Assembly (NCBI GenBank): GCA_012719085.1
Contig: JAAYBA010000147.1
Coordinates: 1 to 40,915, forward strand
Source: Planctomycetota bacterium
GTDB taxonomy: Bacteria > Planctomycetota > Phycisphaerae > Sedimentisphaerales > Anaerobacaceae
DNA: 40,915 bases
Direction: 5' to 3'
This document shows positions 1-40,915 of the stretch, in pieces. Each line of letters begins with the position of its first letter. Position 1 is the stretch's first letter. Both the position numbers and the translations under genes were made by a program. The notes below the pieces were generated by a model, which was not told where the DNA came from, did not search any database, and saw only the letters and a list, made by a program, of their open reading frames with translations.

Positions 1-74
1 CAGCAACACAAGTCACACGCTGCCGTCGCCTCGCCCTGCCACACAAGACACTCCGTCTCGGAGTTGCCAACGTG

Positions 75-103
75 ATTGTAGGGGACATCGGCCCAAAAAG
101 CAA
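75..103 (-). promoter_or_regulatory. Putative sigma70 promoter pointing out of the window's left edge
   Basis: Minus strand TTGCTT-17 nt-TACAAT, with a GGAG motif downstream. Confidence 0.5.
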
Positions 104-230
104 ACGGAATGTGCGCGACGTCGCGCGCCACGCGTCTGTTCTCGCCGCGACGAGACCGCGAACGGCATGTCCTGCGGACACCAGGATACGATCTATCGAC
201 GCCTCGCACCCCGCCGGGCACGACCGTCGG

Positions 231-839
231 TCAATTCAGTTCCGTCAAGTAGATATTTCGGAACCGGAATTGTCCGCCGCCGGGCACCTCGGCCTGAAGC
301 GCAATGAACCCCGTTTCGGGGCCGGTCAGACCGACCGCCTGCCAGGCCGGTCGGCCGTTGATTTCCAGCGACGCCTTCGTACCCTGCACGGTCAGCTTGA
401 AGGCGTTCCATTGTCCGTCGGTGGTCAGCCCCTCGCTTCGGGCCCCCTCCAGGGATGAGACGTTGCCTTCCTGGCCTTTGAGAAGGTTGACCTGATGCTG
501 TGCGGGCCAGGGCTGGCCGGCCGGCACGGACTCGTACCGGAAATAGACCCCACTGTCCCATCTGTCCTGACGAAGGGCCTTCCACTCGAACTCAAGAACG
601 AAGTCACCGTACCGCTTCTGTGTCTGCACGAGCCCGTTGCCGTCGACGAGGAGGATCTCTCCGTCGTCGACGGTCGCCTCGCACTTGAGGACCGTCCAGC
701 CCTCCAGCGTCCCGCCGTCGAACAAGGCAACGCGCTTGCCTTCGGTCGAGTCTTTCTGTGTTCTGAGACAAGCGCAGGAACTGACAAGCGATATGACGAC
801 CAGAACAACCATGCTGTGGAATGCGCGCGACATTTTCAT
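231..839 (-). CDS. DUF1080 / 3-keto-disaccharide hydrolase family protein, secreted or lipoprotein
   Basis: Motifs LFDGGTLEGW, YGDFVLEFEWK, DSGVYFR, GQWN, GFIALQAE, FRFRNIYLTEL; hydrophobic N-terminus with Cys. Start placed at ATG 839 (ORF track begins at 866). Confidence 0.85.
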   Translation of the reverse strand: MKMSRAFHSMVVLVVISLVSSCACLRTQKDSTEGKRVALFDGGTLEGWTVLKCEATVDDGEILLVDGNGLVQTQKRYGDFVLEFEWKALRQDRWDSGVYFRYESVPAGQPWPAQHQVNLLKGQEGNVSSLEGARSEGLTTDGQWNAFKLTVQGTKASLEINGRPAWQAVGLTGPETGFIALQAEVPGGGQFRFRNIYLTELN

Positions 840-908
840 ACAATCTCCCAAATGCTCCAACACCATTGCCCGTCACGACATCGAGGCCTGCACCGATCGC
901 GCGACGTT

Positions 909-1397
909 CTACATGTCCCCTTTGCCCTGGCGCGGCATGGCGATGGTGCCGGTTCGGGCGACGCTCTTGATGCCGTAGGGCTTGCAGACGTTGATGAACG
1001 CGTCGATCTTGGTCTCCGGCCCGCTGACCTCGACCATGATGGACTTGAGGCCGATATCGACGACCCGACCTCGGAACATCTCGATCAATGCGAAGATCTC
1101 CGGACGCTTCTCCGGCGGCGCCGAGACGCCGATCAACATGAGATCGCGGGCGACCACGGGCTGGCCGGCGAAGTCCTGGACCTTGACGACCGGGACGATC
1201 TTGGCCAGTTGCTTTCGCACCTGTTCGAGGACCCTGTCATCGCCGACGACGACGATCGTCATCCGGCTGAGGTCGGGGTCTTCGGTGCGTCCGACGACCA
1301 GCGAATCGATATTGAAGGCGCGTGCGGCGAACATCCCCGCGACGTGGGCCAGAACGCCCGGTTTGTTCTCAACGAGAGCACTGATAATATGTTTCAT
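909..1397 (-). CDS. ilvN: Acetolactate synthase small (regulatory) subunit
   Basis: MKHIISALVENKPGVLAHVAGMFAARAFNIDSL ACT domain, SRMTIVV, VARTG; directly downstream of ilvB. Confidence 0.95.
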   Translation of the reverse strand: MKHIISALVENKPGVLAHVAGMFAARAFNIDSLVVGRTEDPDLSRMTIVVVGDDRVLEQVRKQLAKIVPVVKVQDFAGQPVVARDLMLIGVSAPPEKRPEIFALIEMFRGRVVDIGLKSIMVEVSGPETKIDAFINVCKPYGIKSVARTGTIAMPRQGKGDM

Positions 1398-1424
1398 GGC
1401 AAACCCCGCTTTCTATGCAGTCGG

Positions 1425-3155
<1,731 letters not shown>

Positions 3156-3280
3156 TGCGTTCTCCTTTCGTGATTGGCACGACGCCGGGGTATTCCGTCG
3201 CCGCGACCTTCTCTTCCGGCATTGTAAGCTCTTCGGCAGTGGATCCTGCAGGACCTCTGCTCCAGGCGGACGCCTGAGGT

Positions 3281-5011
3281 CTATATGGCACTCTCGAGCA
3301 TTCGCAGCCCTTCCATTTCGTGGAGGCCTTTGCCCGTCGGCACCATTGGCCAGACATTCTCATGGGCCTCGACGTGAAAATCAACAAGACACGGCTTTTT
3401 CTCGGCGAGCATTCGATCGATTGCCGCCCCGACATCGGCCTTGGCGTCTACGGTGACGCCGACGGCGCCGACCGCTCGCGCGTACGCGGCATAGTCAGGG
3501 TTCTTCACGCGGCTATGGACGTACCGCCGATCGTAGAACAGTTCCTGCCACTGGCGAACCATACCCATAGTGCTGTTGTTGAGGATGCATATCTTGATCG
3601 GAAGCTCGGCCTGGACAGCCGTCGAAAGCTCCGACAGCGTCATGTTGAAGCTGTGGTCGCCGTCGATATCGATGACCGTCGCATCGGGCCGGGCCAATTG
3701 CGCACCGATGGCGGCCGGCAGGCCGAAGCCCATCGTGCCCAACCCGCCCGAGGTAATCAGTTGCCGGCCCCGTCGGAACCTGTAGAACTGGGCGGCCCAC
3801 ATCTGGTGCTGACCGACGCCGGTCGTGACGATGGCATCGCCGTTCGTCCGCCGGCACAGCTCCTCGATGACGTACTGCGGCTTGATCCCTATAGCGCCGC
3901 GGTCAAAACCGAGGGCGCACGCCGTCTTCCACTCTGCGATCTGCGCGAACCACTCGGCCCTTTCACGGCGTCTGACGCGACGCGACAACTTCGCCAAAAC
4001 GGTCTTGGCATCGCCCACAATGGGGATGTCCACACGAACGTTCTTGGCGATGCTGGCCGCATCGATGTCGATGTGAATCACCCGGGCTTTGGGGGCAAAG
4101 CTCCTGAGGTCGCCGGTAACGCGATCGTCGAATCGGGCCCCGACGGCGATCAGCAGATCGCACTCCTGAACGGCGTAGTTGGCGTAGGCGGTCCCGTGCA
4201 TGCCGAGCATATCCAGCGACTCAGGCCGAGTCTGGTCGTAGCTGCCCAGCCCCATCAGCGTCATCGCGACGGGCAGGTGGGCCTTTCGCGCCATCTCACG
4301 CAGTTCACCCGTGGCGTTGCTGCTGACGATTCCCCCGCCGGCCAGCAACACGGGACGCTGGGCGCAATTGATCTCCTCGGCCGCGCGGGCGATCTGGGCC
4401 GCATGGACGTTGGAACGAACGCTGTAACCACGCAAAGAGATCCCAGTGGAACTTTCGGATTGGCACGTGGCGAACTCCAGGTCCACCGGCAGATCGATCA
4501 GAACCGGGCCGGGCCGGCCGGTCGAGGCAATGTGAAAGGCCTCGTGGAGCGTCCTGGCCAGGTCTTCAACACGCTTGACGATGTAGTTGTGCTTCGTGAC
4601 CGGACGCGTGATCCCCACCATCGGGGCTTCCTGGAAGGCGTCGCCGCCGATCAGGTCGGTGCGGACCTGCCCCGTGATGGCGACCAGAGGGACCGAGTCC
4701 ATCATCGCCGTGGCCAGACCCGTAACGAGATTGCACGCGCCGGGACCGCTGGTGGCGATAACAACGCCCGTCTTGCCACTGGCACGGGCGTAGGCGTCGG
4801 CCATGTGGCAGCCCCCCTGCTCGTGGCAGGGCACGATGAAGCGAATGGGCGCCTCGTAGAGACGATCGAAAAGAGGCAGTACCGAGGCGCCGATGTAGCC
4901 GAAGACCGTGTCGACACCGTGCGCAAGTAGTGCATCTACAACGATTTGAGCGCCAGTTTTGCAGCGAGGGCCTGTGGCCGGTCCGGCCGCGGAGGGGTGA
5001 TCCGATGGCAT
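3281..5011 (-). CDS. ilvB: Acetolactate synthase large subunit, tandem paralog
   Basis: Same motif set and same length (576 aa) as the 1425..3155 copy, with variants CHEQ, GYIGAS, QEAPMV, NNSTMG. Confidence 0.9.
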   Translation of the reverse strand: MPSDHPSAAGPATGPRCKTGAQIVVDALLAHGVDTVFGYIGASVLPLFDRLYEAPIRFIVPCHEQGGCHMADAYARASGKTGVVIATSGPGACNLVTGLATAMMDSVPLVAITGQVRTDLIGGDAFQEAPMVGITRPVTKHNYIVKRVEDLARTLHEAFHIASTGRPGPVLIDLPVDLEFATCQSESSTGISLRGYSVRSNVHAAQIARAAEEINCAQRPVLLAGGGIVSSNATGELREMARKAHLPVAMTLMGLGSYDQTRPESLDMLGMHGTAYANYAVQECDLLIAVGARFDDRVTGDLRSFAPKARVIHIDIDAASIAKNVRVDIPIVGDAKTVLAKLSRRVRRRERAEWFAQIAEWKTACALGFDRGAIGIKPQYVIEELCRRTNGDAIVTTGVGQHQMWAAQFYRFRRGRQLITSGGLGTMGFGLPAAIGAQLARPDATVIDIDGDHSFNMTLSELSTAVQAELPIKICILNNSTMGMVRQWQELFYDRRYVHSRVKNPDYAAYARAVGAVGVTVDAKADVGAAIDRMLAEKKPCLVDFHVEAHENVWPMVPTGKGLHEMEGLRMLESAI

Positions 5012-5231
5012 AGCTTCTTCCTTTCCCGATCAACACGTCGGGCTCCTACCGTCAGGGGCCCTTTGGTCATTCCGGCGGATCGCGGCTTTGAGAGCTTGCC
5101 CCGAGGCGACCAACCGCTCTTGCACTGAAGAGCAGCCAGTACACCCGGAGATACATGCTCTTACCACGACCCCGTAACCATCCCAACTTTACAGGGATGC
5201 ACCAGGATCTTGCCCGTGCTCATACACGGAC
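5012..5231 (-). ncRNA. Candidate structured ilvB 5' leader or ncRNA (about 220 nt)
   Basis: Lies between a consensus promoter and the ilvB SD. Nested pairings: UGGUUA/UGACCA, GGGUCGUGGU/GCCGCGAUCC, AGAGC/GCUCU, ACUGGCUGCUCUU/AAGAGCGGUUGGU, plus small hairpins. No known family recognised. Confidence 0.5.
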
Positions 5232-5236
5232 GCTGT

Positions 5237-5265
5237 ATCCTACGAGTATCGGGTCGATTTGTCAA
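5237..5265 (-). promoter_or_regulatory. sigma70 promoter for the ilv operon/leader
   Basis: TTGACA-17 nt-TAGGAT on the minus strand. Confidence 0.7.
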
Positions 5266-5425
5266 GCTCTTTTGTGAAGGCAGGAACGAATTTGGACATC
5301 TTCCCTCACGCGGTCGCAGGAGCGTGGACGATGGTAAAGGCCAAGGATATCGCGGCAGCAGTCGCCCGCCCCCACCATGACAGGAATGACTCGGGGGCTT
5401 TTGGATGGCAACCAGAGCCTTTGGC

Positions 5426-5453
5426 TTGCAGTCCTCAAGCCATATGCTATAAT
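5426..5453 (+). promoter_or_regulatory. sigma70 extended -10 promoter for the ECF sigma operon
   Basis: TTGCAG-16 nt-TATAAT including TGnTATAAT. Confidence 0.65.
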
Positions 5454-5513
5454 AGCTGCCGTGGTTCAGGTTCGTTTGTTCCCGTCACGGCCGTATGGTC
5501 CCGGAGCACGAGA

Positions 5514-6044
5514 GTGATACGATTCGGTCAAGACGACAGCAAAGCAGTTAACGCAGCCGCCACCGTGTTTCGCGAACACGGTGCGTTCATCCGGACCATT
5601 ATCCGTTTTCAGGCCGGCAGCGAGTTTCAGGAAGACGAACTGGCCCAGCAGCTCTTCTTGTCCCTGGTGAACGCCCCCATTCCCGAGGACGTCGAGAACG
5701 TCAGAAGCTACCTCTATCAGGCGATTGCCAACGACGTCATCGATTTAGGTCGGCGAAAGGCACGCCAACGGAAACATTTTCGGAAATTTGCAGAAGAATT
5801 TCGGATTTCCATCCACAAACAGGCACCGGCGGACGCCCTTATGGGCGAAGAAGAAAGTAATGCGGCGTTCGCATGCCTGACCCGACAGTTGAGCAGTAGG
5901 GAGGCGGAAGCTGTCAAGTTGAGGTATCAGGATGATCGCAGCATTCCCGAGATTGCCCGCATCATGGGTGTGGACAGGCGAACGGTGAGCCGCTATCTGA
6001 CCGCCGCATTGAAGCAGTTGAGGAGAATCCTGGCGATTGAATGA
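5514..6044 (+). CDS. ECF (sigma-70 family) RNA polymerase sigma factor
   Basis: Region 2-like DELAQQLFLSL...SYLYQAIANDVID; region 4 LSSREAEAVKLRY...SIPEIARIMGVDRRTVSRYL. GTG start at 5514 chosen from GGAG spacing and promoter position. Confidence 0.9.
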   Translation: MIRFGQDDSKAVNAAATVFREHGAFIRTIIRFQAGSEFQEDELAQQLFLSLVNAPIPEDVENVRSYLYQAIANDVIDLGRRKARQRKHFRKFAEEFRISIHKQAPADALMGEEESNAAFACLTRQLSSREAEAVKLRYQDDRSIPEIARIMGVDRRTVSRYLTAALKQLRRILAIE

Positions 6045-6047
6045 GGG

Positions 6048-7700
6048 ATGAGGATGGTTACATTCGATGGAAGCGAGTTGTGCCACGAAGCGGAGGTGTA
6101 CTATCATGATTATCTCCAGAATCCTGGCGGTCCTTCCGTTCCAGTGTCCGTAAGGCTTCACATCGGCAGTTGTGCCTGGTGCCGGCAGCGCCTCCAGACA
6201 CTTCGAGAGGCCCTCTGCGAGTTGGACGAGCCGGGCGAATCGGTGTTGCCGGAGACGGATTTGCAGCTCATTGCGGAGTTGCAGTCGCATTTCGAGCATC
6301 TCAACGAGCCGCTGGCCTGCACCCGTGTCAAACCGTTCCTTTGCCGTCTTCTGTCGCCATCCGTGAGGATCCGAATTCCCACTCCCGTGACCGTTCACGT
6401 GGATCGGTGCGCCTCGTGTTCGAACGATCTCGACTCGCTCAGGCAACTGTCGCTCGGCGCCGGGCAATTGGCTCGCCTGGGCCGCCTGTACCAGGGAGGC
6501 CTGAACGACGAACTCTGTGCCTGCCTGACAGAGTCCCAGATGGATGCCGCCGCGTCTGCGCGCTTCGAGGATATGACGTCATGCGTCCTCGGCCATTTGT
6601 GCGTCTGCTCGCGTTGCCGTCGGGAGGTATACGAACGCCGCCAGATTCGTCTGGCGCGTCTTGGGTGCGAAACCGCGCAGGCCGGACCGCTCCATTGCGA
6701 AGACATCTCCCCGGCGGAACTGTTCGATTGTGCTGTCCCCTATGGGCTACAGCCGGCGTTCTTTCAGACGGCCGCACAACGCGACCTCCGTGAACACGTT
6801 CGCTCCTGTCCCCAGTGTCTCGAAAGGATGCAGCAGATCCATCGCACCGTCTTTCAAATCGCCGAGCGTGCCGATTCCGACGTGGTCACCGTGTATACGA
6901 CAAACGGCCTGGGTGGAACGACGTTGCAGTACCCCGCGCCGAACTCACATGCAACCTACCCGATCCGTGTGCAGACCGAACGACATCGCCGGGGAATTGC
7001 CGGCCGTCTGATGCATCGGCTGGGCGGACCGACCGTCAGGCCTTTGGTCAGCGCCGCCTTTCTCGTGGCGGCGATGATTCCCCTGACGGTCCTGTTCGTT
7101 GTCAGCGTGCCCTCGGCATCGGGCCTGAGCATCCGCCAGGTCGATCAGATGCTCGGCAGGGTCAAGACGGTGCGCATCTCCGTGTTTCGCGAGGATCAGA
7201 GCGAGCCATTCCGCCGGACGTGGATTTCCCGCGACAGGGGCGTGGTTATCTCGGAGGTGGGATCGGAGAGCCGGATCTACGACTTGGCGAACCGTCGCGC
7301 GACGGTCGTCCGAGCGGGTTCCGAGGCCGTCGAGCATATCAATCTGAACCGATCTGAGACCGAAGCGGTGGAACGCTTCGTGCGTCGCATCCTCGAATCC
7401 TCGCTGCTCAATGATGCGCCGCTGGATGCGGAGCTGACGCGCCGGCCGGCGTCCTCCGGGCCGACACATGCCCGGCTCGATGTATATGAACTGACCTGGG
7501 ATCGTTCCTCCGACCTCCGGGCCCCGCTGCCGGGAAAGCTGAGGATCTACGTCGATCCCATCACGAGACTGCCCCAGCGACATGAGTTGTTCTCATGGGT
7601 CCCCGCCATGAACGACTGGCACGTGCAAACGAGCCTGTATGAGTACCCGCCAGACGACGAGATCGAGGCGTATCGGCGGACACGGCTGGGACTGAAGTAG
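6048..7700 (+). CDS. Putative membrane-anchored anti-sigma factor with four ZAS zinc-finger motifs and an extracytoplasmic domain
   Basis: HIGSCAWC, HVDRCASC, HLCVCSRC, HVRSCPQC; one TM helix (LVSAAFLVAAMIPLTVLFVV); starts 3 nt after the sigma stop. Confidence 0.8.
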   Translation: MRMVTFDGSELCHEAEVYYHDYLQNPGGPSVPVSVRLHIGSCAWCRQRLQTLREALCELDEPGESVLPETDLQLIAELQSHFEHLNEPLACTRVKPFLCRLLSPSVRIRIPTPVTVHVDRCASCSNDLDSLRQLSLGAGQLARLGRLYQGGLNDELCACLTESQMDAAASARFEDMTSCVLGHLCVCSRCRREVYERRQIRLARLGCETAQAGPLHCEDISPAELFDCAVPYGLQPAFFQTAAQRDLREHVRSCPQCLERMQQIHRTVFQIAERADSDVVTVYTTNGLGGTTLQYPAPNSHATYPIRVQTERHRRGIAGRLMHRLGGPTVRPLVSAAFLVAAMIPLTVLFVVSVPSASGLSIRQVDQMLGRVKTVRISVFREDQSEPFRRTWISRDRGVVISEVGSESRIYDLANRRATVVRAGSEAVEHINLNRSETEAVERFVRRILESSLLNDAPLDAELTRRPASSGPTHARLDVYELTWDRSSDLRAPLPGKLRIYVDPITRLPQRHELFSWVPAMNDWHVQTSLYEYPPDDEIEAYRRTRLGLK

Positions 7701-7707
7701 GCCGATT

Positions 7708-8574
7708 CTATCGCGGCTCCCACAGAGGCGTCCGATTGTGGTATATCGGCTCGTCTGATTCGCTCACCATTTCCACGCATAGGGCTTCCGCCTTCATGCG
7801 ATCGACGTGCCCATCGGCGAATCCGACGTTGACGGTCTTGTTCGGGTGCCGGCCACCGATGGCGTCATCGATCTGTCCGGACAGCAGTTCCTTCTCTTTG
7901 TTGATCGCAAGGCCGGGGATGTACGCCGTCCCCAGCGCCAAGGGGCCCAAGTAGCGATGGGGAGGCTGGAGCATCGCATCCCACCAGCAGACGAGGGCAT
8001 AGCCGCTGTCCACGAGCAGGACCGTCGCTCCCGGATGACGGATCGTGCTCGTGGACAACGGGGGCCCCGGAAACTCCCGCTTGTAGGGACTCCTGTCGGC
8101 GGCGCTTCGACACAAGGACCGGTTGACGCCGTAGTTGCCGTAGAGGACGCTCCGCGACAACCCCGGTGTTTCAATACGCCGTGAAGGACACTCCAGTATC
8201 TTCCTGTCGCGCGAGGACGGGTGGCGAACGGCGCCGATGAAGTCCGGCCAGTACCAACCCGGCAGATCGTAACTCGCATCGCCGAGGTAGCCGCTCGGCG
8301 GACTCGAACGCATCGCCCATATACCATAGGGCAACGTCTGGTGCTCCGCTTCATATTGATGGAACTGGATCGCCAGGTCACGAATATGGGCCTGGCAGAC
8401 CATCGCTCTGGCCTGTTCGCGCGCGCTGTGCAGCGCCGGGAGCAGCATCGCCGACAGCAATGTGATAACAGCAATCACAACGATCAGCTCGACGAGCGTG
8501 AAACCTCTGAGTCTCATGGTCCGCATTGTAGGCTCAGCCGCCTCTGCGTCAATCGGTGTTCGCGGTGGTGCCAT
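7708..8574 (-). CDS. DUF1559 prepilin-type N-terminal cleavage/methylation protein with H-X9-DG C-terminus
   Basis: RGFTLVELIVVIAVITLLSAMLLPALHSAREQARAMVCQAH; RHPNKTVNVGFADGHV. True start may be ATG 8526 or 8517. Confidence 0.9.
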   Translation of the reverse strand: MAPPRTPIDAEAAEPTMRTMRLRGFTLVELIVVIAVITLLSAMLLPALHSAREQARAMVCQAHIRDLAIQFHQYEAEHQTLPYGIWAMRSSPPSGYLGDASYDLPGWYWPDFIGAVRHPSSRDRKILECPSRRIETPGLSRSVLYGNYGVNRSLCRSAADRSPYKREFPGPPLSTSTIRHPGATVLLVDSGYALVCWWDAMLQPPHRYLGPLALGTAYIPGLAINKEKELLSGQIDDAIGGRHPNKTVNVGFADGHVDRMKAEALCVEMVSESDEPIYHNRTPLWEPR

Positions 8575-8635
8575 CGGGCGTCATCCGTCCCCAGCCCCAC
8601 GAATACACCAAACACTGGCTTCCGGCTCATCCCGC

Positions 8636-10438
8636 TTAACGGCATGCACTCATGGCGTACCAGTCCCATACGCCGGTCACCCGACATCGTATGGCAAGCG
8701 GGTCCCAGTAGCAGTCCGATCCGGCCATTCGGGCGTACAGATCGGTCACACAGGTCCCGTCGGGAGCGGGCTCGCAACCCCAGCGTTCGAAATACCATTG
8801 GAAGTAGCCGAAGCAGCCCCACCCGTCGGGGGTATCGGTACAGAAGATGATCCATTCATCCTGCAACAACAGCGTGCAGCTCCAGCCGTCGCCGCCGGCG
8901 ATACGACGAAGAGCGCTCTCGGGCACGTCCGTGAACGGCCCTTCGATAGGCTCACTGGACAGCAGCAAAGCGACCCCCTCCGACCAGTCCATCGCCATGA
9001 AGCCTTTGTCCTTGCGACAGTAGAATCTGTCGTTGGCCAGGTCAACGATCCAGGCATAGCGATCGTCGACGCGATCGAGCACCACGAAATGCTCCTGTCC
9101 CGGCAGATGCAGAATCGCCTGGCAACCGGACAAGGCCTCCAGGGTAGCGAGATTCGTCTGCACAACACGGCAATGCAGACCGAGACTCTGGGCGCCTCGT
9201 TTCAGGTCGTGCATCGTCGTTCGTCCATCCGCCCCAATGACCTGTGTCAACCTCGCCGCGGGTGCGACCGTGCCCAACTGCGTTGCGGCGTACTGCAGCG
9301 AAGCGGTGGCGCAGTTCCAGGACCGCTTGCCCTGCTCGGCCACATAGGCCAGCCGCTCGGCCAGCAGCAGATCCATATCGACCGCATTGGAATGATGATA
9401 CACCAGGGCCCTGGCGGACATCGCCGAGTAATACTCAATTGACGTATTGGCGCCGAATGCCACGCTAAACCTCTCGGCGCCCGGAACGCCTGTGTCAACC
9501 GCACTGTAATCCCATCGATCCGAGCGCAGCAACCGATTCGTGAAGGCATCGTACTGTTCGATAAGGACCGTGGTGGGCACCCAGAGGCCCCCTACACGGC
9601 GGTATCCCGAGCAATAGGTGGACATCACCGTGTTGTTGCCCCCGGGCAACGTATAAGCGGCTGCCGCCAGATCCTTCGCAGGGTCCAGCAAGAACGTCAT
9701 CTCCGAACTGCCGGCAGGCTCGACAGTCAGCTCGATCTGAGTGGTCCCGTCGCGAGCAATCTCGGTGGCCGAGACCTTCGCGGCGACCAGGTTCGTATAC
9801 GACAGCAGGCCCCGGCCCCAGGGAATGACGCCCGCTGTCAACGGCCCGCTTACCGCCCGGGGCAACCGGTCGCTCGTATCCACGATGGCACCGCCGGCCG
9901 AAACCGAATAGATCGTGTACTTCTGCCCGTCCCATGCGAAGACTCGGCGATCGTTCCAAGTCCTGCTGAAGAAGTTGACCATGCAGTTGCCCACCAGATC
10001 GGCCGACGGCGTAACGGAGTCGCTTCGCGACGAGATCGCGACCTCCCAGTAAAACCTTGTGCCATCGTATCTTAGCACAACCGACGAGGTCATGCTCGAC
10101 TCGTTGGCCAGCTCGTAACGCACGTTGAACGGGATCGCGTCCAGGTACATCTTCTGCAGTTCAGCCGTCCGCTCTGACTTGTCGGTTTTGCTCTGATACT
10201 CGCGAATCTCCTGCTCGATCCTCTCGGAGATCGCCGAACCATCGGTAATCCTGGCGGCTCTGTACTGCTGGTGTTTGGCTTCGATAGTGCCGGCTGGAAT
10301 CCAGGTCTCTCGGCCCGCGCTCGTGAGCTTCTCGATGATCTCGAGCACCTCGGCCCTGTCCATGGCTCTCTGCGCGCTGGCCGGAGCGACAATGCACACG
10401 GCCAGCAACGCGACCGCTGCTGCTTTGCTTACCTTCAT
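8636..10438 (-). CDS. Secreted protein: large N-terminal domain + peptidase C39-like domain + double-glycine motif + Cys-rich C-terminal peptide
   Basis: AGGAGG SD; signal peptide MKVSKAAAVALLAVCIVAPASA; WNCATASL (C376), EHFVVLD (H450), WIVDLA (D466), WSEGVALL; ESALRRIAGG then 84 aa with 8 Cys. Confidence 0.85.
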   Translation of the reverse strand: MKVSKAAAVALLAVCIVAPASAQRAMDRAEVLEIIEKLTSAGRETWIPAGTIEAKHQQYRAARITDGSAISERIEQEIREYQSKTDKSERTAELQKMYLDAIPFNVRYELANESSMTSSVVLRYDGTRFYWEVAISSRSDSVTPSADLVGNCMVNFFSRTWNDRRVFAWDGQKYTIYSVSAGGAIVDTSDRLPRAVSGPLTAGVIPWGRGLLSYTNLVAAKVSATEIARDGTTQIELTVEPAGSSEMTFLLDPAKDLAAAAYTLPGGNNTVMSTYCSGYRRVGGLWVPTTVLIEQYDAFTNRLLRSDRWDYSAVDTGVPGAERFSVAFGANTSIEYYSAMSARALVYHHSNAVDMDLLLAERLAYVAEQGKRSWNCATASLQYAATQLGTVAPAARLTQVIGADGRTTMHDLKRGAQSLGLHCRVVQTNLATLEALSGCQAILHLPGQEHFVVLDRVDDRYAWIVDLANDRFYCRKDKGFMAMDWSEGVALLLSSEPIEGPFTDVPESALRRIAGGDGWSCTLLLQDEWIIFCTDTPDGWGCFGYFQWYFERWGCEPAPDGTCVTDLYARMAGSDCYWDPLAIRCRVTGVWDWYAMSACR

Positions 10439-10638
10439 AGCTTACCTCCTTGTCGAAGAGTGTTTTGGCCGCCAGGCACATGCGGCTCGGCGAAAGCGGG
10501 CCCGGCGACGATGTCAACCAAAGACCGCCCCTTTTTAGGCGCACCTGACCCCATAGATGTGGATGGAATTCCTGAAAATGCAAAAAAAAGACGTGTCGGC
10601 ACGCATCTTCCACAGATCGGGTGAGGCGGAAGCACGGA

Positions 10639-11517
10639 CTACGGCATGACGTCCGTCCGTTCGAGCCAGTAATCGCTGAAGAGCACCAAGTCGCAAACGT
10701 CGATTCGATCGTCGCCATTCAGATCGACTGCCATCGTCTCGTTCGGATCTGAAACGAACGTCTGTCGCCAGCGGCCGGCCAACACGGCGAAATCGGCGAA
10801 GTTGACAAGGGTGTCGGCGTTGCAGTCACGAGACACAACATGTTGAAAAGAAAGGACTTGAATTAGAACCGCCTCGAATGGCGGGGGATCGCCAGGATCA
10901 TCAGGATTCGGCTCGGTCACGACATCGGTGCTCGCCGCATAGCCGTACAATCCGACGCTGCATTCTCCAACGGCCTTGGCCTGGTAATCCAGAATGAACC
11001 ACGGGCCGGGAACCGCATCCCAGGACGAAAGCAGGTGAAATGACAATCCGCTCGCATCCGCCGCGGCCGTGACCAGGGCGTTTGTGCCGGCCGCCGGAAG
11101 GCACGATCCTTCGTAGCTGAAGAAGGGGTAAGCCGGATTGTCGCCCCTCGCCGAGACGATCCCCGTGTCCAGGTTCGCCCGCGAAAGCCACAGCGCACCA
11201 CCCCAACCTGATGCCATATCGGACGTTACGGCAATGACGAGCCGGGTCCCCACCATGACGTCGCGATATATGTTTGGCACGTTGGGATCGGCCAGGGCCA
11301 ACGGTGTCGCCTCATCGGCCAGGAAGACGTGGGCGGAGATCCCCGCAGCGACGGTCGAGCCAAGGAGCCCCACCAGGATCAGCGAAAAAGAGGCAATCGC
11401 GCGCAGACTGATCCGCCCCGCATGGCTCCCGCTCCGCGCACACAGGGCACGACCAGGCGTCGGGCGGCCAACGCGCTGCCCCCATCGCCCCAAAACGTCC
11501 CTTTCTGCAACTCGCAT
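10639..11517 (-). CDS. Secreted protein with C-terminal dockerin/EF-hand-like repeat pair
   Basis: DCNADTLVNFADFAVLAGRW and DLNGDDRIDVCDLVLFSDYWL; hydrophobic segment SFSLILVGLLGSTVAA. Start uncertain. Confidence 0.75.
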   Translation of the reverse strand: MRVAERDVLGRWGQRVGRPTPGRALCARSGSHAGRISLRAIASFSLILVGLLGSTVAAGISAHVFLADEATPLALADPNVPNIYRDVMVGTRLVIAVTSDMASGWGGALWLSRANLDTGIVSARGDNPAYPFFSYEGSCLPAAGTNALVTAAADASGLSFHLLSSWDAVPGPWFILDYQAKAVGECSVGLYGYAASTDVVTEPNPDDPGDPPPFEAVLIQVLSFQHVVSRDCNADTLVNFADFAVLAGRWRQTFVSDPNETMAVDLNGDDRIDVCDLVLFSDYWLERTDVMP

Positions 11518-11523
11518 CCCCAC

Positions 11524-11552
11524 ATTATAGGAATTTGCTGTTTCCAGGTCAA
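11524..11552 (-). promoter_or_regulatory. sigma70 promoter for the dockerin-like gene (possibly the whole minus-strand cluster)
   Basis: TTGACC-17 nt-TATAAT. Confidence 0.75.
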
Positions 11553-11910
11553 TCCGCTTGCTCCGCCTGACCTGGCAAGACGCAGCGAGCCCGAGGCCGG
11601 CGTATCCCGAGTCGACCCCGTGGGCGCAGAAACGGTGGCGCGCACCGGCAGAAAGATCCTCGTCACATGACCACGTTGTGGGTGTCGAATCGCTATCGAC
11701 GCAACAGGGATTGTCTTCGCATGACGAAGTGCGGGCAGGTGTCATCGGCCCATGTGAACAGGCCCTCCATCCTGCCCTGGTCGGGGTTAGTGCCGGTCGC
11801 CCAGGTGCAGTGGCCCCAGGTGGGCTTTTCGATACACGTTCGGGCCGGCGAGAGGCCAATGTGGATGAGAAAACCTGACGGTGGATTGATTTTCTTGCCG
11901 GTGTGCGCGC

Positions 11911-11968
11911 AGAAAAAGAGGGAGACAGCGACCCCCCTTGGCATTGACACCCGGTCTGCCGCCCCCCC
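11911..11968 (-). terminator. Intrinsic terminator
   Basis: Stem GGGGGGGCGGCAGACC / GGUCGCUGUCUCCCUC followed by UUUUUCU. Confidence 0.6.
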
Positions 11969-12032
11969 TGGAAAAGAAGGAAGGAGTATTAGGAGCGAGT
12001 TTCCTCGATCTCAGGCTTTTGCTACCCCTTAC
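11911..12032 (-). ncRNA. Candidate small RNA (about 120 nt) with anti-SD tracts
   Basis: Own promoter and terminator, no credible ORF, CGAG-GAAA-CUCG hairpin, pyrimidine tract CUCCUAAUACUCCUUCCUUCUUUUCC. Confidence 0.55.
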
Positions 12033-12038
12033 ACCCAA

Positions 12039-12067
12039 AGTATAGCTCAGCTTCCGACCAAAGCAAA
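12039..12067 (-). promoter_or_regulatory. sigma70 promoter of the candidate sRNA
   Basis: TTGCTT-16 nt-TATACT (or TTTGCT-17 nt). Confidence 0.6.
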
Positions 12068-12213
12068 AACGGCAGGGAGATTCTCGCTCTTTTTGCCGAT
12101 GGGTCCGGCCGGGTGGGACCGACGGGACGATTGCCGCTTGTGGGGCCGAAATCGATCTACTATGATCGCGCGACGATAAGGACCGTCGCCACGGATTCGA
12201 GTGAGGATTGTAG

Positions 12214-14703
12214 ATGCTACCGTTTTCCGACCCCGTGCTGATTTTTGGCAGCGTCATGACGCTGATTCTGGTGGTGCCGCTGTTCGCACGGAAGCTGCGG
12301 CTTCCCGAAATCGTCGGTCTGATCGCCGCCGGAACCGCGATCGGGCCTCACGGCGCCGGAATCCTCGCCCGCGACCAGACGGTACAGTTGCTCGGCACGG
12401 TCGGCCTGCTGTACATCATGTTCCTGGCAGGACTGGAGATCGACCTGCACCAGGTCCGGAGGAACAGAAGCCATACCATTGTCTTTGGACTGCTGACGTT
12501 CATCGTCCCTCTGGCAATGGGCATCCCGATGGGTATCTGGCTCCTCGGCATGGCCATGCCATCGGCCATTCTCCTGGCCAGTATGTTCAGCTCCCACACA
12601 CTGGTGACGTTTCCGGCGGTGGGCAAGCTCGGCCTGACCAAATCGCGGTCCGTCACGGCCGTGATCGGCGGAACGATCATCACCGATACGCTGGCCCTGC
12701 TGCTGCTATCGGTCATCGCCAGCACCACGCGGGGCGACCCAAGCGTCGGGTTCTGGGTTCGGCTGCTCTCGCTGATGGCTCTATACGTCGCGGCCGTATT
12801 GGCCCTCATTCCCCTGCTCGGCCGGTGGTTTTTTCGCCACATCGCCGTCGATGAGAACAGCGAGTTTGTCTTCGTTCTGGCCGTCGCTCTTCTGAGCTCG
12901 TTTCTGGCCCACGTTGCCGGGCTCGAGCCGATCATCGGCGCCTTCCTGGCCGGGATCGCCCTGAACGCACTGATCCCTGAGAAGAGCCTTCTGATGACCC
13001 GGATCCACTTCACGGGTGAAGTCATCTTCATTCCATTCTTCCTGCTGTCGGTGGGTATGCTGGTCGATCTAAGCCTGTTGTGGACCGGGTCGGGAGCATG
13101 GATCATTGCCATCAGTATGACCATCGTCGCCATCCTGGCCAAATTCGGCGCCGCTTGGGGCAGCCGGTTGGTGTTGCGGTACCGCCGGGACGAAGGCCGG
13201 CTGATCTTCGGGCTCAGCGTCAATCAGGCCGCCGCCACTCTGGCGGCTGTGATGGTCGGCTACGACATCGGATTGTTCTCCGAGGCGGTGATCACAGGGA
13301 CCATCATGATGATCGCCGTGACCTGCCTGGTCGGTTCGGTCGTCACGGAACGAGCGGGAAGAGCAGTGGCCCTGCATGAGGAACAGGCGGCCTTCGACGC
13401 GTCGACGGCACCGCACAGAATCATGATCCCGCTGGAGGGCCGCGAAGGGGCCAGAGAACTGCTCGACGTCGCCCTGCTGCTTCGCGAGAAGGGTTCCCAC
13501 GAGCCAGTGTACCCCGTTCGTGTGGCCCAGGAGGGCAGTGATTCGGAGCAGCAGGTGGCGGCGGCCGAGAAGATTCTCGCGCACACGGTCGTCCGAGCGA
13601 TGGCGGCCGGCGTCCCGGTGACTCCGCTGACCAGCGTGGACGTCAGCGTTACATCGGGCGTCCTGCGGACCGTTCGAGACAATCGGATCTCCATGATCCT
13701 GCTGGGGTGGGATGGACGCGTCGGTTCGAAGACCCGAACGTTCGGCCGCATCATCGACGCCGTGGTCGAACAGAGCCTGCAATTCGTCATGGTCAATCGC
13801 TTCTGCGAACCTGTCAGCACGGCCGGACGGATCGTACTGGTTCTACCGCCCTTCGCTGAACGTCAGCCCGGCTTCGAAGCGGTCATCACGGCGGTCAAGA
13901 CCCTGGCCAGCCAAGCCGGGACAACCCTGTTGGCCCTCTGCTCAGCCCAGACGAAAGCCGCGGCGGAAACCTTCATCACGAAGACGCCCCCCTCCGTTTC
14001 CACATCCGTCGAAGCACTCGACGAGTGGAAGGCGGTGCAACAGAGCATTACCGACCGGATCGAGGCCAACGACTGGCTTGTCCTCATGGGCGCACGAAAG
14101 GGGGAGGTCGCGTGGCAGCCCATCCTCGACCGCCTGCCTGGCCGTCTGGCTTCGCAGTTCCCCACGACGACGTTTTCCGTCGTCATACCGCCCACACAAA
14201 GGTGGGACAGCCAGCAGGCGGCCGAGAAGATCCTCGATTCGGCCTACATCTTCTCGACCTTCACCCGAGACCGGACGATGCTGCAGATGGACGTCAGGAC
14301 CGTCGAGGAGGCCTTGCCGGAGCTGCTGAGCCGCCACTTCGACAGCGAATCGGCTGATGTCCTCAGGGTCGCCGATCTGCTGCAAACCATCAGCCAGGAG
14401 GAACCGGTGGAACTGACCCGGGATGTGGTCCTGCTCCACACACACGTGCCGAACGTCTCCGGGTCGGTGGTCTTCCTGGGGGTCTCGAAACACCCGTTGG
14501 ATGTGCCCCTCGCCTCGGGCCGGCCCCATATCCTCATCATCCTGCTCGATCCGGTCGGACAGGACCCGGCCAGGCATCTTCAGGCCCTGGCCGACATCGC
14601 ACGAATCATGCGGGTGCCGGACATGCCGCAGGTTCTCAGAACGGCCCCGGATTACGATCGTTTGATCGCCGAGATCGCCCTGCGGACGATGGCCCAGGCA
14701 TAG
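12214..14703 (+). CDS. Cation:proton antiporter (CPA2) with USP-like region and C-terminal PTS EIIA-like domain
   Basis: GLLYIMFLAGLEID, TIITDTLALL, IIGAFLAG, FIPFFLLSVGML; about 12 TMs then soluble domains; C-terminal VVLLHTH...HLQALADIARI. Confidence 0.85.
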   Translation: MLPFSDPVLIFGSVMTLILVVPLFARKLRLPEIVGLIAAGTAIGPHGAGILARDQTVQLLGTVGLLYIMFLAGLEIDLHQVRRNRSHTIVFGLLTFIVPLAMGIPMGIWLLGMAMPSAILLASMFSSHTLVTFPAVGKLGLTKSRSVTAVIGGTIITDTLALLLLSVIASTTRGDPSVGFWVRLLSLMALYVAAVLALIPLLGRWFFRHIAVDENSEFVFVLAVALLSSFLAHVAGLEPIIGAFLAGIALNALIPEKSLLMTRIHFTGEVIFIPFFLLSVGMLVDLSLLWTGSGAWIIAISMTIVAILAKFGAAWGSRLVLRYRRDEGRLIFGLSVNQAAATLAAVMVGYDIGLFSEAVITGTIMMIAVTCLVGSVVTERAGRAVALHEEQAAFDASTAPHRIMIPLEGREGARELLDVALLLREKGSHEPVYPVRVAQEGSDSEQQVAAAEKILAHTVVRAMAAGVPVTPLTSVDVSVTSGVLRTVRDNRISMILLGWDGRVGSKTRTFGRIIDAVVEQSLQFVMVNRFCEPVSTAGRIVLVLPPFAERQPGFEAVITAVKTLASQAGTTLLALCSAQTKAAAETFITKTPPSVSTSVEALDEWKAVQQSITDRIEANDWLVLMGARKGEVAWQPILDRLPGRLASQFPTTTFSVVIPPTQRWDSQQAAEKILDSAYIFSTFTRDRTMLQMDVRTVEEALPELLSRHFDSESADVLRVADLLQTISQEEPVELTRDVVLLHTHVPNVSGSVVFLGVSKHPLDVPLASGRPHILIILLDPVGQDPARHLQALADIARIMRVPDMPQVLRTAPDYDRLIAEIALRTMAQA

Positions 14704-14768
14704 ACGCGGGGGCTGGGCCTTTCGCAGCATATCCGGCCGAAAATCGGGGTTCTCCCGCACGCCAGTTC

Positions 14769-14797
14769 TTGACGAACGCCCCTTTCGGTGGTATGGT
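14769..14797 (+). promoter_or_regulatory. Putative sigma70 promoter for gyrA
   Basis: TTGACG-17 nt-TATGGT with TGn extension. Confidence 0.55.
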
Positions 14798-14961
14798 GCT
14801 TGTTTCTCGGAACCCTGGCTAAGGACGGTGACCGGTACTTGTGCAGTCGCGTCACACCTTTTTTTGAACAGAATTCAGGCCACAGTTGCGGGGCGTGCCA
14901 TGCACACCCCTTCAAGGCAGCTTCCGCCTGACCCGAATCCGGACAGATTGAGATCGAAGAT

Positions 14962-17523
14962 ATGACGAAGGACGTGGAACAGCCCCAGGAACGCTTTGAA
15001 GATATGCCGATTCTTGACGAGCTCAAGAATTCGTATCTGAACTATGCCATGAGCGTGATCGTCGCGCGGGCCCTGCCCGACGCCCGGGACGGCCTGAAAC
15101 CCTCCCAGCGGCGCATCCTCGTGGCGATGAACGATCTGAACCTGGGGCCGCGAAGCACCCACCGAAAGTGCGCCAAGATCGTCGGCGACACGAGCGGAAA
15201 CTACCATCCGCACGGCGACCAGGCCACCTATGGGACACTCGTTCGCCTGGGCCAGGACTGGAATATGCGGTACACGCTGGTCGATCCGCAGGGCAACTTC
15301 GGCAGCATCGACGCCGACCCCCCGGCGGCCATGCGATATACCGAGGCCCGCATGGCGGCGCCCGCCATGGAGATGCTCCAGGACCTCAACTACGAGACGG
15401 TGGATTTCAACCCGAACTACGACGAGACGCGGATGGAGCCGGTGGTGCTGCCATCGAAGTTCCCGAACCTTCTGGTCAACGGCTCGACCGGGATCGCCGT
15501 CGGCATGGCGACGAACATCCCCCCGCACAACGTCAAAGAGATCTGCGAGGCGCTGCTCCTGGTGGTCAACGATCCGAAGTGCGGATTCAAGGACATCATG
15601 AAGGTCCTGCCGGGTCCGGACTTTCCCACGGGGGGCATCATCTGCGGGAAGAAGGGGATTATCGACGCCTATACGACCGGCCGGGGGCACCTGAGGGTGC
15701 GTGCCAAGACCGAGGTCGAGACCGACAAGCGCGGCCGGCAACGAATCGTGGTCACCGAGATCCCCTACACCGTCGTCAAGACATCGATCGTATCGAAGAT
15801 TGCCGAGTGTGTTCACGCCGGGACCATCCCGGAGATCTCCGACGTCCGCGACGAGTCCGACCGTCACGGGCTGCGCATCGTCGTCGAGCTGAAGAAGGAC
15901 GCCGATCCCGAGATCGTGCTGAACAAACTGTTCCGCTACACCTCGTTACAGACGACTTTTGCCATCGCCAACATCGCCCTGGTCAACAATCAGCCCGAGA
16001 CGCTGAACATCCGGGAGATGCTCCAGTGTTTCATCGACCACCGCAAAACGGTCATTCGTCGGCGGAGCCGATTCCTTCTGAGACGGTGCCGCAATCGGGC
16101 CCACATCCTCGAAGGCCTGATCCTGGCGGTGACGGACATCGACGAGATCATCGACATCATCAAGAAGTCGCCTGATGCGCCGACGGCCAAGCTGAACCTG
16201 ATGAACAAGCCGCTGCGGCTGGCCGAGGTGGCGACGCTGCACAAGCTGCTGCCGGCCGAGTTCGTCAAGGCCAAGAGCCAGGGCGACCACTTCCTCACCG
16301 GCCCACAGGCGGATGCCATCCTGACGATGCAGTTGCAGCGCCTGACCGGCCTGGAAATCGAGAAGCTGGCCAAGGAATACGCCGGACTCGTCGAGCAGAT
16401 CGAAGGCTACGAGGCCATCCTGTCCAACGAGAACGTCCTGCTCGACATCATCCGCGAAGATCTGCACGAGATGAAGGAGAAGTACGGCGACCGCCGACGG
16501 ACGCAGATCGCCGGCGCCGTCGAGACGCTCGACATCGAAGACCTGATCGCCGACGAGGACGTCATCGTCACCGTCAGCCATATCGGTTACATCAAGCGGA
16601 TGCCCACCGACACCTACCGCCGCCAGGGCCGAGGCGGTCGCGGCATCATCGGCTCCGACACGAAGGAAGGCGACTTCATCAAGCACCTGTTCATTGCCTC
16701 GACGCACGACTATCTGCTGGTGTTCACCAACCGGGGCAAGTGCTACTGGCTGCGGGTCTACGACGTGCCTGCGATGAGCCGGCAGAGCAAGGGGCGCAGT
16801 ATCGCCAACCTCCTGAACCTCGGCAGCCAGCAGATCGCTTCGATCATTGCAGTCACCAGTTTCGAGGACGAGCAAGGCAGTCCCGAGCGACAGCTCGTGA
16901 TGGCCACACAGAACGGCGTCGTGAAGAAGACGCGACTCAGCGCCTACGGCAATCCGAGATCGAACGGCGTCATTGCGATCAACCTGGACCCGAACGACGC
17001 CCTGATCGGGGTGGCCCAGACCACCGGCGCCGACCACATCATCCTGGGCACGCGCGACGGGATGACGATCCGCTTCGACGAGCAGGAGGTCCGTTCCATG
17101 GGCCGCGCCTCTCGCGGCGTTCGCGGGATCAACCTGCGGGGCGGCGACACGGTTGTCGGCATGGTGATCGTCGAAGAGAAATCCGCTCTGTTCACGGTCT
17201 GCGAGAACGGCTACGGCAAGCGGACGGGCATCGAGAACTACAAAGCGCAGTCTCGCGGCGGGCTCGGGCTCAAGAACATCAAGACGTCGGATCGCAACGG
17301 CAAGGTCGTGGCGCTCAAGGCGGTCCAAAGTGAAGACGACCTGATGCTCATCACCGCCAACGGGATGATTATCCGCACGGGCCTCGACGAGATTCGCTCC
17401 ATCGGCCGCAACACGCAGGGCGTGCGGCTGATCAACCTCAAGGAAGGCGATAAGCTGGTCGCCGCCGAGAAGATCGCCGCCGAGGACCTCGAGGACGAAG
17501 GCGAAGGCGAGGGTACTTCGTAG
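14962..17523 (+). CDS. gyrA: DNA gyrase subunit A
   Basis: SYLNYAMSVIVARALPDARDGLKP, YHPHGD, AAMRYTE (catalytic Tyr), GyrA-box QGRGGRG, beta-pinwheel repeats, acidic tail. Confidence 0.97.
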   Translation: MTKDVEQPQERFEDMPILDELKNSYLNYAMSVIVARALPDARDGLKPSQRRILVAMNDLNLGPRSTHRKCAKIVGDTSGNYHPHGDQATYGTLVRLGQDWNMRYTLVDPQGNFGSIDADPPAAMRYTEARMAAPAMEMLQDLNYETVDFNPNYDETRMEPVVLPSKFPNLLVNGSTGIAVGMATNIPPHNVKEICEALLLVVNDPKCGFKDIMKVLPGPDFPTGGIICGKKGIIDAYTTGRGHLRVRAKTEVETDKRGRQRIVVTEIPYTVVKTSIVSKIAECVHAGTIPEISDVRDESDRHGLRIVVELKKDADPEIVLNKLFRYTSLQTTFAIANIALVNNQPETLNIREMLQCFIDHRKTVIRRRSRFLLRRCRNRAHILEGLILAVTDIDEIIDIIKKSPDAPTAKLNLMNKPLRLAEVATLHKLLPAEFVKAKSQGDHFLTGPQADAILTMQLQRLTGLEIEKLAKEYAGLVEQIEGYEAILSNENVLLDIIREDLHEMKEKYGDRRRTQIAGAVETLDIEDLIADEDVIVTVSHIGYIKRMPTDTYRRQGRGGRGIIGSDTKEGDFIKHLFIASTHDYLLVFTNRGKCYWLRVYDVPAMSRQSKGRSIANLLNLGSQQIASIIAVTSFEDEQGSPERQLVMATQNGVVKKTRLSAYGNPRSNGVIAINLDPNDALIGVAQTTGADHIILGTRDGMTIRFDEQEVRSMGRASRGVRGINLRGGDTVVGMVIVEEKSALFTVCENGYGKRTGIENYKAQSRGGLGLKNIKTSDRNGKVVALKAVQSEDDLMLITANGMIIRTGLDEIRSIGRNTQGVRLINLKEGDKLVAAEKIAAEDLEDEGEGEGTS

Positions 17524-17595
17524 TGTGCTTCTAAGGGCATCAGGCCGTGACGGAAGAACGTCTTACGACGTGACTACAAGCGGCAGGATCCGTTC

Positions 17596-18549
17596 ATGAG
17601 CGGACAGATCTATGTCATCACGGGCAAGGACGAGCCGCTGGTTAACGCCAGGTGCCAGGAGCTGGTCGATCGTCTTGTCGATCCGGAGAACCGCATGACG
17701 GGACTCCTCTCGGCCGAAGGCGCCCAGATTCCGATCTCCGACGTCCTCGATGAGTTGCGAACGGCGCCCTTTCTGACGGGCCGGCGGGTCGTCGTCGTCA
17801 AGAGCGCCGACGAGTTCATCTCGAAGAACCGCCCGGCCCTGGAGAACTACTTCGACAAGCCTTGCCCGACCGGTGTCCTCGTGCTGACCGTCGGCAGTTG
17901 GCCCAAGCAGACCAAACTGGCCAAGAAGCTGCCGAAGGTCGGGACGCTGATCGAGGTCAGTCCGCCGAAGCGACATGAGCTGCCCCGATATCTCATTGAG
18001 TATGCTCAGCGGACCAGCAAGATGAAGCTCGACCGCCCCGCCGCCGAAATGCTGATCGAGCTGGTCGGCGAAGACCTGACCCTGCTCTACAACGAGATCG
18101 ACAAGCTCGCCCTGTTCGCGCGGGACGAGAAGGCAATCACGAGCAAGCACGTCGAGGCGTTGGCTGGACACAATCGCATCTTCGGCGCGTTCGAAGTGAT
18201 TGAGGCAATGCTCACAGGCCAGCCGCTCCAGGCCATCCGGCGGCTGCGCAACATGTTCGAAGAGGACAAGAGCGCCGAGTACACCGTCGTCGGCGCCTTC
18301 GCCTACCACCTGCGACGCATGTTCAGCGCCAAGGTCATGCTCCAGAAAGGCGCCGGACCGGGTGATGTCGCCGGCAAGCTGCGGATCTGGAACAACAAGG
18401 ACCGTTTCTTTGCCCAGTTGCGACAGACCTCACTGGAGCAGTTGGGCAGGTACCTCGAACAACTGGCCGCCATCGACCACGCCGTCAAAACCGGCCAGGC
18501 CAAAACCCAGGTCGCCATGGAGCAGCTCGTGCTCCAACTCGCGAGGTAG
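17596..18549 (+). CDS. holA: DNA polymerase III subunit delta
   Basis: IYVITGKDE, ELRTAPFLTGRRVVVV, LYNEIDKLALF, IDHAVKTG. Confidence 0.9.
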   Translation: MSGQIYVITGKDEPLVNARCQELVDRLVDPENRMTGLLSAEGAQIPISDVLDELRTAPFLTGRRVVVVKSADEFISKNRPALENYFDKPCPTGVLVLTVGSWPKQTKLAKKLPKVGTLIEVSPPKRHELPRYLIEYAQRTSKMKLDRPAAEMLIELVGEDLTLLYNEIDKLALFARDEKAITSKHVEALAGHNRIFGAFEVIEAMLTGQPLQAIRRLRNMFEEDKSAEYTVVGAFAYHLRRMFSAKVMLQKGAGPGDVAGKLRIWNNKDRFFAQLRQTSLEQLGRYLEQLAAIDHAVKTGQAKTQVAMEQLVLQLAR

Positions 18550-18558
18550 CGAGGGACT

Positions 18559-19485
18559 TTATCCACACGTCAGATCCACCAACCAGGCATCGGACTGCGC
18601 CTTGCTGTAGCCGAGGAAGGCGGAACTGGGGTCGTGCTGGTCGAAGGACTGGCGGGCCGTCAGCTTGTTGGCGTTGGCATAGCAGTACGCGCAGCCGTGC
18701 GGGCAGGTGTTGTAGGTCCCGATGTCGGCGCTTTCGGTGCAGCCGCACTGAGGCCTCGTGCCTTTGTCTTTGTACGGCGTCTCGCTCGGGCCGAACAGCC
18801 GCTCGATGAGAACTCCGTCGATGCAATGGGCTTTCTGTATCCGGCCACCAACCAGGTAATCGCCGCAGCAGGAGTACATCGCGATGCCGTGCCGAGCGGC
18901 GACCTCCGCAAGCCGGTTGGCCAGCTCGATCCGCACCGGCTCGCTCGGCTCGGCCACCTGAACGCCTTGGGCCCTCTCCAAATCCCGGAAGTTGCGTCGG
19001 ACCTTCCCGTAGAACGCGACGAAGCTGAAATAGCACCGCTCGACGAGCCCTTCCAGTTCGCTCGCAAGAGATTCGAACGCACGCACATAGAACGCCTCGT
19101 CGCTGATGCTCGACCGGATGATCGGATCGAACCGCCAGTTGATATGCCCAGGCGAGTAGCGTCCGGCAAGATGCTTCAAGGTGCGCAGGGCCGCGTGCCT
19201 GTCCACGTCGCTCTCGAAGACCGACGGCAGCGCCGTCACGGTGCAGTTGAAGTAGAATCGATAACCGAGTCGATCGAGGGTTTCGAGATGCGCGACGAAC
19301 GGCGTGAAGTCCTTCGACCAGAAGACGAGGCAGTCCACATCGTCGCGTCTCAGGGGCACGCGATATCGCTGGCCGCCGAAGGGATTGACCACACCGACGA
19401 ATCCCTCACGAACCCGTCGCATGAACCACTCGCCATAGAAGGCTGGAATGTCGGTGCGTCGCGAAACCGAAACGATCCGTCTCAT
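18559..19485 (-). CDS. DUF1848 family protein (radical-SAM-like, C-terminal Cys cluster)
   Basis: IVSVSRRTDIPAFYGEWF, LVFWSKD, WRFDPII, CGCTESADIGTYNTCPHGCAYCYAN. Confidence 0.9.
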   Translation of the reverse strand: MRRIVSVSRRTDIPAFYGEWFMRRVREGFVGVVNPFGGQRYRVPLRRDDVDCLVFWSKDFTPFVAHLETLDRLGYRFYFNCTVTALPSVFESDVDRHAALRTLKHLAGRYSPGHINWRFDPIIRSSISDEAFYVRAFESLASELEGLVERCYFSFVAFYGKVRRNFRDLERAQGVQVAEPSEPVRIELANRLAEVAARHGIAMYSCCGDYLVGGRIQKAHCIDGVLIERLFGPSETPYKDKGTRPQCGCTESADIGTYNTCPHGCAYCYANANKLTARQSFDQHDPSSAFLGYSKAQSDAWLVDLTCG

Positions 19486-19716
19486 CGTGCTTTGCGGAAC
19501 CTTATCGCAGCCGGAGCGGAACCGCACCCAGGTCTCCATAAAAAGGAAGACGGAGTCGCCCTCCTCCGGAACGACTCCGTAGCTTCTGGGAAACCGCGAC
19601 GGGCTTTTGGCCCAACCTCGGTTCTTGCCATGGTACACATCCGGGCGCCATTGCCGCCCCGGCACGGTCGCAGGCAACCTCCCACGACCCACAAGGCACA
19701 CCGTAACGCATCCCTC

Positions 19717-19767
19717 CCGAAAAGGCAATGACCTATTTTTCCTACATAGCCTATTTTTTGCCTTCGG
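19717..19767. repeat. Inverted repeat enclosing three tandem 9-mers
   Basis: CCGAAAAGGCAA ... TTGCCTTCGG arms around CCTATTTTT-CCTACATAG-CCTATTTTT. Confidence 0.55.
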
Positions 19768-19801
19768 CCGGATGGCAATACGCTTTCGCGACAGGATTGC
19801 C

Positions 19802-21811
19802 CTATGGGGGCGATTTGACGTATCTGACGCTGGAAATCCGACCGTTCCATCGGCACAGCCAGGAATCAAAGAGCGTCATCTGCCCCGTCCGCTCCTGGTC
19901 GATGCGAAAGATCGTGTCTTTGCGCCACTGGACAATGTCCTCGGTCATCTCCTTGGCAACGTACTCGGGCAGTTCGAACCGCATCAGCTCCAGCGGATCG
20001 GTCTTCAGGCGAAAGTGCGAGACCCTGCCGTGCTCGGGATTGTATACGAACTTGTTCCCATCCTGAATGAACCCGGAGGGCCCCTGTTGCATCCAGCCGG
20101 CGAAGTAGACCTTGCGATCCCGCGGCAGCGGCCTGAGGGCGTTGTCGCCGTCAAAACCCAGCGGATCGACGTGGAATCCGAGAAGACTCAGAATCGTAGG
20201 GGCCAGATCGACGGAACTCACCGGGTACGTGACCCGCCGGCCCGCTTCGACCAGGAGGGGCGCCCGGATACACATGACGATGCGCAACACCTCGTCGTAT
20301 GCCACTCGGTCGTGGCCCTGAATCCGATGCTCGCTGAATGCCTCGCCGTGATCGCCAACCACACAGAAGATCGTGTTCTCGGCGACCCCGAGACGGGCCA
20401 GCTCGATGTCCAACGCCTGAAGAAAGCGATCGGTATAGGCGATCGTCTGTCTGTAGCCCTCGACGGGCGTTGCGGCCGGCGCGCCATACCAGGCCGGCAC
20501 CTCATAGGGATCGTGTGTCACCGAGCACATGACCGTCAGCAGGAATGGCGTATCGTCGGATTCGATCCAATCGCACATCGGTTCGAGCAGAGCGAACTCG
20601 TCGGCGCCCAGGTAGCCCACATGAGCGTTCGGATCGTTCAGGTCCTCCCGGGCAAAGAACTTCTGATACCCCAGATTGTGCACCAGTCCGGGCCGGGACT
20701 CGAACGTACCGGTCGCCGACTGGAAAAAGGCCGTCCGAAACCCCATCCCCCTTTCGAGGATGGTCGCCAGGCTGGCATAGGACTCCGACACAGGGACAGT
20801 CTCTCCGATATCCTGACACGCACCCGGACGTCGGCCCGCCAGCAAGGCAAACAACGCCTTGGTCGTGTGCGTCACCACCGAGCGCGCATTCGTGAACGAC
20901 ACGCCCTGAGACGCCAGCGTTGCCAAATAGGGGGTAGGATCGCACCGTTCGCCGTCGCTTTCGACCAGATTGGCCGCCAGGGAGGTGGCCCGATACTGGA
21001 TCCCTTCGAGGACGACGATCACGACGTTGTGATTGGTTCTATGCGGCTTGAGCGACACAGGAACCTCGCCGGCCAGCGGGATCCGGCGCGTGGCGTTGCT
21101 GAAATCGTCCTGGACCAGATGCCGATATTCGGGCAGAACGAACGACAAGACAGCGCGCGCATGACAGTTGAACCGCAGTCCGACCGCCGTGATCTGCGCC
21201 GAGCCGAGACGCGAGGCGGCCGCCGTGCCGATGATTGCCACGATGATCGCCACGAGAGAGAAGCCGATCTTCGTACGGAATGCCTTGGGATCGTAGCCGG
21301 GGGGCACCGGTCGCGCCAAGACAGAGAAGAAGAAGGCCAGAGCCACCGCGCTGGGCAACAGCAGCGCGACGGCCGAGCCGGGCATGCGAATCAGGTTCCG
21401 ACCGATGAGCCTGCCGATGTTGATCGGATCACGAATCAGTGACAACATCTGCATGGGCAGGATCTGGGTCCCCGTGCGGATCAGCCAGCCCGCGTTGATC
21501 ACCGACCAGGCACAGGCGATCGCCGCGACAATCATGGCGCCGCGCCAGACCGCCCTGCGGGGCCAGCGGTAACAAATCAGGGCCAGGACCACTTCGAGGC
21601 TCAGCAGCACCGCGATATCGGTCAGGATCCAACTGGGGTATTCGCGCAGCGGCCCGTAGCGAAGCGCATGATAGAACTTCACCGCCAGGCTGCAGAACAA
21701 CGCCGCGAAGACGATGACGCTCCACGCGCGCGGTGCGAGCAGACCGTAGAGCCTGCGAACAAACCCCGGCCGTTCGCACCGAGAATCGGACTGTCTATTC
21801 CGCCTGTTCAT
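19802..21811 (-). CDS. Membrane-bound sulfatase-like / LTA synthase (LtaS) family protein
   Basis: About 5 N-terminal TMs; NVVIVVLEG, VTHTTKAL, THDPY, VGDHGEAF, VSSVDLAPTIL. Confidence 0.85.
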   Translation of the reverse strand: MNRRNRQSDSRCERPGFVRRLYGLLAPRAWSVIVFAALFCSLAVKFYHALRYGPLREYPSWILTDIAVLLSLEVVLALICYRWPRRAVWRGAMIVAAIACAWSVINAGWLIRTGTQILPMQMLSLIRDPINIGRLIGRNLIRMPGSAVALLLPSAVALAFFFSVLARPVPPGYDPKAFRTKIGFSLVAIIVAIIGTAAASRLGSAQITAVGLRFNCHARAVLSFVLPEYRHLVQDDFSNATRRIPLAGEVPVSLKPHRTNHNVVIVVLEGIQYRATSLAANLVESDGERCDPTPYLATLASQGVSFTNARSVVTHTTKALFALLAGRRPGACQDIGETVPVSESYASLATILERGMGFRTAFFQSATGTFESRPGLVHNLGYQKFFAREDLNDPNAHVGYLGADEFALLEPMCDWIESDDTPFLLTVMCSVTHDPYEVPAWYGAPAATPVEGYRQTIAYTDRFLQALDIELARLGVAENTIFCVVGDHGEAFSEHRIQGHDRVAYDEVLRIVMCIRAPLLVEAGRRVTYPVSSVDLAPTILSLLGFHVDPLGFDGDNALRPLPRDRKVYFAGWMQQGPSGFIQDGNKFVYNPEHGRVSHFRLKTDPLELMRFELPEYVAKEMTEDIVQWRKDTIFRIDQERTGQMTLFDSWLCRWNGRISSVRYVKSPP

Positions 21812-21923
21812 GGGGCCACCATGCTATCCGAGCCGAACCGGCAAAGCAAGCGGCATGTGGTCGATCCTCCCGTAACGCGTCGAGACCGTTGGATTCGCCG
21901 GCGGATGCATGGCAGGCCGGGGA

Positions 21924-23234
21924 TCAGAAGCTGTAGCGAACGGCAAGATAGGCGTTGGTGTTGTTGTGAAACTGGTTGAAGAAGGTGTGGGTCTCGTCGC
22001 CGAAAAACACATTCCCGCCGATCTCGACGGCCAGATGGTCGCTGGCCTTGTAGTTGGCGATCGGCCGCATATAGACGTCCTCATCGGACGGCGAGTAATA
22101 CGTGAACAGCGATAGACTCAGGTTCTGGTTCATCAGCAGCTTGGTCAGACGCAACGTTGTGAGGTGGCGAAACTCATCGCGTTTGGGCATACCGGCGGGC
22201 TGGTTGTTCTCGTAGTCGTCGTAATCGAGCATCTGCTCGACGTAGTACTGAACGCCCGCGGTGAAATCCCTCGCGATTTCCTGCGTGTAGCCCACAAGGT
22301 ACCGCATCTCGGAATTGTTGATGAGGAAATCATCGCCGTCGCGGTCGTCGACCGAATCATAGTAGCCGATCTCGGCATTGCCGATGCCCTTGCCAACCGT
22401 ACCGCGAATGCTGGCGCCGTAGACGTACAGATCGGGAAAGACCGCGGCGGTCATTGCCTCATTGAACCCGCCCGGGCTCTTCCAGTAGCCCCAATACCCG
22501 TAGAGGGCCAGTTCGTAGTTACGGATGTTGCGGTACAGACGCAGAGCCAGTTCGTCCTCTTCGAGGAACTCCCGGCGGCGTTCGACGCTCATGGTGTTGT
22601 CCTCGCCGGCCCGGTCACCCAGCACGGGATTCCAGTAAGACAAACGCTCCCCGCTGATGAAGCGGTCGGAGTCGAACTCCGGCGTATAGGCAACGTCCAG
22701 GTTGGCCCAGTCCATGAAGAGACTGACCTTCACCGCATCTGACGGGGCCTTGAGGTACTCCGTGTCGCGACCGATGAAGAACGACTGCCAATCCTTGGGG
22801 AACAGATCGTTGATGAAGATCAAGTCGCCCGTCCCCCAGGTCAGAACCTGGCGACCCAGCTTGACGTCCATCGAGTCCGTCGGACGCATGAAGAGATTCG
22901 CCTCGCGCAGGTCGAAAACACCTTTCTCTTCAACGCCGTCGCCGTAGACGTCGCCCTTGACCTTGATATCGCCCCAGTCGCGCATGTGGAACAGGTCGAA
23001 CTGGTAGCGCGCCTCCATGATCGACATGTCCTTCTCATCCGGATCGTTCTGGAGCCGGTAGCCCGCCCGTGCCTCGTAGAACCCGTGGTACTCGGTGTCA
23101 AACCTCTCGAAGAACTCCCGAACCGGGTCCGATTTCACCTGTTCGTCCTGTGCGACAACGATCGCCGAGCAGGTCATCGCCAGCAGAACCACCGTCCTGA
23201 TGTGTATCGGGACGATACGCCGGAACACAATCAT
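21924..23234 (-). CDS. Putative outer-membrane beta-barrel protein
   Basis: Signal peptide; DLREANL, KLGRQVLTWGTGD; C-terminal AYLAVRYSF; start overlaps upstream stop (ATGA). Confidence 0.7.
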   Translation of the reverse strand: MIVFRRIVPIHIRTVVLLAMTCSAIVVAQDEQVKSDPVREFFERFDTEYHGFYEARAGYRLQNDPDEKDMSIMEARYQFDLFHMRDWGDIKVKGDVYGDGVEEKGVFDLREANLFMRPTDSMDVKLGRQVLTWGTGDLIFINDLFPKDWQSFFIGRDTEYLKAPSDAVKVSLFMDWANLDVAYTPEFDSDRFISGERLSYWNPVLGDRAGEDNTMSVERRREFLEEDELALRLYRNIRNYELALYGYWGYWKSPGGFNEAMTAAVFPDLYVYGASIRGTVGKGIGNAEIGYYDSVDDRDGDDFLINNSEMRYLVGYTQEIARDFTAGVQYYVEQMLDYDDYENNQPAGMPKRDEFRHLTTLRLTKLLMNQNLSLSLFTYYSPSDEDVYMRPIANYKASDHLAVEIGGNVFFGDETHTFFNQFHNNTNAYLAVRYSF

Positions 23235-24046
23235 CTCATGGCCTCCCTGGGGGGTCTGCGAAGGTACCGTTCCTCAAAGATATCCCCGATACCGACGTTG
23301 TACTGGACGTTCGTAAATTCCATCTCCGTTTGCCCACCCGTCTTGAGGTCCTTGACGACCGACCTGGTCACCGTGGGAAGGTCCTGGATCACCTTGACGT
23401 CCTTCGACTCGATGACGCGATAGAGCTGGCCCTGCTTGTCGTAGAAATCCATCTTCGTCGGGACGTAGGTCTTGCGATCGATCGCCACGGTGTAGTAACT
23501 GAATTCGACCTCTTCGGGTTTCTTCGGAACGTTCTTGACGATGAACATGGCATCGGTCGTCTCAATCAGTTCGTGCGTGTCCTGGTCGAGGCCGCGACCG
23601 GAAACGTCTTCATAGACGAAGTCGGAACCGACGAAGCTGGTCCGCTTGTCGCTGGCCGCCACCCGCTTGACCAGATCGAGTGCCGGCAGATACAGCCAGC
23701 GGTCGTCGTCCTTGCCCTCGCCCACATGCTTCTTGACCATGTACACCATCCGCCGCACATCGGACGGACGCTGGAAGTACACGAAGTAATTCTGGTCGCC
23801 GCCGTCCACAACGTCCTTGCGCAGGATGATGAACTCCCGCTCGCGGGTCTGACCTGCCTTGCTGGTGATGGTCATCTTGACCGTGGCCTTGCCGTCGTCG
23901 CCCTGGTAGTAAGCAACGATGTTGGCTCTGGTCACGATCGTCTGAACGTCGGGTGCGTCGCCCTCGGCGGCCCTGGCGACACCAGCAACGGTCAGACTGA
24001 AAACGGCACATACCAGCAGTACGGCCGAGCTTTCTTTTCGCAGCAT
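23231..24046 (-). CDS. Outer-membrane lipoprotein-sorting (LolA-like) periplasmic protein
   Basis: GGAGG SD; signal peptide; FQRPSDVR, DDDRWLYLPALDLVKRVAASDKRTSFVGSDFVYED. Confidence 0.85.
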   Translation of the reverse strand: MLRKESSAVLLVCAVFSLTVAGVARAAEGDAPDVQTIVTRANIVAYYQGDDGKATVKMTITSKAGQTREREFIILRKDVVDGGDQNYFVYFQRPSDVRRMVYMVKKHVGEGKDDDRWLYLPALDLVKRVAASDKRTSFVGSDFVYEDVSGRGLDQDTHELIETTDAMFIVKNVPKKPEEVEFSYYTVAIDRKTYVPTKMDFYDKQGQLYRVIESKDVKVIQDLPTVTRSVVKDLKTGGQTEMEFTNVQYNVGIGDIFEERYLRRPPREAMR

Positions 24047-24069
24047 GGTACACCTCCGTCTTGTCAATA

Positions 24070-24258
24070 TCAGCCTTTGACACCCAGTTTCCGCAGGAAC
24101 GTCATCATCGGGCACCAGTTGGTGAACGCGGACTGAAACAGGTTCAAACCGACGAAACCCGTGAACAACAACCAATAAGACGAATGGTAATGCGCCAGCA
24201 GGGCGCTGACAATCACGAAGAAGCCGGCAATGCCTCGGAGCATCGTGTCCACCGTCAT
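24070..24258 (-). CDS. DUF2892 (YgaP-like) small membrane protein
   Basis: LRGIAG...WLLFTGFVGLNLFQSAFTNWCPM..LRKLGV. Confidence 0.85.
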   Translation of the reverse strand: MTVDTMLRGIAGFFVIVSALLAHYHSSYWLLFTGFVGLNLFQSAFTNWCPMMTFLRKLGVKG

Positions 24259-27125
24259 AGATCACCTCTCTTCTCTTCGGCCTGACCTGGCTGGTCCTGC
24301 CGTGCCTGGGCCACGCGACAGGCCTGCCGGCGCGACATGATCCCGCAGGTCAGCGCCATCAAGGGGATGACAACAAGCCCGAATACGGCCAGGTAGCCCA
24401 GGCTCATATTCCAGTTCTGGTGCAGGTTCAACGCCACCAACACAACGGCCGCCACAGAGACGATCATGCAGAAGCCGCAATTGCAGCCGGCCGACTGCGG
24501 CATCCTGGCAGGTCGCAGCAGCCGATTCTCCGCCACGGTCAGGATGGCTGGCAACACCAGCAGGGTCACGGCGCCCGACAGGGCCATGATCGCACAGAGG
24601 AAGATACCGACCGTCTTGTAGGGAACCAGCGGCGCCGCCAGCAGCGGCAGGAAACCGATGGCAATCACCAGTACATTGCGGCTGATCGCCCGGGCCGGCT
24701 CGCCAAACATCTCGGCGACACTGGCCTTCCATGAACCGGTCAGGGCGTACGTCGACCGCGCCCGTTCAAGGAAGTGGATCGCGAAATCGACCGCCATGCC
24801 CAGTGTCAGCGCGCTGAGCACCGCGACCGGCATATCGTAGTCTTTGCCGACCAGGCCGATAATCCCGTAGATGACCGCGATGGTGATCGACAGCGGGATC
24901 ATGCAGATCAAACCCCACAGGGGCGAACGGAACAGGATCGCCATCATGATGAACACGATGATGAAGCTGCCCAGCAGCGATTGGAGCATGCCCCAGACCA
25001 TCTTGTTCTGCCAGATGATGTTGATATAGGTCAGTCCGGCCCACTGGTGTTCGAACGGCATCGGCGCCGTCGTCTCGGCGAAAAACTCCTCCACCGCCTG
25101 GACGACCTGCTCCATGTCCTTGTTGTCACCGCTCTTGAGCTGAAGCCAGAGGTTGGCCCTGTCATGGTCGTTCGTGACGAAATGCCACAGATCGTCGGGC
25201 GTATGGCTGCTCTGGAACTGGATGAGGCATTCGGCTACCGCGGCGCCGGAGTCGGGAATCCTGTAGTTCTCGGGCTTGCCGTCGATCAGCTCCTGGTGCA
25301 CCTTCTTGACGATGCCCGCGATCGAGTTGGTCTTGCCGACCAGCCCCGTTTCCTCCAGGTATTCCTCCAGTTGCGCGATGTAGCGAAGCGCCTCGGGCTG
25401 CTTGAAGACCTTAAGACGCTCCTTTTCGAGATCGAAGAAGTCGCTCAACTCGAACCAGACGTCGGCGGCCTCCTCGGACGCCGAGGCCTCCTTTTCCTGA
25501 GCGTAGCTGTTCAGTTTGTCGAGCAGAGCGACCTTGGTCAGGCCCGTCGACGCTTCGGCAAGGAGGGCCTTCTCCGCCTCGGCGACCACCCTCGTCGCGG
25601 CGGGCACATCGGGCGACAGGTCTTCGGCCTTTTTCACAAGCCGATCGCGCAGACCGTGAAGGTATTCGGTGCTCACGTTGGGATCGCTCGCATCGGAGAG
25701 GACCAGATAGGCCATGTAGGTCCCGGAGAAGTGCCGGTTCAACTCGACGTCGGCCACACGAATCGGATGGCTTCGGGCGAACCACTTGATCGGGTTGTCG
25801 TTGATTTGGATCCGGGCCACGCCATAGACCGCCACCGCCGCGACGATGACGATCGCCACCAGAATGGGCTTCGCGGCGGTGTAGGTGAGCCGGCCTGTGG
25901 CATGGAGCACATGGGTCAGCCAGGTCTGCTTCTCCTCGTGTACGGCGGCGGCGCCGAAGTTCTCCAGGGAGCGATCTTTGAGGAACATGACATAAGCCGG
26001 AACGAACGTCACCGTACAGATCCAGGCCACCATGATGCCCGAGGCGACGAAAATCCCGAAGACCTGGACCGGCGGGATTGGCGTCAGCGCCAGTGACGCA
26101 AAGCCGGCCGCCGAGGTCAACGAGGTGTACAGCATCGGCATGAACAGATTGTCCATCACCTCGAGCATCGTCTGACGCCGGCCCTTGCCCTTGGTGTACC
26201 GGTCGAAAAACTCCGAGAGAATGTGCACCGAATCGACGACCGCGATCGGCATCAGGAAGATCGGAATCATCGAACTCATGATGTGGACCGGATAGCCCAG
26301 ACCGATCAATGCCCCCATCGTCGTGATGACCGCGACCATCGCCACGATCATCGGCGAGATCACCAGCACCAGCTTGCGGAAGAACGCGAGCATCAGGAGG
26401 AAGATCACCAGCATCGCCAGCGGCGCCGAGATCGCCATCTGCACGAACATCTCGTATCCGAACGTGTCTTCCGCCACGGGTAGACCCGTGATGTGATACT
26501 CCTCGTCGCCTTGGAACTCGGCGATCTTCGCATTCAGCGCACGATACACTCTGTGGCTCAGGTCCTTATGGGTCAAGGGCAGGTACAGACTGATCGCCTT
26601 GCCGTCGTCGGAGACGACGGTGCCCTTGAGCAGGGGATTGGACATGGCCTTGTCGCGAATCGCCAGCGCCTCGGCGTCGGTCTCCGGAGGCCGGGGCATC
26701 AGCCACTCGAACGTCACGACGCCGGGACCGCCCTGGCCGATGTGGTCGACCGTGGACGGCGCGAGCAGATCGACTTCGATCACGCCGATCTGGCGGTTCG
26801 GGTCTTCCTTGTCGGGCCAGCGCAGGGTTTTGGCATACTCGGTCAGATCGTAGATGTTGCGCAATGAGGCGGGATCGAACACGCCGTCAGGATGGGCGTC
26901 GTTGACGACACCGACGACGACCATATCGGACAGGACGAACTGCTCTTTGGTCCGGTCGTGGAAAAGCCGCACCGGCTCGTCTGCCGCGAGCATGTTCTCC
27001 GGATCGGTATCCACCTGAATGCGCGGGATCAGCGCGCCCAAGGCCAGAGTGAAGACAACCATCACCACCGTGACCAGTTTGTAGTGGCTCAGTGAGTAAT
27101 CTGTGATCTTGTGTCTCATTTCCAT
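24255..27125 (-). CDS. MMPL/RND-family transporter
   Basis: VDTDPENML, TGLPVAEDTFG, AVVDSVHIL, YTSLTSAAGF, GMAVDFAIHF; two TM bundles. Confidence 0.9.
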   Translation of the reverse strand: MEMRHKITDYSLSHYKLVTVVMVVFTLALGALIPRIQVDTDPENMLAADEPVRLFHDRTKEQFVLSDMVVVGVVNDAHPDGVFDPASLRNIYDLTEYAKTLRWPDKEDPNRQIGVIEVDLLAPSTVDHIGQGGPGVVTFEWLMPRPPETDAEALAIRDKAMSNPLLKGTVVSDDGKAISLYLPLTHKDLSHRVYRALNAKIAEFQGDEEYHITGLPVAEDTFGYEMFVQMAISAPLAMLVIFLLMLAFFRKLVLVISPMIVAMVAVITTMGALIGLGYPVHIMSSMIPIFLMPIAVVDSVHILSEFFDRYTKGKGRRQTMLEVMDNLFMPMLYTSLTSAAGFASLALTPIPPVQVFGIFVASGIMVAWICTVTFVPAYVMFLKDRSLENFGAAAVHEEKQTWLTHVLHATGRLTYTAAKPILVAIVIVAAVAVYGVARIQINDNPIKWFARSHPIRVADVELNRHFSGTYMAYLVLSDASDPNVSTEYLHGLRDRLVKKAEDLSPDVPAATRVVAEAEKALLAEASTGLTKVALLDKLNSYAQEKEASASEEAADVWFELSDFFDLEKERLKVFKQPEALRYIAQLEEYLEETGLVGKTNSIAGIVKKVHQELIDGKPENYRIPDSGAAVAECLIQFQSSHTPDDLWHFVTNDHDRANLWLQLKSGDNKDMEQVVQAVEEFFAETTAPMPFEHQWAGLTYINIIWQNKMVWGMLQSLLGSFIIVFIMMAILFRSPLWGLICMIPLSITIAVIYGIIGLVGKDYDMPVAVLSALTLGMAVDFAIHFLERARSTYALTGSWKASVAEMFGEPARAISRNVLVIAIGFLPLLAAPLVPYKTVGIFLCAIMALSGAVTLLVLPAILTVAENRLLRPARMPQSAGCNCGFCMIVSVAAVVLVALNLHQNWNMSLGYLAVFGLVVIPLMALTCGIMSRRQACRVAQARQDQPGQAEEKRGDL

Positions 27126-27247
27126 ACGAATGGCCCAATCCTCGTGCCGCCGCGCGGCCGACCTGTCAGTTCAGGATTCCACACGTTCGTCGCCTTCGCC
27201 AACCGTTGTCATACCTCGCCCCATCTCACAGCGCCATCCGCTTCGGT

Positions 27248-27547
27248 TTATCTTCGCCCCTTGCCCTTCTTGCGGCAGTGGTTGTGGACGCATCCGAGCA
27301 CGCGGATCGCGTTCTCATTCTCGATCCAGTAAAAGACCCGTGCCCCTTCCCGGCGAGACTTCAGAATGCCTTTGTCCTTCATGATATTGAGCTGCTGGCT
27401 CGTGATCGCCTGTTTCTCCCCAACGGCCTCGGCGATCTCTCCTACGGACCGCTCGCCCCCTTCCAGCGCCTCGACGACCTGGAGCCGGATCGGATGGGCC
27501 AGCGCCTTGAGCACTTCGGCCGCATGGCTTGCCAGTTTCTTGTCCAT
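27248..27547 (-). CDS. ArsR/SmtB family transcriptional regulator
   Basis: LKALAHPIRLQVV, SVGEIA, SQQLNIMKDKGIL, RREG..VFY; C-terminal CVHNHC. Confidence 0.9.
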   Translation of the reverse strand: MDKKLASHAAEVLKALAHPIRLQVVEALEGGERSVGEIAEAVGEKQAITSQQLNIMKDKGILKSRREGARVFYWIENENAIRVLGCVHNHCRKKGKGRR

Positions 27548-27577
27548 GCACAAACCCCGAATGAATCTGCGTATCGA

Positions 27578-27606
27578 GATATAACGATATTACTATATGC
27601 AGTCAA
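27578..27606 (-). promoter_or_regulatory. Promoter with overlapping ArsR-type palindromic operator
   Basis: TTGACT-17 nt-TATATC; ATATA-N10-TATAT inverted repeat across the spacer and -10. Confidence 0.6.
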
Positions 27607-27760
27607 CCGGGTTCGGACAAACGAGGAAATTCCTTGAATCTTCTTCGGGGAAGTCACCAATAACCAAGGCGGTGGTTGCCCCCTCCCCCGGACTGCGAAG
27701 GGGCAAGAGGTGGTCGGGCGTCTTGTCGGCACACTCAGCGCGATGGGCGAAAGGGCACCC

Positions 27761-28588
27761 TCAGTCGCGGTCCGGCCCGGCGTCCGGGAGCTTCTCCCAG
27801 GGCCTTCCTCGTAGTGCCCTGTCGAGGCCTTGAGCCTCCACGGTGAAGAACTCGTCGAAACTGGGCAACCGCAGATTGAGGAGTTGCTTGATCGTGTCCA
27901 GCGTCTCGGGGCTGTAGCACGAGACCTCGATCGCCATCGTCCGGACAGCCTCATCCAGTTCGGACGGCGCGACGACGTCTTCGAGCAGACCCCACTCGAG
28001 TGCAGCAGACGCGGAGGTTTCCGTGCTCCGGCTCACCAGCGAATTGGCCCGGCCCAGTCCAACATAGGCAGGCAGCAAGTAGAGCAATCCTCCGCCCGGC
28101 GGCATGTCCAACTCGCGCCCCTGATTGTGGAAGATCGTGTCGGCCGAGGCGATCCGGTAGTCGCAGGCCAGCCCGATCCCCAGGAATGGCAAGATCACAT
28201 CGCCCTGAAAGACCATGATCACCGGCCGCTTCACCGACCGCAACCAGCGAATCAGCCCGCCGAACACGTTTTCCTCGCGCGCCATGATGAACCCGGCCAG
28301 CGGGCTCGAGAAGACATTGCGCCCCTTGCGCGCGCTATCCAGATCGCCCAGGCTCTTCAAGAAGGCGCCGCATCGCTCCGGCGAGAAGCAGCGTCTTGAC
28401 GCCCGGAAAACCAGGGGCTTGCCCTGTCGATGCGCCAAGCCCTTCAGGAGTTCGCGGAAGCTCTCGATGGCATGAGGCGCATCGGCCACGCCCAGCAGAT
28501 CATCACCGAATCGCACTACGTCTGCCCATTCGAATCGCTCCACGGACAGAAAGGGCTCCAAGATCGACAATCCGGTTTCGTCCAACAT
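27761..28588 (-). CDS. Enoyl-CoA hydratase/isomerase (crotonase) fold protein with atypical active site
   Basis: RPVIMVFQG, LACDYRIAS, PGGGLLYLLPAYVGLGRA, ALEWGLLEDVV; AGGAGG SD before ATG 28588. Confidence 0.8.
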   Translation of the reverse strand: MLDETGLSILEPFLSVERFEWADVVRFGDDLLGVADAPHAIESFRELLKGLAHRQGKPLVFRASRRCFSPERCGAFLKSLGDLDSARKGRNVFSSPLAGFIMAREENVFGGLIRWLRSVKRPVIMVFQGDVILPFLGIGLACDYRIASADTIFHNQGRELDMPPGGGLLYLLPAYVGLGRANSLVSRSTETSASAALEWGLLEDVVAPSELDEAVRTMAIEVSCYSPETLDTIKQLLNLRLPSFDEFFTVEAQGLDRALRGRPWEKLPDAGPDRD

Positions 28589-28729
28589 GATCGTCCTCCT
28601 TCTGCGCTGCAACTGTTCGTGGAACCAATCGGAGCGAATCGCTCCGACCGACTTTAGCAAGACTCCCAATCAGGATATCGCATACACTCGGCCAGCCAAC
28701 CCTTCTCCCGGAAGGGTACCGGGCCACGC

Positions 28730-30163
28730 TCAGGGCTCAGAGGTCCCGTCGGGCACATCGCCCCCACCCCCCAAGGTGGCATAGAGCCTGACATGATTGG
28801 CGAGCTTCGTCAAATGCCGATAGACCAATGCCTGTTGCGCCGCATAGAGAGATCGCTGCGCATCGAGAACGCTGAGGTAGTTGTCGAGTCCCCGTTCATA
28901 ACGAGCGAAGGACAAGCGGTAGGTTTCCTCGGCGGCATGGACCAGGGACTGTTGCGCCGCGATCTGGCGGTCCACAGTTCCGCGGACAGCCAGCGCATCG
29001 GCCACCTCCTGGAAAGCAATCTGAATGGCCTTCTCATACTCCACCAGGGCCATTTCGCGTTGCACCTTGGTGACCTCATACGCCGACCAGGTACGGGCAT
29101 CGAAGATCGGCATCACCGCCTGCCCGGCATAGCTCCACGTGCCCGAGCCGGACTTGAACAGACCGGACAGCTCGTCGCTGGCCGTCCCGAGTGTGGTAGT
29201 CAGGCTAATACGGGGGAAGAACGCGGCTCGGGCGGCGCCGATATTGGCGTACGCCGCTCGAAGCTGATGCTCGGCGGCGATGATGTCGGGCCGGCCCAGG
29301 AGCGAGTCGGAGGGCAGCCCGGGCGAGAGGTCCCTGAGGGCGCGAATGCTTGCCAGTTCAGACGGCAAGAAATCCTCCGACACGGCACAGCCAACCAGCA
29401 GGTTCAAGGCGTTCTGATCCTGCGCCACCCGTTGTGTGTAATAGGCGACGTCTCCGCGCGCCGTGTCCATGGGTATTTGGGCCCGGCGCAGGTCCAACTC
29501 GGTTGCGACGCCGATCTCGTATTGCCGCTTCACCAATCCATAGGTCGCCTCCTGGACCTGTAAGGTCTCTTCCGCCAGGGCCAGGGCGTCGCGGTCAGCG
29601 GCCAGGGCCAGATAGCCGTTGGCCACCGAGGAGATCAACATAACCTGTGCGCTGCGGCGGCCCTGTTCCGTGGCCAGATATTCCTGTAATGCCCGATCCT
29701 TCAGACTGTGCAGGCGGCCGAAGAAGTCGATCTCCCAGGAGAGAATGCCGAGACTGACACTGTATTGCTCCGTGGTCCGGGGCTGTCCGGGTGGGGTCAG
29801 ATCGGCCGATGCACGTTGCTCGCCGCCGCCGGCCGTCGCATAAAGGCTTGGATAGAGTTCCTGACGCTGGATCCCGTACAGGGATCGCGCCAGCTCGACA
29901 TTCAGGGCCGCCAACCGAAGATCATGGTTGTTCTCCAGGGCCGTCTCGATGACCTGGTGCAGCTTGGGGTCGGTGAAGAACTCCCGCCATGGAAGTTCCG
30001 ACGCGACCGGCGCATCGGCCATGACGGGGTCCTCCGCATAGGCCTGGCCCGTCGGCCAGTCGACAGGAATGGGAGGTTCGGGCCGCATGTACTTTGGGGC
30101 CATCCGGCACCCGGCGACACAGATGACGATTCCGATCAGTGATAGAAGGATACGCGTTTTCAT
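28730..30163 (-). CDS. Efflux outer-membrane factor lipoprotein (OprM/NodT family)
   Basis: Lipobox VAGC; WREFFTDPKL, ALENNHDL, SWEIDFFGR, RPDIIAAE, IGAARAAFFPRISL, LYATLGGG. Confidence 0.93.
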   Translation of the reverse strand: MKTRILLSLIGIVICVAGCRMAPKYMRPEPPIPVDWPTGQAYAEDPVMADAPVASELPWREFFTDPKLHQVIETALENNHDLRLAALNVELARSLYGIQRQELYPSLYATAGGGEQRASADLTPPGQPRTTEQYSVSLGILSWEIDFFGRLHSLKDRALQEYLATEQGRRSAQVMLISSVANGYLALAADRDALALAEETLQVQEATYGLVKRQYEIGVATELDLRRAQIPMDTARGDVAYYTQRVAQDQNALNLLVGCAVSEDFLPSELASIRALRDLSPGLPSDSLLGRPDIIAAEHQLRAAYANIGAARAAFFPRISLTTTLGTASDELSGLFKSGSGTWSYAGQAVMPIFDARTWSAYEVTKVQREMALVEYEKAIQIAFQEVADALAVRGTVDRQIAAQQSLVHAAEETYRLSFARYERGLDNYLSVLDAQRSLYAAQQALVYRHLTKLANHVRLYATLGGGGDVPDGTSEP

Positions 30164-30189
30164 TTGGATTCGTTCCCCGATGCGATTGG

Positions 30190-33100
30190 TCAGGCCGTCG
30201 CGACCGTTGGTTGCGGTTTGCGCCTGTCAAAGACTTGAGCGATCAGCACATAGAACAACGGCGCGAACAGAAGGACCAGCAGGACGCCCGTGATCATGCC
30301 TCCGAGCACCGTGGTGCCGATGGCATTCATGGCCCCGGCGGCCGCGCCCTTGGTGAAAGCCATGGGCAGCACCGCCAGACCGGTCGTCGTCGAGGTCATG
30401 AGAATCGGACGCAGCCGCAGCTTCACCGCCTGGATCGAAGCCTTGGCCGGCGCCACACCTTGCGCCGCGATGCCCATGGCGAACTGCACGATCAGAATGG
30501 CGTTCTTCGTGGACAGGCCCAGCGTGTTCAGCAGGCCGATCTGAAAATACACATCGCTCGGCAGCCCGCGCAGCGTCGAAGCGATGAAACCGCCGATGAG
30601 CCCCAGAGGCAGGACCAGCATGACCGCCAGGGGGATGCTCCATCGTCCGTACAGAGCCGCCAGAAAGAGAAAGACAATCAAGAGACAGAAGGCATAGAGC
30701 GGGCCGGTCTGAGACGCGGCCTGCCGTTCCTGGTAGGAAATCCCGGTCCAGTCAAAGCCAATCCCCGCAGGCAGCCTGGCGGTAATCTCCTCCATGGCCG
30801 CCATGGCTTCGCCGGAGCTGCGACCCGGCGCCGGCTCGCCCCAGATATTCAGCGAGGGAAAGCCGTTGAAACGCTTCAACGACGGTGACCCGCTGGTCCA
30901 GTGGCTGGAAGCGAACGAAGAGAAAGGAACCATCGCGCCCGCGTTGTTCCGCACGTAGAGCCGTTCCAGATCGTCGGGCAGCATGCGATAGGGAGCATCC
31001 GCCTGGACGTAGACACGTTTCACCCGTCCGCCCTGGATGAAGTCGTTGACGTAGGCACTGCCGAAGGCCGCCGAGATCGTGCTGTGGACAGAGCTGATGG
31101 GCAAAGCCTGTGCCCCCACCTTGCTCCAGTCCACGTCCACGCGATATTCGGGCACATCCTCCATGCCGTTGAAGCGCACGTTGACCAATCGCGGGTCCTG
31201 CGCGGCCATGCCGAGAAGCTGGGTGCGCGCCTGCATCAGGGCCTCGTGGCCGATGCCGCCGCGGTCGACCAACTGGAAATCGAATCCCAAGGCATTTCCC
31301 AATTCCATCACGGCCGGCGGCGGAAAGGCCACGACAACGGCATTGCGAAATGCGGCAAACCGCCCCATGGCCCGACCCGCAATCGCCTTGACCCGCAGAT
31401 GCGCCTTCTTGCGCAGGCTCCAATCCCTCAGTTTGACAAACACCATGCCGTTGTTCTGCCCCCTGCCGGAGAAGCCGATGCCGGTGATGGTCATGCAGGA
31501 TTCCACCGCCTCCTGTTCCTGTTCCCGGAAATAGCGCTGGACTTCATCGGCAACCGCCTGGGTCTGCTCCAGAGTCGCACCGGTGGGCATCATGACCTGG
31601 GCCAGCAGGATTCCCTGGTCTTCGTCCGGCAGGTAACCGGTCGGCATCCGCAGGAACAACCACCCGAGGCCGGCGACGATCACGAGGTACACCACCACAT
31701 ACCGCACCTTCCGCGCCAGGGCGTGACCGAGCAGTCGCACATACCCGTCGCGGAATCGGTTGAAACCCCGGTCGAACCAGAGGAAGAACGGGCGTAGCAG
31801 CCGCCATCCGACTTCGGCCGCCTCATGGCCTTTGCCCACCGGCTTGAGAATCGACGCACACAGCACCGGCGTCAGAATCAGGGCCACAAGCACCGACAGC
31901 ACCATCGAGGTGACCACTGTCACCGAGAACTGGCGGTAGATAATCCCGGTGGAGCCGCCGAAGAACGCCATCGGTCCGAACAATGCCGAAAGCCCCAGGC
32001 AGAAACCGATCAGAGCGCTGGTGACTTCGTCCATACTCTTGGCCGTGGCCTCCTTGGGCGAAAGCCCCTCTTCGCTCATCAAGCGTTCCACATTCTCGAC
32101 CACCACGATCGTGTCGTCCACCAACAAGCCGATGGAGATCACCATGGCGAACATGGTCAGCATGTTGATCGAGAAACCGAACACCCACAGCGCCGCGCAG
32201 GTACCCAGGAGCACCACCGGCACCGAGATCGTCGGAATCAGCGTGGCCCGGATGTTGCCCATGAACAGCCACATGACCAGGAACACGAGCAGGATGGCCT
32301 GAAACAGGGACTTGACCGCCTCGCCGATGGCCACCCGGACAAACGGAGTGGTGTCGTAGGGATATACGACTCTCATCCCCGTCGGAAAGTAGCGGCTCAT
32401 CTCCTCCATCTTGCTCTTGATGGCATCCGCCGTGGCCAGCGCGTTGGCACCGGGCGCCTGACGGACAGCCAGAGCCGCCATCGGTTTGCCGTTGTAACGA
32501 CCCTCAATATCGTAGACCTCCGTCCCCAGCTCGGTTCTTCCGACATCCTTGACCCGCACCATAGAGCCGTCCGGATTGGTCCGCAGAGGAATGGCGGCAA
32601 ACTCGTCCGGCGTCTGCAGGAGGTTCTGGACGATGATGGAGGCATTCAGACGCTGGCCTTCCACCGCCGGAATCCCTCCAAACTGACCGGCGGAGACTTC
32701 CACGTTGTAGCTCTGTAACGCCGCAACCACCTCCGCCACCGTCAGGTGGTACTCCGTAAGCTTGTCGGGGTTCAGCCAGATGCGCATGGCGTACCCCGAA
32801 CCGAACGCTTCCACCTCGCCGACGCCGGGTACGCGGGCCAGGACCTTCTCGATACTGGATACGGCGTAGTCCTGGAGGTCGTGATTGGTCATGCCGCCGT
32901 CTTCGGAAACGAGCCCGACGATGATCAGATAGTTCCGAGTGGATTTGCTGACCTTGACGCCGGTGCGTTGGACCATTTCCGGCAGACTGGTCATGGCCAG
33001 TTGGAGCTTGTTCTGGACCTTGGCCCAGGCCAGATCGGGATCCGTTCCGGGTTTGAAGGTCAATTCGATGCGCGAGGACCCGGAGGAGTCGCTGCTGCCG

Positions 33101-33339
33101 GACAGATAGAGCATGTCGTCGAAGCCGGTCATCTTCTGTTCGATGATCTGCGTGACGCTGTTCTCCACCGTCTGCGCCGAGGCCCCGGGATAGAAGGCTT
33201 CAATAGCGATGGCCGGTGGAGCGATCGGGGGATACTGCGAGATCGGCAGGTTATAGATGGCCAGCCCGCCGAGCAGCATGAAGAAGATGGCGACGACCCA
33301 GGCGAAGACGGGCCGGTCCAGAAAGAATCTCGATAGCAT
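30190..33339 (-). CDS. RND efflux permease (AcrB/MexB type, HAE1)
   Basis: FFLDRPVFAWV, LPISQYP, GLLVDDTIVVVENVER, GLSTKNAILIV, RLRPILMTS. Confidence 0.95.
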   Translation of the reverse strand: MLSRFFLDRPVFAWVVAIFFMLLGGLAIYNLPISQYPPIAPPAIAIEAFYPGASAQTVENSVTQIIEQKMTGFDDMLYLSGSSDSSGSSRIELTFKPGTDPDLAWAKVQNKLQLAMTSLPEMVQRTGVKVSKSTRNYLIIVGLVSEDGGMTNHDLQDYAVSSIEKVLARVPGVGEVEAFGSGYAMRIWLNPDKLTEYHLTVAEVVAALQSYNVEVSAGQFGGIPAVEGQRLNASIIVQNLLQTPDEFAAIPLRTNPDGSMVRVKDVGRTELGTEVYDIEGRYNGKPMAALAVRQAPGANALATADAIKSKMEEMSRYFPTGMRVVYPYDTTPFVRVAIGEAVKSLFQAILLVFLVMWLFMGNIRATLIPTISVPVVLLGTCAALWVFGFSINMLTMFAMVISIGLLVDDTIVVVENVERLMSEEGLSPKEATAKSMDEVTSALIGFCLGLSALFGPMAFFGGSTGIIYRQFSVTVVTSMVLSVLVALILTPVLCASILKPVGKGHEAAEVGWRLLRPFFLWFDRGFNRFRDGYVRLLGHALARKVRYVVVYLVIVAGLGWLFLRMPTGYLPDEDQGILLAQVMMPTGATLEQTQAVADEVQRYFREQEQEAVESCMTITGIGFSGRGQNNGMVFVKLRDWSLRKKAHLRVKAIAGRAMGRFAAFRNAVVVAFPPPAVMELGNALGFDFQLVDRGGIGHEALMQARTQLLGMAAQDPRLVNVRFNGMEDVPEYRVDVDWSKVGAQALPISSVHSTISAAFGSAYVNDFIQGGRVKRVYVQADAPYRMLPDDLERLYVRNNAGAMVPFSSFASSHWTSGSPSLKRFNGFPSLNIWGEPAPGRSSGEAMAAMEEITARLPAGIGFDWTGISYQERQAASQTGPLYAFCLLIVFLFLAALYGRWSIPLAVMLVLPLGLIGGFIASTLRGLPSDVYFQIGLLNTLGLSTKNAILIVQFAMGIAAQGVAPAKASIQAVKLRLRPILMTSTTTGLAVLPMAFTKGAAAGAMNAIGTTVLGGMITGVLLVLLFAPLFYVLIAQVFDRRKPQPTVATA

Positions 33340-33351
33340 GTTGTGTCTCCG

Positions 33352-34686
33352 TTAGTTCGATTTCGGGGCCGGGCGGGCAGGACTCTCCGAGGACGCTTTG
33401 CCCTTCTCTGCGGCGACCAAGGGGACCGCATTGACCTGCGCGCCGGGCCGCACGCGCAACAGCCCTTCCGTGATCACCCGATCCCCGGACACCAGTCCGC
33501 TGGTGACAAGCCACCGATCGCCGATGGCGCGGTCCAGAGCAAGCATCCGCTGTTCGACCTTCTGATCGGGCCCCACGACCAGCGCGACCGGATCGCCCTT
33601 GGCATTCCGCGAAACCGCTTGCTGCGGAATCAAGATCGCCTGACGGTTGACGCCTTCCTGGATCTCGGCGCGGACAAACATGCCCGGCAGAAGAATGCCC
33701 TGCGGATTCGGGAAGACGATCCGCAGGATGAACGACCCGGTCGTTGGCTCCACCGTGACATCGCGAAACTGAAGAGTCCCCTCCAGAGGATATGGCATAC
33801 CTTCTTCCAGGATGAGCCGGACCTTGTTCTGGTCCGCTCCATTCGAATTGAGCCGGCCGTCGGCCGTCCGACGCTGCAGACGAAGCAACTCCGTTGTGGA
33901 TTGGGGGACATCCACGTAGATCGGGTCGAGGGTCTGGATCGTCGCCAGGGGGACCGCTTGGTAGGCCATGACAATCGCGCCGTCGGTCACGCTGGATCGT
34001 CCGATGCGTCCGGCGATCGGAGCCGTAACCTTGGTATAATCGAGATTGATGCGCGCCACATCCAGTGCCGCCTGGGCCTGCTGAACGGCGGCTTCGGCTG
34101 CCGCAATCGCCGTGCGGTCGCTTTCGACCTGCGCTTCGGCCGCCAGCAGGGCGGCTTCGGCCGTCGCCGCCTCCGTCACGGCCCGGTCCCGGTCGCTGGC
34201 GGAAACGGCCTTGTCTGCAAACAGGTCTTCGAACCGCTGTCGGTTTGTGCGTGCGAAGGCCGCCATGGCCTGCCGCGTGGTAACGCCGGCAATGCTGACA
34301 TTCAAGGCCGCTCTCGCCCGATCCACGGCTTTCCGTGCGGCCTCGAGATTGGCCAGCGCATTGTCGACCGCTGCCTGAAACGGGGCCGGCTCGATCTGGT
34401 ACAACACCTGACCGGCTTCGACATCGGAGCCTTCCTTGAACAGTCGCTTCTGGATGAGCCCGCTGACCTGCGGCCGGATTTCCGCGATGAGGTAGGGAGT
34501 CGTCCGTCCGGGCAACTCCGTAGTCAACGTGATCTGTTGCGGTTGGACCGTCACAACAGCCACCTCGGGGACAGGGGGAGCGGCGGCGGTTTCTTCCTTT
34601 CGGCTGCACCCCCCCGGCAATAGGCCACCGAACAGGATGGTCGCAATCAGGACCGGTCGAACCATAGCTCGTGCACGCAATTGCAT
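33352..34686 (-). CDS. Efflux periplasmic adaptor (AcrA/MexA type) lipoprotein
   Basis: GGAGG SD; LPGGCS lipobox-like; ELPGRT, AEIRPQVSG, FKEGSDVEAGQVLYQI, LLPGMFVRA. Confidence 0.92.
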   Translation of the reverse strand: MQLRARAMVRPVLIATILFGGLLPGGCSRKEETAAAPPVPEVAVVTVQPQQITLTTELPGRTTPYLIAEIRPQVSGLIQKRLFKEGSDVEAGQVLYQIEPAPFQAAVDNALANLEAARKAVDRARAALNVSIAGVTTRQAMAAFARTNRQRFEDLFADKAVSASDRDRAVTEAATAEAALLAAEAQVESDRTAIAAAEAAVQQAQAALDVARINLDYTKVTAPIAGRIGRSSVTDGAIVMAYQAVPLATIQTLDPIYVDVPQSTTELLRLQRRTADGRLNSNGADQNKVRLILEEGMPYPLEGTLQFRDVTVEPTTGSFILRIVFPNPQGILLPGMFVRAEIQEGVNRQAILIPQQAVSRNAKGDPVALVVGPDQKVEQRMLALDRAIGDRWLVTSGLVSGDRVITEGLLRVRPGAQVNAVPLVAAEKGKASSESPARPAPKSN

Positions 34687-34732
34687 TCGAAACCTCCAAT
34701 GGTAAATAGAGATGCCCTGAACGGGCGAATAT

Positions 34733-35410
34733 TCAGCTTCGTCCCCTATCCGAAGCGGCTCCGGCAGACGCCGCCCGATTCCATGCGTCATGCAGAATCC
34801 CTCGGAAGAACAACTCCTCGATGTCGGTGACCTTCTGCTCCAGCGAAGTCTCATCTGTATCCTCGGCCACGGAGAATACGATCGCACGCAATGCGGCATC
34901 CAGGGCCAGCGAAACCACGCGCGGATCGAGGGCCCGAAACGTTCCTTTGCGGACGCCGGCGGCGTAGACCTGCCTGAGCTTCGTCTGCAACGTGTCATGA
35001 ACCTCGACCGCCGTTTCACTAAAATGGGCTGTGCCGATATTGGCCAACGGTCCCTGATTGGCCCGGAGAAACAGACGGATCGCCGCCGAGTTCTCGCGAA
35101 AGACGAGAATGCTCGCTCGGATGAAGCCGGCGAGCTTCTCCTGCTCGTCCGCATTGCTTTCCAGGATCGGCCTCACAAGCGACAGAACATTGTTGGCCAC
35201 CTCATCCATGATTTCGCGGTACAGCGCCTCTTTGCTGTCGAAAAAATTGTAGATCGTTCCGATGGCGAACTCGGCCTCGGCCGCGATCTCCTGCATCGAG
35301 ACGTTGTGGAAGCCCTTCTCGGCGAAGAGCTTCATCGCCACGTCCACGATCTCGGTCCTATGCCGCTGACGTTCTCGCTGTCTCCGCGAAGCCTTCGTCT
35401 TCTCGGCCAT
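34733..35410 (-). CDS. TetR/AcrR family regulator
   Basis: IVDVAMKLFAEKGFHNVSMQEIAAEAEFAIGTIYNFFDSKEALY. Confidence 0.93.
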   Translation of the reverse strand: MAEKTKASRRQRERQRHRTEIVDVAMKLFAEKGFHNVSMQEIAAEAEFAIGTIYNFFDSKEALYREIMDEVANNVLSLVRPILESNADEQEKLAGFIRASILVFRENSAAIRLFLRANQGPLANIGTAHFSETAVEVHDTLQTKLRQVYAAGVRKGTFRALDPRVVSLALDAALRAIVFSVAEDTDETSLEQKVTDIEELFFRGILHDAWNRAASAGAASDRGRS

Positions 35411-35427
35411 GACCTACTCCCACAAAG

Positions 35428-35482
35428 ATGAATATGTAGTCATACGGACATCCACATACTCATATTATGAATTCATATTCAT
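35428..35482. promoter_or_regulatory. Two TetR-type palindromic operators overlapping the efflux-operon promoter
   Basis: ATGAAT-N4-AGTCAT (35428-35443) and ATGAAT-N4-ATTCAT (35467-35482); minus-strand TTGCGT-16-CATAAT overlaps the second. Confidence 0.65.
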
Positions 35483-35701
35483 TTCACGCAAGACAATTTC
35501 ACACAAACCCCCTCTTTCTACGCCGTAGGCATTTTCATAACAAACACTTACGACGCATTGAATTTCGTTATGCCGGCATGGATATTCGGCTCGTGGCGGC
35601 TTTTTCTGCTTGATGGGAATCGGCCGACCGTTACAATGGCGGGGTATGGGTCTAGCCGCCGGGTATACTTACCGGGGACCGGCCTTCACAGAACGCAGCA
35701 C

Positions 35702-35788
35702 GGAGAGGTGTCGGAGTGGCTGATCGAGCTGGTTTCGAAAACCAGTGTGCCGTTTACGGTACCGCGGGTTCGAATCCCGCCCTCTCCG
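35702..35788 (+). tRNA. tRNA-Ser (anticodon CGA), CCA not encoded
   Basis: Acceptor GGAGAGG/CCTCTCC+G; anticodon arm CTGGT-TTCGAAA-ACCAG; long variable arm; T-loop GGTTCGAATCC. Confidence 0.97.
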
Positions 35789-37148
35789 TTTTCTGATCTT
35801 GAAACGCAGGCTGGAAAGGACGAGTCGTCTCGTCTGCGTATAAGGCGTCTTCCCAAAGGCCGGCAGGTTCGGCGGGCACATGTCCATCGGCGGCCCAGCA
35901 ATCCAGAAACGCCTCTCCGATCGCGCTTCGGTCGCTGTCGATGTCGCCTTCGAGCCATGCCTCCACGCCGTGCTCGGGACCGAACAGGCTGACCCCGACA
36001 CGGTTGCCGTCGAGCAGACCGAACCAATCGACCTCCAGGACATCTCCATCCGCGAGCGTCAGGCGGCCTCGATGGCCCTCGAAGCGGACCCCGTCGAAGA
36101 CGAGTACAAGCTCCCCGATGGGGGCTGAACCGCTGTCCCGGACATCATAGGCTCGCCTCAAGAAGAGTCCGTCAAGGCTCGTCATGTCCCATTGGAGTGC
36201 CTCACGCAGGCTCATCAACACATGCACGTACACCTCCAGATGCGGCTGGGCGCTCGGCTCGATGTACGTCAGCTCATTGGCCTGCGGGTCTGTCCCTTCA
36301 GGACCGTTTTCCAAAGCAACGTACTCAATCGCATCGATCCAGCAGTTGATTGCGTCAAGCCAGTCCTGCCGGGCATATGCGAACGCCGCTGCATTATCGA
36401 ACAGGTGGTCTTCGGCTGCCGCGGCCATAAGGCGCCGGACCTCTGCAAGCAACAGGCCCGCCCCGGCTGGAGCGTCGTCGAAATCAAACGGACCGACGGT
36501 CTCCCTGTAGACGTAAGGCTCGCTCGTACCGGCGACCTGCATCGTCAACATGCCCCGATACGCCAGGAGCAGGCCTTTGAGAATCACCACGTCCCCGTAG
36601 TCGATCTCAAGCCCGCCCGTCACGCCCGTCTCCTCAGCACGCATGACAATCGCAAACGCTCCAGCCGTCTGGTCAATCGAATCCAGCTCGGAAAGGATCG
36701 ACGCAAACTGCGGCAGGATCGACTCGGCAAGCACCCGGCGAACATGGTCCGGGTCGTGTTCAGGAGGCAGCAGACACGGGCCGATCTGCCGGCACGACGC
36801 TCCGGCACCGAGACCCTCGAAAACACCCGGCACCAGCGCGACCCCGCACCCTTCGGCCAACTCGAGCAGATCGCGGGAAACCAGGACGTCGTTGTGATCG
36901 ATGAACAGCATCGCCACTTGCGCGACAGCTCGCAGGAAGACCAATTCGCAGTTGCCCCGGCAATCGGGACAGTCACCGTCATCGATCGCGGCGTCGAAGA
37001 TCTCATAGGCCTGCCGCACACCGGTTGCTGTCCCCTGGCTCAGATGCATGCGACCGGCCAGAGCATAGTCCTCCGCCGACAGGCCGGATGCCGTCCCGGC
37101 AAGCCCGCAACATGTCAAAACGATCCAGGCTGCAACCCGTTTGCCCAT
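35754..37148 (-). CDS. Hypothetical secreted protein; 3' end overlaps the tRNA
   Basis: 464-aa ORF with signal peptide MGKRVAAWIVLTCCGLAGTASG; acidic; no recognised family. Confidence 0.65.
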   Translation of the reverse strand: MGKRVAAWIVLTCCGLAGTASGLSAEDYALAGRMHLSQGTATGVRQAYEIFDAAIDDGDCPDCRGNCELVFLRAVAQVAMLFIDHNDVLVSRDLLELAEGCGVALVPGVFEGLGAGASCRQIGPCLLPPEHDPDHVRRVLAESILPQFASILSELDSIDQTAGAFAIVMRAEETGVTGGLEIDYGDVVILKGLLLAYRGMLTMQVAGTSEPYVYRETVGPFDFDDAPAGAGLLLAEVRRLMAAAAEDHLFDNAAAFAYARQDWLDAINCWIDAIEYVALENGPEGTDPQANELTYIEPSAQPHLEVYVHVLMSLREALQWDMTSLDGLFLRRAYDVRDSGSAPIGELVLVFDGVRFEGHRGRLTLADGDVLEVDWFGLLDGNRVGVSLFGPEHGVEAWLEGDIDSDRSAIGEAFLDCWAADGHVPAEPAGLWEDALYADETTRPFQPAFQDQKTERAGFEPAVP

Positions 37149-37969
37149 CCCTGATCCCCTTCTCTATCCGATGAACCTACGCCAGCGGGCCTCAGTGTGG
37201 CACGGAAGCGTCCTCCCCGCCCCATGCGTGTGGCCCCGCCGTACCGCAACGTGTAACGCCCGGGCGCGTAGATCGACTCGTTCGATACATCGATTTCGAT
37301 GCAGTTGCTCTCAAGGACCGCCTGCGACATCGTTAGCGTGACGCGGCCCCGCAGTACCATGCGGGACCAGTCGCTCCGCAGCACGGCATGCTGAGACCGA
37401 ACGTGAAAGACGGTGCAATCGTCCCGCCGGACCCGCCAATCCAGGCCTCTGACCCGGACTTCCCCGGTGTTCGACATATCCACCGGCATCGACCAGTCTG
37501 TATTCTGCTTCTGCAGCTCGTCGAACAAACCAAGTGAACCGGCGTCTCCGTGGCCATCCCGTCGCGGCGCAAAGAGCCCGTGGAAGTCCCGCAGCCCGGC
37601 GTCCGCTCCATTGCCCTGTGAGAAAAACGTAGCCTGGAGGTTGTCGAGATACACGATCCTGGACGAAGCGGTTTTGAAGACGCCGAGATTGCCGTTCTCG
37701 ACGCGGAGATTGTCGAAGACAACCTTGTAGGCCGGCCGAGCCTCCGGAGACGGCCCCCTTTGCCATACCGTCAGCGCGCCGGTTTGATCGCTTGTTGAGG
37801 CAGGAAGGTCCGCTTTCAACGCGGCCGGACCGTCCTGCAATCGTCCCGACAAGACCGTATAGAAGGCGAACAGGATGACGCCCGCCAACCAGAATAGTCC
37901 AAGCCTGACCAGGTTTCGCCGGCTCAGACAGTCCGAGAATGTGCTATCGATAATTGCCTTCCAGTCCAT
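37115..37969 (-). CDS. Hypothetical single-TM protein, C-terminus loosely LptC/OstA-like
   Basis: N-terminal TM LGLFWLAGVILFAFYTVL; beta-rich tail MVLRGRVTL..LESNCIEID..IYAPGRYTL. Confidence 0.55.
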   Translation of the reverse strand: MDWKAIIDSTFSDCLSRRNLVRLGLFWLAGVILFAFYTVLSGRLQDGPAALKADLPASTSDQTGALTVWQRGPSPEARPAYKVVFDNLRVENGNLGVFKTASSRIVYLDNLQATFFSQGNGADAGLRDFHGLFAPRRDGHGDAGSLGLFDELQKQNTDWSMPVDMSNTGEVRVRGLDWRVRRDDCTVFHVRSQHAVLRSDWSRMVLRGRVTLTMSQAVLESNCIEIDVSNESIYAPGRYTLRYGGATRMGRGGRFRATLRPAGVGSSDREGDQGWANGLQPGSF

Positions 37970-38340
37970 TCTACCTGCTCTCACGTCCTTCCGAGCCGAG
38001 CCGGACCCAAGAGGACCATATGATCTTAAATCCATTCAAGAAAAGAGCTTATGCCCAGACTGCGGCAAACTGACGTCCAATCCGGTTCTACCGTCTGTAT
38101 CGGCAATTCGGGTTGTATCAAAGTAGTGAATCTGGCGAATCTGCGTAATATAGCATAATACAATTCGACTTGAGTTGCCGGCAGCACCCCGCAGGAATGT
38201 GGTCTGCACATGGCGGCCTTGACATAGACCCTTGGCAGGTCTATGCTTGCGCGATCGGCCGCCGCAATCGCTTCCGAAGGAAGTTCCGACGGTCGATCGA
38301 GCGCAGCCGCACAACAGAGTGATTGGGCCGTCCTGCAAAG

Positions 38341-39645
38341 ATGCCAGAGACCTTCACAGCCGCATGCCGGAAACACCGGACGATCCTCACGAACTTCTTT
38401 TCGCTGTCCGTCCTCCAGTTCGCGACGTATCTGGCGCCGCTGATCACGTTGCCATATCTCGTCCGCATCCTCGGCCCGTCCCGATTCGGCCTGGTGGAGC
38501 TGGCCCGGGCCATCAGTATGTACTTCATCCTCGTCACAGATTACGGCTTCGACCTGTCCGCCACACAGGAGATCTCCGTGCACCGGGACAATCCACGGAA
38601 GCTCTCGGAAATCTTCTCGGCGGTTTTGCTGCTGAAGCTGTTCTTGACCGTGCTAAGCTTCGTCGCCCTGGCGGCGGGGGTCCTGGCGGTGCCCAAACTG
38701 CGGGGCGACTGGCCCGTCTACCTGCTGGCGTTTGGGACCGTCGTGGGGCAGAGCCTGTTCCCGGTCTGGCTGTTCCAGGGCCTCGAACGGATGAAGTACA
38801 CCGCCGTTCTGACCATCCTCTCGAAGCTGGCCGTCGTGGTGGCGATCTTCGCGTTCATCCGGCAAGGCAGCGACTACATCTACGTCCCCGTGGTGTACTC
38901 GGGGGGGACCATCGCGATGGGCGTGGCCGGACTGCTCGTGGCCCTCTGGGTATTCCCCGTCCGGCTCATCCTGCCTTCGAGAGCCGTCCTGAAACGGGAA
39001 CTTGTCGACGGCTGGCACCTGTTCGTCTCGAGGATGTCGGTCAGCCTCTACACCACAAGCAACACTGTCATCCTCGGCCTGTTCGCAAGCAATACCGTCG
39101 TCGCATACTACGTCGCGGGAGAGAAGATTGTCCGGGCGATCCAGGGCCTTCAATTTCCCCTGGCGCAAGCCGTGTTTCCGCACATTGGCAGGCTGGCAGC
39201 CGAGTCGAAGACGGCGGCGCTGGCCTTCGCCTCTCGCATGACTCGCATCGTGGGCGCCGTCACGCTGGTCATGTCGGCGGGCCTGTTTCTGGCAGCCGGA
39301 CCGCTGACCCGAGTCGTCCTGGGCGAGCAGTTCGGCGACAGTGTGCTCGTGGTGCGCATCCTGTCCCTGCTGCCGTTCCTCGGCAATCTGAGCCATATCC
39401 TCAGCATACAGGTGATGGTCAACTTCGGACTGAAGAGGACCCTGACCAGGATTCTCGCGATGGCAGGCGTCGCCAACATCGTTCTGGTCTTCGCGCTGGT
39501 CGGTCTGTGGCAGCACATCGGCGTCTGCATTGCCGTGCTGCTGACGGAGGCGGGGATCACGGCGGCGATGTACGTGGCCCTGCGGCGAAGGGGACTGGAT
39601 GTGTTCCGGCGTTATCCGACCAGGGAGGCCGAGGATGGTGTATGA
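38341..39645 (+). CDS. wzx: Wzx/RfbX-type polysaccharide flippase
   Basis: NFFSLSVLQ..YLAPLITLPYLVRILG..FG, TDYGFDLSAT, FPVWLFQGLERM, LYTTSNTVILG. Confidence 0.9.
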   Translation: MPETFTAACRKHRTILTNFFSLSVLQFATYLAPLITLPYLVRILGPSRFGLVELARAISMYFILVTDYGFDLSATQEISVHRDNPRKLSEIFSAVLLLKLFLTVLSFVALAAGVLAVPKLRGDWPVYLLAFGTVVGQSLFPVWLFQGLERMKYTAVLTILSKLAVVVAIFAFIRQGSDYIYVPVVYSGGTIAMGVAGLLVALWVFPVRLILPSRAVLKRELVDGWHLFVSRMSVSLYTTSNTVILGLFASNTVVAYYVAGEKIVRAIQGLQFPLAQAVFPHIGRLAAESKTAALAFASRMTRIVGAVTLVMSAGLFLAAGPLTRVVLGEQFGDSVLVVRILSLLPFLGNLSHILSIQVMVNFGLKRTLTRILAMAGVANIVLVFALVGLWQHIGVCIAVLLTEAGITAAMYVALRRRGLDVFRRYPTREAEDGV

Positions 39646-40732
39646 CTGCCTCATCGTCGGTGCGGGCTGGGCCGGGTGCGTCCTGGCGGAGCGGCTGGCC
39701 AACGAACTCAATCAGAAGGTGCTGCTCGTCGAACGCCGCGCCCATATCGCAGGCAACGCGTACGATGGCCTGGACGAGCACGGGATCATCGTTCAGAGGT
39801 ATGGCCCGCACATCTTTCACACGTCGGCCAGACACATCTGGGACTATGTCGGCCGGTTCACATCGTGGAACGGCTACGTCCATCGCGTTCTGGCGCAGTT
39901 GACAGACAAGGCCGTCTCTCTGCCGATCAATCTGGACACGATGGAGCGACTCTACGACCGCCCGTTCACGACCGAGCAGTTTCGCCACTTCCTTGAACAG
40001 CGCCGCATGCCGGTCGAGATGATCGCCAATGCCCGGGACGTGGTGATCTCGCAGGTCGGTTCGGAGCTGTACGAGCTGTTCTACAGAAACTACACGAAGA
40101 AACAGTGGGGGCTCAGCCCTGAGGAACTGGCGCCCGAAGTCACCCGGCGACTGCCCGTTCGGTTCGACAGGGACACGCGGTATTTCGATGATCCCTACCA
40201 AGGCGTCCCGGAAGACGGTTTCACTTGCCTGTTCGAGCGCATGATCGATTCGCCCAATATCACGCTCCGGCTGCGCACGGACTATCGATCGGTTGCCGGG
40301 TCCGAGCGGTTCGGCCGGCTTATCTACACGGGCCCCATCGACGAGTACTTCGATTGCGCCTACGGCCGACTTCCATATCGGAGCGTCACGTTTCGCTTCA
40401 AGACCTTGAACATGGAGCGCTTTCAGGAGGCGGGGGTCATCAACTATCCGGGCGAACAGGACTACACTCGAATCACCGAATTCAAGCACCTGACGCTGCA
40501 GAAGCATCCGAAGACGACGATCTGCTATGAGTATGGGGCGGCGGAGGGCCCTCCATGCTACCCCGTCCCGACCGAGGCCAATCGGAGACTGTACGAACGG
40601 TACAGGGCCAGGGCCGAGGCGCTGGAGGGCGTTCACTTCGTCGGCCGGCTGGCCCAGTACGAATACCTGAACATGGATCAAGTCGTCGATCGCGCTCTGG
40701 CCGTGTTCGAGGAGATCCGGACCCGTGGCTGA
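39635..40732 (+). CDS. glf: UDP-galactopyranose mutase
   Basis: YDCLIVGAGWAG, HIAGNAYD, YGPHIFHT, YTKKQWG, RLPYRS, TRITEFKH, GRLAQYEYLNMDQV. Confidence 0.95.
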   Translation: MVYDCLIVGAGWAGCVLAERLANELNQKVLLVERRAHIAGNAYDGLDEHGIIVQRYGPHIFHTSARHIWDYVGRFTSWNGYVHRVLAQLTDKAVSLPINLDTMERLYDRPFTTEQFRHFLEQRRMPVEMIANARDVVISQVGSELYELFYRNYTKKQWGLSPEELAPEVTRRLPVRFDRDTRYFDDPYQGVPEDGFTCLFERMIDSPNITLRLRTDYRSVAGSERFGRLIYTGPIDEYFDCAYGRLPYRSVTFRFKTLNMERFQEAGVINYPGEQDYTRITEFKHLTLQKHPKTTICYEYGAAEGPPCYPVPTEANRRLYERYRARAEALEGVHFVGRLAQYEYLNMDQVVDRALAVFEEIRTRG

Positions 40733-40915
40733 TCGCGAACGACAGACCATCGCCGCCGTCGTGGTGACGTACAACCGCAAGGAGTTGTTGACGCGGTGCC
40801 TTGATGCCCTTCTGGCGCAAAGCCACCGACCCGACGCCATCTATATCATTGACAACGACTCGACGGACGGGACGTATGAAGACCTGCTGGACAGAGGGCT
40901 GATCGTCGCGCTTTC
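40725..40915 (+). CDS. Glycosyltransferase family 2 (possibly galactofuranosyltransferase), 5' part only
   Basis: Manual translation from GTG 40725: MADRERQTIAAVVVTYNRKELLTRCLDALLAQSHRPDAIYIIDNDSTDGT; runs off the window. Confidence 0.85.
   Translation, partial: MADRERQTIAAVVVTYNRKELLTRCLDALLAQSHRPDAIYIIDNDSTDGTYEDLLDRGLIVAL

Follow-up and report, generated by a model that had tools for sequence, protein, structure and literature searches.

In the literature, C39-family peptidases belong to the cytoplasmic portion of ABC exporters and cleave precursors made as separate chains. A gene in the window analysed here, that is, in the whole 40,915-nucleotide stretch of DNA from a planctomycete, raises the question whether such an enzyme may also be arranged to cut its own chain, and to do so after this chain has left the cytoplasm. 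The 600-aa product combines a Sec-type signal, a LolA/LolB-fold domain, a C39 domain, a leader and an 84-aa tail with eight cysteines in one chain, and this is a real, conserved architecture assembled from known parts. The initial annotation of the locus had already placed enzyme, leader and cargo together with an export signal in a single polypeptide, which is supported here, the signal by its pattern; all residues and coordinates given in it (C376, H450, D466, G515-G516, the 84-aa tail and the hydrophobic positions -4/-7/-12/-15) proved correct. Interpretation of the open reading frame as an artefact was rejected, the frame being intact in many genomes. The gene and the parts of its product are located as follows.

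8636..10438, minus strand: gene for the 600-aa fusion protein (P0001), an open reading frame
10373..10438, minus strand: Sec-type signal peptide, aa 1-22, with the cut after ASA and before Q (sequence pattern; pLDDT <50 for aa 1-21)
9404..10366, minus strand: N-terminal LolA/LolB-like domain, ~aa 25-345 (Foldseek, VIA)
8948..9382, minus strand: C39 peptidase domain, aa 353-497 (Pfam, VIA)
9311..9313, minus strand: catalytic Cys376, kept in 267/267 and aligned to ComA C17 / PCAT1 C21
9089..9091, minus strand: catalytic His450, kept in 266/267
9041..9043, minus strand: catalytic Asp466, kept in 264/267
8891..8935, minus strand: internal double-glycine leader, aa 502-516, predicted cut between G516 and D517 (motif, conservation)
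8639..8890, minus strand: 84-aa all-beta eight-cysteine core, aa 517-600 (conservation, model)

Passage through the Sec pathway is indicated by a basic start, a hydrophobic stretch and the subsequent ASA before Q, as judged by pattern alone; the commonest site in the family is AFA before DR, and a lipobox-like pattern occurs in 3/118. After the signal, the rest of the 600-aa protein has no hydrophobic stretch. The model of the fusion protein built from 118 homologs reached pLDDT 89.9 and pTM 0.87. PF03412 is the only Pfam domain in the chain, and the N-domain is recognised by its fold, the nearest being LolA3 (9tp6, E 2e-7, Foldseek) and LolB (9tpm; VIA Z 12.6, rmsd 5.9, 216 residues aligned), with RseB among the weaker matches (E 1.3e-3, Foldseek). 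Queried with this domain, ESM Atlas returned planctomycete clusters. A protein search with the fusion gave 388 relatives at E<=0.001 among 7997 scored candidates (the best 120 of the 388 being 45-100% identical), and 748 cluster representatives passed the same E<=0.001 in a profile search, 150 of them listed. A single-sequence search of PDB gave no real match. The closest relatives are assigned to Sedimentisphaerales or Phycisphaerae; the family is present in 145/251 genomes sampled within the order, and the core profile matched 7/401 genomes across the phylum, all 7 belonging to the same order and all 7 matches lying within frames of 563-629 aa.

The assignment of the enzymatic part as C39-like, made initially from the sequence, is borne out by PF03412 matching aa 371-496 (E 1.1e-11, 45.2 bits against a cut-off of 22) and by a fold closest to ComA (3k8u; VIA Z 14.3, rmsd 2.5, 131 aligned), LahT (6mpz; VIA Z 14.0) and PCAT1. 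Conservation is counted here over an alignment of 267 distinct sequences of at least 480 aa, from which fragments, gappy rows and the tandem-C39 protein P0193 were left out. The oxyanion Gln expected six residues ahead of the catalytic Cys, reported as highly conserved in C39 (PMC6959990), is found in only 6/267 family members; Gln at -2 from the Cys occurs in 199/267, Trp taking this place in the 600-aa protein. This loss makes C39 activity less likely but possible, since the Q26A substitution in CvaB is reported to have cost little secretion and charged substitutions most of it (PMC3335142). Among groove residues, L/M409 and G488 fit PCAT1 A55 and G135, the latter being the partner of the large -4 residue, and where PCAT1 has the "hydrophobic knot" partner I59, the family mostly has Lys (K413 here). 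PF03412 gave one match in the 94.85% complete genome, namely the fusion protein, and thus no PCAT that could serve the leader was found by this search.

Several variants and other C39-like proteins were met in passing. P0193 (804 aa) has tandem C39 domains, the first with the triad and without a leader behind it, the second lacking Cys and His, with a leader-like stretch and a core behind it; in P0145, the stretch with the catalytic Asp is apparently lost, leader and core being kept. Many other C39-like proteins of the order (loci L089-L108) have N-terminal hydrophobic stretches and lack a double-glycine leader, several of them carrying long beta-rich tails, and one genome, G601, gave 12 C39 matches.

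The leader sits at aa 502-516 of 600, unlike the N-terminal leaders of small precursors, and presents F-15, V-12, L-7, I-4, G-2 and G-1, with G515-G516 at 8891-8896. For ComA the motif is given as Phe-15, Ile-12, Leu-7 and Ile-4 with GG, GA or GS as the site (PMC10885120), and the family consensus equals both the motif and the GG/GA/GS rule: position -15 is F/L/I/V/M/Y in 212/267 sequences, -12 is I/L/V/M in 264/267, -7 is L/M in 218/267 and -4 is hydrophobic in 251/267. Lack of conservation of the double glycine, set beforehand as a refuting condition, was not observed, Gly standing at -2 in 256/267 and G/A/S at -1 in 249/267 (another residue in 10/267, a gap in 8/267); the P2-P1 pair is GG in 128, GA in 84 and GS in 28 among 259 recognisable leaders of 270. 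A strict leader pattern, sought in the 32 residues preceding the first core Cys, is present in 145/229 homologs, compared with a mean of 1.4 and a maximum of 7 in 1000 shuffles, and with 10/2893 in other windows of the same proteins. In 274 aligned rows the stretch from -12 to -2 is free of indels and the linkers flanking the motif vary (10-16 and 2-9 residues), a contrast which the gap placement of the aligner may sharpen. Behind other planctomycete C39 domains the motif was absent from all 28 examined (0/15 and 0/13; in one batch of these loci, 7/20 had no domain above threshold and were left out), and thus no planctomycete locus combining the fusion's arrangement with a different cargo turned up among them. 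NCBIfam leader models gave no match to the 32-aa leader stretch, short queries often being dropped, and ESM Atlas gave no usable match for leader-core. Judged by sequence conservation, the leader is a real conserved feature, beyond chance.

Residues 501-510 are modelled with pLDDT 92, a helix spans 507-510 (-10 to -7) and bridges are formed at 503-504 and 514-515; for CtA, a substrate of PCAT1, a helix at -10 to -4 is described in the groove (PMC6959990). From this we infer that the leader docks in its own C39 groove, the covariation between leader and groove being weak (R424-D504, z 3.5, rank 167). We consider the predicted self-cleavage of the fusion protein likely.

The presumed cargo is a 9.80-kDa domain with pI ~4.1 and 8 Cys, each kept in 261-267 of 267. 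Modelled alone it gave an elongated, all-beta structure with pLDDT 94.9 and is predicted to fold independently of the protease, a tail folding as an integral part of the enzyme having been named beforehand as a refuting condition. No match to its fold was found by Foldseek at E<=0.001 (PDB and viral models), and the best Z among 48,161 chains was 3.7, by which a new fold is not proven; among 73 cores searched with Pfam, no single family was shared by more than 3. Free-standing core or precursor genes were not recognised in word-based searches with few candidates (9 and 15), and six short core matches correspond to the end of the fusion, apparently as fragments.

A variable tail had been expected at the outset; what was found is one conserved acidic scaffold. 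The core family is the same in 76/76 complete loci out of 80 loci chosen by the C39-leader part alone, and net charge of the core has a median of -4, being positive in 13/264. Over 16 non-overlapping close pairs, dN is 0.195 in the core vs 0.08 in the body, dS 0.73 vs 0.47-0.54 and dN/dS of the core 0.27, positive selection not being seen; on these sequence measures the core is a single acidic scaffold under purifying selection. Bodies 87% alike accompany cores 50% alike in the pair L021/L038 (81% and 56% in L040/L066), and such combinations of close bodies with distant cores hint at allele exchange at the 3' end. It might be supposed that the core, once released, acts as an antimicrobial or toxin, i.e., a Sec-exported bacteriocin supplied with its own maturation enzyme, as the leader is of the bacteriocin type, the core is small and disulfide-rich, its dN exceeds that of the body and its alleles jump as in L021/L038. 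However, mature peptides of class II bacteriocins are cationic, opposite to the charge observed here, one core family occupies all complete loci, dN/dS is 0.27, and the 69-234 nt between the fusion stop codon and the motif of the downstream prepilin-type gene (41 loci) leave scant space for an immunity gene, so that a bacteriocin appears highly unlikely.

The relation between core and body is addressed by one coupled pair of residues.

9434..9436, minus strand: Glu335, covarying with core Arg552 (8783-8785) (coupling)

The E335-R552 coupling (z 7.2, rank 6 among all pairs; E/R in 225/267) is predicted from covariation to be a contact between N-domain and core, and together with pTM 0.87 suggests that the core is packed on the body. 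Given this covariation with the N-domain, the predicted cut may leave the core bound, and release of a free peptide, with which cleavage had been equated initially, need not follow.

The neighbourhood of the gene contains candidates for what the core, if it is a ligand, might act upon.

10445..10451, minus strand: ribosome-binding site AAGGAGG, the commonest upstream 7-mer (36/80 loci)
10537..10564, minus strand: two-part promoter-like motif ATCCACAT-N15-CGCC, conserved upstream of the fusion gene
10639..11859, minus strand: secreted protein with a dockerin-type C-terminus (PF00404), longest ORF, upstream of the fusion
7708..8574, minus strand: prepilin-type DUF1559 / H-X9-DG gene, longest ORF, directly downstream of the fusion
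6048..7700, plus strand: predicted membrane anti-sigma factor (profile matches weak, below cut-offs; sequence features)
5259..6044, plus strand: ECF sigma factor (TIGR02937, 75 bits vs 42.9), longest ORF, true start probably further in
5811..5837, plus strand: motif repeated within the ECF gene, the anti-sigma start following ~210-240 nt later

The order dockerin-type, fusion and prepilin-type gene, facing anti-sigma and ECF sigma, recurs in most loci: the dockerin-type gene precedes the fusion in 52/72, the prepilin gene is next after it in 62/68 with enough flank, the anti-sigma is present in 53/54 with enough flank, and ECF sigma and anti-sigma occur together in 50/54. Four HxxxCxxC motifs in the cytoplasmic part, one membrane helix at ~aa 334-354 and an outer domain of ~195 aa are seen in the anti-sigma; the profile match of this outer domain to the N-domain of the fusion was not significant, with weak LolA_like matches in 5/44.

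The motif ATCAACAT-N15-CGCC stands upstream of the fusion in 52/80 loci (shuffle mean 1.1, maximum 6), the spacer being 15 in 52 upstream regions and any other spacer occurring at most 4 times, and from this pattern we infer an ECF-sigma promoter. Within the ECF gene, ahead of the anti-sigma, 26 matches were found (L001-L080), and synonymous codons favour the motif there (ATC for 30/32 Ile, GAC for 12/12 Asp and GCC/GCT for 40/40 GCN Ala codons, related loci not being independent). ECF sigma factors usually drive their own anti-sigma plus targets, and given this layout and the shared motif the fusion is probably an ECF target gene. Control by the neighbouring ECF sigma thus seems probable, and in that case the core would be an output of the ECF pathway. 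Genome-wide, 64 motif matches at spacer 15 vs 26-58 at other spacers make a regulon inseparable from chance. RNA contigs from four metatranscriptome studies, which carry neither level nor strand information, cover most of 5470-11500 and partly the flanks, giving a hint of cassette expression.

Further observations concern the surroundings. A gene for an HTH/WYL-type regulator (named by eye) lies beside the cassette in 21/81 loci, among them L017, L019, L020 and L024, and four carry the motif of the fusion gene upstream. A near-perfect sigma-70 promoter (11/12) at 11524-11552 on the minus strand ends 7 nt ahead of ATG 11517, which is in frame with the dockerin-type gene and from which this gene possibly yields a leaderless transcript. 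Before the ECF gene, TGnTATAAT is found at ~5445-5490 on the plus strand, and the start of RNA contigs from four studies at 5470-5488, near this element, is a weak hint of a transcript start. A cluster of DUF1302, LolA-like and MMPL transporter genes adjoining a sulfatase gene occupies 21924-27125 on the minus strand.

The presence of a membrane anti-sigma in 53/54 loci allows the leader to be seen in another role, as a built-in plug that fills the groove, whether cut or uncut, and is displaced by a signal, whereupon the C39 domain cleaves, e.g., the outer domain of the anti-sigma and turns the ECF sigma on, the core being a retained sensor. The lack of the oxyanion Gln, the covariation of the core with the N-domain, the RseB match of the latter (E 1.3e-3) and the example of FapD, a periplasmic C39 peptidase thought to cut other proteins of its own operon (PMC5557850), are all in keeping with such a role. 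Against it, a conserved leader site was found in none of four neighbour families, the anti-sigma, prepilin and dockerin-type proteins included (strict pattern 0/52, 2/66, 3/59 and 1/53 vs 62/74 for the fusion); small residues at both -2 and -1 would be needed by a substrate and not by a plug, and a tethered leader would be expected to outcompete other substrates. We regard a plug as quite unlikely.

The constant proximity of the prepilin-type gene (next in 62/68 loci) bears on a further possibility, in which the core serves structure or binding, as a tip, adhesin or fibre subunit that the protease of its own chain matures and that is passed to the adjoining prepilin-type protein, with the LolA-like domain acting as a chaperone. 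The elongated all-beta model would suit such a part, and among 12 equal-length windows only the core clearly correlates positively with prepilin distances (partial 0.23 vs -0.15 to 0.04). Yet the core-prepilin correlation (partial r 0.27) has p 0.049, uncorrected for two tests and with kinship inflating it, folds of pilins or adhesins do not rise above noise (best Z 3.7), and a 500-aa enzyme for each 84-aa subunit would be costly for a bulk fibre; a subunit of this kind is therefore very unlikely. Core distances correlate with those of the anti-sigma at r 0.11 (p 0.11).

The reading that we prefer, and consider fairly likely, is that the fusion cuts itself once between G516 and D517 after export and that the core serves as a sigma-controlled output or signal. 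The neighbouring ECF sigma would probably switch the gene on, and the chain, judging from its signal pattern, would be exported by Sec with removal of aa 1-22. The core would fold with four disulfides, as the eight conserved Cys and the model imply, and the leader, which a short linker tethers to the final strand of the C39 domain, would lay its positions -12/-7/-4 into the groove and its G-G into the narrow cleft, by analogy with the LahA and CtA leaders. Cleavage by C376 would then give a 54.4-kDa LolA-like/C39 piece and the 9.8-kDa core. With the leader remaining tethered in the groove, each chain would work about once, and the core would probably be held on the N-domain by contacts such as E335-R552 until handed on. 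If it is a ligand, its partner is most likely a protein of the same cassette, i.e., the outer domain of the anti-sigma or the prepilin-type protein; the ligand role itself is speculative and stands somewhat on the unlikely side. A still more elaborate version, which we hold to be doubtful, is a one-gene peptide-signal device, in which one chain takes care of export, folding, cutting and retention of its disulfide-rich ligand, the ligand acts on the anti-sigma of the cassette, and the freed ECF sigma raises the gene again. Should it be true, a quorum-sensing-like loop with allele-specific signals would operate without ABC exporter or histidine kinase, and C39 plus leader, like Hint domains, would make up a general module for self-cutting.

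If the leader-carrying C39 indeed cuts itself, the C39/leader pair also works as a module after Sec export, and the unit might find use as a self-removing tag for disulfide-rich cargo. For the ECF pathway found in 145/251 sampled genomes of the order, the locus offers a candidate ligand, the core without a fold match, together with a promoter motif.

Among known systems, the C39 domains of PCAT/AMS exporters (ComA 3k8u, LahT 6mpz, PCAT1 6v9z) share with the fusion the fold and the Cys-His-Asp triad, and their substrates share the leader spacing -15/-12/-7/-4 and the G-G/A/S site. Unlike them, the fusion has no membrane or ATPase domain and no oxyanion Gln, bears a Sec-type signal and a LolA-like domain, and keeps its leader internally, behind the protease in the same chain, with no separate precursor. 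The periplasmic carriers LolA, LolB and RseB resemble it in the fold of aa 25-345, unlike them in being fused to a protease and in showing 6-13% identity at rmsd 5-6 A. The polymorphic and MARTX toxins likewise place an autoprocessing peptidase just before a C-terminal domain thought to be released in cis; the folds reported for this role are HINT, caspase-like/C80, ZU5, PrsW and papain-like, and the C39 domain of polymorphic toxins is counted in the same sources among the toxin domains (Tox-PL-C39) and not among processing domains cutting at double glycines (PMC3482391, PMC8277102). Unlike these toxins, the fusion has a C-terminal domain of one family (76/76) and no immunity gene was seen.

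The initial annotation named no earlier description of such an architecture, and a full-text literature search, mostly of main texts outside subscription, likewise found none for a C39 domain fused to its own double-glycine leader; action of C39 after Sec export, on the other hand, is known. FapD of the Pseudomonas Fap amyloid system has a Sec signal and is active in the periplasm, with no ABC transporter; it stands alone, its target is called unclear and the Fap proteins are said to lack canonical C39 sites (PMC5557850). The fusion, unlike FapD, has a canonical leader and cargo in the same chain, scores 20.2 bits against NF058616 (FapD; cut-off 330) and has neighbours different from the fap operon. 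Closest in idea are giant Omnitrophota proteins with C39 near the signal peptide, for which cutting of the own chain was suggested by the authors, the main text naming no cut site and containing "double-glycine" 0 times (10.1101/2023.11.21.568195; related reading on C39 self-cutting in 10.64898/2026.06.07.730766 and PMC10318531). Unlike these multidomain giants, the protein described here has 600 aa, a small core and an ECF cassette, and with a cut site predictable to the single residue it provides a concrete test case for the proposed self-processing of C39-containing chains.
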